Origin: an uncultured Gammaproteobacteria bacterium
GTDB taxonomy: Bacteria > Patescibacteriota > Patescibacteriia > JAHIZJ01
Direction of reading: 5' to 3'
DNA: 64,000 bases
NCBI GenBank assembly: GCA_964371245.1
Contig: CAYJKP010000001.1
Location: 571,042-635,041, forward strand
Shown here: positions 1-64,000 of the stretch, one piece after another
Layout of the letters: each line of letters begins with the position of its first letter
Position numbering within the stretch: the first letter of the stretch is position 1
Program-made: the position numbers and the translations under genes
Notes under the pieces: generated by a model
The model's input: only the letters and a program-made list of their open reading frames with translations
What the model was told of the DNA's origin: nothing
Databases searched by the model: none

Positions 1-722
1 GGCGTACGGAGCGATGTATGAAAGTGAAGCCGGGTCAGACGCTGAAGTAACAATAACTGTCGTATATTTCATCGCGCCGCGAGATTCCAGTTCGGCTACG
101 ATCCGGGCGACTTTCGACTCCTTCTGGCCGATCGCGACGTAGAAACAAAAGACGTTCTGATCGTGCTGATTCAGGATGGTATCGACGGCAATCGCCGTTT
201 TGCCTGTTTGCCGGTCGCCGATAATCAATTCGCGCTGGCCGCGACCAATCGGAATCATCGAGTCAATCGCTTTGAGGCCGGTCTGAAGCGGCGTATTCAC
301 ACCTTGCCGCGTAACCACGCCGGGTGCGATTTTTTCGACCGGGTAGTATTTTTCCGCTTTGATCGGTCCTTTGCCGTCAATCGGCCGGCCGAGCGGATCA
401 ATGACGCGACCGATGACCGCTTTGCCGACCGGCACTTCGAGTATCCGGCCGGTGCTTTTAACCGTATCGCCTTCTTTCAGGTGTTGGTACTCTCCCAGGA
501 TCATCGCGCCGACAGAATCCTCGTCCAGATTGAGCGCCACGCCCATGGTCTGCCCGGGAAATTCAAGCATTTCCGAAGCCCGGCAGTCGGATAAACCGGA
601 GACCCGAGCAATGCCGTCGCCCAATTCAATGATTTGGCCGACCTTTTCCACCTTGGCCTGTTCGCGGAAGTTGGTGATCTGCTTCTTTAGTGATTCGATG
701 ACGTAATCTTTTGTCGTTGACA
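1..722 (-). CDS. atpA: F0F1 ATP synthase subunit alpha (N-terminal part; C-terminus lies beyond the window start)
   Basis: The reverse-complement translation from the ATG at 722 reads [44 protein letters not shown]..., typical of alpha-subunit N-termini. The plus-strand ORFs 163-594 and 359-706 are antisense artefacts. It is last in the atpI-B-E-F-H-A order. Confidence 0.85.
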
Positions 723-756
723 TACGCGTATCAGATTTCAAATATGAAATAATTAT

Positions 757-1158
757 TTATTCACTCAGTGATTGCTTTAAGGTGTGCAGTCTCGTCCGCA
801 AACTGGCGTCGATCAGAAGATCGGGAAACGCAACGATCATCCCGCCGAGAACACTCGCGTCCACGTGTCCCTGCAACCGGATCGTTTTTTTCAACATCTG
901 ACTGAGCGTTTCTTCAATCTCCTTTTTCTCCGTGTCTGGCACCCGCTGGGCGGTCGTGAGATTGCCCTCGACCACGCCTTCTTGGATCAACGCCTGACGC
1001 TGGAATTCCTGGCTAATCTTTTCGGCCAACGAGGTCTGATTTCGATCGGCTAACAGAGTCACAAACTTACGAACGATCGCATCAATTTCAGCGTGCGTTA
1101 ATCCGCGGGTAAGTTCGTGGAGTGCGATCGCGTATTGTTTCGCCGTCAGCCGTTTCAT
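757..1158 (-). CDS. atpH: ATP synthase subunit delta (OSCP)
   Basis: A 133-aa ORF lies between atpF and atpA and overlaps atpF by 4 nt. Its size and position fit the delta subunit. Confidence 0.75.
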   Translation of the reverse strand: MKRLTAKQYAIALHELTRGLTHAEIDAIVRKFVTLLADRNQTSLAEKISQEFQRQALIQEGVVEGNLTTAQRVPDTEKKEIEETLSQMLKKTIRLQGHVDASVLGGMIVAFPDLLIDASLRTRLHTLKQSLSE

Positions 1159-1661
1159 GCTTTCTGTTTTACTATTTCAGCGAGCGCGCGTTGGACTAGT
1201 TCGCGGTCTTTTTTCTCGTCCATGCGTTCCAGTAATATTTTCTCAACCGCCTGCACGACGACATCGGCAACTTCCGCCTGCGCTTCTTTTACCAGGGTGA
1301 TTTTCGCTTGGGCCAATTCGGCTTTCGTCCGCCTGACGATTTCTTCAACCTCGGCATTCGCCAATTTCAACTTTTCCTGGCGCAGTGCTTCAGCCTTTTG
1401 CATCACTTCATCGAGTATTTTCTGTGCTTGCTGACGAGCTGATTTCAACGCTGCCTCTTTCTCCTTGGCCGATTCTGCCAGATTGCGTTCAATTTGTTTA
1501 GCATCATCAAGGCTTTTTTCGATCGTGGCCGTCCGTTTATTCAGCATGCGCAAGATCGGCTTATAGGCGAAGCGGTACAATACGAACAGTAAAATAAAGA
1601 AATTGATGACCTGAGCGATAAGTAATTTCCAATTAATACCGAGCTGGGTAATGAGTTCCAT
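1155..1661 (-). CDS. atpF: ATP synthase F0 subunit b
   Basis: A 168-aa protein has one N-terminal transmembrane helix followed by a long charged coiled-coil (AEKEAALKSARQQAQ...). It sits in the operon where subunit b is expected. Confidence 0.8.
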   Translation of the reverse strand: MELITQLGINWKLLIAQVINFFILLFVLYRFAYKPILRMLNKRTATIEKSLDDAKQIERNLAESAKEKEAALKSARQQAQKILDEVMQKAEALRQEKLKLANAEVEEIVRRTKAELAQAKITLVKEAQAEVADVVVQAVEKILLERMDEKKDRELVQRALAEIVKQKA

Positions 1662-1737
1662 ATGCGCGGAAAAAGTTAATTATGAACACATCTGATTGGC
1701 CGTCGTTTTGGCGACAGCCAATCCTATCTGCCGATAA

Positions 1738-1965
1738 TTAGACAAATTTGATGATCAGCGCGACCACCAACGCGTAAATCGCGATGGCTTCGGCGAAGGC
1801 GATGGCAATCAACATCGGCACTTGGATTTTCGAGGCGGACTCCGGGTTCCGGCCAATCGATTCCATGGCCTTGCCCGCCAGTTTACCGATCGCCATGGCC
1901 GGGGCAATCCCGCCGATAGCGATGGTCAGCGCAGCCGCTAACATTTTTACTGATTCTGCGTCCAT
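1738..1965 (-). CDS. atpE: ATP synthase F0 subunit c
   Basis: A 75-aa two-helix proteolipid carries a GxGxGxG-like motif (IAIGGIAPAMAIG) and a conserved acidic residue in helix 2. Confidence 0.85.
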   Translation of the reverse strand: MDAESVKMLAAALTIAIGGIAPAMAIGKLAGKAMESIGRNPESASKIQVPMLIAIAFAEAIAIYALVVALIIKFV

Positions 1966-2045
1966 ATGTGTACTCCTTATTGATATTTCCTGGCGTACGA
2001 CGAGGGTTGGTGTTTAGCGTCGGCCCGAAAATATCGGTTAATAAA

Positions 2046-2780
2046 TTACTCGTGTTGTTCGAGGGTGGCTACTTTAAAGAACACCAGCGACAAGATGGCG
2101 AAGATAAATCCCTGGACCAGCCCGACAAAGAGTTCAAGAAAATAAAACGGCAGCGGCACAACGTATGGGATTAAGCTCGAGATGATGACTAATAAAACTT
2201 CACCGGCAAAGATATTGCCGAATAACCGAAACGAAAACGACACAATCGTCGCCAGCTGGTCAATAAATTCCAGTAATCCAATAATCGGATTTTTTATATT
2301 AATAAACCGTTTCCAGTATTTAAATACCCCGACCGCCAATATGCCGAAGACTTGGGTCGCGATCACGGAAATAATCGCCAAGGCTAACGTGGTGTTCAGA
2401 TCAGAGTTCACGGTCCGAAAGAACGGCACGAATACTTCTTGCCCGTGCTTCATCTCATTTAAACCGATCGTGCCAAAGCCGGGAAAAATACCCAGCCAAT
2501 TCGAGGTGACCACAAATAGAAATATTGTCACCACCCAGGGGAAAAACCGAACCGATTGCTTCCGATCCTGAGTGACGCCGTCCATCAGATTCAACCATAT
2601 TTCAACAATCCACTCGATCACGTTTTGAAGGCCGCGTGGCACCGCTTTTATTTTCTTTGCCCGAAGCGTCAATCCGACAATTACTAAAACCGCCACACTG
2701 ATCCATGAGGCTAGCAGTGTGTTGGTGACGGGCAAGCCTCCAATTTCAAATACTTTTTCCGCTGCGAGTGAAATCTCCAT
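2046..2780 (-). CDS. atpB: ATP synthase F0 subunit a
   Basis: A 244-aa polytopic membrane protein is positioned upstream of atpE. Confidence 0.85.
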   Translation of the reverse strand: MEISLAAEKVFEIGGLPVTNTLLASWISVAVLVIVGLTLRAKKIKAVPRGLQNVIEWIVEIWLNLMDGVTQDRKQSVRFFPWVVTIFLFVVTSNWLGIFPGFGTIGLNEMKHGQEVFVPFFRTVNSDLNTTLALAIISVIATQVFGILAVGVFKYWKRFINIKNPIIGLLEFIDQLATIVSFSFRLFGNIFAGEVLLVIISSLIPYVVPLPFYFLELFVGLVQGFIFAILSLVFFKVATLEQHE

Positions 2781-2781
2781 G

Positions 2782-3099
2782 TTACTCCTTCGTGTCCTTC
2801 TTTTCTTCCTTCTTCGGTGGCGTTGAACGAGCTTGTTCGGCCATCACTTTTACCGCCTTGAAAAAAACTCCGAGGGTGGAAATAATGATCGAGAGCATGA
2901 CGCCGGTGATCAAAAACCAGGGTTTCGTACCAAGCCAGCGGTCGACAAAGGCACCGCCGAGCGCAAATATAACGAGCGGGATGGCTATTAAATATCCCAG
3001 CTCCCAGGCAAAGCGGAGCGCCGACCACGGTGCTGATTTTTTATTCTTGTCTGACTTCGGCTCGTCCATGTTTTCAAGGAAAAATAAAATTAAACCCAC
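2782..3099 (-). CDS. ATP synthase protein I / AtpZ-like small membrane protein
   Basis: A 105-aa two-transmembrane-helix protein lies immediately upstream of atpB on the same strand, where atpI usually sits. Confidence 0.5.
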   Translation of the reverse strand: MGLILFFLENMDEPKSDKNKKSAPWSALRFAWELGYLIAIPLVIFALGGAFVDRWLGTKPWFLITGVMLSIIISTLGVFFKAVKVMAEQARSTPPKKEEKKDTKE

Positions 3100-3291
3100 C
3101 GTTTTCGCAAGTATTCTACACGAAGACTAGCAACAAATCAAGGGTAACTACTAATAATGGCTAAAGTTAGCCAATATATTTTTAGCCGCAGTAACACTTT
3201 ACGCATATTGAAAAAATAATCTGTGATTTTTTTATTACCAAATATTTTCTACAATAAATTTTCTTAATTTCGTCCACAATATTTTTCATAT

Positions 3292-3546
3292 GTGCTCACA
3301 TCATTTTTTCTCAAAAAGAGGATAGCTCGCCGTTATGCTCCCATTGACAATGACGCTTTTTTGCGCTATCATGTATATACTGTCTTCAAATTCAAAACAA
3401 AAATATTTATTGAACGCATGGACACGCACGATTCAAATGAACAGCGCAATGTCAAGCACAAGGAACACGATTCCTTGTCGGAGCTCGAAGTTGCTTTGAA
3501 AAAATTTCGTCAGGCCAGACGTCGGTTACAACACGAGATTAAATAA
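3292..3546 (+). CDS. Hypothetical small basic protein (the true start may be the internal Met near 3418)
   Basis: An ORF lies in the AT-rich region upstream of the atp operon and is followed by a T-rich stretch. No recognisable domain was found. Confidence 0.2.
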   Translation: MLTSFFLKKRIARRYAPIDNDAFLRYHVYTVFKFKTKIFIERMDTHDSNEQRNVKHKEHDSLSELEVALKKFRQARRRLQHEIK

Positions 3547-3608
3547 AAAAGGTCTCTTCCGTTTATTGTCGAGCCCTTTTTATTTTTTCACAGTATCTAG
3601 AGACTCGG

Positions 3609-4628
3609 CTAGTCTTCAGACGACGGTTTCTCGATCTGTCCCGTGTCGTTGTTTCCCTTCTGGCCGGTAATTTTGTAGACGTCCTTGTCGATTTTCTTAA
3701 ATTCCTTCGTGGCCGTGTTGTAGGTGTTTACGGTCGTCGACAGCTGATTGCCGATCCGACGATGATACTCATAATAGGCCGTTAAATGTTTCGCCATTTG
3801 TTCAACATTGGCTTGTATTTCTTTGGCCGATTCTTCGATCTGAAGCGCGCGCAGACCCTGGAGAACCGTTTGTAAATAGGCAAAAAATGAGGTCGGCGAG
3901 ACGATCATGACGCGTTTATCGCGAAAGGCGTATTCGATTAAATCACGGGTATTTACTTTAATGGCGCCGACTTGATTGACCAGTAAATCGTAATAGATCG
4001 CCTCGGCCGGAATAAACATGAACGCGAAGTCCATTGTCCCCTCTTCCGGACGGATGTATTTCGAGGTCTCATCAATCCGATTCTTGAGATCTTGTTTAAA
4101 TATTTTTTCCAGATCAGCGCGTTGAACCGGGTCCTTCGTCTGAAGAATGCGGTTATAATTCTCAAGTGAGAATTTTGAATCGATTGGGATGATCTTTTTT
4201 CCGACAAACACGGCCGCATCGACAATATCGCCATTTTTGAAACCATACTGCAGCTGATATGCTTTCGGCGGCAAAACGTTTTTCAAGACCGTTTCAAGAT
4301 AATATTCCCCGAGAATGCCGCGTTGTTTCGGATTTTGGAGAATGTCCTGCAAATTTTGTAATTGGTCGGCGAAATCAATGACTTGTCTGGTTGTTTCCGT
4401 CACCCGCGTGAGCTCCCGATGGACATCGAGTAAACGGTCCTGCACCACCTTCTGCATGCCTTGAATATTCTGGTTCACCAGGTACATCGGGTCCCGCATC
4501 GCATCCTGCTTTTCGCGTTGCTGTTGAAGCAATCGTCGCTGTTGTCCGGCCACGAGAATAATAACCGCCGTAAACCCGGCGATTAAACATGCAATAACGA
4601 CGATAAACCAAATAATATTCACTGTCAT
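3609..4628 (-). CDS. rmuC: DNA recombination protein RmuC
   Basis: A 339-aa protein has an N-terminal transmembrane helix and a long coiled-coil, then an RmuC-type C-terminal domain. Confidence 0.8.
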   Translation of the reverse strand: MTVNIIWFIVVIACLIAGFTAVIILVAGQQRRLLQQQREKQDAMRDPMYLVNQNIQGMQKVVQDRLLDVHRELTRVTETTRQVIDFADQLQNLQDILQNPKQRGILGEYYLETVLKNVLPPKAYQLQYGFKNGDIVDAAVFVGKKIIPIDSKFSLENYNRILQTKDPVQRADLEKIFKQDLKNRIDETSKYIRPEEGTMDFAFMFIPAEAIYYDLLVNQVGAIKVNTRDLIEYAFRDKRVMIVSPTSFFAYLQTVLQGLRALQIEESAKEIQANVEQMAKHLTAYYEYHRRIGNQLSTTVNTYNTATKEFKKIDKDVYKITGQKGNNDTGQIEKPSSED

Positions 4629-4700
4629 AGAGTTATTGTACCCTACCCTTTCCCCTTGGCAAGGCGCGTCGAGTTATCCACAGTCTATTACCATGTAATC

Positions 4701-4729
4701 TTGCCTAAAATAAACAACTTCGCTATGAT
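4701..4729 (+). promoter_or_regulatory. Sigma70-like promoter (TTGCCT-17-TATGAT) upstream of the 4789 ORF
   Basis: The hexamers and the 17-nt spacer were read directly from the sequence. Confidence 0.4.
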
Positions 4730-4788
4730 GAGTCATCAACGGAACTGCATCTATCCACGGAGGGTAGCGCTTCGCAGGAGGTAAGACG

Positions 4789-5142
4789 ATGGCGGGTATG
4801 GGGGTTCGGTCTTCTCCGTTGGTGGTCATGGGCTTTGTGGCCGTGACGGCAATCGTCGTTATCGGCGAGCAATTACACCAAAATCACACACCAACACTGA
4901 TCCTTCTCAACGAACAGACCTACTGGATGAGGACGTCCGAAACGAACGTCTATGCCGATCTAAAAGCCGCCAGTAAATGGCTAGAGGAACATCAACTCGT
5001 ACCGCGCGAAGTGATTATGGATCAACGCGATGTTGTTGCCCGTGTTACGCGCCTGCCCATTCCTCTCGACCTGAAGAACCGGTTGGTACTTGAAACCGGC
5101 ATCATCTTTGACTGTTCGAAGTCGAAACCGCCCGATCCGTGA
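4789..5142 (+). CDS. Hypothetical membrane-anchored protein
   Basis: A 117-aa ORF has an N-terminal hydrophobic segment and a promoter-like element upstream. Confidence 0.4.
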   Translation: MAGMGVRSSPLVVMGFVAVTAIVVIGEQLHQNHTPTLILLNEQTYWMRTSETNVYADLKAASKWLEEHQLVPREVIMDQRDVVARVTRLPIPLDLKNRLVLETGIIFDCSKSKPPDP

Positions 5143-5162
5143 CCTGTCATTGGTTCGGGCTT

Positions 5163-5975
5163 TTATTTTTCAATCGTTAGCCCAGTTTTCAAATGAAATA
5201 GTCGCTCGGCGTTTTTTGTTGTTTCGGCGACGACTACCTGATAAGGCATGTTTTTCAGTTCGGCAATTTTTTCAGCCACGTGCTTTACATAGACCGGTTC
5301 GTTTCGCTGTCGGCGATATGGGACCGGAGCCAAATACGGCGCATCCGTTTCGATGAGCATACGATCAATCGGCACTCGCCTGATCAACTCCAACAACCGC
5401 CCATCATCGGTAAAGGTGATAATCCCGGTAAAGCCAAGATGCAAACCGCGATCAAGAAATTGATCCGCGATCGCTTGGTCGCCAAGGAAGCAATGCACAA
5501 CCCCGCCAGCCGGCAATTTTTCCGACTGCAATTCGGCTAACAGCTCGGCATAGGCATCCCGGCAATGAAAGATAACCGGCAACTTCCGTCGGTCCGCCAA
5601 CCCAAGAAAAAAATGAAGGATTGTTTTTTGGTAGGTTTTTAATTCTTCCTTCGACTGGGCCGTTCCGTCCGGCAAACGATAATAATCCAACCCAACCTCG
5701 CCGATGGCGACGATTTGGGCGGAATATTTTTCGGTAAGCTCATTGAAGGCCTGCTCTTGAAATTCTATTTCGGCCGCATGGGATGGGTGAAAACCGACGG
5801 CTGCGTACATCTGTCCAGGGTATTGTTGCGCTAACTCAATCGCTGTCATACTCGTCTGATATTGTGAGCCGACATTAATAACCCGCAGCCCCGTTTGAAG
5901 GCAGCGGTTTATTACGTCCGTGCGGTCCTGACGATAGGCACGGAAATTTAAATGCGCGTGGGTATCGATGAGCAT
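5163..5975 (-). CDS. tatD: TatD family metal-dependent DNase/hydrolase
   Basis: The N-terminus begins MLIDTHAHL, and the EVGLDY and CFLG motifs are present. Confidence 0.9.
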   Translation of the reverse strand: MLIDTHAHLNFRAYRQDRTDVINRCLQTGLRVINVGSQYQTSMTAIELAQQYPGQMYAAVGFHPSHAAEIEFQEQAFNELTEKYSAQIVAIGEVGLDYYRLPDGTAQSKEELKTYQKTILHFFLGLADRRKLPVIFHCRDAYAELLAELQSEKLPAGGVVHCFLGDQAIADQFLDRGLHLGFTGIITFTDDGRLLELIRRVPIDRMLIETDAPYLAPVPYRRQRNEPVYVKHVAEKIAELKNMPYQVVVAETTKNAERLFHLKTGLTIEK

Positions 5976-6487
5976 TAGAATAGTCCAGGCAACACCCGAA
6001 ACGAATCGGGTAAAATGAAGCCGAGGAGATTGGCCGTACCCAGCATGAGTTGGGCGAGGTCAGAGCGGGACAACTGTTCGGCCAAACTCGGCTGATGAAG
6101 AAATTGATCGGCCACCATCAGAACGATGCCGATGACAAACAACCCTTCGACAAAACCGAGGATGGCGCCGCCGAACCGATTCAGTAGGGTATAGAACGGC
6201 ACGTGTTTTAATATTTGCAATGCCCGCGCCAAGAACCAAAAAACAATCCCTACCAAGTGGGTCGTCAGCAGGAATATCAGGACAAAGCCAATTAAGTTGG
6301 CGACCGCTTCCCGACCAAGAAATAACGGCGTAATCCAGCTCCCGATCCCTTCATAGTACCGACTGGCTAAATAATAGCCAAAACCAAGGCCGATGATTGA
6401 ACCGAGCGACTGAAACAAGCCAGTCATAAAACCCAGCACAATAAACCCGCCGAGGAAGATCAATAAAATGAGATCGATGATTGGCAT
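5975..6487 (-). CDS. cvpA: CvpA family membrane protein (colicin V production protein-like)
   Basis: A 170-aa protein has four transmembrane helices with a CvpA-like layout. Confidence 0.7.
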   Translation of the reverse strand: MPIIDLILLIFLGGFIVLGFMTGLFQSLGSIIGLGFGYYLASRYYEGIGSWITPLFLGREAVANLIGFVLIFLLTTHLVGIVFWFLARALQILKHVPFYTLLNRFGGAILGFVEGLFVIGIVLMVADQFLHQPSLAEQLSRSDLAQLMLGTANLLGFILPDSFRVLPGLF

Positions 6488-6543
6488 ACTCTGTTATTAC
6501 TATATCACAACAATGTGTTTGCCGAAATGGCGTTTTCGCGATT

Positions 6544-7419
6544 TTATCGAATGAAATACCAGGTGAGGTAACTCGTCACGTCGGTCAGGTCAGCTTTACC
6601 GGTTACCGCGACAGCATTAGAGCTCTCCAAAAGCACGCCAGTCTTCGCACCCCGTCTCTCAACATATTCCAGTAGAGTTAGAATAGCCGGTTTTGAATCG
6701 ACATACATATCGTTGACGCCGGCCATATCGCGCTTCTGCAAAACAGCGATATTTATTTCCGCCTGTGCTTCGGCCACCGCCGGCGTGACTTCATGCGAAA
6801 AATCCACACTGGCGAGAACGAGCGCGTCGTCCGGCAACGCTGCGTCTAACGTCTCAGCCAATCGTTTCGTGTCATCGGCAGTTACGGTGTTTTTTAGCAC
6901 AATCGGCACAAACGTCGTCCGAGGAAAAGATTTTTGAATAAACGACACTTCGGCTGAAATCGAATGTTCTTTTTCAAACACCCGCTCGTCAATCTTTACC
7001 AAATCTTCTTTTGACAACGTATCGATAATTGCTTCGGCTGGCTGGAGCGTGCCGTAGGGCGTCGACCATTCTCCTTTTGACGAAATTATTGGCCCGCTTC
7101 CGGTATTAAAGTGGTTTGGTCCAATCACGACGACCACGCTTGGCGTTTGATTGCTCAACCCGAGAAAAAACCTGGCAATCAGATGGGAAGCCAGCAAATG
7201 ATGCGGGGTAATTCCAGCCACCGCAAAATCAGGCGATTCCTTCGGTTTTTCATTTTTGTATGCCCGGTCAAAAAACTCCCGGTCCATGAAGAACGATCGG
7301 TGAACAAGACGGTCGTTAATCAACCCGGAGTTTGTTGATAGAGAGGTTATGTTTTCCGATTTCGTGCCGCAGCCGGCGAGAAAAACCGCCACCGCGCAAA
7401 AAACCAGTATCTTCCTCAT
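6544..7419 (-). CDS. MEMO1 / AmmeMemoRadiSam-protein-B family protein, predicted lipoprotein
   Basis: The ITPHH, GPNHF and SVDFSHE motifs match the Memo family. The likely start is MRKILVFCAVAVFLAGC at 7419, which carries a lipobox. Confidence 0.65.
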   Translation of the reverse strand: MRKILVFCAVAVFLAGCGTKSENITSLSTNSGLINDRLVHRSFFMDREFFDRAYKNEKPKESPDFAVAGITPHHLLASHLIARFFLGLSNQTPSVVVVIGPNHFNTGSGPIISSKGEWSTPYGTLQPAEAIIDTLSKEDLVKIDERVFEKEHSISAEVSFIQKSFPRTTFVPIVLKNTVTADDTKRLAETLDAALPDDALVLASVDFSHEVTPAVAEAQAEINIAVLQKRDMAGVNDMYVDSKPAILTLLEYVERRGAKTGVLLESSNAVAVTGKADLTDVTSYLTWYFIR

Positions 7420-7420
7420 A

Positions 7421-9706
7421 CTAGCGGTGTAAGGCCCCGCCCCACTCAACGACGGTGAAACCATGCCGGACTGGCGTTTCGAGTTTTTGCGGTGTAACGG
7501 TAATCCGGGTGTCGAGCGGTTTGTAATCCATGAACACGCGGATGATCTGATCCGGCTTTGGGGTTACAGTCAGCGGTGCCAGCTGATCGAAAACAGCCTG
7601 ATCAATGAACGTCACGAACACGTACGGTTTCATTTCCAATTTCGGCTGCCAGAAATTGATGAACTCAGCGCTTTCGTTTCCGTTCAGTCCAAGGACGGAC
7701 AGCTTTTCTTCCAGGAATTGGTGTACTTCCGAACGGGCAACAACGAAGCCTTGTTTCGGTATTTCATAGTTTAAGCCTATTCCTTCCCAGAAGAGATATG
7801 GGTATTCATCGCCATTTGCTGTTTTTAACTGCCCGTCTGGCCGCGCGATCACTGACCATCCGTCGGCTGGATACACCGGCTCAGTCACGGTGAATCCCCC
7901 GGTCGGGCTGACCTTCACGTTAACCGGTGTTTCTTTTTCCGGATAGAGGTAGATAACCGGTTTGCCGCATTCGGCGGCCGGTACGTATGTGGCCTTCTTG
8001 AACCGCAGCCACATGCCGAATGGGTCCTGCCAGAAAAACACCGGATGATCGGCCGCAAACGCGTCGTAGCTGGGTTTTGTCTCCTCGATCGGCACATAGA
8101 AACTGTCATATACCTCTCTTAAAGCTGGGTTATTTTTGTCCGCAAATTCATAGACGGCATCGCCGGTAGACGTCCGGCCCGTGGCCACGAGCGCTGACTG
8201 TCCGCCCAGATCAGCTGGTGTTGTCAGGGCGTGGCAGAGCATCGTACCGCACCCGCCCGTCGGATCGTTATAGGTGTAATCTTCTGATATCCGTGTGCCG
8301 TCGTTCCAGCGCACGTCTGGCCGGAAGCTGGTCGCGCCGAAATACGGATTTTCCGCAGTCGGCACGCTGGTGGCAAAGTCAAGTTTGTAGATGTATTTCT
8401 TGGCGGTGCCGTCTTTTTGTCTGACTATGAAGCATTTTTCGTTCGTATCAAACGACACGTCGCCGACAGTCGCGTTTGTGAACTTCTCTTCCAGGGTGGG
8501 ATAATCGGTATACATTTTATTCGGATCAAAAGCCGTAGCGAGGAGTTTGGTAGATGAGTTTGGAATTGCGATTTCGGCCGGCACGGTGAAGCCACTGAGC
8601 GTCGCCTGCGTGTCATATTGGAACGGAAATCCGACTTGTTGCAGATCGTCGGAGTATTTCTCGAGATAGACAAAGCTGGCGGTATCCGGGTTATAGGCTA
8701 CCCGATAAAGATTTTTCTGAAACGCCGGGCCCATAGGCAATTCAAGAATCACGACGAGTGTCTGGCCGGCATACGGGCGGGTATTAATCGTGCCGACCTG
8801 ATAATACTGGCGGCTGCTGAAATAATCGCCGTATTGATCACCGGGGTTTTCTGCGTTTTCTATCAGATTCAGTTCGACCGGCGCCGCCAGCCATGAGACC
8901 GACAAATCGCCGCCTTCGTTCGCCACTTTCGCCTTCGCTGTAGGGTTGGAGATTTCCGTATATGACTTCGGATCAATGAATGTGAAGCTATCCAGAATGT
9001 CGTTGACGAGAGCCATGTTTTTTTCCAACGCGGTCTGAGGTGCATTCAGCGTGATTTGATAGACGCGTTGTCCCCGCGCAATATAGCCGTAGGCCACTTG
9101 ATAAGCCAAATTAACATCGGTATCGTTGGGCGTAGTCCGAATGAATGATTTCATGCCATTGTCCCGTGTCTCGATCTCGCCGTAGCTGTCGCCCTGACGT
9201 TCGGAACGCATGGCCGCCAGCTTCTTGTTCAACCAAACCTCGAAGCTCGAATCGTCGTTATTATAATAGGTAATCCACATAGGAAATATATAGCCGGCGG
9301 GTGCGTCGACCGATACGAGCGAATCCTCTTCGTTGATTCCCTGTGTCACCGGGCCGCCTGTCCAGTCCGACGGTACGGATATCTCGAAACCGTGATTATA
9401 CAGCTGATACGTAATTGTCCGCATGTTAGAGACCGGGATAACGACATTCGTGTTCGTATTGGCATTCAGATTGGTGTTGGTGTTTGTCAGGCTATTAGTA
9501 TTTGCGTTGGTACTTACATTTGCATTCGCATTTACATTATTACCAGTATTTAGGGTCGTGATTGTGCCCTTATCCGTGTCGCACTGGGTATAAAAATACG
9601 CGCCAACAACAAGACCGGCGGCAACAATAATCGTCAAAAGAAACCAAAGTGCCGGCAGGCCTTTTTTGGGCTGTCCACCGTTGTTTTTTTCGATTGGCTT
9701 GGCCAT
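7421..9706 (-). CDS. Large hypothetical membrane-anchored extracellular protein (761 aa) with an N/T-rich low-complexity linker
   Basis: An N-terminal transmembrane helix is followed by an NANANVSTNANTNSLTNTNTN linker and a large domain of unknown function. The end abuts the Memo-like gene start. Confidence 0.65.
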   Translation of the reverse strand: MAKPIEKNNGGQPKKGLPALWFLLTIIVAAGLVVGAYFYTQCDTDKGTITTLNTGNNVNANANVSTNANTNSLTNTNTNLNANTNTNVVIPVSNMRTITYQLYNHGFEISVPSDWTGGPVTQGINEEDSLVSVDAPAGYIFPMWITYYNNDDSSFEVWLNKKLAAMRSERQGDSYGEIETRDNGMKSFIRTTPNDTDVNLAYQVAYGYIARGQRVYQITLNAPQTALEKNMALVNDILDSFTFIDPKSYTEISNPTAKAKVANEGGDLSVSWLAAPVELNLIENAENPGDQYGDYFSSRQYYQVGTINTRPYAGQTLVVILELPMGPAFQKNLYRVAYNPDTASFVYLEKYSDDLQQVGFPFQYDTQATLSGFTVPAEIAIPNSSTKLLATAFDPNKMYTDYPTLEEKFTNATVGDVSFDTNEKCFIVRQKDGTAKKYIYKLDFATSVPTAENPYFGATSFRPDVRWNDGTRISEDYTYNDPTGGCGTMLCHALTTPADLGGQSALVATGRTSTGDAVYEFADKNNPALREVYDSFYVPIEETKPSYDAFAADHPVFFWQDPFGMWLRFKKATYVPAAECGKPVIYLYPEKETPVNVKVSPTGGFTVTEPVYPADGWSVIARPDGQLKTANGDEYPYLFWEGIGLNYEIPKQGFVVARSEVHQFLEEKLSVLGLNGNESAEFINFWQPKLEMKPYVFVTFIDQAVFDQLAPLTVTPKPDQIIRVFMDYKPLDTRITVTPQKLETPVRHGFTVVEWGGALHR

Positions 9707-9729
9707 GGTTTTTTTCTAGTAATAAAATA

Positions 9730-11151
9730 TTATTTTCTCGGGAATAACGAGTCGCCTTTTTTTACCTTTGGTCCGACAAATTGCTGCAGTATACGCTGGC
9801 TGGCGAGCGGCATAAACGGATCAAGTAAATCCGCGACGATGCGAATCTGCTCGACGGTTTTGCGCAACACATCCGCCCGGTGTTCGTTTTCTTCGGCTGG
9901 TATTTTCCATGGCGCCTGCTCATCGAGAAATTTATTGGCCGCGTAGATCAACCCGAAGATTTCCTTCAACGCATTATCAAATTGGAGCAGTTCCAAATGT
10001 TTTTTCACTTTTTCTTTAACATCCTTGCCGGATTCCGCCGCCGCCGATATCTCGACGGAATACTTCTCGCACAAAGTAGCGGTCCGACTGACCAAATTAC
10101 CCAAGCTGTTCGCCAGGTGCGCGTTATATTGTTCGGTGAATAGGTCTTTCTTTATATCGCCGTCCTGGCCAAATGGAAATTGCGACAATAATAAATACCG
10201 AGCCGCGTCTGATCCGTAGGTCTCCACGAGCGTATTCGGATCGATGACGTTGCCGATCGTTTTGCTCATCTTCTGCTTGTTGATCGTGAAAAATCCGTGC
10301 GCGAATATCTGCTTCGGCACCGGCTCACCGGCGGCCAGCAAGAGCGCCGGCCAATACACGGCGTGGAATTTTATAATATCCTTGGCCATGAGATGAATAT
10401 CAGCCGGCCACCAGCTTTGATAGATGCCGCTGGCGGTGCCATACCCGATGGCCGAAATATAATTCTGGAGCGCTTCCACCCAGACATAGCAATTGTGCTT
10501 GGGATCGAATGGCAACGGTATCCCCCACCGGACCTTTTCCCGCGAAACCGAAAAGTCCTGAAGCCCCTGCTTGAATAATCCAAGGACTTCCTTTTTCCGC
10601 TCAATCGGACGAATCAATATTTCATCCCGTTCGATCAACGCCCGAACGTCCGGAAGGTATTTATTCAGTTTAAAAAAGTAGTTTTGTTCTTTGATCAGCT
10701 TCAGCTTCACGAGATGGTCAGGGCACTTGCCATTGACCAGTTCCTTCTCGGTATAAAAGCGTTCGCAAGCAACGCAATAGAGACCTTCATACACGCCTTC
10801 ATAGAGGGCGCCGACGTCCATGAGTTTTTGCATGAATATTTGGACCGCTTCAACGTGTCTTTCCTCGGTGGTTCTGATAAAATCATCATATTTGATGTTA
10901 CAATTCCGCCATGACAGAATAAAAAGCTCGGACATTTCATCGACGAATTCCTTCGGTGTTTGACCGGCTTTTTTTGCGCTTTCGGCCACTTTGGCCCCAT
11001 GCTCGTCAGTACCGGTCAAGAAAAAGACTTTTTCGCCGAGTTTCCGGTGAAACCGCGCCAAGACATCAGCCGCAATCGTCGTGTAGGCGTGCCCAATATG
11101 CGGCCGGTCATTGACGTAGTAGATGGGGGTGGTGATGTAGAATTTTTTCAT
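9730..11151 (-). CDS. metG: Methionyl-tRNA synthetase
   Basis: HIGH (PHIGHAYT) and KMSKS (KMSKT) motifs are present. The likely start is MKKFYITT at 11151, overlapping rsmI by 4 nt. Confidence 0.9.
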   Translation of the reverse strand: MKKFYITTPIYYVNDRPHIGHAYTTIAADVLARFHRKLGEKVFFLTGTDEHGAKVAESAKKAGQTPKEFVDEMSELFILSWRNCNIKYDDFIRTTEERHVEAVQIFMQKLMDVGALYEGVYEGLYCVACERFYTEKELVNGKCPDHLVKLKLIKEQNYFFKLNKYLPDVRALIERDEILIRPIERKKEVLGLFKQGLQDFSVSREKVRWGIPLPFDPKHNCYVWVEALQNYISAIGYGTASGIYQSWWPADIHLMAKDIIKFHAVYWPALLLAAGEPVPKQIFAHGFFTINKQKMSKTIGNVIDPNTLVETYGSDAARYLLLSQFPFGQDGDIKKDLFTEQYNAHLANSLGNLVSRTATLCEKYSVEISAAAESGKDVKEKVKKHLELLQFDNALKEIFGLIYAANKFLDEQAPWKIPAEENEHRADVLRKTVEQIRIVADLLDPFMPLASQRILQQFVGPKVKKGDSLFPRK

Positions 11152-11846
11152 GGTTGTGTGTACGTTACACCCGAGACAATAACAACAAACTCGCCGCGAA
11201 TATGGTCGGGATGCGCCTGATAGTACTGGTGGCAGGCGGCAATCGGGCCGCGCCAGCATTCTTCGAATTTCTTGGTCAATTCGCGCGCCACAAAAACAAT
11301 ACGTTCAGGCGTAAGGATTTCATTAAGTCGATCGAGTGTTTTCATAAAGCGATGCGGCGATTCGTAAAAAATAATTGTTTCATCGCTCTCGACAATGCGT
11401 TTGAAAAGCGTTTCGCGCCCTTTTTTATGGGGCAGGAAACCCAGAAAAGTAAAATGATCGGTCGGCAAACCACTCGCGCTGGCTGCGACCGTCAGCGCCG
11501 ACGCCCCAGGAATAGCTTCGATGCGAACCGCCGAACCAAGTTTGCGGTTGACGTATTCAACAAGCACATTCCCGGGATCGGAAATGCCAGGCGTGCCCGC
11601 ATCAGAGACCAGCGCGATTTTTTCGCCCTGACGCAGATATTCCACGATGTCATCCAGCCGCTCGATTCGACTGTGCTGGTGGTAACTGAGTAGCGGTTTG
11701 TCGATTTGAAAATGTGACAAGAGCTTTCTTGTCACCCGCGTGTCCTCGCAGAGAATGCGATCAGCTTCCCGTAATATCCGTATCGCCCGAAGACTCGTAT
11801 CTTCCAAATTGCCAATCGGCGTAGCCACAACAAAAAGCGTGCCCAT
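11148..11846 (-). CDS. rsmI: 16S rRNA (cytidine1402-2'-O)-methyltransferase
   Basis: The N-terminus reads MGTLFVVATPIGNLEDTSLRA, the tetrapyrrole-methylase fold seen in RsmI. Confidence 0.85.
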   Translation of the reverse strand: MGTLFVVATPIGNLEDTSLRAIRILREADRILCEDTRVTRKLLSHFQIDKPLLSYHQHSRIERLDDIVEYLRQGEKIALVSDAGTPGISDPGNVLVEYVNRKLGSAVRIEAIPGASALTVAASASGLPTDHFTFLGFLPHKKGRETLFKRIVESDETIIFYESPHRFMKTLDRLNEILTPERIVFVARELTKKFEECWRGPIAACHQYYQAHPDHIRGEFVVIVSGVTYTQP

Positions 11847-11849
11847 GGG

Positions 11850-12911
11850 TCATTCCGAGTCAGGCTCAAGCGCGTTATCTTTGTCGCGTTGCTTGCCGAA
11901 AAAATCGCTCATGAGTACCTGAATAATCGCCGCTGTCGGGATAGCTAAGATAACGCCGAAAAATCCGCCCAGTCGACCGCCGATCAGCATGGCAACGATG
12001 ACCACAATAGGATTCAGGCCGACCGCTTTCTGCATCACCTTCGGCACGATCAAATTGTTTTCTAATTGTTGTACGAGAATATAGAGAATGAGGACGAGCA
12101 ACGCTTTTATCGGCGACTGGGCAAAGCTTAAAAACAAGGCGGGTATGGCGCTGATAATCGGTCCAATCATCGGCACCGCTTCAAGAAGACCGGCGATCAA
12201 GGCCAGGACGAGGGCATATTTCACGCCGAGGATCGACAGACCGATATAGCTCATCAAGAAAATAATGAAGCAGAGCAATAATTGTCCCCGTAACCAGGAA
12301 CCGAGTTTCGAAGTAATGCGATTCCCGAGATGCGTCAGATAGGGCTGGTACTGCGTCGGCGATATGGAATGAAGCGACTTCTTCCAACCATCGCGTTCCA
12401 GCGTCAGATAAAACGCAATAACCATAATGCTCAAGAATGACGCAAAGCCGCCGAATATGCTGATCAAGCTCGAAAATACTCCGGACGCGGCCTGGCTCAG
12501 ACCTTTGTTAATCTGTTCAAGCGATGACTGGATACTCGCGACCACGGCCGTGTCAGTGCTTGAGGTTTGCAATGCTTTGAATCCTTGAACGATCTTGTTG
12601 TAATAATTTGGAAAAGCCGAAATAATCGCTCCAATCTGTTCGGTCAGCGGTGGGATGATCAACGCGACAATCAGGCCAAAAATGCCGAGAAAGATCGCAT
12701 ACAGGATGGCTGTGCCGAGAACGCGCGGTACTTTTCGGTCCTGGAGCCAATCAACCCAGGGCGAGATACCGGCCATAATGATCAGCGCCACGTAAAGAAT
12801 CCCGACCACGTTTCGGATCGTAAAAACGAACCAAATCGCAATAATAATAAGAATTACCTTAAAAATCGAGCCGGTTGAAATCGTAATCGTGGTTTTGTCT
12901 TTTTCCGCCAT
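11850..12911 (-). CDS. AI-2E family transporter (PerM/YhhT-like)
   Basis: A 353-aa polytopic membrane protein has AI-2E family architecture. Confidence 0.8.
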   Translation of the reverse strand: MAEKDKTTITISTGSIFKVILIIIAIWFVFTIRNVVGILYVALIIMAGISPWVDWLQDRKVPRVLGTAILYAIFLGIFGLIVALIIPPLTEQIGAIISAFPNYYNKIVQGFKALQTSSTDTAVVASIQSSLEQINKGLSQAASGVFSSLISIFGGFASFLSIMVIAFYLTLERDGWKKSLHSISPTQYQPYLTHLGNRITSKLGSWLRGQLLLCFIIFLMSYIGLSILGVKYALVLALIAGLLEAVPMIGPIISAIPALFLSFAQSPIKALLVLILYILVQQLENNLIVPKVMQKAVGLNPIVVIVAMLIGGRLGGFFGVILAIPTAAIIQVLMSDFFGKQRDKDNALEPDSE

Positions 12912-12954
12912 AGTCGCTTCCTAGTATACTAAAAATATGTCTACTCGGCAATTA

Positions 12955-14232
12955 TTACAACGATCGGAGAACAATGCGTTTAAGGGGCTGGGTTTTGCGG
13001 ATCGGGCCAATCGCGGCCAGATTGAAAATCGGTTTCCGAAATATGCGCTGGGCGAGCCGTTTCAGCTTGAACGCAGTCACGGCGTTGATCTTCGCTAAAC
13101 GTTCTTCGGGCGTTTCAACCTTCCGAAGCAGCGCTTCCTGCCGGCCGTACCACGACGCGAGATGGCTTGAATCTTCAAGCTCGAGGATCATTTTGCCGCG
13201 CACAAACTGTTTGGCTTTCGCCAGCTCCGCGTCCGTAATACCGGAGCGTTTCACTTTTTTCAACTCTTCGAGAATCGCCGTAACCGCCAGATTGAGCCTG
13301 GTTTTATCAATACCGGCCTGAATGCAAAAAGCCCCGGTATCCTCGTATGGATTAACGCTGGCATGGATGAAATACGCCAGGCCCTGCCGCTCCCGAATCG
13401 AGATAAACAGACGCGAGCTCATGTTGCCTCCAAGGATGATACTCAGAAGCTCGAGCGCCGGCAGGTCACGGTCAGTGTACGACAGCGCCGGAAAACCGAG
13501 GCAAAGTTGGACCTGCTCGGTTTTTTTATATTGCACGGTGAGCCGCGGCTGCTGCTGGCGCCGTCGAAATAGCGGCGCTGGCTCCACTGACCGGCCGCGT
13601 CGCCATGAGCCGAAATAATCGGTGATCTGTTTTTTTACGGCGTTATCCACCGGTCCCGCGACAACCACCACCGCGTTCCGGGCGGTGTAATACCGGCTGA
13701 AGTAATCGACCACGCTTGACCGTCGCAAGGCGCGGATATTCGCCCGCGAACCGGCAATCAGACGGCCGAGCGGGTGATGTTTCCCAAAGACCGTTTGTTC
13801 AAAGAGGTCCTCGACATACATCAAGGGGTTGTCCTCGTACATGTTTATTTCTTCGACGATGACGCCCTTTTCACGTTGAACTTCAGCCGGATCAAATTTC
13901 GAGCTGAGCACCATGTCAGACAAGACGTCGAGGGCCAATTTAATCTTCGAGCGATGGATTTTTATATAGTAGGCAGTGTGATCTTTTGAGGTAAAGGCGT
14001 TATATTCGGCACCCACTTGATCGAGCGCTTTTGATATTTCGAGCGTGGACGGACGTCTTTTCGTACCTTTGAACATCATGTGCTCGAGAAAATGAGAAAT
14101 ACCGTTCAGCCGTGGCGTTTCACACCGCGAGCCGACTTTTACGACGACAAAAAGGGTAATGGCTTCGGAGCCGGGTCGCGGTACCATGAGAACGCGCAAA
14201 CCGTTTTTCAAAACGGTCTTTTTGTATTTCAT
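12955..14232 (-). CDS. M16 family zinc metallopeptidase (insulinase-like)
   Basis: The inverted zinc motif HFLEH sits near the N-terminus of a 425-aa protein. Confidence 0.85.
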   Translation of the reverse strand: MKYKKTVLKNGLRVLMVPRPGSEAITLFVVVKVGSRCETPRLNGISHFLEHMMFKGTKRRPSTLEISKALDQVGAEYNAFTSKDHTAYYIKIHRSKIKLALDVLSDMVLSSKFDPAEVQREKGVIVEEINMYEDNPLMYVEDLFEQTVFGKHHPLGRLIAGSRANIRALRRSSVVDYFSRYYTARNAVVVVAGPVDNAVKKQITDYFGSWRRGRSVEPAPLFRRRQQQPRLTVQYKKTEQVQLCLGFPALSYTDRDLPALELLSIILGGNMSSRLFISIRERQGLAYFIHASVNPYEDTGAFCIQAGIDKTRLNLAVTAILEELKKVKRSGITDAELAKAKQFVRGKMILELEDSSHLASWYGRQEALLRKVETPEERLAKINAVTAFKLKRLAQRIFRKPIFNLAAIGPIRKTQPLKRIVLRSL

Positions 14233-15545
14233 AACAGCTTTTCGTTTAAAATCGTCGGTAATTCAGCCAATGCGACGCGTTCCTGCTTCATGCTATCACG
14301 GTCACGGATGGTGACTTTTTTATCCTCGAGAGTGTCAAAGTCAACCGTCACGCAAAAGGGCGTACCGATCTCGTCCTGGCGGCGGTAGCGCCGGCCGATC
14401 GAGGCCACGTCGTCGTACGCGCACATAAATTTACTCTTGAGCTCATCGTAAATCTTCTGTGCCGCCGCCGCTAACGGTTCTTTTTTCGACAACGGCAAGA
14501 TCGCCACTTTTATCGGCGCTAAACTTTTGTGGAGATGCAGGACGACTTCCTTGTCTTTATTGCTTTCGGTCGTGGTTGTCCGGCCGCCTTCGATCTCGTC
14601 GTAGGCGTCCAGCAAGAACGCCAGGGCTGACCGTTCCACGCCGAAGGAGGGTTCAATAACGTATGGCACAAATTCTTCCTTTTCATCCTTATATTTCAGG
14701 CCGTGCGCCTTGAGATCAAAATCCGTCCGGTTGGCGATGCCCATGAGCTCGCCCCAGCCCTTATCAAACGGCCAGTTATATTCAATATCGACTGTCTCTT
14801 TCGCGTAATGGGCCAGTTCGTCTTTCGCCTGCTTATGTTCGCGAATGTTTTCTTTCTTAATGCCGAGATCGCGAAACCATTTCACGCTATCGGCCACAAG
14901 GGTTTTGAACCATGTATCATCCTCGCCGGGCTTCACAAAATATTCCAGCTCCATCTGTTCGAATTCGCGTGTCCGGAAGATGAAATTCCCCGGCGTTATT
15001 TCGTTGCGAAAGGCTTTTCCGATCTGGGCGATGCCAAACGGCACCTTTAACCGGGATGTTTGAAGAACGTTTTCGAAATTAATGAATATATTTTGCGCAG
15101 TCTCAGGTCGTAAGTACGCCGTTGAGCCAGTATTTTCCACCGGACCGACAAACGTCCGAAACATAAGATTGAAATCCTTCGCCGGTTCGAAGTCTTTCTG
15201 GCCGCAATCCGGACATTTCGATGCCGCCGTCAGATCGTCTTGTTTGAATCGATGATGACAATTTTTACACTCAACGAGTTTGTCCGAAAATCCGACGAGG
15301 TGGCCGCTTTTTTTCCAAACTTCCGGATTCGTTACGATCGCGCTGTCCAGGCCGACCACATCGCGCCGTTCCTGGACAAAGCGCTTCCACCAGACCCGCT
15401 TAATATTGTTTTTCAGCTCAACACCGAGCGGACCCCAATCCCAAAAACCGCCGAGCCCGCCGTATTTTTCCGCGGTTGGAAAAATGAAGCCCCGGCGCTT
15501 AGCCAATGACACTAATTTCTCCATTATTACCTTGTCTCTTGACAT
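14229..15545 (-). CDS. glyQS: Glycyl-tRNA synthetase (dimeric class II GlyQS type)
   Basis: Class II GlyRS motifs are present. The likely start is MSRDKVIMEKL at 15545. The 3' end overlaps the M16 peptidase start by 4 nt. Confidence 0.9.
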   Translation of the reverse strand: MSRDKVIMEKLVSLAKRRGFIFPTAEKYGGLGGFWDWGPLGVELKNNIKRVWWKRFVQERRDVVGLDSAIVTNPEVWKKSGHLVGFSDKLVECKNCHHRFKQDDLTAASKCPDCGQKDFEPAKDFNLMFRTFVGPVENTGSTAYLRPETAQNIFINFENVLQTSRLKVPFGIAQIGKAFRNEITPGNFIFRTREFEQMELEYFVKPGEDDTWFKTLVADSVKWFRDLGIKKENIREHKQAKDELAHYAKETVDIEYNWPFDKGWGELMGIANRTDFDLKAHGLKYKDEKEEFVPYVIEPSFGVERSALAFLLDAYDEIEGGRTTTTESNKDKEVVLHLHKSLAPIKVAILPLSKKEPLAAAAQKIYDELKSKFMCAYDDVASIGRRYRRQDEIGTPFCVTVDFDTLEDKKVTIRDRDSMKQERVALAELPTILNEKLL

Positions 15546-15630
15546 ATTATTGAAAATAGTATAATCTACCTGCGTCAGATACAGAAGTAACCACTCAGAA
15601 ACGGAACGAACCCTAGGAAAGGGCAAAGAC

Positions 15631-15894
15631 ATGGACTACGTTCTCATGACCGTCGTCGATGAGCGCGGCCAGACCCTTTCTGGTCCGCTCCCTACTGCCA
15701 CTCTACCTACTCGCGGAGAAGTCGTCCACGGATGCGGCCGGATCGTCTCGATCCAGACCTTTCCCGGAACACCGACGCGTGTCAGAGTGAAGGTCACAAC
15801 CCATCCGTACGTCTGCTACACCGTCTATCAGCTGTCACTCGTCGATGAGAGCAACAACCCCTTTGTCTTAGACGTACCCCTCTGCTACAACTAG
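15631..15894 (+). CDS. Hypothetical small protein at the left edge of a GC-rich island
   Basis: An 87-aa ORF of raised GC sits in the same orientation as ORF 16197. No domain was recognised. Confidence 0.3.
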   Translation: MDYVLMTVVDERGQTLSGPLPTATLPTRGEVVHGCGRIVSIQTFPGTPTRVRVKVTTHPYVCYTVYQLSLVDESNNPFVLDVPLCYN

Positions 15895-16196
15895 CCGAGG
15901 TGACTGCGCGCGCGGCCTCGTTGCTGCGCCCCGCCGGGCTTTCCGAGCCTTGTAACCCCCGAGGACTTTGAAACGCCCGGCTTTTCTTTTTGCAAAAAAC
16001 TCCAGCTTATTATAGCTGGTTTTATTGAAAATCGCAAACTTTCTTACACTGATTATCTTTACCCGCACTTGACAATCACGTCTAGCTATGATACTTTGCT
16101 TTGTCAGCTCTGCGTGGTGCGCATAGAATCGTGATGGGGACCGTGTGGGTTGCCCGCCGATAGAATGCGGCCAGAGACGCTGACACGGAGGAACCG

Positions 16197-16496
16197 ATGA
16201 ACAGCCCGAAGTACCAGTCCATGAGCGAGCCCGGTGGCCTGTATGGACACCATCTCCTGGACCTGATCGTCGAAGTCGAAAAAGGTGAGCCGGTGGGCCG
16301 GATGTTCTCGATGTCGTTCGACGACGACGTGGACTCGGCCGTCAAGCTCGCCACCGACACGCTGGTGCGACGCAGCACCCCCAGCGGCACCGAACTCGCC
16401 GTGAAGGTCGACAACAAGATCACCTACCTGGATGGCGGCCGCCGCAAGGTTGACGTCTGGGTGACGATCACGAAGGCTTCGGGCGCTGCCTCCTAG
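16197..16496 (+). CDS. Hypothetical protein (99 aa) in a GC-rich island
   Basis: The ORF is about 63% GC with a strong third-position GC bias. Promoter-like and terminator-like elements flank it. Confidence 0.4.
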   Translation: MNSPKYQSMSEPGGLYGHHLLDLIVEVEKGEPVGRMFSMSFDDDVDSAVKLATDTLVRRSTPSGTELAVKVDNKITYLDGGRRKVDVWVTITKASGAAS

Positions 16497-16585
16497 TACC
16501 CGAACCGTTACTACCTGGATTTCCGAACGCTTCCGAGCGTTTGTGAGATCCAGTCTTTTTTTAATAAAAAAGCCCGAGCGAATGC

Positions 16586-16774
16586 TCAGGCGCGAGGCGG
16601 TGCCGGTCTATCCGTCCACCGTCCCTGTTTGTGATACCCGCAACTACTGCACTGGATGACCAAGTCGCCGCCCGCAAGTCGGGTGCAACCGGCTGTGCTG
16701 CGGCAATCCGGGCATTCCACCAGACAATTGCGTGCTTCCCGATTCGCAAACTGATGCTCGATGTAGGCAGCCAT
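16586..16774 (-). CDS. Small zinc-ribbon protein (two CxxC pairs), likely translationally coupled to the upstream 439-aa ORF
   Basis: CPDC and CSSC motifs are present. The likely start at 16774 lies 1 nt after the stop of the upstream gene. Confidence 0.45.
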   Translation of the reverse strand: MAAYIEHQFANREARNCLVECPDCRSTAGCTRLAGGDLVIQCSSCGYHKQGRWTDRPAPPRA

Positions 16775-16775
16775 T

Positions 16776-18095
16776 TCAGGATCGAGCTGCCGCCTCAGGT
16801 CCAGGCAAATCCTCATGTCCCGTCCTCCTGTCTGCCATTTCCGTGAGGTTGCCGGTCAGTTTCTGCGAGGACTGCTTCAGTAATTCCCGGGCATCTGACA
16901 ACATGCTCCGATCACGCGCTTGCACGAACGCGAATGCCTCTCTGACCAGGGAAATCGCGTCCGCAGTCACCGGCTGGGCAAAACCGGTTTCGTCGATCTG
17001 CCTGAGCAACAGGAGGCTGTGCTCAAGCTGTCGTTCTGCCGTAACCCAACCGAATGAGCGCTTCTTCTCGAGCAGGGCCCGGAGCATCAGATAGATGACG
17101 CGTTCGATCACGATCTGCGCCTGCTTCAGCCGGGCGGACATGAGTGAACGGCTGGCCAGCTGGCGGTACTCTGCCAGACTGCCAGCCACTAGACATTCGG
17201 CACCCGCACGCAACTCCTGGCTGATGTAACGGGCATTAACAACGTACGGCCGGTAATCAACGCCGTCAAGCTCCTGGGCCAGAATGAGCTGGTAGTGGTG
17301 GATCCGCCGGACATCCCGCCGATCAGCCGACGCAAAGGCGGACGGCTGCACCACCAGCTCGAGATAGTCCGTCAGCCGGCCGAACACATAGTTGGCCCAG
17401 CAGATGAGGTTCAGGAACACCTTTTCCCGCATAGCCACCACCGGTTCGATCCGCATGATCGCTTGCATAAGCCGCTCTTCGGTCAGATCCATGAGCTTCA
17501 GAGTCTGAGCCAGCAGCGCACCTTCATTCGGCCGGCCGAGACGATCGCGGGCGTCGCTCATCCGGTCGAGGATTTCAAGGATCTCTCGCTTCGGCAGACT
17601 GCGCGGCCGCTGCATTCCCGGCTTCCGGAGAATCTGTCGGGCAATCGGTCGCAACCGAGCGGCGTACTCATCGGCATTGTTCCAGCGCAAGCCGACCACC
17701 GCGCGATTCAAGGCCTGCGCCAAGTTCCTGACTTCCAGGATAGTCAGCTTCTCGCCTTGACCAAGCGTCAGGCCGTACTGGGCCAGGACGGCCAGTACCT
17801 GACGAAAGGCCTTGTACGAGCCGTCAACCAGCTGGAAGCGGAGGTGTTCCGGTTTCCAGCGGTAGCGGCGGCGATTGGCGATCAGCTCATCGAGAACTTC
17901 TTCCCAGCGCGGCACGGCGATGAACCCGCTGAATTCGGACGGTCGGGTGACCACCGCGATATCGCTGCCAAAGACATCCACCCGGCCGAATATGTCTTTC
18001 GGCCGATCCCGAACATAGACCCTGATCGGCAAAACGGAATCACTTCCAATCGGACGCATATCGAGACCCTCCCGTGGCTGATGGTTTGCTGACAA
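16776..18095 (-). CDS. Hypothetical 439-aa protein, GC-rich, no recognisable domain
   Basis: A long ORF in the GC-rich island. It is followed by the zinc-ribbon ORF, and a terminator hairpin lies upstream of its start. Confidence 0.55.
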   Translation of the reverse strand: MSANHQPREGLDMRPIGSDSVLPIRVYVRDRPKDIFGRVDVFGSDIAVVTRPSEFSGFIAVPRWEEVLDELIANRRRYRWKPEHLRFQLVDGSYKAFRQVLAVLAQYGLTLGQGEKLTILEVRNLAQALNRAVVGLRWNNADEYAARLRPIARQILRKPGMQRPRSLPKREILEILDRMSDARDRLGRPNEGALLAQTLKLMDLTEERLMQAIMRIEPVVAMREKVFLNLICWANYVFGRLTDYLELVVQPSAFASADRRDVRRIHHYQLILAQELDGVDYRPYVVNARYISQELRAGAECLVAGSLAEYRQLASRSLMSARLKQAQIVIERVIYLMLRALLEKKRSFGWVTAERQLEHSLLLLRQIDETGFAQPVTADAISLVREAFAFVQARDRSMLSDARELLKQSSQKLTGNLTEMADRRTGHEDLPGPEAAARS

Positions 18096-18160
18096 TCGGA
18101 CATTCCGAAGCTGTATCGTAGGCGGAACTACCTACTTTGTCAAGATATTTGAGTTACAAT

Positions 18161-18190
18161 AAAAGACCTGCTCAAGCGGGTCTTTTATAT
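18161..18190 (-). terminator. Rho-independent terminator hairpin (GACCTGCtcaaGCGGGTC) with flanking A and T runs
   Basis: The hairpin and runs were read from the sequence. It lies downstream of gene 18206-18955 and is probably bidirectional. Confidence 0.6.
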
Positions 18191-18205
18191 GTTGCGAACC
18201 TTATA

Positions 18206-18955
18206 TTACTTATTGAATGCCACGCCGTACACCTTCCAACTATTCCCGTCCTTGGTGAGATCAACCTCAACCGGATATTTTTCTCCGCTCGTGGTTGTGT
18301 ATTCTCCGATTACCACAGCGTTTGTCCCGGTCGCGTCGGACGTGACATCAGCCGAGGTAAATTTTACTTTTGCATAAGCGCTGACATGGGTGCTTTCTGA
18401 CAGATAGCTTTTGAATTCATCAAGCGTACCTTGACTGCGAAATTCCGGCGCCGCATTGTTATAGGCCTGCTCTATCTTCCCCGTACCGATATTATCCATA
18501 AATTGCGTGGCGCCCTTGATCGGCGCTCGCGTGACGGCAAAGGTCGTGACTATGGCAAAACTGATGAGTGCTAGCCAAATGACGAAGAAGACGATGCCGA
18601 TATAGTCAAGCGTTTTTTGACGTTTCTTGAACGTGTCAAAATCACGCCACTCTCCTTTTTGCCAGGACATCCGCCGGCCGCGAAAGATGCCTTTGAACCA
18701 GAGATAAATGTTGAAAAATGGAACCAACATGAGCAACGCCTCTTTCATTAGGCCGCTGGCCAGAAAATAGATCAGCCCAAGCGAGAACGCACCGAATGAA
18801 GGGCGATGAATGAACGATTGCTGATCCGGCGTGACCATACTCGGTACGGTTTTTGCCGGTGGCGGAGGCGGCACCGGATTTGGCGGCGTCCGCGGTTGAG
18901 TGTTTTCCATTTTTATTCCATCATTAATAATCCACGGTGATATCGGATGCATCAC
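18206..18955 (-). CDS. Membrane protein with a Pro-rich N-terminus, a conserved GSFGAFSLGLIYFLASGLM transmembrane module and a C-terminal NTF2/DUF4878-like domain
   Basis: A 249-aa ORF. It is a tandem paralogue of ORF 18997-19374. Confidence 0.6.
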   Translation of the reverse strand: MMHPISPWIINDGIKMENTQPRTPPNPVPPPPPAKTVPSMVTPDQQSFIHRPSFGAFSLGLIYFLASGLMKEALLMLVPFFNIYLWFKGIFRGRRMSWQKGEWRDFDTFKKRQKTLDYIGIVFFVIWLALISFAIVTTFAVTRAPIKGATQFMDNIGTGKIEQAYNNAAPEFRSQGTLDEFKSYLSESTHVSAYAKVKFTSADVTSDATGTNAVVIGEYTTTSGEKYPVEVDLTKDGNSWKVYGVAFNK

Positions 18956-18996
18956 TACTCTTTTTCCTCTCCGCCAAAATCCGTATCGCCCGCAAA

Positions 18997-19374
18997 TTAT
19001 AAGGTCGATTGTACTGCCAAGGCCGAGACAATGCCCATGACCAGGCCAAACGCGAACGATATGATCAGCACAACGATCCCGATTTTATCAAGCAGTTTTT
19101 GGCGATTTTGGTAGGTCGTAAAATCTGCCCATTGCCCCTTTTCCCAGGACATTTTCCGGCCGCGGATGATGCCGCGAATCCAAATGTACAGATTGACAAT
19201 CGGAACGAGTGATAAGAGGGCATCGATCATCAAACCGCTGGCCAGAAAATAGATCAGCCCCAGGCTGAAGGCGCCGAATGAGCCGCGTCCGATAAACGCC
19301 GCTTGTTCTGGAGTTACCGTTTTTGCCGCCGGAGCCGGGGGCGTGGGGACGGTTCCCGCTGGTTGGTTTTCCAT
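18997..19374 (-). CDS. Membrane protein, short paralogue of the N-terminal module of 18206-18955
   Basis: The FGAFSLGLIYFLASGLM block, the RGR(K/R)MSW block and the Pro-rich N-terminus are all shared with its neighbour. Confidence 0.6.
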   Translation of the reverse strand: MENQPAGTVPTPPAPAAKTVTPEQAAFIGRGSFGAFSLGLIYFLASGLMIDALLSLVPIVNLYIWIRGIIRGRKMSWEKGQWADFTTYQNRQKLLDKIGIVVLIISFAFGLVMGIVSALAVQSTL

Positions 19375-19413
19375 GTTTGTTTTTGTTTACTTATTAACTG
19401 CCTTTTAAGCCTT

Positions 19414-22149
19414 CTATAACTGTTCCGCTTTCTCCACCCGGATCGTGCCGCCCGGCTCGAGCACAGCTACGTCACGACGAGTCAGCTTGCCTTGAAGTAA
19501 ATAATTCGCCAAGGCGTTATCAACCTTATTTTGGATGACGCGCCTGAGCGGCCGAGCGCCGAAAGCAGGATCATACCCTTCTTGGACCAATTCCTGGATC
19601 GCCTCGGGCGTGGCCCGGAGCGTAATCCCCTTTTCGATGAGGCGTTTCTGCACTTCAGCCAAAAGCAAAACCGCGACCTGATATAATTCGCTTTCGCTCA
19701 GCGGCGTGAACACCATGATCCCGTCGAACCGGTTGAGAAACTCAGGCCGGAAATATTTACCCAGTTCTTTATTGACCAGTTCGTCCCGGATCTGGATCGC
19801 CGGCGTTTTTTCCCGGACGCGCTGCTGAATCAGCGGCGTGCCGGCATTCGAGGTGGCGATCAAAATGACATTCGTAAAATCGATTGTCCGACCGAGCGAA
19901 TCTGTCAATCGACCATCATCCATGACCTGCAAGAAAACGTTGAGAATGTCCGGATGGGCTTTTTCTATTTCATCCAGCAGCAGCAAGGCAAACGGCGTCC
20001 GGCGGACCGCTTCCGTCAAATAGCCGCCCTCTTCGCCCTTGGTCATGCCCGGCGGCGCGCCGATCAGACGGTCAATACTTTTGCTCTCCTGATATTCAGA
20101 CATGTCGATACGGATCATCGATTTTTCCGAGCCAAAGTGAGCTTCCGCAACGGTTTTCGCCAGTTCGGTTTTCCCGACACCGGTCGGACCGAGGAACAGC
20201 AAATTGACGATTGGCCGTTTCGCATCCCGCAGCTCGGCCCGAGCGCGACGCAGAGCGGACGCGACCATTTTCACCGCTTCATCCTGGCCGATCAAACGCT
20301 GATGCAAACGTTCTTCCAAATGAAGCAGTTTTTCGCTTTCGCGTTCTGAAACCTGGGTCACCGGCACTTTGACGAGCGCGGAAACAACCTGTGCGACATC
20401 CTCGGCGATCACGACCTTCTTTTTTCCGCGCGTCCGACGGACATAGGAAGCCACTTCTTCCAACAGCTGGATCGCTTTTTCGGGAAAGAAACGCTCATGA
20501 ATATAGCGTTTGGCGTGTTTGACGATTGCCGCAATTGCTTTGTACGAAAAATATACTTTTTGCTGAAACTCAACGGCGCCGACGCGCGCCTCGAGCACGT
20601 GGATCGTCTGGGTCTCATCCATCTCCTCAACCGGTATTTTGAACAGAGTTTCACCCAGCGCTGAGTTTTCAACATAGCGGCGGTATTCGATCGCATTCGA
20701 GGTCGCGATGACGATAAACGCTTTTTTCCGCAAATACTCATCAAATACCTCCGAAAGGTCGAGGCCCTCCCCCCGCTCAGTCGTGATGCCGATCATATTG
20801 TGAATATCAAAGAGACAGAGAATAATATTTCCCGCCTTCACAACCTCGGCAAAAATCCGCATCAGCCGTTCCTCAAGCTCGCCCGGTTTTGTGGCCCCGG
20901 CGACCAGAGCGGCCAGACTGATGCTGACTAAACGCTTGTCTTGGAAAATCGGCGGCACGTCTTCGGTGACCATACGCTGCGCCAATCCTTTGATAATTGT
21001 TTTGCGACCGACGCCCGGCTGCCCGACGAGGACCACCCCGTTATTTCCGGCTTCGACGGTTCGGAAGACGGATTCGATTTCCTGCTCCCGGCCGACGCAG
21101 TATTCGAGGTAGCCGGCCCGGGCCAGCTGCGTCAGGTCCTGGCTGAACCGGTCCAAATACGGCGTCATGACAGCGGTCATCGCCCGGTTCATTTCGTTTT
21201 TTGGCTTGAAACGGGCGCGGGAACGGTACCGCCGGTAATACCGGCCGAGGGTATTCTGGAGTGTCAGCCAGGTGGCGACATTGCGGAGATCGTCCATTTC
21301 AATGCCAACGTCGTAGAGTATTTCCTGAGCCTGTTGGCCGGTTTTTGATAAGGCAATAAACAGGTCGGTTATTTCGACCTGGTCAGCTCGGCGACGGTAG
21401 GCTTCTTCGTACGCCGATAAGAGCAGCTGCTGAAACTCAGTCGACAATGGGGGGTTTAATTTCAGCGGCCGGCCTTTTGAAGCTAGACTGCGCTTTACTT
21501 TATCGGCGATGGTTTTCGGGTTGACACCGAGCCGAGCAAATAACACTTGAATAGCTTCCTCGCGCAAACTCATCGCCAGAAGGTGGAGCGGTTCAACAAG
21601 CGGATGATTACACGAGCTCGCGAAATAGACAGCGCTCTGGACGAGCTGGGCCGAATCCGGATGAAATACGTCGGCAACATTGATCCAATCCTTTTTTGGA
21701 ATTCCTAAAATTCTGTTCTCATCCATTTCAATATACTCAGCCGGCGCTGGCGGCTGATGTTGGATCTTCGTTCGGCGCTGCCGCTCCCAGGAAAAACTGA
21801 ACACCAAATACGCGATCATGACCACCGCGATCCAAAATCCGAGAAATTCCGGTTCACGAGCCGTTGCCAAGTCTTGCCAGTGAATTCCCGCCAGCCAGAG
21901 ATCGCGCAGTCTGAGTGCGCCCATGCCAAGGCCGAGAGCAGCGAAGATGATTACAAGAATTCGAAATACGGTACGCCCGATCCGCGTGACATCGCGAACT
22001 AGGTTGTTTAGTTCATCAACCGGCCGTCCCCAGTAGACAACCCGGCCGTTGAACCAGCCGATTATTTTTTCGCTTTGTGAGTTTCTTTGAGGCTCGCCCG
22101 GCTGAGCGAAATACCTCAGCGGCGGGAAAGTCGTTGATCGTTCGATCAT
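19414..22149 (-). CDS. ClpB/ClpC-family AAA+ chaperone ATPase with an N-terminal transmembrane anchor
   Basis: Two Walker A boxes (GQPGVGRKT and GPTGVGKTE), Clp_N repeats and two predicted N-terminal transmembrane helices in a 911-aa protein. Confidence 0.85.
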   Translation of the reverse strand: MIERSTTFPPLRYFAQPGEPQRNSQSEKIIGWFNGRVVYWGRPVDELNNLVRDVTRIGRTVFRILVIIFAALGLGMGALRLRDLWLAGIHWQDLATAREPEFLGFWIAVVMIAYLVFSFSWERQRRTKIQHQPPAPAEYIEMDENRILGIPKKDWINVADVFHPDSAQLVQSAVYFASSCNHPLVEPLHLLAMSLREEAIQVLFARLGVNPKTIADKVKRSLASKGRPLKLNPPLSTEFQQLLLSAYEEAYRRRADQVEITDLFIALSKTGQQAQEILYDVGIEMDDLRNVATWLTLQNTLGRYYRRYRSRARFKPKNEMNRAMTAVMTPYLDRFSQDLTQLARAGYLEYCVGREQEIESVFRTVEAGNNGVVLVGQPGVGRKTIIKGLAQRMVTEDVPPIFQDKRLVSISLAALVAGATKPGELEERLMRIFAEVVKAGNIILCLFDIHNMIGITTERGEGLDLSEVFDEYLRKKAFIVIATSNAIEYRRYVENSALGETLFKIPVEEMDETQTIHVLEARVGAVEFQQKVYFSYKAIAAIVKHAKRYIHERFFPEKAIQLLEEVASYVRRTRGKKKVVIAEDVAQVVSALVKVPVTQVSERESEKLLHLEERLHQRLIGQDEAVKMVASALRRARAELRDAKRPIVNLLFLGPTGVGKTELAKTVAEAHFGSEKSMIRIDMSEYQESKSIDRLIGAPPGMTKGEEGGYLTEAVRRTPFALLLLDEIEKAHPDILNVFLQVMDDGRLTDSLGRTIDFTNVILIATSNAGTPLIQQRVREKTPAIQIRDELVNKELGKYFRPEFLNRFDGIMVFTPLSESELYQVAVLLLAEVQKRLIEKGITLRATPEAIQELVQEGYDPAFGARPLRRVIQNKVDNALANYLLQGKLTRRDVAVLEPGGTIRVEKAEQL

Positions 22150-22511
22150 AATCCGCTGAGATTAGCGACGATAAAATATATTGCCACCGGCAGCCAGCCG
22201 AGCCACAAGATCATCAGGAGCAAAAAGAAAACAAATGACACGGCCATGATAATCATTGACACGCCGAGTTGAAGCAAACGGAAAACAAAGCTGATCATCC
22301 GGCCGCTCTTCGTATAATCGGCATACATGGGCTGGAAAAGGTATTTCAAGAGTATGCCCAGGCCAAGCGCGTGTTCAACGCCGGCCATTTTTCTCAATAC
22401 AAAAGCCGCTGCTTGTTTGGTGCCTTTTGTGTACCACCAGATCGGGAAGTACAAAAAGCTCCAAACAACATCAACGGCAAAGAATTTCAGCGTGGTTAAG
22501 AGAAAACTCAT
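22146..22511 (-). CDS. Small polytopic membrane protein, hypothetical
   Basis: A 121-aa hydrophobic ORF overlaps the clpC-like start by 4 nt. Confidence 0.45.
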   Translation of the reverse strand: MSFLLTTLKFFAVDVVWSFLYFPIWWYTKGTKQAAAFVLRKMAGVEHALGLGILLKYLFQPMYADYTKSGRMISFVFRLLQLGVSMIIMAVSFVFFLLLMILWLGWLPVAIYFIVANLSGL

Positions 22512-22571
22512 ATTTTTGTTTTATAATATAATTATATCACATTTTTTCATTTTTGGCAAATTCCTTACCTC

Positions 22572-22601
22572 AGAAAAAAGCCCACCGTAGGATAGTGGGT
22601 G
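22572..22601 (-). terminator. Terminator hairpin followed by a U-run on the minus strand
   Basis: GCCCACcgtaggataGTGGGTGC is preceded on the plus strand by AAAAAA. It lies downstream of the 22634-22870 ORF. Confidence 0.45.
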
Positions 22602-22633
22602 CGCCTGGCAGCATGTGCCCATGTTCGGGTGAA

Positions 22634-22870
22634 TTACCCGCGACACGCGGCTTCATGCCGACACGTGTTGTAGTAGCTGATACCGAACCCGACGAACGTG
22701 GCTCCCAGCCACCACAACCAGAACTTCAAGGTGAACCAAATGAACGCTGTGAGAAACTGTTTCTCCACCAGGCCCATGAGCGTACCCAGTCCGATGACCG
22801 GCACCAGGCAGATGCAGGCCATCAAAGCCAGGAGTGCTATGAACCAAGGCACGCACACCAGCATGCTCAT
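22634..22870 (-). CDS. Small membrane protein in a GC-rich patch, hypothetical
   Basis: The likely start is MSMLVCVPWFIALLALMA. Two or three transmembrane helices and its own terminator are present. Confidence 0.35.
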   Translation of the reverse strand: MSMLVCVPWFIALLALMACICLVPVIGLGTLMGLVEKQFLTAFIWFTLKFWLWWLGATFVGFGISYYNTCRHEAACRG

Positions 22871-22970
22871 GTCCCCCTCCTTCAGTCTCCGGCCGATCGT
22901 GTATCTCAAGGTTGCGAGACCATGCTTTCGCTGATACAGTAGCAACCTGTTCACCCGGCGTCAAGATCCG

Positions 22971-24101
<1,131 letters not shown>

Positions 24102-24142
24102 TTATTTATCAAAACAAACTATCAAAACTTTTTCATTTTCTT

Positions 24143-24190
24143 CCCTACGGGAGATCTCCCGTAGGGAGAGAATTATTAATTTTGCATTCT
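24143..24190. repeat. Palindromic mini-element, copy A. It has a perfect 24-bp palindrome CCCTACGGGAGATCTCCCGTAGGG followed by agagaattattaattttgcatt.
   Basis: Forty base pairs (24149-24188) are identical to 42782-42821. It lies immediately 3' of gene 24191-26137. Confidence 0.7.
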
Positions 24191-26137
24191 CTAATTGCCT
24201 TGCCCGATCACTTTTCCTTTCCCGCGCCCGACCGGGTCGTTGGTTAGGCTGGTACTCTCGCCGTCCTGACTGAGCGAGAGCGAGGCTTCGGTAAACACAT
24301 CCGTGGCCGCAAACGTGGTTTTATCAATCAGCAGAGCATAATCATTCAACTGATTCCGCGTCGGCGTCAGACTGATGCTGAATTCAGCGGTCACCGGTGG
24401 CGTCTCATGACCGATATAGGCCGGGAGCTTATTTATCCGCCAGGTAACTGAACGTGTTTTGGCGTCAAAAGAAAGCGGTTCGCCGGCCGAGACGCTCCCC
24501 TGCCCAACCCAAGCGACAGTGCCGGGCAGCGATGTCTTCACGACGACCGAGGTAATGTCGTTTGACGTGTTCTTGAGCGACCAGAATATCTTAAAGGTCG
24601 TGCTTTGACCGACAACCGGCGGAAACGGCCCGAGACCAATGACCTCGCCGGCGTCATCATAATACCGCGCCACCACTGAGAGCGTTGGCTGGCTATTTAT
24701 GACGGCGCTGATTGGCGTGCCTTGGGCTGAGAGCGGCAGATTTGCTTCCGGTTGGTCGCCAGTCCGCTGGCCGGCAAAATCAACCTGGGCGCGTATTTCA
24801 AAATTCTTTTGGTTGGCCAGCGCCGCCGGTGGCTCGTGATCAAGACTCACTTCAAAGGCTACATTCACCTTATCCCCCGGTTTCAGGGCTTCAAGTTCCG
24901 AAACCGCATCTTTGTTCCATTGGATAACCAGTCCATCACGGCTGGCTTTGTTTGAATTAACAAGCGTTGACCAGTCGATAAACTCTTCGCTGCTGGTCTG
25001 CCCATTGACGAGATACGTGAGCGTCAGTTTTACTACGCCTTGATCGATTTTTACATCGCCGGCGTTATTCAGTCCAACGGAATATGAAAGCGTATCGCCC
25101 CAGTCGACTGCCTGCGTCTGAGTGTCGGCGTTTAAACTGGTCGTTACCTGGAGCTGCGGCGCAATTAGTAAAATGAGGAACGACTGCTCCGCTTGGATAT
25201 TCTCCGAGCCGTCGCTCTGAACCAAGCCAAATTTGAAATCAAGCTGTTTCTGCGTGCCGGTCTCGCCAACGAATTTGCCGGCGAAGCTGATAGTCTTCTT
25301 TGAACCGGCCGCGAGCGTGCCGACTTGCCAGGTGCCGGTAAGGTCAAGCTCGGGGTTTGACGAACTGAGCGTAAAGCCCTCGGGCCAGCGCGGTGTTATT
25401 TTCAGATTGGTCATATCGCGCGTTGAGGTGTTTTGATATGACAGCTCGTAGCCGACCTCCTGCCCAGCGATAACTTCGCGCGAGCCCTTAAATTCGACTT
25501 CCAAGCTGGTTGACGTGATCACAACCTCCCAATCGATATTTTTCTGGAATTCTGAGTTAAAGTTCGCCGGCCGATATGATACGGTGGCTGAAAATTTCCG
25601 GCTTGTGCCGACTTCACCGACGAGCGTCCCGGTGATTTCGAGGGTTTTTTCATCGCCCGGCAAAAGATCCGCTATTTGCCATTGATTGTGATATTCGGCT
25701 GACGTGCCAATATTCGAGCTCGTGTAGGTAAAACCATCAGGATATGTCACATCAACGACCGATTCGGTTAAGGCTACTGCGCCTTGATTGCGATAGCGTA
25801 ATTTCAAGGTAAAGGCATCGCCCGAGACTGCCTGCGTAGCGCCTGTGTAGGAAAAACCGACTTTTTCTTCTTTGAAGGTGTTCCGTCGGTTAAATACAAA
25901 AAAGCCGACGATTGTCGCACACAGCGCCAAAACTAAAAAAACGATGACGCCGGTAATGATGATTTTTCGCCAATTGCGTGTTTTCCGCTCGAGCTTCGTC
26001 AGATCGGGCTTCGTGCCGTCCTCATCAATGAATATTTCCTTCATGAGCCCTTTGGTCTGACCGTCAATATGTTTCGTAAACTGAAACTCGTTTTCCGCCT
26101 CTGGTTCTTTTGATTCTTTCTTTTTTCCTTTGGCCAT
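24191..26137 (-). CDS. Membrane-anchored cell-surface protein with multiple DUF11/CARDB-like beta-sandwich repeats
   Basis: The likely start is MAKGKKKESK at 26137. A single transmembrane helix is followed by a repetitive extracellular region. Confidence 0.65.
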   Translation of the reverse strand: MAKGKKKESKEPEAENEFQFTKHIDGQTKGLMKEIFIDEDGTKPDLTKLERKTRNWRKIIITGVIVFLVLALCATIVGFFVFNRRNTFKEEKVGFSYTGATQAVSGDAFTLKLRYRNQGAVALTESVVDVTYPDGFTYTSSNIGTSAEYHNQWQIADLLPGDEKTLEITGTLVGEVGTSRKFSATVSYRPANFNSEFQKNIDWEVVITSTSLEVEFKGSREVIAGQEVGYELSYQNTSTRDMTNLKITPRWPEGFTLSSSNPELDLTGTWQVGTLAAGSKKTISFAGKFVGETGTQKQLDFKFGLVQSDGSENIQAEQSFLILLIAPQLQVTTSLNADTQTQAVDWGDTLSYSVGLNNAGDVKIDQGVVKLTLTYLVNGQTSSEEFIDWSTLVNSNKASRDGLVIQWNKDAVSELEALKPGDKVNVAFEVSLDHEPPAALANQKNFEIRAQVDFAGQRTGDQPEANLPLSAQGTPISAVINSQPTLSVVARYYDDAGEVIGLGPFPPVVGQSTTFKIFWSLKNTSNDITSVVVKTSLPGTVAWVGQGSVSAGEPLSFDAKTRSVTWRINKLPAYIGHETPPVTAEFSISLTPTRNQLNDYALLIDKTTFAATDVFTEASLSLSQDGESTSLTNDPVGRGKGKVIGQGN

Positions 26138-26457
26138 AGTTTGGTATTGTAACATTTTTTGCCGAATTTTGGCAAATGAAAAAGGAGGTAGCTCGAGAGC
26201 TCCCCCGCCAGAAAGCCGCCGTTCACGGCCAGACGGAAATGAGCAGCGTGACTGCAATGACTGCCAGGAGACAGAGGCCAAACAGTCGAAGCGCCCGACG
26301 CTGGCCAGCCGTATCCGGACGGCAATCGGTCAGAAGATCGGGTATCTGCCGATCACGCACAGGTATGAATCTCTGCATACGCCCTCCCTGGACTACGCCG
26401 GTACCTGACGATCGCAGAACACGGTGACAAGTGTACTCCTTTTCCAACCCATGTCAA

Positions 26458-27255
26458 CTAGACGGTCGGCTTTCTTCGGAGCAACCACGTCACAAACCGT
26501 TGCGACTGGGGTATATATTCCGTATGATAGGTAACGAATTTATCGGCAAATGTTTTCACCTCGGCAAGTTGATCAACGGTCAGACGTAGTTTGCCGATCG
26601 ACGCGTAAGTCTGGCGCAGAGCGAACCGGAGCGTCCGAATGGCCGCGCCGGATATGGCCTGGTGAGAGCCCAATCGTGCCGACGTTTTTTGGCAGCGCTG
26701 ACAAACGATTCCGCCGAGTGAAAAATAGTACGTGTTTCCGTCGGGCTGAAGTCGTCGCTGGCAGATTACGCAGCGGTGTAAGCTGGGTTGAAAGCCAATC
26801 CGACTCATCAATTTTATGACAAATGCAACCAAGAACAAAAAGCCTCGATAATAATCGCGCTTCTTAGTCACCGCCAACCGCTCAAACTGCTGCCAGGTGG
26901 AATAAGTCAAGTTAAAAATCATCGGATCGCCTTGCCGCACCTGGATAACCCGCTCAAGAAGCTCAGCCGTGTAATCAACCCAGGCCTTTCGGACCAGTGA
27001 TTGCGACAGCGCACTGAAACGGTGGCGCACGGTGCTCGCGGCAACGGTATCGTAATTCTTCCCTTGCGCGATCAATAATTGCGTATGCAAAAAAGGCTCA
27101 AGATGAGCCGCCAGCTTACTCTTTATTTTCGCGGCGCCGCGAGCGATGAGCTCGAGCTTGCCGCGATCAGGCGTCAGAACGACGATCAAGCGGTCAGCCT
27201 CACGAAAAGGTTTCCGGCGCAAGATGAGCGCATCGGTCGAATAGGTTGATGACAT
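26458..27255 (-). CDS. recO: DNA repair protein RecO
   Basis: A 265-aa protein with the RecO N-terminal OB fold and a C-terminal zinc finger (CVICQRR...CQRC). Confidence 0.8.
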   Translation of the reverse strand: MSSTYSTDALILRRKPFREADRLIVVLTPDRGKLELIARGAAKIKSKLAAHLEPFLHTQLLIAQGKNYDTVAASTVRHRFSALSQSLVRKAWVDYTAELLERVIQVRQGDPMIFNLTYSTWQQFERLAVTKKRDYYRGFLFLVAFVIKLMSRIGFQPSLHRCVICQRRLQPDGNTYYFSLGGIVCQRCQKTSARLGSHQAISGAAIRTLRFALRQTYASIGKLRLTVDQLAEVKTFADKFVTYHTEYIPQSQRFVTWLLRRKPTV

Positions 27256-30173
27256 TACCGATTTTTTAGTATGCCAACACGGAACGGCGCGTCGTCGTCT
27301 TTTACCTCGCGGTGTGCGAGCCAGGCGTCGTCCGAACTGACGTCAAACGTTATCTGCGTCGTTATTGTTTCTTGCTGAATGCGCTCAAGGCTGTCCGCCA
27401 ACCATTCGCGCACGCCCGTGCCGGCAAAACCGATTTCGATACGATCGTGCCGCGTTAAGCCGAGTTCTTTGCGCATCGCGTTCACCTGTCGGATAACCTC
27501 ACGCGCCAAACCTTGTCTGGCCAAATTATCGTCAATTGTGGTCTTCAAGGCAATGGCGATTCCGCCGGTTTCCTTCATTTGCCAGTCGCTCCCGCTCGGC
27601 AGCGTCAGGTCGCAGCGGACGCCGAGGACGTTTACTTCGCTTTGCAGGATTTCGGTAAGTTCCGGCAACAGTTCCTTGGCCCGGACAACCAGTTCGGCGA
27701 GCGGCTGGCGGACCTTTATTCCCTTCTCGGAGCGGGCCGCGTGCGCGAGTTCGGCGATTTTTCGGACGGTTTCCATCTCCTTTACAAGCGCCGCATCGGC
27801 CAGCTTCGGATTAAACTCCGGCCAGGCTTCGAGATGGACGCTCTCTTTGCTGCCGCCGATTTCACGATAGATTGCCTCGGCATAAAACGGGATAAACGGC
27901 GCGAGCAGTATGGCTAAGCGCTGAATAACATAGCCCAGCACATGACTTACGTTCGTTGCCTCGGCTGCTTTGAAGCGCTCCCGGCTCCGACGAACGTACC
28001 AAGTCGATAAATCGGAAATGAATCCATTGAGGAGACGGCCGGCTTCGATAATATGGTAGCGATCGAGTTCATCGGTGACGGTCTTTTCAAGCTCGGCCAA
28101 CTCGGCCACGATCCAGCGGTCAAGGACGTGTTTTGATTTTGGGCTGGCCGGTATTTTTTGATCAGGTGCCTGATAGAGTTTATAGAAACTGACGACGTTC
28201 CAGAGCACGATGAAATTTTTCTTGACGATCTCGCGGATGCCCTCCGGGTCGAAGCGCTTGTAGTCGCCGGGCCGATTGACCGTATACAAATACCAACGGA
28301 TCGGATCAATGCCGAACTCGTTGATCGCCTGCCAGGGATCGACGACATTGCCGATGTGCTTGCTCATTTTTACGCCCTTGGCATCGAGCACGTGGCCGAG
28401 GCAAATGACGTTTTTATACGGCGGCTGGTCATAGCCGAGCGCGGTGAAGATCGCCAGCAGCGTGTAAAACCAGCCGCGCGTCTGGTCGATGGCTTCAGCA
28501 ATATACTCGCCCGGGAAACTCAGGCCTTTTTCAATCCGCTCTTTGTTCTCGAACGGATAATGCCATTGCGCGAACGGCATGGAGCCGGAATCAAACCACG
28601 TGTCGGCCACTTCCGGTATCCGCCTCATTCGGCCGTCGCAGTCGCACCGCCAATTCAACGCGTCAACAAACGGCCGATGCGGATCAAATGAGTCTGAAAC
28701 GACGTTTTTATCGCCTGTCTTATCGGCTAATTCTTGATAGCTGCCAATACACTCCCGTTTGCCACAACGGTCGCATTCCCAGATCGGGATCGGCGTACCC
28801 CAATAGCGTTCGCGCGAAATCGCCCAGTCTTTGATCTCGTTCAGCCACTCGCCAAACCGGCCGTACTTGATGTATTCCGGCACCCAGGTAATCTGCTCGT
28901 TGTTTTTCAAAAGCTGTTCGCGCAATTTTGACATGGCAATGAACCAGGAATCCTTGGCGTAGTACAAAAGCGGGCTGTGGCAGCGCCAGCAAAACGGGTA
29001 GTCGTGCTCATACGGCTCTTCTTTAAATAAGAGGTTTCTTTCCTTTAATGAATCAATAATCGCCTGGCTCGTTTTTTCATCCTTCACGTATTGGCCGGCA
29101 AATTCTTTCACGTCTTTCGTAAAATGCCCGTCCGTCGTAACCGTGTGATGTTTGGGTAATCCAACCACCGAGCCCAGCTGGTAATCGTCTTCACCGTACA
29201 TGACCGCAGTGTGAACTACGCCCGTGCCTTCATCGGTAGTGACAAAATCAGCCGCGTAGACTTTAAATGCGTTTTCATATCCCTTTGTATCCTTCGGAAT
29301 CGCCCCAGGAAAAAGCGGTTCATATTCTAGCCCAACAAGATCAGTGCCCTTGATGGTTTCAAACCCATCCATCTTCCCAAGCAAATGTTCGGCTAATGAT
29401 CCTGCCACAATAACCCTTTCACGAGCATGGGTCTCGACAATATAATATTCAACATCTTCGCTGATTGCCAGTGCCACATTTCCTGGCAATGTCCAAGGTG
29501 TTGTCGTCCATGAAAGTATGTAATCGCCTTTCTTAACTTGTCCTTTGTCACTTGTAACTTTAAACTTTACAAAAACCGAGTTCTCGGTAACTTTTTGGTA
29601 ACCTTGCGCGACTTCATGCGATGAGAGCGCGGTTTCGCAGCGCGGACAGTGCGGCACGACCTTGTAATCCTTTGTGAGCAGCTTTTTCTCCCAGAGCTGT
29701 TTGAAAATCCACCAGAGCGATTCGATGTATGGTTTTTCGTACGTAATATAGGGGTGTTCCAAATCAAGCCAATAGCCGATGCGTTCAGTCATCTTTTCCC
29801 ATTCGGCCTTGTATTTCCAGACGCTTTTTCTACATTCATTATTAAATTTTTCGATACCGTAATCCTCAATATCGCGCTTGCCCGAGACGCCGATCTGCTT
29901 TTCGACCTCGAGCTCCACCGGCAGGCCCTGGGTGTCCCAGCCGGCTTTCCGCTCGACGAAAAACCCGCGCATTGTTTTGTAGCGACAGACCACATCCTTG
30001 AATATCCGGGCGAGGACGTGGCCGATGTGCGGCAGGCCGTTGGCCGTCGGCGGGCCTTCGAAAAAAACAAAACGCTTCCCTTTGGCCGTCTGGGTAAGGG
30101 TTTTTTGGAAAACATTGTTTTTCTTCCAGTCAGCGAGAATCGCTTGTTCCAGCTCTGGAAACTTTGGGATCAT
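27255..30173 (-). CDS. ileS: Isoleucyl-tRNA synthetase
   Basis: HIGH (PHIGHV) and KMSKS (KMSKH) motifs in a 972-aa protein with editing and zinc-binding regions. Confidence 0.95.
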   Translation of the reverse strand: MIPKFPELEQAILADWKKNNVFQKTLTQTAKGKRFVFFEGPPTANGLPHIGHVLARIFKDVVCRYKTMRGFFVERKAGWDTQGLPVELEVEKQIGVSGKRDIEDYGIEKFNNECRKSVWKYKAEWEKMTERIGYWLDLEHPYITYEKPYIESLWWIFKQLWEKKLLTKDYKVVPHCPRCETALSSHEVAQGYQKVTENSVFVKFKVTSDKGQVKKGDYILSWTTTPWTLPGNVALAISEDVEYYIVETHARERVIVAGSLAEHLLGKMDGFETIKGTDLVGLEYEPLFPGAIPKDTKGYENAFKVYAADFVTTDEGTGVVHTAVMYGEDDYQLGSVVGLPKHHTVTTDGHFTKDVKEFAGQYVKDEKTSQAIIDSLKERNLLFKEEPYEHDYPFCWRCHSPLLYYAKDSWFIAMSKLREQLLKNNEQITWVPEYIKYGRFGEWLNEIKDWAISRERYWGTPIPIWECDRCGKRECIGSYQELADKTGDKNVVSDSFDPHRPFVDALNWRCDCDGRMRRIPEVADTWFDSGSMPFAQWHYPFENKERIEKGLSFPGEYIAEAIDQTRGWFYTLLAIFTALGYDQPPYKNVICLGHVLDAKGVKMSKHIGNVVDPWQAINEFGIDPIRWYLYTVNRPGDYKRFDPEGIREIVKKNFIVLWNVVSFYKLYQAPDQKIPASPKSKHVLDRWIVAELAELEKTVTDELDRYHIIEAGRLLNGFISDLSTWYVRRSRERFKAAEATNVSHVLGYVIQRLAILLAPFIPFYAEAIYREIGGSKESVHLEAWPEFNPKLADAALVKEMETVRKIAELAHAARSEKGIKVRQPLAELVVRAKELLPELTEILQSEVNVLGVRCDLTLPSGSDWQMKETGGIAIALKTTIDDNLARQGLAREVIRQVNAMRKELGLTRHDRIEIGFAGTGVREWLADSLERIQQETITTQITFDVSSDDAWLAHREVKDDDAPFRVGILKNR

Positions 30174-30261
30174 GGTATCACTGTTGCCTTCAGAATAAAA
30201 AAACTGCGCCCCCCTATTATAGGAAAAAACGCGTCTGCTGGCAAGCCTCTCGATATGTTTG

Positions 30262-30642
30262 TTAGGCCAGCGCTTTTTCTATTTCTTCGATTATCCTTGC
30301 CAGAGAAACTTGCGTCTTGATAAAGTAATCCAACGCGCCCAAGCGCAACGCCTCATTCTTTATCTTTTCGTCGTCAACATTGCTCAGCATGATAACTTTT
30401 GTCGCCTTCGTGCCTGGCTTCGCGCGCAAGGCCCTGAGCACGTCGACGCCGCTCAGTCCGGGCAGTATGCAATCGAGCAGTACAATATCCGGTTTAACCT
30501 TCTGAATCCGTTGGAGTCCAAGTACGCCGTCAATCTCTATTTGAACCTTGTAGCCGCTCTTCTCGAGCTTTTCATGCAGAGTCTTGGCTAAAGTCCGCTC
30601 GTCTTCAAGCACAATAACTGAGGGGCGGGTTCGAGAAGCCAT
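30262..30642 (-). CDS. Stand-alone response-regulator receiver domain protein (CheY-like)
   Basis: A 126-aa protein with receiver-domain Asp/Lys residues. It lies in tandem with a second receiver gene. Confidence 0.8.
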   Translation of the reverse strand: MASRTRPSVIVLEDERTLAKTLHEKLEKSGYKVQIEIDGVLGLQRIQKVKPDIVLLDCILPGLSGVDVLRALRAKPGTKATKVIMLSNVDDEKIKNEALRLGALDYFIKTQVSLARIIEEIEKALA

Positions 30643-30645
30643 ATC

Positions 30646-31038
30646 TTACGAAGTGAGTGATAAAATTTCGACGATTTTCTGAACTACCTGATCGAGTTTA
30701 ACGTCAGTTTTCACAAAATACGCGATCGCACCGAGTGATTTTGCTTTTTCAAAATTTGTCGCGCCGGCAAGATTTGAGAATACGATCACGGGGATATGGC
30801 TGGTTTCTTGATTCGCTTTTATCTTCTCGAGGAATTCAAACCCGTGCATGCGCGGCAAAATAAGATCGAGCAAAACGAGATCGGGTCTCTCGGCCTCGGC
30901 AACAGCTAAACCCTCGCTCCCATCAAACGCCTTCAGGATCTCAACATCGTCTCTCTTCAAATGATCGGCAACGGCTTGTAGCACATCCGGTTCGTCTTCG
31001 ACCAGGAGTATTTTTCGCTTAGTTTCGGCCATGATCAT
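30646..31038 (-). CDS. Stand-alone response-regulator receiver domain protein (CheY-like)
   Basis: A 130-aa protein beginning LVEDEPDV, with a conserved Asp at the LLDLILP position. Confidence 0.8.
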   Translation of the reverse strand: MIMAETKRKILLVEDEPDVLQAVADHLKRDDVEILKAFDGSEGLAVAEAERPDLVLLDLILPRMHGFEFLEKIKANQETSHIPVIVFSNLAGATNFEKAKSLGAIAYFVKTDVKLDQVVQKIVEILSLTS

Positions 31039-31131
31039 TCTTTATTGATACCAAATATAGTTTACCACTTCGGTCAGCGCAGAGCAATAACACGCCCATC
31101 GAACACACTGCGGCCTGTCTATCACAAATCG

Positions 31132-31365
31132 TTAATCAAGATAGATGCGAAATTTTTTTACCCGGCTTGCTTCGCCCGAAACGAGCGCGATCGCAGATTT
31201 TGGTACATCAAAATGTTCGGCCAGCAATTCAACCACCGCTTCGTTCGCCTTCCCCTTTTCCGGCGCGGCGGTGACATGGGCCGCGAACCGATCGTCTTTT
31301 TCGACGAGAGAATTACGTTTTGCTTTGGGCGTAACTTTTACAATCTTAACCACTGGTCTTGACAT
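31132..31365 (-). CDS. DUF167 (YggU) family protein
   Basis: A 77-aa protein. VKVTPKAKRNSL, KGKANEAVVELLA and VSGEASRVKKFRI match DUF167. Confidence 0.7.
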   Translation of the reverse strand: MSRPVVKIVKVTPKAKRNSLVEKDDRFAAHVTAAPEKGKANEAVVELLAEHFDVPKSAIALVSGEASRVKKFRIYLD

Positions 31366-31446
31366 CGCTTGGTTTTTATGCTAAATTTTTCAGTCAGTGT
31401 CTCTGGTCCTCGAATCACTCTACCACACGGAACGGAGGTTTTGAAT

Positions 31447-31923
31447 ATGTTCATTGACGAGACTATCGCCGCCAACCTGATCCGCCACACCCGTGAGCTG
31501 CTCAAGCTGGTAGCCACCTTGCCGGAGAACGATATGCCGGAGCGGCAAGGTGTTTATCTCTGCGTCCGCGATCAGGCAACCGGTGTCATCCTCCTGCTGG
31601 TACCAGTAGGTAAGTTCGATGACATGAGCTTCGCCCGGCGCTGCTGCCTGTACGCGCAGGAGAAGACTGCTCGACTGCTCAGCCATCCCCATCACCTGGC
31701 CAGCTCCCAGTCGGCCAACCCCGATCTGGAGCTCTATGGCGGTGGCGTCGTCTGTCCGGTTGCCAATGTCATCATTGCGCCGTCGGGCCTGACTGCCGTC
31801 TGCGACGAGGCGCTCGGGGCCAATCTCGGGCTCAAGATGGGCTGGATGTTCCCTGATCAGATCAGCCACCTGTCCACCCTGACCCAGAACACCGCAATCA
31901 CCTCGCTTTGCCGCGCCGCCTAG
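31447..31923 (+). CDS. GlcG/HbpS-like (DUF336) family protein, tentative
   Basis: The gene is GC-rich. YGGGVVCPV and IIAPSGLTAVCDEALG resemble DUF336 motifs. The likely start is MFIDETIAANL at 31447. Confidence 0.4.
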   Translation: MFIDETIAANLIRHTRELLKLVATLPENDMPERQGVYLCVRDQATGVILLLVPVGKFDDMSFARRCCLYAQEKTARLLSHPHHLASSQSANPDLELYGGGVVCPVANVIIAPSGLTAVCDEALGANLGLKMGWMFPDQISHLSTLTQNTAITSLCRAA

Positions 31924-31975
31924 CCCTGGTTGAACTGTTGGCGGTAGTCTCCTACGACGAATAAGGAGTTCACTG

Positions 31976-32161
31976 ATGGACAAACCGACTGGCACCTATC
32001 AGTGCGTCGTCTGCGACCATCTCTGGGACGGCTCTCAGCTGTACCAAGATCCGCGATCGCTTGGCGGAACACGCTGGACCTGCGGTGATATCTGCTGCGG
32101 AGCGAATGTCAAGAAGATCAGTGACCAACCCCTGCTCTCGACTCCGCCCACGACGACGTAA
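31976..32161 (+). CDS. Small zinc-ribbon protein (CVVC...CGDICC), hypothetical
   Basis: A 61-aa ORF lies 50 nt downstream of the GlcG-like gene on the same strand and is GC-rich. Confidence 0.3.
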   Translation: MDKPTGTYQCVVCDHLWDGSQLYQDPRSLGGTRWTCGDICCGANVKKISDQPLLSTPPTTT

Positions 32162-32247
32162 CCGTCCGAATCAAGGACTCGGACTATTGTACAACCGCTG
32201 CCAATCGGCAGCACGCGCCCGTTGCGAATCTTTCGTGACTGGCGCTT

Positions 32248-33291
32248 TTATTTTTTAAGGCGGGTGTTTATTTTATCAGATTTTTCAACACAATACGCGA
32301 ACAAACTGCTAAATAATTTCGTTAAATGCGCAATATGCTTTTGGCGGTAACTGGCATAGTGCTGGTTTTGAAGATCGACGAGCAAGGCGGCGACACAGCG
32401 CTCGGCCATCATCAGGTAAAACTTCTTTTCAAATCCGGCGTCTTTTCTTACAATCGAAAGTTTTTTATATTCCGCAATCCATTTTTCCAGATAGCTAATG
32501 ACGTAATTTACCGTAATGTACTGTTTTCTAATGCTTTTTATGCCCGCCCAGAGATGAAAGGCGGCGTCATAATACTCCGGACGGTAGGACCAGAATAAAT
32601 TCGACATGAGCACGTATTCATTTGCCGACAGTTTGTAAATATCGTCATAGGTAAAATGGCCGTGCATGAACTCCATCCTCACCCCCGGCAAACGACGGCG
32701 AGCGAGCGCTTGAAATTTTCTCACCATCGCTTTCGTCGTCCCGTCCACCCGGCCTTTTGATTGCGCCACGGCCAGCCAGTGTTTGAGGCGTTTCATGACA
32801 AACCGCAGGCTGTACCGCTCACCAGGCTCTTGGGCAAATAATGGTGTATTGAGACACTTACTCTTGCACTCTTGATAGAGAGCGCAAAAATCCCGCCTTT
32901 GTGTTTTGTCGGCAAATGGCGGCCGGTAAATCTTCGGCGCGTCGATATATTCCAGCAATAAATAGCCGTAACCATTTACTTTGTTCCACTTTTTTCCGCC
33001 ATACAACCGCGGTAACCTTACTTTTGTGCTTTTATTCTGCCGATTAAATCGGTTAATTATATCTATCTCATCAACCTCGGGCTGCAGCCCCTGGATTTTT
33101 AAAACCGCCGGCTTGTTTCGCCATCGGCCCCGGTAGATCAGGCTCCCAACCTTATTTTTGTCATAAATTTGCCCCCGGAAGATTTCCTTGCCAGGCCGGA
33201 AACCGGTTGCCACAACAATTTCTTTCAGCGTCTTTGCCGCATCAGAAAAACCTGTATGGGTAAAATACTTTTCGGTGATTCTATTGCTCAT
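32248..33291 (-). CDS. Protein-kinase-like fold phosphotransferase (APH/choline-kinase-like)
   Basis: LLEYIDAPKI and MHGHFTYDDIY resemble the APH catalytic region. 347 aa. Confidence 0.5.
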   Translation of the reverse strand: MSNRITEKYFTHTGFSDAAKTLKEIVVATGFRPGKEIFRGQIYDKNKVGSLIYRGRWRNKPAVLKIQGLQPEVDEIDIINRFNRQNKSTKVRLPRLYGGKKWNKVNGYGYLLLEYIDAPKIYRPPFADKTQRRDFCALYQECKSKCLNTPLFAQEPGERYSLRFVMKRLKHWLAVAQSKGRVDGTTKAMVRKFQALARRRLPGVRMEFMHGHFTYDDIYKLSANEYVLMSNLFWSYRPEYYDAAFHLWAGIKSIRKQYITVNYVISYLEKWIAEYKKLSIVRKDAGFEKKFYLMMAERCVAALLVDLQNQHYASYRQKHIAHLTKLFSSLFAYCVEKSDKINTRLKK

Positions 33292-33297
33292 ACAATG

Positions 33298-34341
33298 TTA
33301 GGTAAGCTCGCGATGGAGTATCAATTCTGCCTTCCGCTTGCTAATTTCACCGGTATAATTCTTGTGCATTAATCTCCTGATACTCCGATAGGGATACCTC
33401 TGTTTAATCAGCCACATTAATTTCGTTGTCATGGTTTCCATGCTCATGTCAAACGCTTGGATAACACCTGATTTGAGTGCTTTCAGTCCAACATCGTTTA
33501 AACCCATTACCGTGGCTCCGCCTGGGCACTGCGTTGTTACGACAACGGGTAGGCGCCTTTTTTTCGCGTACTGCAGGCTGGGCAGCAGTGAGTATGGTAT
33601 GTCGCCTGATCCGTATGCTCTCAGAACGATTCCTTTTACTCCCCCGCGGATCAGCCGATTAATGAATTCTGGGCGAAATCCGGGGACAAGAGTGTAACAA
33701 ACGATATTGTCATCAAAACCATTCTTTACCACCAACGGCTGAGAGTGCGCCCGGTGGGTATCTTTATTTAAGGTTATACCCACGCCGATCTCGCCAAAAT
33801 CTGTGTCATTAAAGGTATGGAAAGCATCAAGGTCCGATTCGCTCACCTTTTTTGCCCGGCTCCCCAATATTATTTTGCTGCCAAAAACCACAAAAACACC
33901 ACCTAATTCCATGGTGGCCACACGGACTGCGTTCACAAGATTATTCCGGCTGTCAGTACTGATAATCTCAGCGGGAATTTGTGAACCGGTAAAAATTACC
34001 GGCTTGCCAATATTCGCCAGAGCAAATGATACGGCGCTTGAGGCATAGGCCATCGTGTTGGTACCCATGGTTACAACAAAACCGTCGTATTTCTTATAGT
34101 TCTGCGCAATTTTTTTGACAATTTTCTCCCAATGGCGATGGTCGAAATTCGTGCTGTCGATATTTGCTATATACGCCGTTGAAATGTTAGCCAATTCGAT
34201 GATCCTCGGCTCAATCTGAAATAATTGCTTAACACCGAAGGCGACTTGAAGCGCTCCGGTTTTCTCGTCTTTGTGCATTGAAATTGAACCGCCGCAAAAC
34301 AGTATTAGAATCTTTTTGATGCGCTTTGTCGGTTTCTTCAT
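33298..34341 (-). CDS. L-asparaginase (type I asparaginase/glutaminase family)
   Basis: ILFCGGSISM and TMGTNTMAYASSAVSFAL match asparaginase signature regions. Confidence 0.8.
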   Translation of the reverse strand: MKKPTKRIKKILILFCGGSISMHKDEKTGALQVAFGVKQLFQIEPRIIELANISTAYIANIDSTNFDHRHWEKIVKKIAQNYKKYDGFVVTMGTNTMAYASSAVSFALANIGKPVIFTGSQIPAEIISTDSRNNLVNAVRVATMELGGVFVVFGSKIILGSRAKKVSESDLDAFHTFNDTDFGEIGVGITLNKDTHRAHSQPLVVKNGFDDNIVCYTLVPGFRPEFINRLIRGGVKGIVLRAYGSGDIPYSLLPSLQYAKKRRLPVVVTTQCPGGATVMGLNDVGLKALKSGVIQAFDMSMETMTTKLMWLIKQRYPYRSIRRLMHKNYTGEISKRKAELILHRELT

Positions 34342-34345
34342 ACGA

Positions 34346-35203
34346 CTAAATAATTAGCGATAAGGCAAGAATTAATATTGAAGCAATTATCTTTCTCACT
34401 GTTATTTTTTCCTTCAGCCAGGCCGCGCTGAGGAGAAAAACAAATATCGGCGTCAGATTCGCCAAAGTTATAGTCACGCCCGCGCTGCCGACCGTTAGTG
34501 CGTAGTAGAGCAGCAGCCATTGAGCAATGACAAAAAGTCCTCGGAAAAAGATGACGCGATACTGGGTATTGGTTATTCGGCGCAAAGGAAAATTAAGAAA
34601 CACGAGTGAGAATAGCGCAATCAACCCGGCCCGATACATATACAAGGTCGGGGCATTGATTACGTGCAAATTAGTCAGCAGATACTTTGTTGGTATCGCC
34701 GATATACCAAATAACACTGAAGAAATGATGGCCGGAACCAGCGTGGCTTTTTTGAAACGTCCGAATTCCGAGGAACCTGCGGAAAAAATTACCACCAGAA
34801 ACATGATCAAGAATGCCAGGGCGACGGTTTTTAGATTCACCGTGTCGTCCAGCAATAACCAGCCGAAGAAAAATGTAAACGCCGGCGCCAAAGCGAGCAT
34901 TGGACTGGCCACGCTGGCTTCGGTTTCCTCAAACGTTTTGAAATAATAAAAATTTGCCAGAGTATCAATAACACCGATGCCGATCAAAACCAGTATGGCA
35001 ACGGTCGTCGCCTTAAAATAATAAAAAAAGGGTGAGAATAAAACCAGCGTCGCACCCATCGTCAAAAAGTTTATCCCGAGTATCTCCTTTGAGCGCAATT
35101 CTTTCAGCAAAGTCCGAGCGAGAATATTTGCGATTGCACCAAAAACCGCGGATCCAATGGCTATGAGGGTGAAATTCATTGAGCTGACAACAGGAAGAGT
35201 CAT
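34346..35203 (-). CDS. EamA/DMT family transporter
   Basis: A 285-aa protein with ten transmembrane helices and two EamA-like halves. Confidence 0.8.
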   Translation of the reverse strand: MTLPVVSSMNFTLIAIGSAVFGAIANILARTLLKELRSKEILGINFLTMGATLVLFSPFFYYFKATTVAILVLIGIGVIDTLANFYYFKTFEETEASVASPMLALAPAFTFFFGWLLLDDTVNLKTVALAFLIMFLVVIFSAGSSEFGRFKKATLVPAIISSVLFGISAIPTKYLLTNLHVINAPTLYMYRAGLIALFSLVFLNFPLRRITNTQYRVIFFRGLFVIAQWLLLYYALTVGSAGVTITLANLTPIFVFLLSAAWLKEKITVRKIIASILILALSLII

Positions 35204-36396
35204 CGTTTTTTGGTCTTGGCGCTGGACTTCTTCTTCGCCGGCAACTTCTTCTTTCCCATCTGTATTTGCGAATATTCTTCTCTATAAACCTTCAGTGTTT
35301 CCTCGGCGCACTTCCGCCAGCTGAACTTTTTCGCCTGCTCGACGCCCGCCTGGCTGTAGCGCTGCCTGAGCTGGGTTGAGTTGAGCATTTTCCGCATCGC
35401 CTCAGCCAGCGCCGTTTCACTGTTTGGGTTTATTAAGAGGGCCGCGTCGCCCGTGACTTCCGGGATTGAAGCGACGTTTGAGCTGATCACCGGTACGCCG
35501 AGACTTAAGGCCTCAAGCACAGGCAGACCAAAACCTTCATAGAGCGTCGGAAACACGAACACGCTGGCATTCCGGATTAAGCCGATTTTATCCTCGTGCG
35601 GAACGTAATTTAGGTAGGCAGCGCGGTTGCCAAGCTTGAGTTTGTTGATGGCGTTAAATACCTCGTCGCTCTTCCAACCACGATGGCCGGCCAGAACCAG
35701 GGTGTATTTCGAAAACCTTTTTTCTTTTGCCAGTTGCGCAAAGGCTACGACCAGCTTCGGGATATTCTTGCGTGCCTCCAGCGTCCCGACATACAGCAAA
35801 TAATCGCCCGGGATACTGTATTTTTCCTGGAGTTTCGCCTTCAGCACATAGTTTTTTTCCTGAACGACGCCTTCGTGGATGACCTGGATTTTTTCCGCCG
35901 GGATACCAAATACTTTGACAATATCTTTCTTCGTCGCCTCCGAAACGGCGATAATACGACGCGCCCGGCTCAACGACCGCGGCACGAGGATTGAAACGCT
36001 GAACTTCTGACCGCGCGGGAACCATTCAGGATGCTTGTAAATCGCCAGGTCGTGAACCGTCACGATCGCCGGCCGGCTGTAGGTGTATGGAATCACATTG
36101 GCTGGCGAATGATAGAGATCGAGTTTCTCGCGATTCAGATAGGCCGTGATCAGCAGGTGGGAATAGCTGAACGGCAGAAAGCGTTTGTATTGCGAAAACG
36201 GAAACGTTCGGATCGTCACGTTCGACTGCTTGAACTCCTTGGTGTTTTGATAGCGATAATCAAAAAACAAAACGTACTCGTTCTTCTGGTCGAGGGCGAG
36301 CAGCGATTTCACGAGAAAATATGAATAATGCCCGACGCCGGCGCGTTCGCCGTGCTTGGGATTGAGGATGGTTCGACAATCGATACCGATGCGCAT
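35200..36396 (-). CDS. Glycosyltransferase family 4
   Basis: GT4 C-terminal motifs (EGFGLPVLEA) are present. The likely start is MRIGIDCRT at 36396. The longer ORF-track version overlaps argS. Confidence 0.85.
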   Translation of the reverse strand: MRIGIDCRTILNPKHGERAGVGHYSYFLVKSLLALDQKNEYVLFFDYRYQNTKEFKQSNVTIRTFPFSQYKRFLPFSYSHLLITAYLNREKLDLYHSPANVIPYTYSRPAIVTVHDLAIYKHPEWFPRGQKFSVSILVPRSLSRARRIIAVSEATKKDIVKVFGIPAEKIQVIHEGVVQEKNYVLKAKLQEKYSIPGDYLLYVGTLEARKNIPKLVVAFAQLAKEKRFSKYTLVLAGHRGWKSDEVFNAINKLKLGNRAAYLNYVPHEDKIGLIRNASVFVFPTLYEGFGLPVLEALSLGVPVISSNVASIPEVTGDAALLINPNSETALAEAMRKMLNSTQLRQRYSQAGVEQAKKFSWRKCAEETLKVYREEYSQIQMGKKKLPAKKKSSAKTKKR

Positions 36397-36407
36397 AGGC
36401 GTGGTTA

Positions 36408-38063
36408 TTACATTGTCGTTGGCGTTGAAACACCCATCAGTTTCAGGCTGTTTCGAAGCACGATCTGGGTCGCTCTGATCAGCGCGACCCGAGCGGTATT
36501 CACCTCGCCCTGGTCGATCACTCGGCACTGGGTGTAAAAAACGTGGAAGAGTTCCGCTACCTTGATGACGTAAAACGGCAAACGCTGAACTTCGTACGTC
36601 TCGCTGATACCACGCAGCAAATCTGGATATTGGACGAGCTCGGTAATCAAATCGACTTCGGCGCGGTGATCATAATGGATTTTCAAGCGTTCCGGCCAAG
36701 CCAGCTTCTTCAATTCCTTCTGTTTCAGTATACTACAAATCCGCGCGTGCGCATATTGAACGTAATAGACCGGGTTTTTCTCGGACTTTTCCCGAGCCAG
36801 GTCAAGATCAAAATCCATGTGCGTGTCGGCGGCGCGCATCAGGAAAAAAAACCGCGCCACGTCCAGGCCGACATCGTCCACGAGTTCTTCAAGCGTCACG
36901 AACGTACCGCTCCGCTTCGACATTTTTACTTCCTGGTGGTTTGAGATCAGCCGGACCAGCTGGACAACGACGATATCGAGCCGGCCGGGCCAAGCCAGGC
37001 TTTTTTTGATCGCCTGCATCCGGGTAACGTGACCCTGGTGGTCGGCGCCCCAGATATTGACCACGCGCGAAAATTTGCGCTCGCAGAATTTATTGTAATG
37101 GTAAGCGATGTCGGAGAGAAAATAGGTGTTCTCCCGGTTGGCTTTTATGAGCACGCGGTCTTTCTCGTCGCCAAAGGCGCTCGTCTTTACCCAGGTGGCG
37201 CCGTCAGCCTTGTAGACATAGCCCTTCTCTTTCAATTGAGCCAATACTGTCTTGACCGTCCCCTTTTTATAGAGTTCGCTTTCATAAAACCAGCGATGAA
37301 AGTGTATTCGCAGTTTTTCTCTCAGTACGCGTTGAATTTCCTTCAGCATCAGACCGAGCACCTTATCTTTGACTGTTCGTTTGATCCGATTAATATCATT
37401 CAGTTTTACATCCACTAGCTTCAGATGCTTGGCAAGATCTTTCACATAGTCGCCTTGATAGCAACGTTCGGGATAATCAATGTTCAGTCCAGTCTGCTGG
37501 ATGTAGCGCCGAATGACCGATTCAGCTAAGGTTTCGACTTGATTGCCGATATCATTGACGTAATATTCACGCCGCGCTTGAAAGCCTTGGCTGGCAAATA
37601 TATTCGCGAGTACGTCGCCCATGAAACCGCCCCGGCCGTTACCGAGATGGATCGGACCGGTCGGATTGGCGGAAATAAATTCGATTTGGACTTTGGCGTC
37701 ATCGCCGTATTTGCTCTTTCCATACTGACGGTCCTGATCGATGATCGTACCGACTTGCTGCCCCAGCCACGCCTTACTAAACGAGAAGTTCAAAAATCCC
37801 GGCAAAGCCGTTTCAATTTTACCGAACTTGCGTTTAAAATTGTCGCTTAACCGTTCAATAATCGCCTCGGCAATCTCGAGCGGATTTTTTGCTAAAACCC
37901 GCGCCAATTGCATGGCGACAGTCGTCGAGATGTCCCCGAACTTATCATCCTTCGTGTACTCAATCGTTTTGTAAAAAAAATCGCCTTCGGCCTGCTGTTT
38001 CAGGTCGGGCCAGAGTTCATAGCATACGCGCTGGAGCTGATTAGCGATTTCCTTCTTTATCAT
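36408..38063 (-). CDS. argS: Arginyl-tRNA synthetase
   Basis: The class I HIGH region (SANPTGPIHLGN) and a DALR anticodon-binding domain are present. The likely start is MIKKEIANQL at 38063. Confidence 0.9.
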   Translation of the reverse strand: MIKKEIANQLQRVCYELWPDLKQQAEGDFFYKTIEYTKDDKFGDISTTVAMQLARVLAKNPLEIAEAIIERLSDNFKRKFGKIETALPGFLNFSFSKAWLGQQVGTIIDQDRQYGKSKYGDDAKVQIEFISANPTGPIHLGNGRGGFMGDVLANIFASQGFQARREYYVNDIGNQVETLAESVIRRYIQQTGLNIDYPERCYQGDYVKDLAKHLKLVDVKLNDINRIKRTVKDKVLGLMLKEIQRVLREKLRIHFHRWFYESELYKKGTVKTVLAQLKEKGYVYKADGATWVKTSAFGDEKDRVLIKANRENTYFLSDIAYHYNKFCERKFSRVVNIWGADHQGHVTRMQAIKKSLAWPGRLDIVVVQLVRLISNHQEVKMSKRSGTFVTLEELVDDVGLDVARFFFLMRAADTHMDFDLDLAREKSEKNPVYYVQYAHARICSILKQKELKKLAWPERLKIHYDHRAEVDLITELVQYPDLLRGISETYEVQRLPFYVIKVAELFHVFYTQCRVIDQGEVNTARVALIRATQIVLRNSLKLMGVSTPTTM

Positions 38064-38229
38064 ACTTCCAGTATAAACGATTTTTATAACGGACACAATG
38101 TTCACGCGCTGATTACTGGGGGTTTCTCTCGCTAAAACCAGCCGGTGGATAACTCCCTTGACAAATGATATTCATTTGCTATGCTTTATCTTGCTAAAGT
38201 GCTTTATCTTACTAAAGTTCAATAAAACC

Positions 38230-38553
38230 ATGGCTAACTGGTACAACCAAAAAGTCAAAAACTTATTTACGGCCGTTCTGAAGTTGAAAACGCCCGACGA
38301 AGCCCGGCGCTTTTTCCGCGACTTACTGACTGAGCAAGAAATACTGGAGTTCGCTAACCGCTGGCAAGCCGCTCAGCTGCTCGACCGCGGCGTCCCCTAT
38401 TCTATAATCTCGGCGAAAACCGGTTTAAGCTCGACAACGATTGCTCGCATCTCGCGCTGGCTGTATCGCGGCCTCAACGGCTATCAGCTGATGCTGAAAC
38501 GCCTCAATCTTCATCATCGCAACCCTGCCTCTTTCGAGAAAGGATTGCGTTGA
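38230..38553 (+). CDS. TrpR-related YerC/YecD family protein
   Basis: The likely start is MANWYNQKVKNLFTAVLKL. The helix-turn-helix region ISAKTGLSSTTIARISRWL is typical of this family. Confidence 0.65.
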   Translation: MANWYNQKVKNLFTAVLKLKTPDEARRFFRDLLTEQEILEFANRWQAAQLLDRGVPYSIISAKTGLSSTTIARISRWLYRGLNGYQLMLKRLNLHHRNPASFEKGLR

Positions 38554-38575
38554 TGTTTGCATAACGAACGCATAA

Positions 38576-38610
38576 ACCCGGCCCCTTCTCGAAAGAGAAG
38601 GGGTTTTTGC
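38576..38610 (+). terminator. Rho-independent terminator (CCCCTTCTCgaaaGAGAAGGGG followed by TTTTTG)
   Basis: A perfect 9-bp stem, 4-nt loop and T-run lie downstream of the YerC-like gene. Confidence 0.8.
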
Positions 38611-38650
38611 GTCGTGCAACAACCCGGCACATTCACATCTGGAGGCTCAG

Positions 38651-39709
38651 ATGAAACCTCTTTCCGATCTCGACGCGCGGTATGAGCGACAACCCCGACC
38701 ATCCGGTCTGCGCTATGGCATCATTGAGGTTACGACTCGCTGCCAGTGCCGCTGTCCCGGTTGCTACATGGTGCGACGGAATGTCTTGAACCACAACGAT
38801 CTTTCGCTGAGCGACGCTGTTCAAGTGCTAGATCTCTGCCGTGAGTACTGCGGACGCGAACTGGAAACAATGGACATTCTCGGAGGCGAGCCATTGCTGT
38901 GGCCAAGGCTTCAATCTTTCATCACTGTTCTGTTGAAGCGCGGGGTCAAGCCGTGGATTTTCACGAACATGCTGGCCGTTACGCCAAACCTGGCGCGCTG
39001 GCTGCATGAACGCGAGATCCACATTACGGGCAAGCTGAACATTGATCCTGATGCCCGGGAACAACTTCCGATCCAAGCAGCGATGCTCGGGCGCAGCGAA
39101 AAAACGGCCGCGAAAATGATCCGCGCTATCTCGGTCTTTCTCGAAGCCGGCTACCGCGCGCCTCTCTTCCGGCTTCAGAATCTCATTCGCACAGCCAACA
39201 TTGATTTTGTTTCCGACTACTACCGTTGGTGCCTGGAGCATGAAATCGGAACGGACCTGGAAATGATGGGCTCGGGCGAAGCAATCGGTCCGGAGTATTG
39301 GGCAATTGCGCCAAAGCCAGAACAGATCGCGAAGATGATTAATCTCATCCAGGGCGTCAGAAGAAAATTCGGGCTTGGGCCGGGCTTCGTGCTCATGCCG
39401 CACATTTTTGGCGCCTGTCCCTTTTTCGACAAAGGCCTGTATTTTGCGGTCAACGGCACCATCAGAGCGTGCAGCAACAGTCAGACAACGCTGGCCCGTA
39501 TTTCAGACCGCGATCCGATCCGAAAAGCTTATGAGTCCGAACTTATCTGCCATCGCCACAGTCTTACCAGGCAATCAGTCGGACAACCCTGCCAGTCGTG
39601 CGACCGTTGGGAAAAGTGCCGCGGCGGCTGCCGAGCCACGGCTGAGGGCACCGGAGGTTCTTACGCTGGTTACCCACTCTGCCCCCTGCCCTTTCTGACA
39701 GGCATCTAG
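38651..39709 (+). CDS. Radical SAM enzyme with a C-terminal SPASM domain (peptide/protein-modifying maturase class)
   Basis: The CX3CX2C motif is present (CQCRCPGC) and the SPASM motif is CQSCDRWEKCRGGC, with further auxiliary cysteines. An RBS GGAGG precedes the start. The gene is monocistronic and about 58% GC. Confidence 0.85.
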   Translation: MKPLSDLDARYERQPRPSGLRYGIIEVTTRCQCRCPGCYMVRRNVLNHNDLSLSDAVQVLDLCREYCGRELETMDILGGEPLLWPRLQSFITVLLKRGVKPWIFTNMLAVTPNLARWLHEREIHITGKLNIDPDAREQLPIQAAMLGRSEKTAAKMIRAISVFLEAGYRAPLFRLQNLIRTANIDFVSDYYRWCLEHEIGTDLEMMGSGEAIGPEYWAIAPKPEQIAKMINLIQGVRRKFGLGPGFVLMPHIFGACPFFDKGLYFAVNGTIRACSNSQTTLARISDRDPIRKAYESELICHRHSLTRQSVGQPCQSCDRWEKCRGGCRATAEGTGGSYAGYPLCPLPFLTGI

Positions 39710-39724
39710 CTTCCAGCATCCTGG

Positions 39725-39768
39725 CTTGAGAGAAAGACCCGTCCTTTCTCTCAAGCCATTTTTTATTT
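39725..39768 (+). terminator. Rho-independent terminator (CTTGAGAGAAAG-N8-CTTTCTCTCAAG followed by a T-run)
   Basis: A 12-bp perfect inverted repeat followed by ccatttttta lies downstream of the radical SAM gene. Confidence 0.8.
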
Positions 39769-39815
39769 ACCAATTATTCCAAATTGCGCCTTATTTTTGT
39801 TATATAATCTGTGTG

Positions 39816-40316
39816 ATGTCTATTCTCAAACAAGTTAAATATGCTACACTAACAACCGCTATGCCAACCTTAGCCGCCAATCCAACCGCCAAATTTCACT
39901 ATGAAATCCTCGATGAATTTGAGGCGGGTATTGTATTGTCTGGCGCCGAGGTAAAATCAGCCAAGCTGGGTCGAGTAAATCTGAAGGGCAGCTATGTCAG
40001 TGTCCATGAAGGTAGGCTGACGTTAATCAATGCCCATATCGCCCCCTATGAAAAAGCGAAGGGAAACCAGTCCGGGTATCAGCCGACACGGCCGCGCACG
40101 CTCCTGGTCCATAAACGGGAGCTCTCGAGTTTTATCGGAAAAAGCACGGTCCAGGGCTTGACGTTTGTGCCACTTTCCGTTTATACTAGGGGTGGTTTCA
40201 TAAAAGTAAAAGTCGGCATCGGACGCGGCAAGAAAAAATCCGACAAACGCGAAGCAATCAAGAAACGAGACACGGATCGCCGCCTCCGCCAAGCCGTCAA
40301 ACTTCGAAACCGATAA
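39816..40316 (+). CDS. smpB: SsrA-binding protein
   Basis: HYEILDEFEAGIVLSGAEVKS...LLVHKRELSSFIGKS...LVPLSVY and a basic C-terminal tail match SmpB. A TATAAT-like box lies a few nt upstream, so the start may be 39816 or 39861. Confidence 0.85.
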   Translation: MSILKQVKYATLTTAMPTLAANPTAKFHYEILDEFEAGIVLSGAEVKSAKLGRVNLKGSYVSVHEGRLTLINAHIAPYEKAKGNQSGYQPTRPRTLLVHKRELSSFIGKSTVQGLTFVPLSVYTRGGFIKVKVGIGRGKKKSDKREAIKKRDTDRRLRQAVKLRNR

Positions 40317-40320
40317 GCGC

Positions 40321-40711
40321 GGGGATGTATACAATCGACGGGGAGTACATTTACAAACCAGCCAACCAGAGTCCAGGTCTCTGTCAACCCCTGGAACATC
40401 GACAAATGCCAAGTCGTTTACAGCGAAACTGAAGACTGCGTTTGCATCATTCAGTCTCGCTCCCGCTGTCGCCTAAAACGCGCACAGCCATCCGCCCTTC
40501 TGACTCCTGATGGGGAGGTCGCGGGTGTCATGAAATCAGGACGGACGGTTTCGCGTTTCCCGAAGTCGGTACCGGGCAAGAGAAACTAGGATCGTTTGGG
40601 ATTTTCGCCTGTTTCGACTCAAGCGATCCGAACCAAACCAAATAGGCTATGTTGGTAGACGGTTTGCGAAGAACTCTCAAGACAGGGGTGAAAGGCCCCT
40701 CATCTCCACCA
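40321..40711 (+). ncRNA. ssrA: tmRNA (ssrA)
   Basis: The 5' GGGGAUG pairs with the 3' CAUCUCC, including the G3:U70 alanine identity pair. CCA is encoded, a T-arm-like hairpin precedes the acceptor, a short internal ORF (...ASFSLAPAVA) ends in UAA, and the gene is adjacent to smpB. Length is 391 nt. Confidence 0.8.
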
Positions 40712-40887
40712 TTCGACTCGCTCCGCTCGCTCATAGTCTAACGACCACTGAAAATCTGACGTTCAACTATGGCCGTAACGGAGAAGAGTCGAATGTCTCG
40801 AGCATAGTCGAGAGACAGATTAATATTAATTTCACAAGAATTAACACACCAAAAGTCCGCATCAATCATTTTATCAGAGTACCGCAG

Positions 40888-41343
40888 GTGCGTGTGATTG
40901 ATGAAAATCAATCGCAGCTCGGCGTCATGAACACTTCGGACGCCTTGCGTCTGGCCAACGAAAGAGGGCTCGATCTAATCGAGGTAGCGCCCAATGCCAA
41001 CCCGCCGGTCTGCAAAATCCTGGATTACAACGCGTATAAGTACCGCCAAGACAAAGCGGAGCGCAAGTCAAAAGCGAAACAGAAAAAGATCGAATTGAAA
41101 GGCATCCGCCTCTCGCTCAAAATCGGCCAGCACGACTTCGACCATCGGGTCGAACTGGCGAGGAAATTTCTCGAAGAGGGAGACAAAGTCAAGCTCGAAA
41201 TGATTCTTCGCGGCCGCGAGATGCAGCATAAAGAGCGAGCCAACAAGATTATGCAGGATTTCATTCACTTAGTCGACGGCGCAAAAATTGAGCAGCCCCT
41301 CTCCCGCCAAGGAAACCGTTTTAGTCTCATTATTGGAAAATAA
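40888..41343 (+). CDS. infC: Translation initiation factor IF-3. The true start is probably upstream at about 40846-40861 with a non-AUG codon.
   Basis: The in-frame upstream translation TPKVRINHFIRVPQVRVIDENQ matches IF-3 N-termini. The ORF-track start at 40888 is a GTG. Confidence 0.85.
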   Translation: MRVIDENQSQLGVMNTSDALRLANERGLDLIEVAPNANPPVCKILDYNAYKYRQDKAERKSKAKQKKIELKGIRLSLKIGQHDFDHRVELARKFLEEGDKVKLEMILRGREMQHKERANKIMQDFIHLVDGAKIEQPLSRQGNRFSLIIGK

Positions 41344-41351
41344 CCAGTCAT

Positions 41352-41549
41352 ATGCCAAAACTGAAAACCCATAAAGGAACGCGTAAGCGCTTCACGATAA
41401 CTGGAAAAAAGAAGATCTTCCAGCGCGTCGCTGGCCAGGATCATTTTAATTCCCGCGAAAGCGGAACCACGACCCGCCGAAAACGTCGCGACCATCAGAT
41501 CGCCGACGTCAATCTCGATGCGGCTAAGAAACTAATGCCCTATCAGTAA
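41352..41549 (+). CDS. rpmI: 50S ribosomal protein L35
   Basis: MPKLKTHKGTRKRF... is the canonical L35 N-terminus. Confidence 0.9.
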   Translation: MPKLKTHKGTRKRFTITGKKKIFQRVAGQDHFNSRESGTTTRRKRRDHQIADVNLDAAKKLMPYQ

Positions 41550-41555
41550 AACCGT

Positions 41556-41897
41556 ATGAGAATCAAACGAGGACCACAGCACGTCAAACGAAGAAGAAAT
41601 CTTCTCAAACTCACCAAAGGCTACCGGTGGGGACGAAAAAGCAAGATTCGGCTCGCTAAAGTTGCCGTACTTAAAGCCGGCGTTCATGCCTATCGGGATC
41701 GACGCAAGAAAAAACGCAACTTTCGCCAGCTCTGGCAGTTGCGAATTAATGCCGCCGTTCGTCCGCACGGCATGAGTTATTCAAAGTTCATCGACGGCTT
41801 AAAGAAGAATAAGATTGAGCTTGATCGGAAGATACTGGCTACCCTGGCGATGGAACATCCGAAGGTATTCGAGGCGATCGTCAACGAAGTAAAATAG
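41556..41897 (+). CDS. rplT: 50S ribosomal protein L20
   Basis: [27 protein letters not shown]... is canonical L20. Confidence 0.9.
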
Positions 41898-41943
41898 CCA
41901 ATAATAAAAACTGCCCGTGCAACCGGGTGGTTTTTTTCCTATC

Positions 41944-41972
41944 TTGACACCGGTACGAGCGTACCGTATGAT
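41944..41972 (+). promoter_or_regulatory. Consensus sigma70-type promoter TTGACA-17-TATGAT
   Basis: Read directly from the sequence. It lies upstream of the LysM/L,D-transpeptidase gene, which has an AGGAGG RBS. Confidence 0.55.
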
Positions 41973-42040
41973 GGCGTTTGTTGCAATAGCCTTCAGACGG
42001 AGGGGTACCTCGATGATCCGCAAAAAGGAGGGCGGTCACG

Positions 42041-42652
42041 ATGTTCTGTCTTTGGGGCTGTATGGTGTTCGCATCACTCTTCTTCTCGATCCAGGGGCTG
42101 CCGAGCCAGCCCTACACGATTCGAGAAGGCGACACGCTCTGGGCGCTCTTTCAAGACCTCGAAAAGGCCGACTTCGTGGCGCGTCTCAACGGCCTGGAAC
42201 CTTCCCAGCTCCAGCCAAAACGGGTCATTGAGATACCAACGGATTGGTCGCTCTGCCGTTCCTACGCCCCCCTGCCGAAGGTTCTACCGGAACAAACCAA
42301 GGTTCCGCAGTTGACGCTCGTCGATCTGAAAACGCAGTTCCTCGGCACCTATGAACACGGCCGGCTGACCTGGTGGTGCCGCATCTCCCCGGGCACGGAT
42401 GAAAAGCCGACGACGACCGGCACCTGCCATGTTGAGTGGAAAGATATCGACCATGTGTCGAACCTTTACCTTGACGACGAGGGCAACGGCCTGCCGATGC
42501 ATTACGGGGTGAATATCGGCGGAGAATTCTGGATCCATGAGGGCTACTTGCCAGGCTACCCTGCCTCACACGGCTGCATCCGGCTGCGCCACACTGACGC
42601 AAAGTACTATTACGCCTGGGTTCGTGTCGGCGCAACGGTGATTGTGCAGTAA
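42041..42652 (+). CDS. LysM domain plus L,D-transpeptidase (YkuD) domain protein
   Basis: YTIREGDTLWALF is a LysM motif and HEGYLPGYPASHGCIRLRH is the L,D-transpeptidase catalytic Cys motif. The gene is about 57% GC. Confidence 0.75.
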   Translation: MFCLWGCMVFASLFFSIQGLPSQPYTIREGDTLWALFQDLEKADFVARLNGLEPSQLQPKRVIEIPTDWSLCRSYAPLPKVLPEQTKVPQLTLVDLKTQFLGTYEHGRLTWWCRISPGTDEKPTTTGTCHVEWKDIDHVSNLYLDDEGNGLPMHYGVNIGGEFWIHEGYLPGYPASHGCIRLRHTDAKYYYAWVRVGATVIVQ

Positions 42653-42736
42653 GCTCTTTCCGGCGCTGGATTGTCTCCGGCGCTTTTTCTTTGGGACAAA
42701 AAAGAAATTCAAAATTAACAATTACTAATGAAGAAA

Positions 42737-42775
42737 GCCCCGCCTTGCGGGGCGTCAATCATTTTGCATTTTTCT
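42737..42775 (+). terminator. Terminator hairpin (GCCCCGCcttGCGGGGC) followed by T-rich sequence
   Basis: It lies downstream of the L,D-transpeptidase gene, immediately before mini-element copy B. Confidence 0.55.
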
Positions 42776-42826
42776 CCCTTCGGGAGATCTCCCGTAGGGA
42801 GAGAATTATTAATTTTGCATTACAGT
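42762..42826. repeat. Palindromic mini-element, copy B. It is flanked by a 10-bp direct repeat ATTTTGCATT.
   Basis: Positions 42782-42821 are identical to 24149-24188. The palindrome has one mismatch. ATTTTGCATT occurs at 42761-42770 and again at 42812-42821. Confidence 0.7.
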
Positions 42827-42842
42827 CTGCACTGTCTAATGC

Positions 42843-44045
42843 CTAGCGGTTAAAAATCGCGTCGAGCATCTTCACCCGAGTGATAATGAAGGCGGGGATC
42901 AACCCGGACAGGATCGCGACCCAAATAATCAACTCGGTCCGGAATATGAGATCGACTGAGCTGACGGCCAGGGTCGCATCGCCGATCGGAAGTTGGAACG
43001 GGTGAGCGTTAAAATACGGAATGAGAAAACCAAAGAGAATGCCCAATCCTAAGAGTACGCCGAAAACCGAATAGACGGCCGTTTGAATCACATACGTGGA
43101 GCGGATGAGATATGACTTTATCCCGATTGCCCTGAGCACGCCGATTTGCTGTCGTTTCGAGGAAATATCAATATAAATAACGATAAATATCGTCACCGCC
43201 GCAATGAGAATACCAACAGAAGTCAGCAGCGCATTAATGAGCAAGAAGCTGTCGGTGACCGTTGCCATCAGACCAGCCACGTCTTTCCAGGTATAAAAGG
43301 TACCCGTAACGCCATTCTTCTGCAATCGATCAACGACGAGCTGCTCTTCACCCTTCGTGGTAATCCGAATGACAATATTCGTGGCCATGTCATCATACGT
43401 GGGCGCGAGTTCATTTAACGCCCGCCGGGTAATAAAGGCGCGCTGATCGGTATCAATAAATTTTGTGTAAAATATTCCCTTGATCGTAAACTCTTTGGTC
43501 TGGCCGTTCAAGGAAAGCGTCACCCGTTCGCCAACCGTCGCTCCCTTGAATGAGAAGGCGTTCATTTCAACCCCTTCGCCACCGGCGATTTGCCGGCCGA
43601 TGATTATCTGGTCGGTGTCAGTTGGATCAAGATAGCTACCCGCGGTCATTTTCACTGCTACGTTCGTCACTTCTTTTTCAGCCGCCGGATCAATGGCAAT
43701 AACCGACCAATTGCCGCTTCGATTTTTATACGTTAAGCTGGCCGGCAGAAATACTTGCGCGCTCGCCGCCTCAATGCCTGGGGTCGCGATAATGCGTGAT
43801 ATTTCTTCGGTGGCGCGCGGAATAAACTTTTCACCCTCGACTGGTGAGATCGACACGTGCCCGGTGTAGGTGTCGATAATCTGGCTATTCGCGCTTTCAA
43901 CGATGCCGCTGAACAGCGACGTAATAAAAACAAGATTAATGAAGGCGATTGCCATTAAAAATATTATCAAGAGAAACGTCCATTTATTTCCGCGCTTCAA
44001 AAATCGCCAGATGAGGAAAAACGGAATTTTTGTTTCCTGAATCAT
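42843..44045 (-). CDS. ABC transporter permease, FtsX/MacB-like
   Basis: A 400-aa protein. One transmembrane helix is followed by a large extracytoplasmic domain and three C-terminal transmembrane helices. It overlaps the ATPase gene. Confidence 0.85.
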   Translation of the reverse strand: MIQETKIPFFLIWRFLKRGNKWTFLLIIFLMAIAFINLVFITSLFSGIVESANSQIIDTYTGHVSISPVEGEKFIPRATEEISRIIATPGIEAASAQVFLPASLTYKNRSGNWSVIAIDPAAEKEVTNVAVKMTAGSYLDPTDTDQIIIGRQIAGGEGVEMNAFSFKGATVGERVTLSLNGQTKEFTIKGIFYTKFIDTDQRAFITRRALNELAPTYDDMATNIVIRITTKGEEQLVVDRLQKNGVTGTFYTWKDVAGLMATVTDSFLLINALLTSVGILIAAVTIFIVIYIDISSKRQQIGVLRAIGIKSYLIRSTYVIQTAVYSVFGVLLGLGILFGFLIPYFNAHPFQLPIGDATLAVSSVDLIFRTELIIWVAILSGLIPAFIITRVKMLDAIFNR

Positions 44046-44719
44046 ATAATTGCTCCGTCGTGTAAGGTGATTGTGCGATTTGCATAGACGGTTTCTTCCT
44101 GCTCATGGGTGACCATCACGATCGTATGACCGTCCTTTTGATTAAGCGTCTGGAAAATTGTCATCACGTCCTTGGCGGCAATTGAATCCAAATTTGCCGT
44201 CGGTTCATCGGCGATAATAAGCTGGGGATCGTTAACCAGCGCCCGGGCAATCGCGACCTTCTGCTGTTCGCCGCCAGAAAGTCTTTTCGTCAGATGATTG
44301 AGGCGATGGCTTAAGCCAACTTTTTCCATAAGATCAACCGCACGCTTTTTCGCTTCCATTGGCGAAATCAGCATCATGGCCGGCAGCATGATGTTTTCCA
44401 GCGCCGTCAGTTCCGCGATCAACGCGTAATTCTGAAAAATATAGCCGATTTTTTTCAGGCGGAGTTCGCGCCGGTGCTTATCAGAAAGTTTTATGACTTC
44501 GGTACCGTCGAAATCAATCTCCCCTTTTTCTGGACGGTCCAATAAACCAAGTTGATACAGGAGCGTGGATTTACCCGAACCGTTTCTCCCGGTGACAACT
44601 AAAAAATCACCTTGGCGTATTTCTAAACTCACGTCCCTGAGCGCTCGTACCCGAATCTCGCCAAGATGATAGGTCTTTGAAATGTTTTTTACGGTGATAA
44701 CGTTGTTGTGGCCAGCCAT
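44042..44719 (-). CDS. ABC transporter ATP-binding protein (MacB/LolD-like)
   Basis: Walker A (GRNGSGKST), signature (LSGGEQQ) and Walker B (IIADEPT) motifs are present. Confidence 0.9.
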   Translation of the reverse strand: MAGHNNVITVKNISKTYHLGEIRVRALRDVSLEIRQGDFLVVTGRNGSGKSTLLYQLGLLDRPEKGEIDFDGTEVIKLSDKHRRELRLKKIGYIFQNYALIAELTALENIMLPAMMLISPMEAKKRAVDLMEKVGLSHRLNHLTKRLSGGEQQKVAIARALVNDPQLIIADEPTANLDSIAAKDVMTIFQTLNQKDGHTIVMVTHEQEETVYANRTITLHDGAII

Positions 44720-44788
44720 ACATGTATTTACTCAACAAGAGGCTTCTAGTATATCAAAAAATCGGCCGGTAATCAAATTCGCCGCGGT

Positions 44789-44817
44789 TTGACAGCCGGA
44801 CCGCATCTTACTATGAT
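44789..44817 (+). promoter_or_regulatory. Consensus promoter TTGACA-17-TATGAT positioned for a near-leaderless ZIP transcript
   Basis: The -10 box ends 7 nt before the ATG at 44825. Confidence 0.5.
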
Positions 44818-44824
44818 ACATTCG

Positions 44825-45619
44825 ATGGACGTCATCGCCACACCACTCTCAAAAATTCTTTTGTCTACGCTCGTCGTCAGTCTCATTGGTTTAACCGGCG
44901 GCGTTTTATTGCTCTTGAAAGAGGATCTTACCCGGCGCTGGTCGAGCCTGCTGATCAGTTTTTCCGCCGGCGCAATTCTGAGCGCGACATTTTTTGATTT
45001 GTTTCCGGGCGCGTTAGAACACCCGAACGCCAACATAAATACGATTCTGACGGCCGCGCTTCTGGGTATTATCGTTTTCTTTGCACTTGAACGTCTGTTA
45101 ATCTGGCACCATCACGCCCACGAGGATGAGTCGCACCGGCACACGAATATCTTTAATTCGCCGCTGTCGCATGTCCGCCCCCTAATCATCATTGGCGACA
45201 CACTCCACAATATGCTCGACGGAGCGATCATCGCGATCGCTTTCATTACCGATACTCGCCTCGGTATTATCACTTCGCTCGCCGTCCTGGCTCACGAAAT
45301 ACCCCAAGAAATCGGCGACTTCAGTATTTTGCTAAGCAGCGGCCTGTCACGAAAGCGCGTCCTTTTCTGGAACGCGTTCAGCGCCCTGGCCGCGCTCGTT
45401 GGCGCGATCGGTTTGTACCTCGCCCGGCAACAGTTTGAATATATCGAACTGCCGATTCTCGGCTTTGTTATCGGCAACTTTATCTATATCGCCCTGGCCG
45501 ATCTCCTGCCGACCATTCAGCATGAACGCAAAGTACGCTCGCCGATATTTCACATTTCACTGATTGTCATCGGTGCCTGGATAATTTGGTTTATTGGGAA
45601 GATAATTCCCGAAGGATAG
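44825..45619 (+). CDS. ZIP family divalent metal transporter (ZupT-like)
   Basis: An HHHAHEDESHRH loop and the HEIPQEIGDF motif are present. The start is placed at MDVIATPL, downstream of the promoter. The ORF-track start at 44789 is a TTG inside the -35 box. Confidence 0.75.
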   Translation: MDVIATPLSKILLSTLVVSLIGLTGGVLLLLKEDLTRRWSSLLISFSAGAILSATFFDLFPGALEHPNANINTILTAALLGIIVFFALERLLIWHHHAHEDESHRHTNIFNSPLSHVRPLIIIGDTLHNMLDGAIIAIAFITDTRLGIITSLAVLAHEIPQEIGDFSILLSSGLSRKRVLFWNAFSALAALVGAIGLYLARQQFEYIELPILGFVIGNFIYIALADLLPTIQHERKVRSPIFHISLIVIGAWIIWFIGKIIPEG

Positions 45620-45648
45620 GTAACAAAAATAGTTCGGATTGAACCCGG

Positions 45649-47190
45649 CTATTTTTTTATTGATTCGGAAACGTCGATAAATTCCCAGGGCCGGTTCCAG
45701 GTATTAAAATAATTCCGGTCAGGCAAGCGTTCGAGGCTTTGACCGAAAACCGTATTGAAGAGAAGCCGAAAGGTGTTTACCGGAGTAATCGTCGAATACA
45801 ATTCGCTCTTCATCGCCGCCGGCACGTAAAACGCATTCAGAATCGATAAGCGTTCTTTCATGTTCGTTTGGTCGGGCCGTTCCCAATCAAGCTGTGAGCC
45901 CGGACCGTGATCTGATTGAATGATGATTATCGGCGGCTGGGGTGACTGCGCGAGCAGCCGTTTCACCGTCGCCATAACCTTTTCACTGACATAGGCGAGC
46001 TGGTCGCGATACTGCTGTCGATAGAGCGCTTTATCCGGGTAGTATTTGAAATAATGGCTGCCATCATAGGCAAATAGCCCGCCCTTCATGATCGGCACCC
46101 CGCCGTTCGCATCAAAAACAAAGGGTGGGTGCGGCGACATAATATGCACATAGGTAAACGTCGGAGCGGGATTTGAAGCGAGATCAGGCAGATGATCCAG
46201 CGCAAAAAGCACCTCGCGACGATGCTGATTTGTTCGTATCGTTCGGTCAAATATTCGACTGAGCGGTGTCGTGGCAATGAGCATGTTTTCAAATTCGCTG
46301 ACCGTGGCTGCCTCGTGGAGTCTCAGATCGGCTGGCAAATGTTGGCTCAGGCCGACCCAGCCGGATGGGAAGGAAACAAATTGATAGCCCAAACCTTTTA
46401 AAAATGAGTGCGTGGTGCTGTTTTCGATCATGGTCCGGAGCGCGCCGCGATCGTCCGCCGCTGCGCCAGGCGTCGACATCGTTGAATCGATGTACTCGGA
46501 ATTCAGAGACGACGCGATCGAAAAAAACGTCTGGGGATAGTTCGCCGTGCTCTGGTCAGCGATGTAAAACCCGGCTTGCTGCAAAAAAGAGATTAACTCG
46601 CTATTGTCAGACTGGTATATTTCCTTCAGGACGTCGGTGCGAGCATACCCATCAAGGACAAGGTAATAAATATCGGGTTTTTCTTTTTGCTCAGCGATAA
46701 CCGATGACATTTCATTTGCCGGCGTTTCTGTTTTTTGCCCGGCCGTCTGGATAGCATACCGCGTCACCGTAAACAATGGAAAACAGACGAGCAATATCCC
46801 GACGGTCGTCAGATATGTTGTGACAATCTGCAAGGTTCGACGAGTTGTAACAATTAATGCCGTCAGGGCGACAATGATTATCAGCGCTACGATTAAAAAA
46901 GGATAATAGAGATCGAGGGCAAGGCCGTTGCGCTGAACCGAAGGCATGAGCTGAAACACATGACCGAACGAATAAAACCCAACCGTCCAAAGCGAGGCGA
47001 TAATTGCGGCTTTTACGTTTGATTTTACTATTACCCAAACCAGGGCAAAAAAAATAGCCTCACCTAGGCACGCCGCCACAATCGGGCGGACGAGATAGGC
47101 CGGGGTAACTAAATCGATATTATGGCTGTAGAGCAGCAGAATTGGGGCAATGGCAAACAGTAACGGATGAGCCAAACGAAGATATTTCAT
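45649..47190 (-). CDS. Membrane-anchored sulfatase-like / LTA-synthase-family hydrolase (alkaline phosphatase superfamily)
   Basis: Five N-terminal transmembrane helices are followed by an extracytoplasmic domain with DIYYLVLDGY and a sulfatase-like fold. 513 aa. Confidence 0.65.
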   Translation of the reverse strand: MKYLRLAHPLLFAIAPILLLYSHNIDLVTPAYLVRPIVAACLGEAIFFALVWVIVKSNVKAAIIASLWTVGFYSFGHVFQLMPSVQRNGLALDLYYPFLIVALIIIVALTALIVTTRRTLQIVTTYLTTVGILLVCFPLFTVTRYAIQTAGQKTETPANEMSSVIAEQKEKPDIYYLVLDGYARTDVLKEIYQSDNSELISFLQQAGFYIADQSTANYPQTFFSIASSLNSEYIDSTMSTPGAAADDRGALRTMIENSTTHSFLKGLGYQFVSFPSGWVGLSQHLPADLRLHEAATVSEFENMLIATTPLSRIFDRTIRTNQHRREVLFALDHLPDLASNPAPTFTYVHIMSPHPPFVFDANGGVPIMKGGLFAYDGSHYFKYYPDKALYRQQYRDQLAYVSEKVMATVKRLLAQSPQPPIIIIQSDHGPGSQLDWERPDQTNMKERLSILNAFYVPAAMKSELYSTITPVNTFRLLFNTVFGQSLERLPDRNYFNTWNRPWEFIDVSESIKK

Positions 47191-48575
47191 CGCTTTTTCA
47201 TTAGATACAACACGCGTTCGGAATCATCGATATTCCGCCGTTGCTCGATTTTGTAATATTTCGAAAACGCCCGTTCAAATTCATTTTGCGTGTAGTCTTG
47301 AAATATATCTTCCCGCGCTGCTAACAAGCGCTGGGCGTTCGAGTCGGATTTCGGAATGAATTCGGCAATCAGCCAAGCGCCGCAATCAGAAAAATAGCGG
47401 GCGATAAAATCAAGCGGCAGATTGTGACCGATCGCTAAATGGTGGATTAATGCTAACGCCATAACAAGACTGACCGGACCGCGCTGGGCAAGGGACAAAC
47501 GCTCGTTGTTATGCCACCCGAGCGGCGCCGTTGGGTTAACCAGGTCAAGGTAGAGCGGCAGGAGATTTTTTTCTTTGTGTTCGACAACGGTGCGATAATT
47601 TTTCTCGACCGCCACGTAGTCACTGTCGAACGCCACGGTGAACGCGTCCGTCTGACTGGCCAAACGGCTGTAGGTGCCGTCATTCGCACCAAAATCCCAA
47701 ACGGTCGCCGGTCGCACGTGTTCAATAAATGCGGCGATGATTGTTTGCTTGCTTTGTTTCGCTCTGGCTGAATAATTTGTCTGATAATCGCCCCAGACTG
47801 TTTTCGGCGGTTGCCAGCGGAGCGACCGGATACCAACCTCAAGATTCTCGATAAGCGCCAACAGACCGCGCAGCGAGAGGCTGCCCGATTTAGTTTTTAC
47901 CGTTTTTGCTTGATACCGTTTTTGACTCGAGGCATGCGCGTGGATATGGGTCAATAGCGGTAATTTGAAACGGGACGTAACCGGCAGAAGCCGCTGGACG
48001 AAATCAAGCGGCAGTCCGTCGAGAAAAACGCGAAGCAGCTGGCCGAGGCGCACGTCTCGATATGCCATCACGCTTAATGGGCCGAAAAAATGTTCGCAAA
48101 ATTGCCGATAGGCAATCCACGGTTGTCCCGGCTGGTAGATCTCAAACGACAGACTGTCGATGCAAATTGGTCGGCCGTCTTTAAATTGAATATTGTAGAC
48201 ACTGCTATCTTTTAGGATTAGGCCATACTGAAGCGCCTGCTTCATGAGTGCCAGCGTCGTGAAGGCAGCGGCTTGGAGTTCACCAAAGCACCATTCGTAA
48301 GGGTAGGATATGAACGGAATAATTTCGGGTTGAATGACCAAGTAGCCGTCATCCGTTTGTGTGGGCTGACTTGTCTCATGATGCGAGATCAACAAACCAG
48401 CCTGGGTCAAGGAGTCATATAAGCCTGATTTCATCAACCGTTCGTAATGCTCGCGGTAGCGCTGATTGATCTGCCGGTAAAGCACGCCGTCCGAATAAAA
48501 AACAAACCCGCTCGGATCGCGATATGAGCTGCCGACACGCTTAATCTGAACAGTTTTATTGTCGCGGTTGATCAT
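47187..48575 (-). CDS. Class I SAM-dependent methyltransferase-domain protein with an N-terminal domain of unknown function
   Basis: Motif I VWDFGANDGTYS is present. 462 aa. It overlaps the upstream gene by 4 nt. Confidence 0.55.
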   Translation of the reverse strand: MINRDNKTVQIKRVGSSYRDPSGFVFYSDGVLYRQINQRYREHYERLMKSGLYDSLTQAGLLISHHETSQPTQTDDGYLVIQPEIIPFISYPYEWCFGELQAAAFTTLALMKQALQYGLILKDSSVYNIQFKDGRPICIDSLSFEIYQPGQPWIAYRQFCEHFFGPLSVMAYRDVRLGQLLRVFLDGLPLDFVQRLLPVTSRFKLPLLTHIHAHASSQKRYQAKTVKTKSGSLSLRGLLALIENLEVGIRSLRWQPPKTVWGDYQTNYSARAKQSKQTIIAAFIEHVRPATVWDFGANDGTYSRLASQTDAFTVAFDSDYVAVEKNYRTVVEHKEKNLLPLYLDLVNPTAPLGWHNNERLSLAQRGPVSLVMALALIHHLAIGHNLPLDFIARYFSDCGAWLIAEFIPKSDSNAQRLLAAREDIFQDYTQNEFERAFSKYYKIEQRRNIDDSERVLYLMKKR

Positions 48576-48777
48576 TGTGCTTCCGGCTGAATCTCGCTAC
48601 AAAAAAACGTTTGACTCTCGAAAAGGTTAGACGCAAGGTCACCAAGGCACCCAGAATAGCCCCCAGCACGAGCTGAAAAATAAAACTGCCGCTGCCCGGG
48701 TCAAGATAGGCACGCGCTGGGCTGACCGTGCCGAGAAAAACGATGATCGCACAAAGAAAATAAAACGGTAGGTTCAT
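48556..48777 (-). CDS. Small membrane/signal-peptide protein, hypothetical
   Basis: A 73-aa ORF with two hydrophobic segments. Its 3' end overlaps the methyltransferase start by 20 nt. Confidence 0.3.
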   Translation of the reverse strand: MNLPFYFLCAIIVFLGTVSPARAYLDPGSGSFIFQLVLGAILGALVTLRLTFSRVKRFFVARFSRKHNDQPRQ

Positions 48778-48917
48778 AGGAGTATTAAACGAGTACTAAA
48801 AGGATTGTGTTTATTATACCATACAATAGTGAAGTAAAAGAATAATCGGTCTTTTGACATGATTGGAGAGTATGCCGTATACTAAATACGTCAAAATTTA
48901 AGTATTTACAACACAGC

Positions 48918-49394
48918 ATGAAAGTAAAAACAACACTCCTGATCGTTTTCGTTATCGCGCTGCTCGGTGTCGCCTTTTCCGGCTATCTCACCTATTATAA
49001 TTACTGGGGTGGTGGCTGTCAGGAAGCGATCGTCAGCTGCGGTGGTGGTGGTAAAACCGTGGAAATCTTCGGTTTGCCAACCTGCGTGTATGGCCTCTTC
49101 ATGTTTTCGCTCGTTGCCATCCTCAGCTTGATTGGTCTGGCGAAAAATAAGCGCTCATATCTGACCGCCAATCTCATTATTTCATTGATCGGCACGCTTT
49201 TTGCCCTCGGGGTGTCAATCTATGAGATTTGGATAATAAAGATTGCCGTTTCCGGTCTGCCCGCCTGCGCTTATGGGTTTTTCATCTATCTCGCTGCGCT
49301 CATCGCCGCATTCATCGGATATCGCTCGAAGGGGGAACAATTACCGTTGGTTCCACCAGTCACCCCAACCACGCCGACGACAACCAAGCCGTAA
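48918..49394 (+). CDS. Integral membrane protein with a Cx6C loop and an internally duplicated GLP(T/A)C(V/A)YG motif; Pro/Thr-rich tail
   Basis: A 158-aa protein with four predicted transmembrane helices. It has no CxxC motif, so it is not a canonical VKOR or DsbB. Confidence 0.5.
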   Translation: MKVKTTLLIVFVIALLGVAFSGYLTYYNYWGGGCQEAIVSCGGGGKTVEIFGLPTCVYGLFMFSLVAILSLIGLAKNKRSYLTANLIISLIGTLFALGVSIYEIWIIKIAVSGLPACAYGFFIYLAALIAAFIGYRSKGEQLPLVPPVTPTTPTTTKP

Positions 49395-49401
49395 CAAATA
49401 G

Positions 49402-49438
49402 AAAAACTCCGCGGCGTAACCGCGGAGTTTTTTATTTC
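49402..49438 (+). terminator. Bidirectional rho-independent terminator (CTCCGCGGcgtaaCCGCGGAG followed by TTTTTTATTT)
   Basis: A perfect 8-bp stem is preceded by an A-run and followed by a T-run, between convergent genes. Confidence 0.8.
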
Positions 49439-49458
49439 AACAGAATAACGACAGTTAA

Positions 49459-49971
49459 CTAGCTCTCAGTTGTGTAGGTACCGATCACAACGATTGTCTT
49501 GCCTTCGTCGCCCGGGTTAATTCCAACTGAGATGACGCGGTTGTTTTTTTGACCGCCAATGGCCGCACCGTCACTAGTCGCCATCGACAATGTTATTTCC
49601 CAGCCGTCGGCCTTCAATTTTTGATCATACAGCGCCTTAAGATCACTCACCGATTGGGTAGCCTCGATCGAAATCGTATAGCCATTTGTTTCGGTCGAGG
49701 TAATCGCCGCCGTTATCTTGCCGTCCACCACATAGATGTCACTCGGAAAATTTGATGGCAGGCTGACATTGTCGCCGGCTTCCCACGAACCACCGTTGGT
49801 GTTTACATGAACCGTGTTGTTATTGACATCGACGTCGGCTTGACCGTTCGTTGCCGTTTCAATGGCTTTTTCCGCCGCCTTGTCTGACGCCTTTTTTCCG
49901 CAACCGATAATGCCAAGTGACATCACCAACACGATCGGAATAATGAGAAAAATTCTTTTATTTATCACCAT
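49459..49971 (-). CDS. Lipoprotein, hypothetical
   Basis: The likely start is MVINKRIFLIIPIVLVMSLGIIGCGKK, which carries a lipobox. Confidence 0.6.
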   Translation of the reverse strand: MVINKRIFLIIPIVLVMSLGIIGCGKKASDKAAEKAIETATNGQADVDVNNNTVHVNTNGGSWEAGDNVSLPSNFPSDIYVVDGKITAAITSTETNGYTISIEATQSVSDLKALYDQKLKADGWEITLSMATSDGAAIGGQKNNRVISVGINPGDEGKTIVVIGTYTTES

Positions 49972-50149
49972 TGGTTTGTTGTTAATTTTTACTATAAAAA
50001 AGCGCACAATAAACGCCGACGAAACTTGAACCCGTTTTTCTTGTCAAAAAACGCTTTGGAAGCACCCATTCAACACTAACAATTATAGCATCCCTGCTCC
50101 ACCGGGTAAATATGGTTGATCATTTTTTCCACCTTCGAAATATAAGGAC

Positions 50150-50189
50150 AATAAAAAGCGATCGTTGGACGATCGCTTAAGAATGTGCC
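50150..50189 (-). terminator. Terminator hairpin (AAGCGATCGtccaaCGATCGCTT) with a U-run on the minus strand
   Basis: It lies downstream of the 50194-50487 ORF. Confidence 0.5.
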
Positions 50190-50193
50190 ATTG

Positions 50194-50487
50194 TCAGGTC
50201 GGGTGTTGGAACTCACCATTGAGCCGGTAAAACCATTCGCCTGTACCTTGCTCAATGCAGTTGCCGTTTGGTTCTACTCGGATCTGCCGCACGGACAGAC
50301 CCAGCGGAATACTCAGGACAACCGCTGTTTCCTGAGGGACGGATAGTGCGCGATGGTCGCGCAAGTACTGAAGTAGGTCTTCCTGAAGTGCTTCGCGCCA
50401 GTCCTGACGAGCGGCCACGTTGAGCTCCGCCACTAACCGCTGCTCCCTTTGCCGTTCCCAGTCCATGGTCCAGCCCTCCCATTGCAA
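50194..50487 (-). CDS. Hypothetical protein in a GC-rich patch
   Basis: A 97-aa ORF of about 60% GC with its own terminator. No domain was recognised. Confidence 0.3.
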   Translation of the reverse strand: MQWEGWTMDWERQREQRLVAELNVAARQDWREALQEDLLQYLRDHRALSVPQETAVVLSIPLGLSVRQIRVEPNGNCIEQGTGEWFYRLNGEFQHPT

Positions 50488-50740
50488 GAAAGAACAAAAA
50501 ATGCCGCCTGGTATTTGGCGGCTTATGCTTTACTTTGTTGTTGCTCGCTAGCCGGACCGCCGAATACCAAATCGAATACCAAAGAAAATGTCTTTCTTGA
50601 TAACGATTTGGTTCGATTGTCGGCTAGATGGTTTCATAATCGGTATTCACAGATTATCAGACCACAACATGGCTGTCAAACTTGGCTCGTAATTAACCTG
50701 GGAATTATTTTAGCCACGCTGGCCACTACCGTATAAAAGG

Positions 50741-51328
50741 TTATTGCACTCTAAACATTTTCCCGTGCCCCGGCACGATATAGTCCGCGCGCTGTAATAC
50801 GGTTTTACGACTATCGTGCAAAGCGACATTATCCTTGAGATACGGATCGGCGTGATTCATCAGGCTTCGCTTGTCCGTTTTCTGATGTTCGTGATCATAC
50901 CACCAGAATACATCGCCCGCGACGGCGACGGTGCCGTACTGCGTCGATGGAACGATAACAGTGCAATGAAACGGGTCGTGGCCAGGCGTTTTTATGATCT
51001 CGATGTCCGTTCCGGGAACTTTTCCACCATGTGATTTGATTGCCCCGTCCCAGGAATATGTCTCCGTAACATCGAGAATTTTAGCCTTTTCAAAAATTCC
51101 GGCTAAGAGTACGTGATCGAGATGATAATGAGTCACAATCACATAATCTATGTCAACCGGGGCGAGGCTTTCTGTTTTTAATGCAGCCAGCAATCGTCCC
51201 CGGTCCATGCCCGGATCAACGATAATATGCAGGTCGTTCCACCGAATCAGCGTCGTTGAGGCCGAAGCGACCTCGCTGCCTTTTTCAGTTCGGACAAATC
51301 CCTCTAAAATAACTTTGAGTTGTGTCAT
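50741..51328 (-). CDS. MBL-fold metallo-hydrolase
   Basis: The THYHLDH motif is present. 195 aa. Confidence 0.85.
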   Translation of the reverse strand: MTQLKVILEGFVRTEKGSEVASASTTLIRWNDLHIIVDPGMDRGRLLAALKTESLAPVDIDYVIVTHYHLDHVLLAGIFEKAKILDVTETYSWDGAIKSHGGKVPGTDIEIIKTPGHDPFHCTVIVPSTQYGTVAVAGDVFWWYDHEHQKTDKRSLMNHADPYLKDNVALHDSRKTVLQRADYIVPGHGKMFRVQ

Positions 51329-51332
51329 ATTA

Positions 51333-51953
51333 TTACTCCTCTATTAACGTATATAGATCGTCCATGTTTCTAAAGATATAATCCGGCTGAGCCGCCTTTA
51401 ACCGTTCTTCCGTGTACGCGCCCCAGCAAACACCCGCGGACAGGATACCGGCATTGCGACCCACTTCTATTTCATAATCACTATCACCAATGAAGATGCT
51501 AGCATCGGCTGCCAAGTCGTATGCCTGTACGATTTCCCGTACCGCCTCGGCTTTTTCATGAACTTCAGACACTACTTTTTCAAACACTCCGTTTAATCCA
51601 TATTCGTCGATCTCACGAAGAATGTGTATTTTCGGATCCGAGCTGACCACGAATAATTTCACGCGGCGGTTTCGACAGCGTTGCAGAAATTCAACCATGC
51701 CCGGATAAACTTCTGGTTTTGGGCACCGTTCATACGCGTCACGGTAAATCGGATGCTGCTGGTCGTTGGTCAAATCGGGTAGATAGCGATTATAAAACTT
51801 CATATACGGCATTTGCCAGACATTTCTGAATTCATCCAGCCCTATCTCCGCGACTCCAAAATGTTTCAGTACGGCCATGGCAGCGCAATGCGTCGTCCTG
51901 ACGTTATCATTTATGACGCCCGACCAGTCAAAGATGATGTTATGGATCATCAT
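51333..51953 (-). CDS. HAD-superfamily hydrolase
   Basis: Motif I is IIFDWSGV and motif IV is GDSDYE. Confidence 0.8.
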   Translation of the reverse strand: MMIHNIIFDWSGVINDNVRTTHCAAMAVLKHFGVAEIGLDEFRNVWQMPYMKFYNRYLPDLTNDQQHPIYRDAYERCPKPEVYPGMVEFLQRCRNRRVKLFVVSSDPKIHILREIDEYGLNGVFEKVVSEVHEKAEAVREIVQAYDLAADASIFIGDSDYEIEVGRNAGILSAGVCWGAYTEERLKAAQPDYIFRNMDDLYTLIEE

Positions 51954-51954
51954 T

Positions 51955-52575
51955 TTATAATACTAATAATTTCTTCAATATCCGCTCAACGCCTTCCACG
52001 CCGACGAACGAATGCGCCCGTATCCCCAACTTTCCGGCGATCGCCACATTGTGTTTGGAGTCATCAAAATAGAGGCATTCTTCGGGCTTGAGTTTATTTT
52101 CCCTGAGAATCTTTTTATACGCCCGGGGATCCGGTTTGACATAACCGGTCTGCCAGGAATAGTAAATTCGGGTAAACAGTTTTTTCATAAACGGGAAGGT
52201 GTTCCGGTAATACGCCGCGCGCTCGCGAAAATTATTCGACAAGATGAACATCTGAATTCCCCGCTGCCTAACCTTCCTGCCCAGACGTATCATTGGGACA
52301 ACGGGCTTTTCGTCCTTGAACCAATAATTGAAGAATTGCGTCTTTGACAAAGCAACGCCCCAGATCCGGAAATGCTTCCGCCAATAGGAAAACAAATCCC
52401 GTTCGTTCGGCCGTCTGGCCTTGTTTAGGGTTTTTTTCAGCACCGGCATAAAAACGGCCGGCGGCACTCCGAAATCATCCCGGAAGCGGTCGCTTAAATA
52501 CCGGCTCTGGATGAAAACGCCGTTTAAATCGAATATGATAGCTTTGATCTTTTTCACGCAAGCACAGTATACCAA
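51955..52575 (-). CDS. HAD-superfamily hydrolase
   Basis: Motif I is IIFDLNGV and motif IV is YFDDS. Confidence 0.75.
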   Translation of the reverse strand: MVYCACVKKIKAIIFDLNGVFIQSRYLSDRFRDDFGVPPAVFMPVLKKTLNKARRPNERDLFSYWRKHFRIWGVALSKTQFFNYWFKDEKPVVPMIRLGRKVRQRGIQMFILSNNFRERAAYYRNTFPFMKKLFTRIYYSWQTGYVKPDPRAYKKILRENKLKPEECLYFDDSKHNVAIAGKLGIRAHSFVGVEGVERILKKLLVL

Positions 52576-52607
52576 TAAATATCTGGTCTCGCCACGCCAA
52601 GATAGTT

Positions 52608-52820
52608 TTACTGCTGACCCGGCTCTATTCTCTGTACCCGACCAACTTCTCCGCTTTCTAAACGAACCTTTATCCCCCGCGGGTGGAAGCCGGAGCTGGT
52701 CAGGATGTCCTTAACGACCCCATCGGTCAATTTGCCCGTTGGCTGGTCTTTCTTTAACACAACAGATACGCGCAAACCGGGGTAAATATCGTCTCTCTTT
52801 TGACCGTCCATTACTATCAC
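52608..52820 (-). CDS. YwbE/DUF2196 family small protein
   Basis: MDGQKRDDIYPGLRVSVVLKKDQPTGKLTDGVVKDILTSSGFHPRGIKVRLESGEVGRVQ matches B. subtilis YwbE nearly motif for motif. Confidence 0.7.
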   Translation of the reverse strand: MIVMDGQKRDDIYPGLRVSVVLKKDQPTGKLTDGVVKDILTSSGFHPRGIKVRLESGEVGRVQRIEPGQQ

Positions 52821-52873
52821 CCTTGTTTTTTATTGCTGCGGTTCAATCTGAATATTTCGACCGGATCGGTGGC

Positions 52874-53692
52874 CTATTCGGCAATCGTAATCGGTACTGA
52901 TGATGCTTCGGTTCCGTTGACATTAAACTTTATGGAGTACTGCCCGGCCGTTGCAGGCAGCGCAAAGCAACAGTTGCCATTGGTCCCGTTGATAAGATCA
53001 AATTGCATGCTTGGACCATCAACGACTTGACCGGCACTATCAGCCACGCTGAAGGTCAGTTTTGCCCCAGTTGAAAAAGTTCCCGTCGCACCAAACCCGA
53101 ATTGGTCGCCTATTTTGAAATCCGTCGTCGTGGTGTACCTCGTGCTTGGATCAAAGGTCGTGCCAACCGGTATGCGTTGGAGCTCAACATTGGTTATTAC
53201 ATTTGTGCCGCTCGTATTGGTAGTATTTGTGTTGTTTGTGTTGCTGTTAACTGGATTTAAATTTATTACCGAAACGGTCAGGCTGCCGCAGGCGCGATCA
53301 GCGCATTGTAATTGATAGGTCCCGCCCGGGTCAGTGTTGACGATATTCGTTGAAAAAACGCCACTTGTAGATCTAGCGTCCGTTCCAACAAAGATGAAAT
53401 CAACCGGCTGATTATCACTGGTCAGCGTCACCTGCACATTGTCGCCGGCGTAAAAAGTCATCGTATTGTAATTGAACGCGCCGTTTACCAGTTTTAAGGT
53501 AAAAACCTTTGTCGTGCCCGACATTGTAAATGGGGCTTCCCCGGGATTGGTATTTGTGTTAACTGCGCTGTTTTCGTTTTCATTACTGTTTGTCGTTGTA
53601 TTCGTGTTGGTGTTTTTTGCCTTGCCGCAGCCAACCAATAGTGAAACTGCGACAATCATAATGGCAGACATTAACAGTCTTTTGTTGTTCAT
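52874..53692 (-). CDS. Lipoprotein with N/T-rich low-complexity linkers, hypothetical
   Basis: The lipobox is LLVGCGK. NTNTNTTTNSNEN linkers are present. Confidence 0.6.
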   Translation of the reverse strand: MNNKRLLMSAIMIVAVSLLVGCGKAKNTNTNTTTNSNENENSAVNTNTNPGEAPFTMSGTTKVFTLKLVNGAFNYNTMTFYAGDNVQVTLTSDNQPVDFIFVGTDARSTSGVFSTNIVNTDPGGTYQLQCADRACGSLTVSVINLNPVNSNTNNTNTTNTSGTNVITNVELQRIPVGTTFDPSTRYTTTTDFKIGDQFGFGATGTFSTGAKLTFSVADSAGQVVDGPSMQFDLINGTNGNCCFALPATAGQYSIKFNVNGTEASSVPITIAE

Positions 53693-53754
53693 ACATTCTC
53701 CTTGGAAGTATTATTAATCAACGTCACTTTTAATCATTATATCACGGTGGCAAT

Positions 53755-56490
53755 CTAGAACAAACCGCCTGCCACATCCACTCCGCCACGAAATGTTTGC
53801 CCATAAGCGAAGAAACTCACCGCCAGAGCGCGGCCGTTCGCTTCGAATGCCCGAACCTGTGGTCCGCCGCCGGGGCCGGCGCCGGTGATTATTTCCATTT
53901 TCAAATCATGGTCAATATCCAGCAGCGTAACATTGGCGCCAACCTCCGCTGATCCATAGGCGTTCCACTCGCCGATAATCGTTTGCTGTGAATTGTAACG
54001 GTATACCTTTATCCTGGCCGTACCTTTTTTCAGAGGCGCGACGACGATCTCCGCCTTGCCATCGTTGTCGACGTCGCCGGCGGCCACGTCAACGCCCGTG
54101 CGTGAATCAGGCCGAAAGGCGAAAAACGATATCGGCTTAATTTTACCGTTCTTGTCGCCAGCTTTGTAGTCAAACACGACAATGTGAGGCCCGCCGCCGG
54201 TGCCGGCGCCGATGATCAATTCGTCGCGGCCATCGCGGTCGACGTCGCCCATAGCCACAGTCGCGCCGCATTCGACGTTGCCGAAAACATTCCGTTCAAA
54301 CAAGATTGTTTGTTTTGCATTGTAGCGGTACACCTTCACCCAGGCCTGCGCGCCCGAAAATTGGGAGACGGCGATGTCATCCTTGCCGTCCCCGTCAAAA
54401 TCACCGCTCGCCACGTCAATGCCGCCGCGGTAATTTTTATGAAAAGGAAACAATTGAATGGCTCGTGGCCTTCCGTTTTTCTCGAACACCCGGACTTGTG
54501 AACCGCCGCCGGGGCCGGCGCCGGTGATGATTTCAGCCTGGCCGTCATCGTCAATATCGCCAGTGGCCACCCGCGCCCCGCCCCGAAAAGCCGTATTATA
54601 GGCGAATAAACCATTCGGAAAATAATCAGCAACGCCCCGGATATTAAAGGCGCGGATATGAGCTGTCCCGCCAGGACCGGCGCCGGTGACGATGAGAGGA
54701 TTGATTATGTTTACAGCGAAAAACGAGGCATGGTTAACCGTAAAACTGCAAACGCCGCTGGCAACCGTGCAGTACGTCTCATTCGCCCAGGCCACGCCGT
54801 TTTCATCCAATGATTGAATCTGTAACGCCTGGTCGTTGTATTTCACCCCGACGATGAGCGAAACGGTAACCGGCAGGCTGAATTCAAGGTTCAGGTGAGG
54901 AATGCCGAATCTAATCGTCGCGATCGTTTTTCCCGAGAGATTGTTATCAATAATCTCATCAACGCTGAAGGCTTCGTTGATCATTTTGTAAAACGCAAAC
55001 TTGCCGCCTTCTTTCCTCGTGACCACCGTGTTTTCAGGAAACGTAACCGTGGCTTTATCGGAACTAAACGCCCATTCTCTCTCGATCACCAAGCGGGACG
55101 TCTCAACCGTATTGGAAATGGTCAGGCCGGAAGCGCCTGGAAACAAGGCGTTCAGATCATCAGCATATAAATATTCATCGTTCCCCAGCTTGTCGACCAA
55201 GAGCAGATATTCCACTTTCCAGACTCCTTCTTTGCTCGACTTGGGAAACGTGGCCATCGCCTCATATTCGCCGTTCAACTCATTGCCGGATAGACGCGTC
55301 AGGTTGGTAAAATCAACGTATTGCGTGCCGATCAGCGGCGATAGACGCAATTGCGTCTCACTGCTGTTGTAATTGCCGCAGTCACCGGCGATGCACACGC
55401 CCGACTGGTTGTCGGTTAGGGTCACATGCAGCGTCAGCGTCTGGCTGGCCTCGCTCGTGTTTATTTCCGTTGGCGTTACCTCAAACGCCGTTATCTTCGG
55501 CTGCTCTTCATCAGACACGCTACCGTTATTGACGATGTCAGTGGCGCCGTCGCCGAACAAGGCTTCCACGTCAGTCGCAGACAGAAATTCATTGTTACCA
55601 ATTTTATCATTCACAAATAAATAATCGGCGGTCCACGTTCCACCCTTGCTCCCTCGGGGGAAGGTCGCGGTACTAGTGTAAGTACCGTTTAAATCATCGC
55701 CCGACGTTCGGGTGAAACCGGAAAAATCCAGCATTTGCGTTCCACTCGGGGCTTTCAGGCGCAGCTGGGTGGCGCTGCTAATGTAGTCGTCACAATCGCC
55801 TGGAATACAAACGCCCGCATACTCATCAGTCAGCGTCATGGTCAGGGTGACTTCGACATCTACTTCATCCGTATTAATCGTGCTCGGCGATAGATGAAAA
55901 GCGGTGATTTCGGGCCGGTCGTCGTCGTAAATCGTGGCAGTGTTTTGCACGTCGGTTACGCCATCGCCGAACAGCGATTCAAGGTCATCTTTATACAAAC
56001 TCGTACTGTTTCCCAGTTTATCTACCAATAACAGACTGTACGCGCTCCAGATTCCGTTCAGGCTGTATCGTGGCAGTGTCGCGGTCGCCGTGTACGTGCC
56101 ATTCAGGTCATCACCAGAAGTTCTGGTCAGGGAGGCGAAATCAATCCATTGCGTTCCGCTCGTCGGCAACAAGCGAAATTGGGTTTCGCTGCTATGGTAG
56201 TCGCCGCAATCACGGGCGATACACACTCCCGCTTGATCGTCAGTCAGGGTCATGGTTAACGTCAGCTCTACTCCGGCCGGGCCGGTATTCACAGAATCGG
56301 GCGTGAGATTGAAGGCGGTCACCTGAGGTGGAGTTTTGTCCTCGGCCGCCTGGGCCGTAAACATGTTCGAAAGTTTAGTGAAACCAATCGGCAACATCAA
56401 AAAAACCATCATGGTTAGCGCGATGGTTTTCAAAATCCTCTTTTTATTACCGAAAATGCGACTCGTCGTAGGCTGGATAATGGTGTTCAT
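53755..56490 (-). CDS. Secreted FG-GAP repeat protein with three N-terminal ~140-aa tandem repeats
   Basis: The C-terminal half carries GD(I/F/V)DxDGxx(E/D)(I/L)(I/V) FG-GAP motifs five times. The N-terminal half carries a roughly 140-aa unit three times. Confidence 0.8.
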   Translation of the reverse strand: MNTIIQPTTSRIFGNKKRILKTIALTMMVFLMLPIGFTKLSNMFTAQAAEDKTPPQVTAFNLTPDSVNTGPAGVELTLTMTLTDDQAGVCIARDCGDYHSSETQFRLLPTSGTQWIDFASLTRTSGDDLNGTYTATATLPRYSLNGIWSAYSLLLVDKLGNSTSLYKDDLESLFGDGVTDVQNTATIYDDDRPEITAFHLSPSTINTDEVDVEVTLTMTLTDEYAGVCIPGDCDDYISSATQLRLKAPSGTQMLDFSGFTRTSGDDLNGTYTSTATFPRGSKGGTWTADYLFVNDKIGNNEFLSATDVEALFGDGATDIVNNGSVSDEEQPKITAFEVTPTEINTSEASQTLTLHVTLTDNQSGVCIAGDCGNYNSSETQLRLSPLIGTQYVDFTNLTRLSGNELNGEYEAMATFPKSSKEGVWKVEYLLLVDKLGNDEYLYADDLNALFPGASGLTISNTVETSRLVIEREWAFSSDKATVTFPENTVVTRKEGGKFAFYKMINEAFSVDEIIDNNLSGKTIATIRFGIPHLNLEFSLPVTVSLIVGVKYNDQALQIQSLDENGVAWANETYCTVASGVCSFTVNHASFFAVNIINPLIVTGAGPGGTAHIRAFNIRGVADYFPNGLFAYNTAFRGGARVATGDIDDDGQAEIITGAGPGGGSQVRVFEKNGRPRAIQLFPFHKNYRGGIDVASGDFDGDGKDDIAVSQFSGAQAWVKVYRYNAKQTILFERNVFGNVECGATVAMGDVDRDGRDELIIGAGTGGGPHIVVFDYKAGDKNGKIKPISFFAFRPDSRTGVDVAAGDVDNDGKAEIVVAPLKKGTARIKVYRYNSQQTIIGEWNAYGSAEVGANVTLLDIDHDLKMEIITGAGPGGGPQVRAFEANGRALAVSFFAYGQTFRGGVDVAGGLF

Positions 56491-56564
56491 GCCTACTTTT
56501 ATGTTAATGATAAAAGCGGCCTATATGTGCATAGTACCACATAATATCAGTAATTTAAAGCGGC

Positions 56565-58325
56565 TTACCGAATGAACCCGCCTGCTTGAAGCTCCCAGAG
56601 ATGTTTATACAGTCCGTCATTTTTTTGCAAAAGCATCTCGTGCGTCCCTTCCTCGACGATGCCGCCTTTGTCAATGACAATAATCCGATCCATTTTTCTG
56701 ATCGTCGAGAGTCGATGCGCGATGGCCAGCACCGTTTTTCCGGCCATCAATCGGTCGAGGGCTTCCTGAATTAACCGTTCAGACTCGGAGTCCAGGCTTG
56801 ACGTCGCCTCGTCGAGCACCAAAATCGGCGCATCGTACAAGATGGCGCGAGCAATCGCCACCCGCTGACGCTCCCCGCTCGATAGTTTCACGCCGCGCTC
56901 GCCCACATGCGTATGATACCCTTCGGCCAGCGTTGAAATAAACTCATGGCAATTGGCCGCTTTGGCCGCGGTAATTACTTCATCGTCAGAAGCGCCCGGT
57001 TTTCCATACCGAATGTTTTCCATTAAACTCCGATGGAAAAGAATGGGGTCCTGAGGTACGAGACCGATCTGACGGCGCTGGCTCCGCTGCGTGACGTGCG
57101 CGATATCCTGTCCGTCAATGAGTATCCGGCCAGCGGTGACGTCGTGCATGCGCAGGAGAAGTTTGACCAGCGTTGTTTTACCAGCACCGGACGAGCCGAC
57201 AATGGCGAGACGCTCATGCGGCGCCACCTCGAGTGTAAACTGACGCAATACGGACCGCGTCTGTCGATAATTAAAATCAACCCCTTCAAATTGTATTCGG
57301 CCAGCGCTGACCCAGAGATCGCGCGCGCTTGGCGCGTCCGTCACCTCGTAGGGCGTTTCTAGAATCGCAGTCATTTCGTCCGCATCAGCCAAGCTTTCAT
57401 AGATGTGACGGATTACTTTGCCGAAACTCCAAATGCTCATGAACATGTTGATCAGATACGCCTGGATTAATACGAAATCCCCAACTGTCAGGATACCCTG
57501 TTTCCACAGCTTTATCGCGAGATAAAAAATACCGATTTCAAGAAAGGTCATGAGAAAACCTTGGACCGCTTCAAAATAATTACCAAAGTCCCAGGTCAGG
57601 CGACGTAATCGACGCAGTTCTTCGTTTATCGCCCCAAAGCCTTTCACTTCCCGATCATACCCGTCAAATAGCTTGATGGTGCTCTGATTTGTAATCGTAT
57701 CCGCCAAATACCCGGTCGTCTTCGTTTCCGCCTCGCTTCGCTGAATGTCATATTTCAATTTATAGCGGATAAAGAACGCGTTGATGGTAAAGAATATGAC
57801 TAACCAGACCAAAACGCCAACGCCCAAATAGGTATCGCGTTGAAATAATACGGCGATAATGATCGAGATGTTTACCACGAGCGGCAGTAAATCCCACAGC
57901 ACCCGGTCTGAAATAACCTCAAATGACCGCCCGAACCATTTTACTTTTTTGACCAGCGACCCGACGAAATTATCGGTAAAAAAACCAAACGAATGATTCT
58001 GGAGGTACGCAAAGCAGTAATCGGTCAAATCGGTCATGGCCTTGGATTGTGCATAACTGGCGGTGAAGGTGGCCACTCGCCAACAAACCCATTGAACCAA
58101 GCGTAATACCCCAATAATTATCAATACTGATATTAGTTCTTTCGCGATAATGTCCTTCGCACTACCGTTCGTGAGAATGTCAAAAAACTTTTTGAAATAG
58201 AGCGGGACGATAACATTTAACACTGAGGCGGCGATTACCCCGGAAATGGCAAAAGAGACGGTTTTTTTATACCGCAAACTCGCGGACCAATAATGGGCTA
58301 AAGTTTTTCTCGTGTTTTGATTCAT
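56565..58325 (-). CDS. ABC exporter, fused permease and ATP-binding protein (ABCB/MsbA-like)
   Basis: Six N-terminal transmembrane helices plus a nucleotide-binding domain with GSSGAGKTT, LSSGERQR and LVLDEATS. Confidence 0.9.
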   Translation of the reverse strand: MNQNTRKTLAHYWSASLRYKKTVSFAISGVIAASVLNVIVPLYFKKFFDILTNGSAKDIIAKELISVLIIIGVLRLVQWVCWRVATFTASYAQSKAMTDLTDYCFAYLQNHSFGFFTDNFVGSLVKKVKWFGRSFEVISDRVLWDLLPLVVNISIIIAVLFQRDTYLGVGVLVWLVIFFTINAFFIRYKLKYDIQRSEAETKTTGYLADTITNQSTIKLFDGYDREVKGFGAINEELRRLRRLTWDFGNYFEAVQGFLMTFLEIGIFYLAIKLWKQGILTVGDFVLIQAYLINMFMSIWSFGKVIRHIYESLADADEMTAILETPYEVTDAPSARDLWVSAGRIQFEGVDFNYRQTRSVLRQFTLEVAPHERLAIVGSSGAGKTTLVKLLLRMHDVTAGRILIDGQDIAHVTQRSQRRQIGLVPQDPILFHRSLMENIRYGKPGASDDEVITAAKAANCHEFISTLAEGYHTHVGERGVKLSSGERQRVAIARAILYDAPILVLDEATSSLDSESERLIQEALDRLMAGKTVLAIAHRLSTIRKMDRIIVIDKGGIVEEGTHEMLLQKNDGLYKHLWELQAGGFIR

Positions 58326-58359
58326 TGTCTGATTTTGAATAATTCCCGGCGAAAAAGCC

Positions 58360-58435
58360 TGGCTCCGGGGGGTGGACTCGGACCACCGACCTCTCCGTTA
58401 ACAGCGGAGCGTTCTACCAGCTGAACTACCCCGGA
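58360..58435 (-). tRNA. tRNA-Asn (anticodon GTT), CCA encoded
   Basis: The cloverleaf was folded by eye. The acceptor pairs UCCGGGG with CCCCGGA, the D-arm is GUUC/GAAC, the anticodon stem is CUCCG/CGGAG with loop CUGUUAA, the T-arm is GGUGG-UCCGAGU-CCACC and the discriminator is G. Confidence 0.85.
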
Positions 58436-58614
58436 ACGGGGTTCGGGACAAGTCCCGGAATAAATAAAAACTGCCAGTCGGTCTGACTGGCGAGATGACG
58501 CGTTAAACGTAAACTGGCCAGTCAGAACTGGTTAAAATTATTAACGCGGATCATCAAGTTGCTTCTTGTCATATAATTATGATACACCTGATCGCGCATT
58601 TCGTCAACGAGACC

Positions 58615-58643
58615 TTGACAAAATAGCGTTTTTTGGATATATT
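58615..58643 (+). promoter_or_regulatory. Sigma70-like promoter TTGACA-17-TATATT upstream of ORF 58713
   Basis: Read from the sequence. It is preceded by inverted repeats containing ACTGGCCAGT and CCAGTC...GACTGG. Confidence 0.45.
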
Positions 58644-58712
58644 GGTCTGTTCATTGTTCAAAATAACCAGTACAATGATAGTAGACGCTTAGAATATTAA
58701 CCAATTACGAAC

Positions 58713-59453
58713 ATGATCGAAAATCCTGAACAAGAACGTGCCTTACGGCGCGAGATGGTAAAAAGCCATGAGTTGCCTGGCCGCGGTTTTAATATTGAAA
58801 ACCTGCCCGGCGAGCGCTCCGAAACAATCAATGAGCTTGGGTATCCGAAAACTGATACGATCCGCGATCCCGAACAGATAATCATGCGCGACGGAAAACA
58901 AGAACAGGCCAAGGTTTGGGAAAAGCGCTGGGATTATAAACGCGAGCAAGGACCTGACAACCAGTGGCGGGATACTGAGGAAGTGATGTCAATCACAGAA
59001 ATCGAACGTGAATATAGCAATAACGGTCAGACCGAACTTGAACGCGGCCGGCATCAGATGCGCGAGCATGATTGGGAAACCCTGCGCAATTTTGATGAGC
59101 GCGGCACTCTGACGAAGGAAGCAGGCAAGGTCACCGCCGGCGAGAAAAAGGGCGAACACTGGGAAGTCAATATTGAGCGAACCCAGGTCGGCTCCTATAC
59201 CGAGATTGTCGAGACGACTACGGGCGAACGAGCCGTCACAACGGCTGGCCAGACGATACTTGAGGCCCATCGGACGGTTAAGGTTCAGTACCGCAACGCT
59301 GATAACACAGCCATTTTCGGCTGGAAACAAACGGAGGGCGATCCGGCCAGCCACCACAGCTGGGGCGTGAAACCCGTCGACCTTTTACCTGGCCAGCGCC
59401 TACGCGAGCCATTGGATTTCTTTAATGAAAAAGGCGAAGAAACAGAACAATAA
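58713..59453 (+). CDS. Hypothetical highly charged (E/R/K-rich) soluble protein
   Basis: A 246-aa ORF with its own promoter and a strong terminator. No transmembrane helix or recognisable domain. Confidence 0.5.
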   Translation: MIENPEQERALRREMVKSHELPGRGFNIENLPGERSETINELGYPKTDTIRDPEQIIMRDGKQEQAKVWEKRWDYKREQGPDNQWRDTEEVMSITEIEREYSNNGQTELERGRHQMREHDWETLRNFDERGTLTKEAGKVTAGEKKGEHWEVNIERTQVGSYTEIVETTTGERAVTTAGQTILEAHRTVKVQYRNADNTAIFGWKQTEGDPASHHSWGVKPVDLLPGQRLREPLDFFNEKGEETEQ

Positions 59454-59465
59454 ACTCGATCAATA

Positions 59466-59498
59466 TAAAAACCGCTGCCCGATGACAGCGGTTTTTGG
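59466..59498 (+). terminator. Bidirectional rho-independent terminator (ACCGCTGcccgatgaCAGCGGT followed by TTTTTGG)
   Basis: A 7-bp stem with flanking A and T runs, between convergent genes. Confidence 0.75.
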
Positions 59499-59507
59499 TT
59501 GGCTCGA

Positions 59508-60113
59508 TTATTTTTGCTTCCGATGATTTAAAAATAATTGAATGGCCGCGACGGTTTGGCTATCTTTAATTCGACCATCACGGATCATTTTCAGTATTTG
59601 CGTCAGCGAAAACCCTTTCACGCGATCGACTTCGCCGGTATCAAAATTACCCGCCTTCACGCAGCCCTCAGCTAAAAAAACCGTATAGCCCTGCGTATGG
59701 TGCCCGCAGGCTAGCCACAGATGGCCGAGACGGGTCATCGTTTTTGCCTTCAGGCCGGTTTCCTCGGTCAGTTCGCGCCGCGCCGAGGTGACGATGCTTT
59801 CCCCTTTTTCCCAATCGCCAGAGGGAAATTCCCAGGCCATTTCGTCCACGGCATACCGATAGAGCCGGATAAGATAAATCAACTTGCCTAACACGGGTAT
59901 GGTCAGGCCGTAGTCGCGCTTGTCGACTATGCCGTACGTGCCGCGAACGCCGTCCGGCCGGACGAATTTCTTCTCCCAAACCGTCATCCAGTGGTTCTGA
60001 TAGACGATCTTTTTTGATAATGTTTTCCAGGATTTCTTTGACTTCATGGTATTCATTATTATTCGCAAGCTTTCATATCCATTGTAGCTGGCCATGGAAA
60101 AATACACAAACAA
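59508..60113 (-). CDS. NUDIX hydrolase
   Basis: The Nudix box is GDWEKGESIVTSARRELTEETGL. Confidence 0.8.
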   Translation of the reverse strand: MFVYFSMASYNGYESLRIIMNTMKSKKSWKTLSKKIVYQNHWMTVWEKKFVRPDGVRGTYGIVDKRDYGLTIPVLGKLIYLIRLYRYAVDEMAWEFPSGDWEKGESIVTSARRELTEETGLKAKTMTRLGHLWLACGHHTQGYTVFLAEGCVKAGNFDTGEVDRVKGFSLTQILKMIRDGRIKDSQTVAAIQLFLNHRKQK

Positions 60114-60223
60114 CGCCCTTGCCTCTGTTGCGCAAGTATGGTAAAACGCAGGTATTACCGCCGTTTCTCCCGGCAGTTACGGCACCCAACCAGACGCCCT
60201 ATCTTCAAGGAGGAGTTTATTCA

Positions 60224-60658
60224 ATGAGGTGCGTAGCCCCGGCCACTCTCGTTGCGCCTCCGGCTGAGCGCACGGCGACATGGGTCGCGGTCGGCGATCG
60301 CGTCGTGTGTTATGTTGATGATCGTGCCAGGTTCTTTCCGAATGACGATCAGCTGGCTTTCTCGGACGCGTGGGTCACCGGCAGGGTCACGATTGCTTGT
60401 CCCCCTGGGCGGTGCCTCAAGCAACCGTACGCGTCCGTGGCCCTTGATCGAACGATCTTCCTGCAACCCAACCCCCATCGTCCGACAAACTCTCTTCGCC
60501 GTGAGATCGTCCTACTCTGGACCAGTCCGCGCATGCTTCGACGAGAGGAGTATCAACAGTTGCGCTCCGACCGTACGGCACTTGACGTCTGGCGGCTAGC
60601 TGCAATGATCCAAGAAGATCACTCCCCTCATTCGCTCGCGCATTTCGATCCGGAATGA
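60224..60658 (+). CDS. Hypothetical protein in a GC-rich patch
   Basis: The start is placed at MRCVAPATLV with an AGGAGG RBS 8 nt upstream. The ORF is about 60% GC. The longer ORF-track version from 60014 is probably an over-extension. Confidence 0.4.
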   Translation: MRCVAPATLVAPPAERTATWVAVGDRVVCYVDDRARFFPNDDQLAFSDAWVTGRVTIACPPGRCLKQPYASVALDRTIFLQPNPHRPTNSLRREIVLLWTSPRMLRREEYQQLRSDRTALDVWRLAAMIQEDHSPHSLAHFDPE

Positions 60659-60696
60659 TGCCGAGTCGAGATCGGTCTCAGCCCCTTGTGACTCAT

Positions 60697-61200
60697 TCAC
60701 AAGGGCTTTTCTTTTCCAATATTTCCCAACACTCCTTCTGCGAACTTTTGAGCTCGTCGACAATCACGAGTGTTCGGCCGACCGCGATATAAGCCGCCGA
60801 TGTATCTAAATATCCCCCAGCTATCCCAACCCGGGCAATCATATTCGCCAATGATCCGGTATTTTTTGTCCACCAGTATCCGGCGCAACTCTTGGTGGCT
60901 GCCGAACCAGGCGCCGTGAGTTGAAAATATAAAAACAGGGAAACCCACGCGTTCAGGCAGCCGGCCGGCAAAATCCAGCAGCGCCTGGTGGTGTTTCCAA
61001 AAATAAATACCCGAACCAAAACCGACCAAATCATATTCCATAACTTCTTCGGGTTTTATCGTAAACGGCTTCCTCAAATCGGCCGACAAAACATCGCCCA
61101 TTTTCCGGGCGATGGTTTCTGTATTCTGGTGGTGGATTGATTGGTAGATGATGAGCGTCTTCACTATATTTATCTCATCGGTTGTATTCACTCGGCTCAA
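60697..61200 (-). CDS. Flavodoxin-like fold protein
   Basis: KTLIIYQSIHHQNTETIARKM and the FSTHGAW region fit flavodoxin_2-type domains. Confidence 0.65.
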   Translation of the reverse strand: MSRVNTTDEINIVKTLIIYQSIHHQNTETIARKMGDVLSADLRKPFTIKPEEVMEYDLVGFGSGIYFWKHHQALLDFAGRLPERVGFPVFIFSTHGAWFGSHQELRRILVDKKYRIIGEYDCPGWDSWGIFRYIGGLYRGRPNTRDCRRAQKFAEGVLGNIGKEKPL

Positions 61201-61228
61201 CTTAATTTATTACTACTCATGACAAGTT

Positions 61229-61320
61229 TGGCTCCGGGGCAGGGACTCGAACCCCGATACCTGCCTCCAAAGGGTGGTGTCCCCGCCTCCGCGGCGGATC
61301 GCCGATGAGGCGACTACCGT
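61229..61320 (-). pseudogene. Degenerate tRNA 3' fragment (T-arm, acceptor 3' strand, CCA) carrying copy 1 of a 40-bp hairpin repeat in its D-region. It lacks a 5' acceptor strand.
   Basis: The minus-strand RNA reads ...GGUA[R]GGACACCACCCUUUGGAGGCAGGUAUCGGGGUUCGAGUCCCUGCCCCGGAGCCA. The anticodon stem has two mismatches. Its 3' acceptor strand is complementary to the 5' fragment at 61741-61796. Confidence 0.4.
61279..61318. repeat. Forty-base-pair GC-rich direct repeat, copy 1 (gtccccgcctccgcggcggatcgccgatgaggcgactacc)
   Basis: It matches 61741-61780 at 39 of 40 positions and is internally hairpin-forming (GCCTC...GAGGC, CGGCG...CGCCG). Confidence 0.8.
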
Positions 61321-61332
61321 TTATCCTCCAAG

Positions 61333-61403
61333 CTCGGGGACCAGGATTCGAACCTGGATAACCACCTCCAAAGGGTGGTGTCCTACCGTTAGACGATCCC
61401 CGA
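61333..61403 (-). tRNA. tRNA-Gln (anticodon TTG), CCA not encoded
   Basis: Folded by eye. The acceptor pairs UCGGGGA with UCCCCGA (U1:A72), the discriminator is G73, the D-arm is GUCU/GGAC, the anticodon stem is CCACC/GGUGG with loop CUUUGGA, and the T-arm is CCAGG-UUCGAAU-CCUGG. Confidence 0.8.
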
Positions 61404-61422
61404 GCCTGAATGACAAATTATT

Positions 61423-61698
61423 CTACGTTTCAATGAGCTTAGTATCTTTAAGATACGATTTGATTTTATCACGTAATATTTCTCTACCGTACCCTGACTT
61501 AAAAAATATTTCCGCCTTTACTGCATCCTCTTTTACGGCGTAGGCCTCATAAAAAGCGAGTTCAAAGGGTCTTTGTTTTCTGGTATAGCCGCCTCCGATA
61601 CCGAGATTATGTTCGCGCACTCTTCGCTCAATATCACAGGTACTTCCTACATATAGGCTGTTTGTTTTCAAGCTTCGTAAAACATACACGTACCACAT
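61423..61698 (-). CDS. GIY-YIG nuclease family protein (YhbQ/YazA-like, ~92 aa)
   Basis: MWYVYVLRSLKTNSLYVGSTCDIERRVREHN...YTRKQRPFEL matches the GIY-YIG domain. The N-terminal extension in the ORF track (to 61800) only translates the tRNA-like fragment and was trimmed. Confidence 0.75.
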   Translation of the reverse strand: MWYVYVLRSLKTNSLYVGSTCDIERRVREHNLGIGGGYTRKQRPFELAFYEAYAVKEDAVKAEIFFKSGYGREILRDKIKSYLKDTKLIET

Positions 61699-61740
61699 AA
61701 TAACCTTATTGCTCTCCCTGCAATCTTCCAAAATGATCCG

Positions 61741-61780
61741 GTCCCCGCCTCCGCGGCGGGTCGCCGATGAGGCGACTACC
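61741..61780. repeat. Forty-base-pair GC-rich direct repeat, copy 2
   Basis: It matches 61279-61318 at 39 of 40 positions. Confidence 0.8.
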
Positions 61781-61796
61781 ATTAGACGACCCCGGA
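61741..61796 (-). pseudogene. tRNA 5' fragment (acceptor 5' strand UCCGGGG, D-stem, D-loop) followed by copy 2 of the 40-bp repeat; no anticodon or T-arm
   Basis: The minus-strand RNA reads UCCGGGGUCGUCUAAUGGUA[R]GGAC then unrelated sequence. It is flanked by a 7-bp inverted repeat GATCCGG/CCGGATC. Confidence 0.4.
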
Positions 61797-61891
61797 TCAA
61801 AAACCGCTATTATTATCGACACCCACCGCGCCTACAAACAAAAAATGGGCGTATCACCCATATCCTAGCAAACAATCGAAGTTTTTTCAAC

Positions 61892-63220
61892 TCATTTAAG
61901 AAATAAATAAATTATACTCGCGATGGCGACAATAATCATGAAAATAGTAATTATCCATCCCAGAACATTTACTGGCCGATTATTGGCGTATTCACCCAGG
62001 TGTTTTTTGCTGCTGCTGATAAGCATGATAAAAACCATCAGGATGGGCGCGATAATGCCATTAAGAATGGCCGCGTAAATCAACGCCTTGATCGGATCGA
62101 GACCGATGAAATTGATGGCAAAACCAATGACAATGGCGGCAATAATCACACCATAAAAAGCGTAGGCGTTTTTTAATTTCCGATAGAGTCCTTCGTGCCA
62201 ACGAAAACTTTCTGAAAATGCATAGGCGGCTGAACCAGCTAAAACCGGTATCGCCAGCAGTCCGATCCCGATGATACCAACGGCGAAAAGAAGGGTGGCA
62301 TACTGTCCAGCGAACGGCCGAAGCGCCTCAGCGGCCTGAGCGGCAGTGTCGATGTTCATAATTCCCGCCGGGTGTAAAACCGCTCCCGTTGTTAAAATAA
62401 TAAAAAACATGACGATATTTGAAAAGAACATACCGGTCCAAACGTCCCGGCGCATGGCCTGGATCTCCGGCCAATTATCTTCTTGCGATCGGGCTTTTAT
62501 CGTCGTTTGGCCGCCTAAGATTTCTTCCTCGACTTCTTGGGAGGCCTGCCAAAAAAAGAGGTACGGCGAAATAGTCGTGCCAAGAATGCCACAAATCAGG
62601 AGGATTTGATCACGCGATAATTGCAGTGACGGGATAACGGCTCGACGCGCGACTTCTCCCCAATCAACGCCTTTGAGCGTTAAGGCGGTAATCACATAGG
62701 CAAGCAAAACAAGGGCCAATATTTTCAGTACTTTTGAATACTTGCGATACGAGGTGAATATTTCCAAAATCAGCGTTACCACGGTAAAGCCGATGAGCAA
62801 TATGGCGTATTTTAATTGGGGAGCTAACAGTTTCGTCGCCTCGGCCATGGCGCCGAGATCCGCACCGATATTAAACGTATTGGCAATAAATAACAGCACC
62901 GTGCAAAGATACAGCATCCAGCGAGGAAAGTGGAGGCGAATATTGGCCGCTAAGCCACGGCCAGTAACCAAGCCAATCCGGGCGCACATTTCCTGGACGA
63001 TCGTCATGAACGGAAACGTAAATGCCGCCAACCAAAGGAGCTGGAAGCCGAAACGGCTCCCCGTTTGCGAATATGTGGCGATACCGGACGGATCATCGTC
63101 GGCCGCCCCAGTCGTTAAACCAGGACCGAGTTGATGCCAAAACCGGCCCAGCCTTCTCAAACGATTGGATATGTTGGGACGGCGAGGGTTTGGCTTTACG
63201 GTTGGTGGTTTTTTTGGCAC
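61892..63220 (-). CDS. mntH: NRAMP family divalent metal (Mn2+/Fe2+) transporter
   Basis: The DPGN-type motif GAADDDPSGIATYSQTG is present. 442 aa with about 11 transmembrane helices. Confidence 0.9.
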   Translation of the reverse strand: MPKKPPTVKPNPRRPNISNRLRRLGRFWHQLGPGLTTGAADDDPSGIATYSQTGSRFGFQLLWLAAFTFPFMTIVQEMCARIGLVTGRGLAANIRLHFPRWMLYLCTVLLFIANTFNIGADLGAMAEATKLLAPQLKYAILLIGFTVVTLILEIFTSYRKYSKVLKILALVLLAYVITALTLKGVDWGEVARRAVIPSLQLSRDQILLICGILGTTISPYLFFWQASQEVEEEILGGQTTIKARSQEDNWPEIQAMRRDVWTGMFFSNIVMFFIILTTGAVLHPAGIMNIDTAAQAAEALRPFAGQYATLLFAVGIIGIGLLAIPVLAGSAAYAFSESFRWHEGLYRKLKNAYAFYGVIIAAIVIGFAINFIGLDPIKALIYAAILNGIIAPILMVFIMLISSSKKHLGEYANNRPVNVLGWIITIFMIIVAIASIIYLFLK

Positions 63221-63254
63221 GCTCTAAAAGTTATCGAGCACCTGTATCGTTATA

Positions 63255-64000
63255 TTATACCTTCAAATGCCGACCAATCGCGATCATTGACGAAATCACC
63301 GAGAGAATCAAAGCCACAATCAGCTGAAGACCGAATATTTCGAAAAAATGGCTGGCAAAGTAACTCGCAATATTCAGATCATAGCCCTGGAAAAAGTTCG
63401 TTATTTGGGGTGAAATGACTTTTAACAACGGATAGAGTATGCCCGTGGAGATTGCCGTCGCGAGCAATGCATAGATTACGCTTTCGAGAATGAATGGTCC
63501 GCGGATAAACCAACCCGTCGCACCGACCAAGCGCATAATGCCGATCTCTTCGCGATGCGTGTAGATCGTGATCCGAATAGTGTTAAAAATTACCAGGATC
63601 GCGATAATTATAAACGTGACGCTCATCACTAAGGCGACCTGATATAACCGATCAGTGATATTCGTCAATCGCCGGATAACAGTTTGATAATCCTCGAAAT
63701 CTTTGTCATAAATAAGCTGGCTGTAACTTGGGTCTGACAATACCTGCAAAACCTCATTTGATTTATTGAGATCTTTCACGCGGATGATCAGGGTTGAGCC
63801 GAGCGGATTGTCCGCTAACACCTCCAGCGTTTCTTGGATAACCGGATCGTCCTTATACCGTTCTTTGAATGAGGCCAGCGATTGCTCCTTCGGAATAAAC
63901 GTTACGTCCTTCACGGCCTCGAGTGTTTGGAGGCGCGCCTGGATCGCTTGGATTTCCTTTTCGGCCACATCGGGATTGAAATATACGCTCAAGTCGACTT
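63255..64000 (-). CDS. ftsX: Cell division protein FtsX (C-terminal part; the gene continues beyond the window end)
   Basis: An extracytoplasmic domain is followed by three C-terminal transmembrane helices of FtsX type. No start codon lies inside the window. Confidence 0.65.
   Translation of the reverse strand, partial: VDLSVYFNPDVAEKEIQAIQARLQTLEAVKDVTFIPKEQSLASFKERYKDDPVIQETLEVLADNPLGSTLIIRVKDLNKSNEVLQVLSDPSYSQLIYDKDFEDYQTVIRRLTNITDRLYQVALVMSVTFIIIAILVIFNTIRITIYTHREEIGIMRLVGATGWFIRGPFILESVIYALLATAISTGILYPLLKVISPQITNFFQGYDLNIASYFASHFFEIFGLQLIVALILSVISSMIAIGRHLKV

What the first reader, a model, noticed from the sequence alone, without database searches (positions are those of the whole stretch)
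38230..39768. Stand-alone radical SAM/SPASM maturase, GC-rich and tightly insulated by terminators, next to a TrpR-like YerC/YecD regulator and smpB-ssrA
The enzyme has a canonical CX3CX2C cluster and a full SPASM motif (Cx2Cx5Cx3C). It sits as a monocistronic unit between two strong terminators at 38576-38610 and 39725-39768, with a GGAGG RBS. SPASM enzymes normally act on a co-encoded peptide or protein substrate (RiPP precursors, sulfatases, quinoprotein precursors), but no precursor-like small ORF is visible nearby. Possible substrates in the window are the membrane sulfatase-like protein at 45649-47190, if the enzyme is anSME-like, or an unannotated short peptide. Its roughly 58% GC contrasts with the flanking smpB. 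The adjacent YerC/YecD regulator is an unusual neighbour.
Basis: partly seen in the sequence, partly recalled or inferred. Interest (0 to 1): 0.55.

Follow-up and report, generated by a model that had tools for sequence, protein, structure and literature searches.

The report
Histidine-regulated radical SAM operon in CPR
The radical SAM/SPASM gene is real, but it is not an isolated unit: it is the second gene of a small operon that appears to switch on when histidine runs short, and it belongs to an uncharacterised enzyme family found only in the tiny-celled Patescibacteria (CPR), whose substrate is still unknown.

Summary
Window 38651-39709 (+) encodes an intact 352-aa radical SAM enzyme with CX3CX2C and a full 7-Cys SPASM motif. 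It has a GGAGG RBS, hairpin terminators on both sides, a YerC/YecD gene upstream and smpB-tmRNA downstream. The reading as a stand-alone, insulated maturase does not hold. YerC is HisR, the histidine repressor of the TrpR family, and it precedes this enzyme in 54 of 62 related Patescibacteria loci. In the window, a promoter and two exact tandem HisR operators (CTTTA-N6-TAAAG) precede hisR. The last 14 hisR codons carry CAU-CAU. They form a hairpin whose 3' half can pair with the 5' arm of the "insulating" terminator, and this pairing covaries across loci. This looks like a His-leader attenuator fused to the repressor gene. In other loci the same His-His peptide is a separate small upstream ORF. 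The enzyme matches no named SPASM family, and the sulfatase-like protein has no formylglycine motif. In 53 of 57 loci the next gene is a nearly histidine-free, Cys-rich 150-aa protein of unknown fold. This window lacks it. Most likely this is a histidine-starvation-induced protein-modifying or salvage enzyme; the substrate is unknown.

The parts
38158..38185 (+). Sigma-70-like promoter TTGACA-16 nt-(TG)TATGCT upstream of hisR
   Evidence: 10 of 12 consensus matches with an extended -10 TG. It is a consensus match only.
38183..38200 (+). HisR operator 1, GCTTTAtcttgcTAAAGT
   Evidence: exact CTTTA-N6-TAAAG at 38184-38199. It matches the published HisR consensus cacTTTAnnnnnnTAAAgtg (PMC9413887). 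The same palindromes lie upstream of hisR or the leader ORF in 36 of 55 loci, about 21-fold enriched.
38201..38218 (+). HisR operator 2, GCTTTAtcttacTAAAGT, in tandem 18 bp after operator 1
   Evidence: exact match at 38202-38217. These two are the only exact matches in the 64 kb window. Tandem pairs with 18-bp spacing recur in other loci.
38230..38553 (+). hisR (YerC/YecD family, TrpR-like histidine repressor), 107 aa, with a 14-aa C-terminal His-His tail
   Evidence: -: TIGR02531 70.6 bits against a cut-off of 42.2.
- PF01371 69.8 bits.
- best PDB match is 3G1C, the E. eligens protein that PMC9413887 treats as HisR, E 2.2e-15.
- conserved upstream of the rSAM gene in 54 of 62 loci.
38512..38517 (+). 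Tandem His codons CAU-CAU (H95, H96), the candidate sensor codons of the leader
   Evidence: an HH or HxH motif lies in the hisR tail (41 of 55 loci) or in a separate upstream small ORF (7-8 loci). In most loci the first His codon is 11-13 codons before the stop.
38512..38555 (+). Hairpin H1 (segments 1:2), spanning the His codons to the hisR stop codon (UGA 38551-38553)
   Evidence: part of the minimum-energy fold (z = -5.4 for the region); 80% of cells paired across 18 loci against 31-49% for slid controls. One pair shows AU:5 / GC:5 covariation.
38536..38590 (+). Antiterminator: segment 2 (38536-38551, the 3' arm of H1) pairs with segment 3 (38575-38590, the 5' flank and 5' arm of the terminator)
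   Evidence: -: this pairing forms when the terminator 3' arm is withheld.
- 82% paired against 39-59% for slid controls; covariation score 0.279 reached by 0 of 500 shuffles; 7 pairs with compensatory changes.
- cognate duplexes average -12.8 kcal/mol against -10.9 non-cognate and -7.3 shuffled, permutation p about 3e-4.
38581..38608 (+). Intrinsic terminator T1 (segments 3:4), GCCCCUUCUC-GAAA-GAGAAGGGGU plus U5
   Evidence: -18.5 kcal/mol. Its sequence is unusually conserved across lineages (ACCCCTTCTC...GAGAAGGGGT).
38641..38645 (+). Shine-Dalgarno GGAGG of the rSAM gene
38651..39709 (+). Radical SAM/SPASM enzyme, 352 aa, member of a Patescibacteria-restricted orphan family
   Evidence: - establish the ORF, family searches, homologues, alignment, fold matches and family size.
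- only 4 conservative deviations at 133 columns that are at least 90% conserved, so the gene is not decaying.
38741..38764 (+). CX3CX2C radical SAM cluster motif (C31, C35, C38)
   Evidence: invariant.
39416..39682 (+). SPASM domain with 7 invariant Cys (C256, C274, C314, C317, C323, C327, C344)
   Evidence: One search shows the invariant Cys. TIGR04085 scores 25.8 against a cut-off of 27. The PqqE SPASM region aligns.
39722..39768 (+). Strong intrinsic terminator T2 ending the operon. In most relatives the partner gene lies between the rSAM gene and this position.
   Evidence: 15 bp stem plus T-run. Searches show the partner gene is absent from the window.

Best explanation
The ORF is an intact member of a small radical SAM/SPASM family restricted to Patescibacteria. 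It is the distal gene of a histidine-responsive operon, not an insulated unit.

**Layout.** Promoter, two HisR operators, hisR (YerC), T1, SD, rSAM, T2. The last 14 codons of hisR double as a His-His leader peptide.

**Proposed control**
- When histidine is plentiful, HisR-His sits on the operators. Ribosomes also run to the hisR stop codon and mask the 3' arm of hairpin H1, so terminator T1 forms.
- With no translation, H1 and T1 both form and transcription again stops.
- When charged tRNA-His is scarce, HisR leaves the operators and the ribosome stalls on CAU-CAU at the foot of H1. The freed 3' arm then pairs with the 5' arm of T1 (antiterminator) and RNA polymerase reads into the rSAM gene.

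**Proposed enzyme action.** The enzyme uses SAM-derived 5'-deoxyadenosyl radical chemistry with two auxiliary clusters. Like the RRE-less SPASM enzyme anSME, it most likely acts directly on a protein or peptide. The likeliest partner or substrate is the nearly His-free, Cys-rich ~150-aa protein encoded immediately downstream in 93% of related loci. That gene is missing from this 64-kb window and is presumably elsewhere in the genome. The output is presumed to help the cell cope with histidine shortage.

**Shown:** the motifs, family membership, conserved gene order, operators, and conserved, covarying alternative helices.

**Inferred:** histidine as the signal, stalling as the switch, the protein substrate and the physiological role.
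For: - **Enzyme.** Invariant cluster motifs. Fold matches to SuiB, anSME, SkfB, ChlB, PqqE and CteB at TM about 0.6. The family is tight: 25 clusters at E<=1e-30 among 1.84 billion representatives.
- **HisR identity.** TIGR02531 above its cut-off. The best PDB hit is 3G1C, which the paper treats as HisR. The paper shows yerC = HisR, L-His-dependent DNA binding and the operator consensus.
- **Operators.** Two exact tandem boxes lie only in front of hisR. Boxes are 2.2 per kb in regulatory regions against 0.10 per kb elsewhere across 55 loci.
- **Linkage.** hisR lies upstream in 54 of 62 loci and the partner downstream in 53 of 57, while wider contexts differ.
- **Leader.** An HH peptide is fused to hisR in 41 of 55 loci and is a separate small ORF in 7-8. 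It is kept even where hisR is not adjacent.
- **Alternative RNA helices.**
- **No separate promoter.** None is predicted between T1 and the ATG.
- **Other histidine links.** hisS lies next to the cassette in 5 distinct loci, including a hisR-hisS operon in L030. The partner family has 0.16% His against 1.8% in the background.
Against: - Nothing here is experimental. HisR-family paralogues with other specificities exist (HisR2 with tyrosine genes).
- There are only 2-3 His codons, against 7 in E. coli hisL (my own knowledge). A leader fused to a 107-codon gene has no precedent I know of.
- Covariation counts come from related sequences. The H1 covariation alone is weak.
- The terminator-like duplication could have another cause.
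- The window lacks the proposed partner, yet the enzyme shows no decay, so the partner may not be the substrate.
- The window enzyme is not His-poor: 7 His in 352 residues.
- No chemistry links a SPASM enzyme to histidine supply.
Confidence: 0.5

Rival explanations
1. Same histidine-responsive regulation, but the enzyme works on a small molecule. It would be a radical salvage or bypass reaction that yields or spares histidine. The usual downstream protein would be an Fe-S or accessory subunit rather than a substrate.
For: - In histidine auxotrophs the HisR regulon consists of histidine-acquisition genes (transporters and hisR itself). By analogy this cassette takes that place.
- The enzyme persists intact without the partner gene nearby.
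- The partner has a mostly conserved CX3CX2C plus two more Cys and confident globular folding, pLDDT 95.5.
- Some SPASM and twitch enzymes (AhbD/NirJ, BtrN, MoaA) act on small molecules (my own knowledge). The nearest remote relatives give their weak best hits to AhbD, NirJ and PqqE models.
Against: Full 7-Cys SPASM enzymes with this fold neighbourhood are mostly peptide or protein modifiers. No candidate substrate or transporter is conserved nearby. No known radical route to histidine exists.
Confidence: 0.2
2. The His-His peptide (the YerC tail or the separate small ORF) is a RiPP precursor and the SPASM enzyme is its maturase. The hairpin after it is the usual precursor-gene attenuating terminator that sets precursor:enzyme stoichiometry.
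For: - A small ORF directly upstream of a SPASM enzyme is the classic RiPP layout (my own knowledge).
- The peptide is modular, either fused or free.
- The fused tails share HH-x-N...S-x-x-K-G-L.
- Weak HMM hits to the HxsB, YhhB and StsB maturase models.
Against: - Only HH is universal. Short versions such as MNIISQKLHHQITSP share nothing else.
- The tail's nucleotide sequence tracks the terminator arm, including compensatory changes, which points to RNA-level selection.
- The enzyme has no RRE domain, and no protease or exporter is conserved nearby.
- A repressor domain used as a leader is unprecedented.
- Making a His-containing product when HisR is derepressed at low His is illogical.
Confidence: 0.08
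3. The regulator is a YerC-family paralogue that responds to something other than histidine. T1 is a plain terminator of the regulator gene, and the enzyme is made by basal read-through. The resemblance between the tail and the terminator would be a duplication relic.
For: HisR2 paralogues associated with tyrosine genes exist. The effector was not tested here. The H1 covariation is weak on its own. Non-cognate tail/terminator pairs also pair fairly well.
Against: - The operators match the HisR consensus, not the TrpR consensus.
- His codons are the one universal feature of the leader.
- hisS is a neighbour and is co-operonic with hisR in L030.
- The partner is nearly His-free.
- The antiterminator helix beats all shuffles and all slid registers across deeply diverged lineages.
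Confidence: 0.12
4. One reading: an anSME-like maturase whose substrate is the membrane sulfatase-like protein at 45649-47190, or another stand-alone housekeeping enzyme.
For: The architecture resembles anSME: about 350 aa, no RRE, a full SPASM domain, TM about 0.64 to anSMEcpe.
Against: - The sulfatase-like protein has no C/S-x-P/A-x-R motif and falls below the Pfam threshold.
- The anSME model TIGR03942 is not among the 25 matches listed of 35, and none of those reaches its cut-off.
- That protein is not a conserved neighbour in any related locus.
Confidence: 0.02

Closest known systems
Anaerobic sulfatase-maturating enzyme (anSME, e.g. anSMEcpe, PDB 4K36-4K39)
   Same: About 350-370 aa. Radical SAM core plus a 7-Cys SPASM domain with two auxiliary clusters and no N-terminal RRE. 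Among the best fold matches, TM about 0.64. anSME acts directly on a protein motif (my own knowledge).
   Different: 14-15% identity. The anSME HMM is not among the listed matches, none of which reaches its cut-off. No sulfatase with a formylglycine motif is present. The gene context and regulation are different.
PqqE / MftC / AhbD-NirJ group of SPASM enzymes
   Same: These are the best sequence-level hits: MftC 34.9 bits, AhbC 31.4, PqqE 30.7 and NirJ2 31.2. The PqqE 6C8V SPASM region aligns.
   Different: All scores are far below the curated cut-offs (265-650 bits). No PqqA-D, MftA/B or haem genes are nearby. Remote relatives of the family are also unassigned.
HisR regulon (YerC, TrpR-family histidine repressor; Ashniev et al. 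2022, PMC9413887)
   Same: The regulator family, the TTTA-N6-TAAA palindromic operator, operators in front of hisR itself (autoregulation), and the operator position at the promoter.
   Different: Known targets are his biosynthesis genes and the transporters yuiF and hisXYZ. Here the target is a radical SAM/SPASM enzyme, usually with an orphan protein. Patescibacteria were not among the phyla covered by the paper. HisR here carries an extra C-terminal His-His tail.
Leader-peptide transcription attenuators (hisL, trpL; Firmicutes His-leader attenuators in PMC9413887)
   Same: Tandem regulatory codons just upstream of mutually exclusive 1:2, 2:3 and 3:4 helices ending in an intrinsic terminator. 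Free-standing versions such as MNIISQKLHHQITSP have the size and design of trpL (the trpL comparison is my own knowledge).
   Different: Only 2-3 His codons. In most loci, including this window, the leader is the 3' end of the 107-codon repressor gene rather than a separate mini-ORF. There is no Rfam match. The regulated genes are not biosynthetic.
RiPP precursor plus SPASM maturase clusters (sactipeptides, ranthipeptides, streptide, triceptides)
   Same: A short peptide ORF followed by a hairpin and a SPASM enzyme. Fold similarity to SuiB, CteB and SkfB.
   Different: No RRE domain, no conserved core beyond HH, no protease or exporter, and RNA-level covariation of the peptide-coding region.

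Membership tests
Radical SAM superfamily | CX3CX2C motif binding the SAM-cleaving [4Fe-4S] cluster in a partial TIM barrel | tested here: met
   C31/C35/C38 are invariant. The alternating strand-helix core has fold matches to many radical SAM structures. Pfam PF04055 scores only 26.5 bits against a gathering score of 29.5, so the HMM alone is borderline.
SPASM subfamily | C-terminal CX9-15GX4C ... CX2CX5CX3C ... C motif (7 Cys, two auxiliary clusters) | tested here: met
   All 7 Cys are present and invariant. TIGR04085 scores 25.8 against a cut-off of 27, just below. The best structural matches are SPASM enzymes.
anSME (anaerobic sulfatase maturase) | Family HMM above cut-off, and a sulfatase substrate carrying C/S-x-P/A-x-R | tested here: not met
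   TIGR03942 is not among the 25 matches listed of 35, and none of those reaches its cut-off. The sulfatase-like protein at 45649-47190 has no such motif and scores 23.4 in Pfam Sulfatase against a cut-off of 25.
PqqE / MftC | Equivalog HMM above cut-off, and a co-encoded precursor peptide plus chaperone (PqqA/PqqD, MftA/MftB) | tested here: not met
   30.7 bits against 381 for PqqE and 34.9 against 265 for MftC. No such neighbours appear in 72 loci.
HisR (YerC/YecD, TrpR family) for the upstream gene | Family HMM above cut-off | tested here: met
   TIGR02531 scores 70.6 against 42.2. The best solved relative is 3G1C, E 2.2e-15.
HisR (YerC/YecD, TrpR family) for the upstream gene | 20-bp palindromic operator of type cacTTTA-N6-TAAAgtg in front of regulated genes or hisR | tested here: met
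   Two exact tandem CTTTA-N6-TAAAG boxes at 38184-38217 are the only ones in 64 kb. They are enriched about 21-fold in the equivalent regions of related loci.
HisR (YerC/YecD, TrpR family) for the upstream gene | L-histidine-dependent DNA binding | not testable with these tools
   Shown only for R. gnavus HisR. Paralogues with other presumed effectors exist.
Leader-peptide transcription attenuator | Translated leader with tandem codons of the sensed amino acid | tested here: met
   CAU-CAU at 38512-38517. An HH or HxH motif is present in 49 of 55 loci, fused or as a separate ORF.
Leader-peptide transcription attenuator | Mutually exclusive terminator and antiterminator helices conserved with covariation | tested here: met
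   - Terminator.
- Antiterminator: 82% paired, covariation reached by 0 of 500 shuffles, all slid registers worse.
- H1: 80% paired, but covariation only suggestive.
Leader-peptide transcription attenuator | Read-through depends on ribosome stalling under amino-acid limitation | not testable with these tools
   Needs reporter or in vitro assays.
Patescibacteria hisR-rSAM-partner cassette (defined here) | hisR or His leader upstream, rSAM/SPASM of this family, and the ~150-aa Cys-rich His-free protein downstream | tested here: inconclusive
   The first two parts are present. The third is absent from the whole window by tblastn and by profile search. Only 4 of 57 evaluable loci lack it. It may lie elsewhere in the genome.

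The most novel reading that the evidence does not exclude
The radical SAM/SPASM enzyme, together with its His-free Cys-rich partner of unknown fold, would be a previously unknown histidine-starvation effector of Patescibacteria. It could be a radical route that salvages or spares histidine, or that matures a His-free substitute protein. It would be controlled by a new regulatory design in which the C-terminus of the histidine repressor's own ORF serves as the attenuator leader peptide.
Probability: 0.3. Interest if true: 0.85.

Novelty: new variant of a known kind. Interest (0 to 1): 0.62.

Why it matters
Patescibacteria (CPR) are thought to be amino-acid auxotrophs living off other cells, and how they sense and respond to nutrient shortage is largely unknown.

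- **A nutrient-responsive regulon.** This locus offers a defined candidate. It combines a known repressor family (HisR), recognisable operators and a His-codon attenuator, all pointing at two uncharacterised proteins.
- **A functional handle.** That gives a specific starting point, histidine limitation, for an orphan radical SAM/SPASM family and an orphan fold.
- **An unusual regulatory design.** The repressor gene's own 3' end appears to act as the leader peptide of an attenuator.
- **A caution for genome mining.** A SPASM enzyme with a short upstream peptide is not necessarily a RiPP cluster.

Tried and rejected
**Classification of the enzyme**
- NCBIfam and Pfam gave no family above cut-off.
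- Remote relatives from the exhaustive profile search are also unassigned.

**The anSME/sulfatase idea**
- Rejected. The sulfatase-like protein has no formylglycine motif.

**Search for the partner gene in the window**
- tblastn with 25 homologues and an HMM against all six-frame ORFs found nothing.

**Identity of the partner protein**
- No hit in Pfam, NCBIfam, PHROGs, PADLOC or a PDB sequence profile.
- Foldseek against the PDB found no match at E<=0.001 despite pLDDT 95.5.

**Defence-system membership**
- Only a weak viperin hit limited to the N-terminal cluster motif. Rejected.

**Known RNA families for the leader**
- No Rfam hit, including the His leader.

**GC excess as a sign of horizontal transfer**
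- The excess is modest (56% against 50%) and is exceeded by another gene in the window. Not pursued.

**Relaxed selection after loss of the partner**
- Not seen.

**Literature**
- Nothing found linking YerC/HisR with radical SAM, or SPASM with CPR.

**Queuosine idea**
- His and Asn codons are read by Q34 tRNAs (my own knowledge), and a Tgt gene is present in the window. I considered a queuosine link and set it aside. The operator, the hisS neighbours and the His-free partner point to histidine itself.

**Short free-standing leaders**
- Folds for L045, L046, L092, L096 and L021 show leader/terminator pairings of varying topology. I did not analyse them statistically.
Full report
**1. What is in the sequence**

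Window 38651-39709 (+) is a 352-aa ORF preceded by GGAGG at 38641-38645.
- It has CX3CX2C (C31, C35, C38).
- It has a complete SPASM pattern: C256-x12-G-x4-C274, C314-x2-C317-x5-C323-x3-C327, and C344.
- All ten cysteines are invariant among 19 diverse homologues.

Two hairpins flank it.
- Upstream: GCCCCUUCUC-GAAA-GAGAAGGGGU plus U5 at 38581-38608.
- Downstream: a 15-bp terminator at 39722-39758 with a T-run.

The neighbouring genes are as follows.
- Upstream gene 38230-38553: YerC/YecD, TIGR02531 70.6 bits against a cut-off of 42.2.
- Downstream: smpB and tmRNA at 40321-40711 (Rfam, 79 bits). ARAGORN missed the tmRNA.
- argS is divergent upstream. infC-rpmI-rplT follow the tmRNA.

GC of the rSAM gene is 56.2%, against 50.3% for the window.

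**2. What kind of enzyme**

No NCBIfam equivalog comes near its cut-off. The best are MftC at 34.9 against 265 and PqqE at 30.7 against 381. The generic SPASM model scores 25.8 against 27.

An AlphaFold model built from the alignment (pLDDT 77, pTM 0.83) matches SPASM peptide/protein maturases best. These are SuiB, anSMEcpe, SkfB, ChlB, PqqE, TigE and CteB, at TM about 0.55-0.65 and about 15% identity. At 352 aa it has no room for an RRE domain, so its architecture resembles anSME.

An exhaustive profile search of 1.84 billion representatives finds only 25 clusters at E<=1e-30. Beyond that lies a continuum of distant SPASM proteins. Those that I scanned also belong to no named family.

Homologues are 57-69% identical. 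The sources name them as Patescibacteria: Gribaldo-, Doudna-, Buchanan-, Kerfeld-, Magasanik-, Peri-, Peregrini- and Gracilibacteria. It is therefore an orphan, tightly conserved, CPR-restricted SPASM family.

**3. The neighbourhood is the informative part**

I collected 95 related loci, of which 72 are unique.
- A YerC-like gene lies just upstream on the same strand in 54 of 62 evaluable loci.
- A ~150-aa protein lies just downstream in 53 of 57.
- Nothing else is conserved.

The downstream protein has these properties.
- No Pfam, NCBIfam, PHROGs, PADLOC or PDB-sequence relative.
- A very confident predicted fold (pLDDT 95.5) with no PDB match.
- A mostly conserved CX3CX2C plus two more Cys.
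- Almost no histidine: 0.16%, median zero per protein, against 1.8% in 307 neighbouring ORFs.

This window is one of four exceptions that lack the downstream protein. The rSAM stop codon is followed directly by T2 and smpB. Neither tblastn nor an HMM finds a homologue anywhere in the 64 kb. Locus L019 has the same synteny, with the gene present between the rSAM gene and smpB. The window enzyme shows no decay: 4 conservative deviations at 133 highly conserved columns.

**4. YerC is HisR**

The literature search returned Ashniev et al. 2022 (PMC9413887). The paper reports the following.
- B. subtilis yerC encodes HisR, a TrpR-family repressor of histidine biosynthesis and transport genes.
- Its 20-bp operator consensus is cacTTTAnnnnnnTAAAgtg.
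- DNA binding by R. gnavus HisR requires L-histidine.
- PDB 3G1C is the E. eligens HisR.

The window protein's best solved relative is 3G1C, E 2.2e-15.

Immediately downstream of a good promoter match (TTGACA-16-TG-TATGCT, 38158-38185) lie two exact tandem boxes, gCTTTAtcttgcTAAAGt and gCTTTAtcttacTAAAGt, at 38183-38218. These are the only exact CTTTA-N6-TAAAG matches in the window.

Across 55 loci, such palindromes occur at 2.2 per kb in the hisR-upstream or hisR-rSAM regions, against 0.10 per kb elsewhere. They take the form ACTTTA-N6-TAAAGT in some lineages and GTGTTA-N6-TAATAC in others, often in tandem 18 bp apart.

hisS is a neighbour in five distinct loci. In L030, hisR and hisS form an operon divergent from the rSAM gene.

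**5. The "insulating" upstream terminator is part of an attenuator-like element**

HisR proteins of this cassette carry a tail beyond the TrpR domain. In the window it is ...LNLHHRNPASFEKGLR*.

Where HisR lacks the tail, the same peptide is a separate small ORF just before the same terminator. Examples:
- L032: MNDKAIQNLNRVHHDNFFSPEKGLC*
- L047: MYQRINTLAQGSITHHHNHSRLRKGCG*
- L045: MNIISQKLHHQITSP*
- L096: MNYIFLNNLHHTKGLG*

Loci with no adjacent hisR still keep the box, the leader and the terminator. Overall 41 of 55 loci are fused and 7-8 are split. HH is the only universal feature, and in most fused loci the first His codon lies 11-13 codons before the stop.

At the RNA level the region folds as follows.
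- 38512-38555 folds into hairpin H1, running from the CAU-CAU codons to the UGA stop. T1 follows (z = -5.4).
- If the T1 3' arm is withheld, the 3' half of H1 pairs with the T1 5' arm and its flank.

On an 18-locus alignment (A3) the counts are these.
- H1: 80% of cells paired against 31-49% for slid registers. Covariation is only suggestive.
- The 16-bp antiterminator helix (38536-38551 with 38575-38590): 82% paired against 39-59%. It has 7 pairs with compensatory changes, and its covariation score of 0.279 was reached by 0 of 500 shuffles.
- Cognate tail/terminator duplexes are more stable than non-cognate, shuffled or upstream-control segments: -12.8, -10.9, -7.3 and -8.0 kcal/mol, permutation p about 3e-4.

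No promoter-like site lies between T1 and the rSAM ATG, so the enzyme can only be transcribed by reading through T1. No Rfam family matches the region.

**6. Model**

- **High histidine.** HisR-His occupies the operators. Ribosomes reach the hisR stop and cover segment 2, so T1 forms.
- **No translation.** H1 and T1 both form, and transcription stops.
- **Low charged tRNA-His.** The promoter is derepressed. A ribosome stalled on CAU-CAU covers the 5' arm of H1, segment 2 pairs with segment 3, T1 cannot form, and the rSAM gene is transcribed.

The sequence features are shown. The signal and the switch are inferred by analogy with the trp and his attenuators and the HisR regulons.

What the enzyme does is not shown. 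Its architecture and fold neighbours favour direct action on a protein or peptide. The conserved, His-free downstream protein is the obvious candidate partner or substrate, and a nearly His-free protein fits synthesis during histidine starvation. The window enzyme is intact without that gene nearby. This keeps open a small-molecule role (histidine salvage or sparing), or simply a relocated partner.

**7. Rivals**

- **RiPP reading** (the HH peptide as precursor). Disfavoured because only HH is universal, the coding sequence covaries with the terminator, there is no RRE, protease or exporter, and the regulatory logic would be wrong.
- **anSME/sulfatase idea.** Contradicted by the absent motif.
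- **Non-histidine effector.** Cannot be excluded, because HisR2 paralogues exist. It is hard to square with the His codons, the hisS neighbours, the operator type and the His-free partner.

**8. Novelty and verdict**

The components are of known kinds: a SPASM enzyme, HisR and a leader-peptide attenuator. The combination appears undescribed in the searchable literature. Four things are new:
- an orphan CPR-specific SPASM family as the HisR target;
- an orphan-fold, His-free partner;
- an attenuator leader fused to the repressor ORF;
- a variant, this window, that lacks the partner.

I rate it a new variant of a known kind, with interest about 0.6. The regulatory reading is reasonably well supported in silico. 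The enzymatic function remains open.

Noticed in passing
window 40321-40711: The tmRNA gene is found by Rfam (RF00023, 79 bits) but not by ARAGORN, which reports only two tRNAs in the window.
   Followed up: partly
related loci, gene downstream of the rSAM (e.g. L008 2815-3285, L019 ~7154-7627; proteins P0121-P0153): The ~150-aa partner family is almost histidine-free: 0.16% His, median 0 per protein, against 1.8% in neighbouring ORFs. Its predicted fold is very confident (pLDDT 95.5), with no PDB match and no family assignment.
   Followed up: partly
L065 1204-2898: In this locus the rSAM gene is followed by a second, divergent TrpR-like gene and a second, distant radical SAM paralogue, not by the usual partner. 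L014 also carries two rSAM paralogues around hisR.
   Followed up: no
L004/L096 5649-6008 (L096 3649-4005), L028 5623-5997, protein P0154 residues 1-144: A small domain with a Y-x-G-H-G/S-D motif lies between the leader and the rSAM gene in the Magasanikbacteria locus (L004/L022/L096). It is read in frame with the rSAM N-terminus in L028 and P0154. It is rare, absent from the window, and of unknown function.
   Followed up: partly
L030 4062-5716; L016, L017: The histidyl-tRNA synthetase gene lies next to the cassette in five distinct loci. In L030, hisR and hisS form an operon divergent from the rSAM gene.
   Followed up: partly
window 45649-47190 (-): The membrane 'sulfatase-like' protein scores below the Pfam Sulfatase threshold (23.4 against 25) and has no C/S-x-P/A-x-R motif. 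It is more likely another member of the alkaline-phosphatase superfamily than a true sulfatase. The adjacent 462-aa ORF (47187-48575) has no family hit.
   Followed up: partly
window 38381-38408 (+): A promoter-like match (TCGACC-16-TATAAT, 10 of 12) lies inside hisR. If real, it would give transcripts that start within hisR and still face the hairpin/terminator element.
   Followed up: no
window 42041-42652 (+): A YkuD L,D-transpeptidase gene has the highest GC of the region, about 0.58-0.59.
   Followed up: no
window 22971-24077 (-): A tRNA-guanine transglycosylase (Tgt, Pfam 478 bits) is present. His and Asn codons in the leader are read by Q34 tRNAs (my own knowledge), so a queuosine link was considered but not supported.
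   Followed up: no
L045, L046, L092 leader regions (IGR between hisR and rSAM): In lineages with short free-standing leaders (e.g. MNIISQKLHHQITSP*), the minimum-energy folds pair the leader's 3' end with the terminator in a different topology from the fused type. The attenuator design may differ between lineages.
   Followed up: partly

Follow-up and report, generated by a model that had tools for sequence, protein, structure and literature searches.

The window analysed here is a 64,000-nt (64-kb) stretch of a cellular CPR chromosome. On its minus strand a tRNA-Gln gene is divided into an outer 5' piece and an outer 3' piece, and between the two lie, in order, a first copy of a repeat called R (R1), a 91-aa GIY-YIG ORF, an intact tRNA-Gln(UUG) and a second copy of R (R2). 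A sequence-only reading of this DNA had listed these features in the same order, and all of them were found at the minus-strand positions that it gave. The parts of the locus are as follows:

61777..61796, minus strand: outer 5' piece of the resident tRNA-Gln(UUG), tRNA positions 1-21, sequence TCCGGGGTCGTCTAATGGTA
61745..61776, minus strand: R1, the left copy of R (32-nt core), between GGTA and GGAC of the D-arm
61699..61744, minus strand: leader from R1 to the ORF, opening with GGAC, then TTTGGA, with a purine-rich run ahead of the ATG
61423..61698, minus strand: GIY-YIG nuclease gene, 91 aa (Pfam PF01541), ATG at 61698, stop ending at 61423
61332..61403, minus strand: inner intact tRNA-Gln(UUG), "type B" (ARAGORN; Rfam RF00005, 63.1 bits)
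61320..61417, minus strand: inverted repeat around the inner tRNA, arms at 61397-61417 and 61320-61340
61315..61331, minus strand: 17-nt spacer from the inner tRNA to R2, sequence TTGGAGGATAAACGGTA, ending in AACGGTA
61283..61314, minus strand: R2, the right copy of R, one base different from R1 (C to T)
61229..61282, minus strand: outer 3' piece of the resident tRNA-Gln, tRNA positions 22-76, CCA encoded

The inserted segment measures 494 nt (61776-61283, minus strand) and sits in the D-loop, exactly between A21 (GGTA) and G22 (GGAC). The outer 5' piece spans the acceptor 5' strand, the D-stem 5' strand and the D-loop as far as GGTA, and the proposed placement of R at the equivalent point of both halves, between GGTA and GGAC, was confirmed. 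The direct repeat as a whole extends over 43 nt, identical at 41/43, and takes in the D-loop AAYGGTA and the D-stem GGAC. The spacer ends with the B-type D-loop sequence AACGGTA where the resident type reads AATGGTA. The arms of the inverted repeat (21 nt each, 81% complementary) lengthen the acceptor stem of the inner tRNA by about 14 bp, and an equivalent inverted repeat surrounds the inner tRNA in two related loci, L106 and L214. The window holds a single GIY-YIG ORF. Its presence was correctly noted before, but the relevant start is the ATG at 61698, the TTG at 61800 falling within the tRNA piece. The public gene call for the nuclease begins inside R and gives a 119-aa product, and the 91-aa form is absent from the records. 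The TTTGGA in the leader may, as a weak possibility, be a relic of the tRNA-Gln anticodon arm, an arm that is still recognisable after R in the related loci L032 and L112.

Direct repeats of 43 nt together with two similar tRNA sequences could misguide an assembler. The 751 nt across the arrangement were 100% identical in contigs of seven different samples, with one further contig at 99.9%, so that the whole arrangement is present in at least seven assemblies of separate samples. These contigs came from two assembler pipelines and included contigs of 918 kb and 1.18 Mb. The identity across seven samples argues against a chimera, and we consider it a negligible possibility that assembly or binning went wrong at the repeat. 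L127 carries five C-to-A or T-to-A differences at a contig end that look like assembly errors.

The acceptor strands of the two outer pieces, UCCGGGG and CCCCGGA, are complementary as had been reported, and joining the halves without R produced a tRNA-Gln(UUG) call by ARAGORN. No tRNA-Gln(UUG) was called by ARAGORN on either half alone or on the join including R. In intron mode ARAGORN named the R-containing join "tRNA-Pro(cgg) with intron", which we treated as spurious.

The orthologous locus was compared in relatives with shared gene order. In a sister species (L212/L213; Nramp identity 96%) the gene order FtsX-Nramp-[ ]-flavodoxin-NUDIX is as in the window, and the bracketed position holds an uninterrupted tRNA-Gln (Rfam, 60.3 bits; ARAGORN). 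This tRNA equals the joined window halves at 72/74 positions, confirming that the two halves derive from one gene. The outer 5' piece is identical to the 5' part of the sister's intact tRNA at 20/20 nt, and likewise to L216 and L217, and it matches the inner tRNA at 17/20. In L216 (Nramp 88%) and L217 (Nramp 71%) the sequence is also continuous across GGTA|GGAC. The site is thus polymorphic for presence and absence, filled in the window species and empty and intact in these three relatives. The earlier proposal that a segment with GIY-YIG and tRNA-Gln interrupted a tRNA gene holds. It had been suggested that the tRNA gene already carried the hairpin before it was interrupted; the uninterrupted GGTA|GGAC of all three relatives lacks R, which shows that it did not and that both R copies came with the insert. 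In a fourth relative (L214; Nramp 81%) the matching locus holds a degraded insert. It retains a stub of the outer 5' piece, an intact tRNA similar to type B, a spacer homologous to that of the window (TTGGGAGATGG...ATCGGTA), decayed remains of R and of tRNA, and the end of the outer 3' piece; no ORF was found in this insert. The invasion of the resident tRNA-Gln(UUG) by the 494-nt segment is recent in the lineage. A MAFFT alignment had paired the sister tRNA with the inner copy as its orthologue, and direct comparison identified the outer halves as the true orthologue. The sister's 180-aa ORF had no match in NCBIfam, PADLOC or Pfam.

The right junction carries a further signature. The outer 3' piece equals the sister's intact gene at 52/54 positions, and both mismatches, at tRNA positions 27 and 28 (TG to CA), are the bases of the inner tRNA. 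Overall the 3' piece is 81% identical to the 3' part of the inner tRNA; its initial 19 nt or so (GGACACCACCCTTTGGAGG) are of the inner-tRNA type and the remainder is of the resident type, making the outer anticodon stem a mismatched chimera (CCACC vs GGCAG). Joining the halves had been predicted to give a cloverleaf with a decayed anticodon stem; a tRNA-Gln is indeed called, but the apparent decay is this chimera and not random. The probability that both differences equal the inner tRNA by chance is, by our arithmetic, (17/74 x 16/73) x (1/3)^2, or about 0.006. Because they match the inner tRNA, the two differences look like a scar of recombination or co-conversion. Co-conversion of flanking markers is a trait of homing, and here the donor-type bases lie 5-6 nt past R2. 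The inner tRNA differs from the resident and sister tRNA at 17/74 positions, which gives no support to an origin by local duplication of the resident gene. This inner type-B tRNA-Gln presumably replaces the split resident gene, and itself retains an uninterrupted GGTA|GGAC.

These observations bear on whether the outer pieces could still work as a tRNA, either joined, for example through pairing of R, or used as a two-piece tRNA-Gln. R is self-complementary and R1 could pair with R2, the outer acceptor strands are perfectly complementary here and still complementary in L106 and L177, and the R-free join is called as a tRNA-Gln. Against this, the ancestral gene is intact, as the plain gene of close relatives shows, two adjacent mismatches derived from recombination disturb the outer anticodon stem, and an intact tRNA with the identical anticodon lies inside the insert. 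Outer pieces are incomplete in many related loci, and those of most family members are without the tRNA middle or have hairpins added to the anticodon and T loops. No intron model was matched, and we know of no bacterial machinery for removing a 494-nt D-loop insert. A functional split, permuted or intron-containing tRNA, which the sequence-only reading had raised, is therefore very improbable.

Archaeal split, permuted and multi-intron tRNA genes are found in Nanoarchaeum, Caldivirga and Thermoproteales. The window gene resembles them in being in two pieces, in its GC-rich self-complementary break and in the non-canonical D-loop position. It differs in having been intact in a recent ancestor, in its mismatched anticodon stem and in holding a complete replacement between the pieces, and the splicing endonuclease and bulge-helix-bulge motif of the archaeal systems are not involved.

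We also considered a self-splicing intron of group I or II that carries a homing endonuclease ORF and is placed in the D-loop. GIY-YIG ORFs are classic passengers of introns, and group I introns are common in tRNA genes of Patescibacteria (PMC13011429). However, a search of 60900-62100 against Rfam matched no intron family even at E<=10, and apart from the inner tRNA the Rfam scan at this threshold returned chance-level matches only. The ORF takes up 276 nt of the insert, the tRNA 72 nt and the two R copies 64 nt, so that about 80 nt remain, which is below the size of a ribozyme core, and the Patescibacteria tRNA introns on record sit in the anticodon loop. We regard an intron as extremely unlikely.

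The R1 core is a GC-rich quasi-palindrome of 32 nt (GTCGCC TCATC GGCGAC CCGCC GCGGA GGCGG). R occurs exactly twice in the 64-kb window as compared to zero occurrences expected from shuffles. Folding with RNA parameters gave two hairpins of 5-6 bp (-20.7 kcal/mol), and folding with DNA parameters gave one imperfect long hairpin (z=-2.35). Co-variation of the loops between the two hairpins, which would indicate one long hairpin, was looked for and rejected, with complementarity at 3.42 positions vs 3.44 in shuffled sequences. In CPR genomes R is conserved as a 32-33-nt quasi-palindrome in at least 120 loci, with several copies per genome, for example in MNUP01, VMFZ01, CAYQFQ01 and JAHITU01; R was not found in IMG/VR viral contigs. 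Some copies sit in a tRNA D-loop with an intact tRNA copy alongside, some immediately precede a GIY-YIG gene, and some are in frame within proteins. Among the 122 R copies listed, 33 are preceded by GGTA, and an intact same-strand tRNA lies within 450 nt of 28 of these 33. Of the other five, two are located at the edge of a locus, one falls at an assembly gap and two are unlike tRNA fragments, and none is a clear counter-example. A GIY-YIG ORF starts -1 to +41 nt downstream of R in 19/122 listed copies, always on the same strand. The remaining 84% listed are without an adjoining GIY-YIG gene, suggesting that R may have further ways of spreading. Of the listed copies, 45/122 lie in stop-free frames 150 codons or longer, where R is 33 nt long (11 codons), and the proteins with an in-frame R include GyrB and TopA-like proteins. 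The loop variant GCGGA is private to R1 and R2, being present in 0/122 other listed copies, and this shared variant marks the two as sister copies. R is a dispersed palindromic mini-element of CPR genomes, and it may be the structure recognised by the nuclease. A common dispersed repeat with no link to tRNA had been named as an outcome that would count against the tRNA-based reading; R is dispersed, but it is tRNA-linked.

The nuclease matched Pfam PF01541 with E=1.4e-17 and consists of the catalytic domain only, as a single domain. Its catalytic residues are conserved, with Y5, Y16, G18, R26, H30 and E63 invariant among 23 relatives. The nearest solved structures were the UPF0213 protein BH0048 of B. 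halodurans (1zg2; E=1.6e-9), EF2693 of E. faecalis (1ywl; E=1.8e-8) and Slx1 (7cq2; E=7e-5), and the first two, as best solved relatives, support the earlier assignment to the free-standing YhbQ/YazA (UPF0213) type. The match to I-TevI had E=0.39. TIGR01453 scored 22 bits on the nuclease (cutoff 56), and no NCBIfam model reached its cutoff for the window protein. UPF0213 proteins are single-copy cellular proteins, with the same size and single-domain build as the window nuclease, and to our knowledge they have no known mobility or linkage to tRNA genes. Slx1 has an extra zinc-finger domain and requires Slx4, and I-TevI and the Seg enzymes obtain their specificity from a DNA-binding domain. A separate DNA-binding domain for long-site specificity is absent from the 91-aa protein. 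The exact window protein was found at this locus only, and so gives no sign of recent movement within the genome.

Relatives of the nuclease were then considered without reference to R. For the downstream-tRNA count 71 loci were chosen in this way, and in 30 of them a tRNA on the same strand starts no more than 140 nt downstream of the nuclease relative. An exact copy of that tRNA's 5' end lies upstream of the nuclease in at least 14/31. A perfect GC-rich double hairpin was present upstream of the nuclease relative in 12/80 as compared to 0/211 control windows. Inserts with R and GIY-YIG occur across many tRNA isotypes and CPR phyla, and the nucleases cluster by tRNA isotype, a pattern confounded by host relatedness. 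The outer 5' pieces of related loci range from 20/20 identity with the inner tRNA to clearly different. The two-R architecture of the window recurs in L106, and L161 contains tandem pseudo-tRNA arrays. Modules of similar nuclease and hairpin adjoin tRNA genes throughout CPR. Literature on the R sequence, on GIY-YIG with tRNA and Patescibacteria, on UPF0213/YhbQ and on double-hairpin elements did not describe the arrangement. The view that no such bacterial arrangement had been described thus held in that no paper on this family was found, but the locus is not unique and belongs to a large CPR family.

The same data were weighed for a passive rearrangement, in which R is recombination-prone, ectopic or unequal homologous recombination between R-bearing tRNA copies built the nested arrangement, and the GIY-YIG gene is a passenger or a UPF0213-type housekeeping gene near tRNAs. 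The two GGTA-R-GGAC modules are sister copies with a private loop variant, as duplication or recombination at R would yield, most listed R copies have no neighbouring GIY-YIG gene, other bacteria have UPF0213 proteins as ordinary cellular proteins, and the tandem arrays of L161 show that recombination is active at such loci. However, the empty site offers no R for recombination and the inner tRNA is no copy of the resident gene. The ORF is moreover consistently within the insert, at a fixed distance and strand to R and across many isotypes and phyla, which is hard to explain for a passenger. Passive rearrangement is therefore unlikely, although it deserves more weight than the readings as intron or split tRNA.

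We consider it likely that the locus holds an element of homing type, made up of GIY-YIG gene and hairpin, which is directed at tRNA genes and supplies a tRNA in place of the one it splits. The sequences show the insertion, the empty site in relatives, the chimeric right junction and, across the family, the linkage of GIY-YIG genes to R and to tRNA genes; cleavage and mobility are inferred. The nuclease would break an intact tRNA gene within its D-loop DNA or close to it and, as its sole domain is a catalytic one of Slx1/UPF0213 type, it probably reads DNA structure and not a long sequence. Repair would then use a donor with tRNA-Gln pieces on both sides of the element and copy the element from there, the conserved pieces acting as portable homology arms. 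The left junction would be resolved at GGTA and the right junction 7-17 nt into the anticodon arm, leaving two donor-type bases. The tRNA of the element, of foreign type B, would take over for the destroyed gene, and through this substitution the insertion would be tolerated and hard to lose. With R at the break site of both remnants, no intact target would be left there. The ORF is probably transcribed from the resident tRNA promoter.

Several features count against homing. The inner tRNA has an intact GGTA|GGAC and the model does not account for immunity of the element's own tRNA; nor does it account for R on both sides of the insert; the nuclease has no DNA-binding domain like that of the I-TevI and Seg enzymes; its exact sequence occurred at this locus only; most listed R copies lack a GIY-YIG neighbour; and the IMG/VR viral contigs, in which R was not found, point to no vector.

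The closest known analogue is phage SegB, which has about 220 aa with additional DNA-binding parts. SegB of phages T4 and T6, a GIY-YIG homing endonuclease of the free-standing kind, is located in clusters of tRNA genes and cuts within tRNA genes. It spreads when the break is repaired, and markers at its flanks are co-converted; its cuts followed by homologous recombination lead to tandem duplications of tRNA-containing segments, and SegB homologues show a statistical association with tRNA genes of many isotypes (PMC2330249; PMC13096335). SegB and the window nuclease share a GIY-YIG gene placed among tRNA genes. Unlike SegB, the window nuclease consists of a catalytic domain of 91 aa from the UPF0213/Slx1 branch, located inside a split tRNA and not between tRNA genes, and its host is a cellular chromosome and not a phage. 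SegB recognises a T-loop motif whereas the window insertion is in the D-loop, and SegB has neither the R hairpin nor the logic of a replacement tRNA. In CPR hosts, rRNA genes carry insertions with GIY-YIG ORFs that are unlike group I/II introns, sparse and not obviously homing (PMC11270868). They resemble the window insert in their hosts and in having a GIY-YIG ORF in a structural RNA gene, but they concern rRNA genes, with no tRNA-gene case, R hairpin or replacement gene described.

The window insert is also comparable to elements that target a gene and carry its replacement. Integrase-mediated islands at the 3' ends of tRNA genes are of this kind, as are mitochondrial endonuclease ORFs that come with a duplicated end of the gene. 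In each case an essential conserved gene is hit, function is restored by the carried copy and the native remnant stays. The window insert differs in its D-loop site, away from the tRNA 3' end, in carrying a whole tRNA, in its total of 494 nt and in its lack of an integrase; it contains the GIY-YIG ORF and the tRNA and no tyrosine or serine recombinase gene. R itself is like the Rickettsia palindromic elements (RPE) and the REP/RAYT system in being short, GC-rich, palindromic and dispersed, in occupying intergenic, RNA-gene and in-frame protein sites, and in being tied to one enzyme gene. RPE are roughly 100-150 nt long, much longer than the 33 nt of R, and in-frame copies within proteins are their hallmark. 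Unlike RPE and REP, R has a near-identical sequence over many CPR phyla, and its linked enzyme is a GIY-YIG nuclease where that of REP/RAYT is a tyrosine (HUH) transposase.

More tentatively, R and the minimal GIY-YIG gene could form an undescribed class of bacterial mobile element, REP/RAYT- or RPE-like and CPR-wide. An Slx1/UPF0213-type nuclease would recognise the 33-nt double hairpin, drive its own gene and a replacement tRNA into tRNA-gene loops, and mobilise solo R in trans, even in frame into GyrB and topoisomerase. We offer this as a possibility that we hold with less than even confidence. If the nuclease is structure-specific for R, the system would count among the smallest nuclease systems known to mobilise themselves.

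For the biology of these bacteria, a homing-type element at this locus would mean that an essential single-copy tRNA gene of a very small genome is open to invasion and replacement by a selfish element, and would provide a route for horizontal tRNA-gene replacement in CPR bacteria. It would account for tRNA fragments, pseudo-tRNAs, GC-rich hairpins and mis-called ORF starts in CPR assemblies. R stands out as a 33-nt palindrome conserved across phyla and tolerated within essential proteins, and the widespread UPF0213-type GIY-YIG family is tied here to a candidate activity on tRNA-gene or hairpin DNA.

The arrangement was read from the sequence on the minus strand, running from 61796 down to 61229. 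Its parts are listed here, with R denoting a GC-rich quasi-palindrome with a 32-33-nt core.

61796-61777, minus strand: outer 5' piece, TCCGGGGTCGTCTAATGGTA (tRNA positions 1-21)
61776-61745, minus strand: R1, the left copy of R, 32 nt
Between R1 and the ORF, minus strand: GGAC and a 42-nt leader
61698 (ATG) to 61423 (end of stop), minus strand: ORF of 91 codons
Between the ORF and the inner tRNA, minus strand: 19-nt gap
61403-61332, minus strand: intact inner tRNA-Gln(UUG), type B (ARAGORN and Rfam)
Between the inner tRNA and R2, minus strand: 17-nt spacer with 3' end AACGGTA
61314-61283, minus strand: R2, the right copy of R
61282-61229, minus strand: outer 3' piece, GGAC...CCCCGGAGCCA (tRNA positions 22-76)

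All parts described in the sequence-only reading were recovered, and the ARAGORN, Rfam, repeat and PF01541 results agreed. The inner tRNA was the only tRNA detected at the locus by ARAGORN and Rfam (63.1 bits), and the outer pieces were called as tRNA-Gln(UUG) when joined without R. The locus contains a 43-nt direct repeat (41/43 identical), and R occurs twice in the window versus none expected. An inverted repeat around the inner tRNA (arms 61320-61340 and 61397-61417), also present at loci L106 and L214 from other genomes, lengthens the acceptor stem by ~9-14 bp; a processing stem and a DNA palindrome are both possible readings of it.

The ORF product is a GIY-YIG domain (PF01541, E=1.4e-17) and consists of the catalytic domain alone, in which the Tyr, Tyr, Arg, His and Glu residues of GIY-YIG enzymes are conserved; no NCBIfam model matched the window protein at cutoff. 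The closest solved structures were the UPF0213 proteins BH0048 and EF2693, in line with the resemblance to the free-standing YhbQ/YazA type suggested earlier, followed by the structure-specific endonuclease Slx1. The match to I-TevI was marginal. Public calls start the protein upstream, within R and the tRNA remnant (61698-61800), giving 119 aa for the called protein P0001 and 125 aa from a TTG in the ORF list, and relatives at other loci have N-terminal extensions that are translated tRNA T-arms (GSNPT..). The element gives rise to such annotation errors systematically.

An assembly chimera was excluded, as 751 nt across the whole arrangement were 100% identical in contigs of seven different samples (up to 918 kb among those compared, 1.18 Mb on record). 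P0001, with its start inside R, was recorded on more than 20 contigs. Relatives were found by searching with the neighboring Nramp transporter, and their contigs were then retrieved. In a sister species (L212/L213, GCA_041650335.1; Nramp 96% identical) the gene order is the same as in the window, FtsX-Nramp-(this locus)-flavodoxin-NUDIX, and the orthologous spot holds an uninterrupted tRNA-Gln(UUG) (ARAGORN; Rfam 60.3 bits). GGTA likewise runs uninterrupted into GGAC in two more relatives (Nramp 88% and 71%). The sister tRNA was the same as the joined window halves at 72/74 positions whereas it differed from the inner tRNA at 17/74, indicating that the outer pieces are the resident gene. A 494-nt segment (61776-61283) is inserted between A21 and G22 of this gene, bearing out the earlier proposal of a tRNA gene interrupted by a roughly 440-bp GIY-YIG and tRNA-Gln segment. 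The further proposal that the gene already carried the hairpin before interruption did not hold, as the hairpin is absent from the empty site in relatives. A rival explanation, in which recombination at R was passive and the ORF was carried along as a passenger, we consider unlikely: it is weakened by an empty site free of R and by the constant placement of the ORF within inserts. An intron in the tRNA gene was excluded because Rfam gave no ribozyme signal at the locus and the insert has too little room for one.

The L212/L213 locus has a different insertion of ~617 nt (~3998-4615), located exactly at the 3' end of the intact tRNA-Gln and bounded by a 7-nt direct repeat (GGAGCCA). Its single ORF of 180 aa had no match in Pfam, NCBIfam or PADLOC. 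The resident tRNA-Gln gene is thus also the target of a second, unrelated element.

Compared to the sister gene, the window outer 3' piece has two adjacent differences, at positions 27 and 28 (TG to CA), which lie 5-6 nt from R2 and are both inner-tRNA bases. By simple arithmetic the chance of two random substitutions landing there and converting to the inner state is ~0.006. In the outer anticodon stem the 5' strand (CCACC) is inner-type and the 3' strand (GGCAG) resident-type, so that the two mismatches, previously attributed to decay, come from this pairing. The D-loop before R2 is the inner-type AACGGTA as compared to the resident AATGGTA, and the left junction retains the resident T. From these bases we read the junctions as repair or recombination with a donor holding R2 within a B-type tRNA-Gln, with crossovers at GGTA on the left and inside the shared CCCTTTGGAGG on the right, the right junction being a putative short co-conversion tract of the kind left by homing. 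A functional split or permuted tRNA assembled from the halves was essentially excluded, because relatives have the gene intact, the anticodon stem is a mismatched chimera, the inner gene makes the halves redundant and the outer pieces at other loci are incomplete. A more distant relative (L214, Nramp 81%) carries a degraded version at the same locus, from which the ORF is absent. An intact B-like tRNA and a homologous spacer are present, R has three mismatches, and decayed tRNA parts are accompanied by other hairpins; at the ends are a 5' stub of the resident gene and a 3' end of resident type. As closer relatives are empty while L214 holds this version, the resident gene was probably invaded more than once.

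GTDB representative genomes were searched with a degenerate R pattern in which the stems were fixed and the loops free. At least 120 stretches and more were found, nearly all in Patescibacteria/CPR MAGs of many lineages, including among the matches listed Saccharibacteria, Paceibacteria/Parcubacteria groups, Microgenomates and Doudnabacteria. One Desantisbacteria MAG had at least 13 R loci, a single actinomycete match was probably fortuitous, and IMG/VR viral contigs gave no match. R is a dispersed repeat with a link to tRNA genes: 51/122 copies had a tRNA gene within 400 nt, in the same orientation in 48/51, with Gln the commonest isotype. Of the 122 copies, 33 were preceded by GGTA and 30 were followed by GAC or AGC, the context of a tRNA D-loop, and 28/33 GGTA-preceded copies had an intact same-strand tRNA within 450 nt. 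Among the five exceptions, two lie at the edge of a locus, one falls at a gap in the assembly and two are unlike tRNA fragments; none is a clear counter-example. A GIY-YIG ORF started -1 to +41 nt downstream of 19/122 copies, always on R's strand. Two foldings of R are possible, a pair of short hairpins and one long imperfect hairpin, and no co-variation of its loops was found. The window loop GCGGA occurred in 0/122 other copies and GGAAA solely in L106; as the two copies per locus share private loop variants, they are sister copies and not independent insertions.

In 45/122 copies R fell in a frame free of stops for at least 150 codons, mostly translated VASSATRRxGG, and in this it resembles Rickettsia palindromic elements. 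The long protein-coding genes of other CPR genomes with R in frame include GyrB (L083, L085), TopA-like proteins at the same site (L033, L084) and L023, L047, L054, L070, L093, L095 and L110. In some genomes R sits at the center of a longer palindrome (..CACCCGATGTT-R-AT..AAACATCGGGTG..) or within other local repeats (L056, L075 and L117 of VMFZ01; L006, L011, L035, L037, L058, L081 and others of Desantisbacteria MNUP01), indicating that several repeat families have incorporated R, one of them in a phylum outside the CPR.

Metagenomes were scanned with an alignment of nuclease relatives selected independently of R, yielding at least 549 confirmed loci, of which 80 were kept. A tRNA lay within 600 nt in 51/80 (0.40 tRNAs per kb), and a same-strand tRNA started within 140 nt after the ORF in 30/71 loci whose downstream sequence was long enough. 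Isotypes included Ser, Ala, Gln, Ile, Cys, Val, Pro and others. In at least 14/31 loci the first 12-27 nt of the downstream tRNA were repeated exactly upstream of the ORF, this copy being interrupted or followed by a hairpin module, and several loci had a copy of the tRNA 3' end downstream. A perfect GC-rich double hairpin within 130 nt upstream was found in 12/80 loci versus 0/211 control windows; its stems vary (TCGCC, CCACC, GGGCC, CAGCC, GCGCC) with pairing kept. Six R-like loci (L132-L136, L138) had a second loop of the form GANGA and, in 5/6, a first loop TCNTC. Nearest-neighbor nuclease domains shared the downstream isotype in 18/38 cases versus 6.9 expected, a comparison confounded by host relatedness. 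Among the loci sampled by way of R, outer 5' pieces ranged from 20/20 identical to the inner tRNA (L021, L039, L057, L114, L118) to clearly different. L106 has the window architecture (R, GIY-YIG, tRNA-Gln, R), and its outer acceptor strands match each other, not the inner tRNA.

Several loci showed variations. At L131, the P0006 locus, a 62% identical nuclease directly follows dnaX with R absent upstream, and is followed by tRNA-Gln(UUG) and, ~130 nt on, a duplicate of that tRNA from T-loop to 3' end. Upstream of the ORFs of L139, L163, L191 and L203 a tRNA 5' copy through the D-arm has the hairpin GTCGCC-loop-GGCGAC in place of the anticodon arm (..AGAGCGGTCGCCTGAGGCGACAGGTC..), immediately preceding the ORF. 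The outer 3' pieces of L027, L030, L103, L106, L165 and L177 have extra short hairpins whose positions are not random: they fall exactly within the anticodon loop and the T-loop. L032 has two tandem GIY-YIG genes (+41 and +459 from R) on either side of an inner tRNA-Gln. At L161/L162, a pseudo-tRNA-Cys truncated at its 5' end is repeated in tandem, in at least three identical units that all have the hairpin GGTGCCGATTCGGCACC in the anticodon arm. The units begin +35 nt after the tRNA-Cys downstream of GIY-YIG and look like segmental amplification.

Phage SegB, a free-standing GIY-YIG enzyme whose gene lies in tRNA clusters, makes its cuts inside tRNA genes; its homing entails loss of recipient markers, and in combination with homologous recombination the enzyme produces tandem amplifications of tRNA segments (PMC2330249, PMC13096335). 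The L161 arrays and L032 double ORFs fit such behavior. The window element would work in the manner of a SegB-type homing element and does not belong to the SegB protein subfamily. Unlike SegB, it sits inside a tRNA gene of a CPR chromosome, carries a full replacement tRNA and is coupled with the dispersed palindrome R (33 nt). Insertions other than introns that hold GIY-YIG ORFs have been noted in CPR rRNA genes (PMC11270868), as have group I introns in the anticodon loops of Patescibacteria tRNAs (PMC13011429); the tRNA-gene/GIY-YIG/R arrangement is described in neither paper. In the searchable literature no paper contained R or joined GIY-YIG, tRNA genes and CPR in this sense, in agreement with the initial impression that no such bacterial arrangement had been described.

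The window thus holds a resident tRNA gene with an insertion, a replacement tRNA in the insert and a recombinant right junction, and the family-wide module is a hairpin, a GIY-YIG gene and a tRNA within tRNA remnants. We propose that the nuclease cuts the DNA of an intact tRNA gene, within the D-loop or close to it. As it is without a DNA-binding domain, it probably recognizes structure, for example R or the hairpin-prone tRNA gene itself. Repair of the break would use a donor carrying the element, with homology arms provided by the conserved tRNA pieces, and R at the junctions would abolish the target on the remnants. Expression of the ORF may be driven by the resident tRNA promoter; promoter-like and terminator-like sites nearby were found only at 61890-61845, upstream of the outer 5' piece. 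The element's tRNA would sustain the cell, making the element hard to lose.
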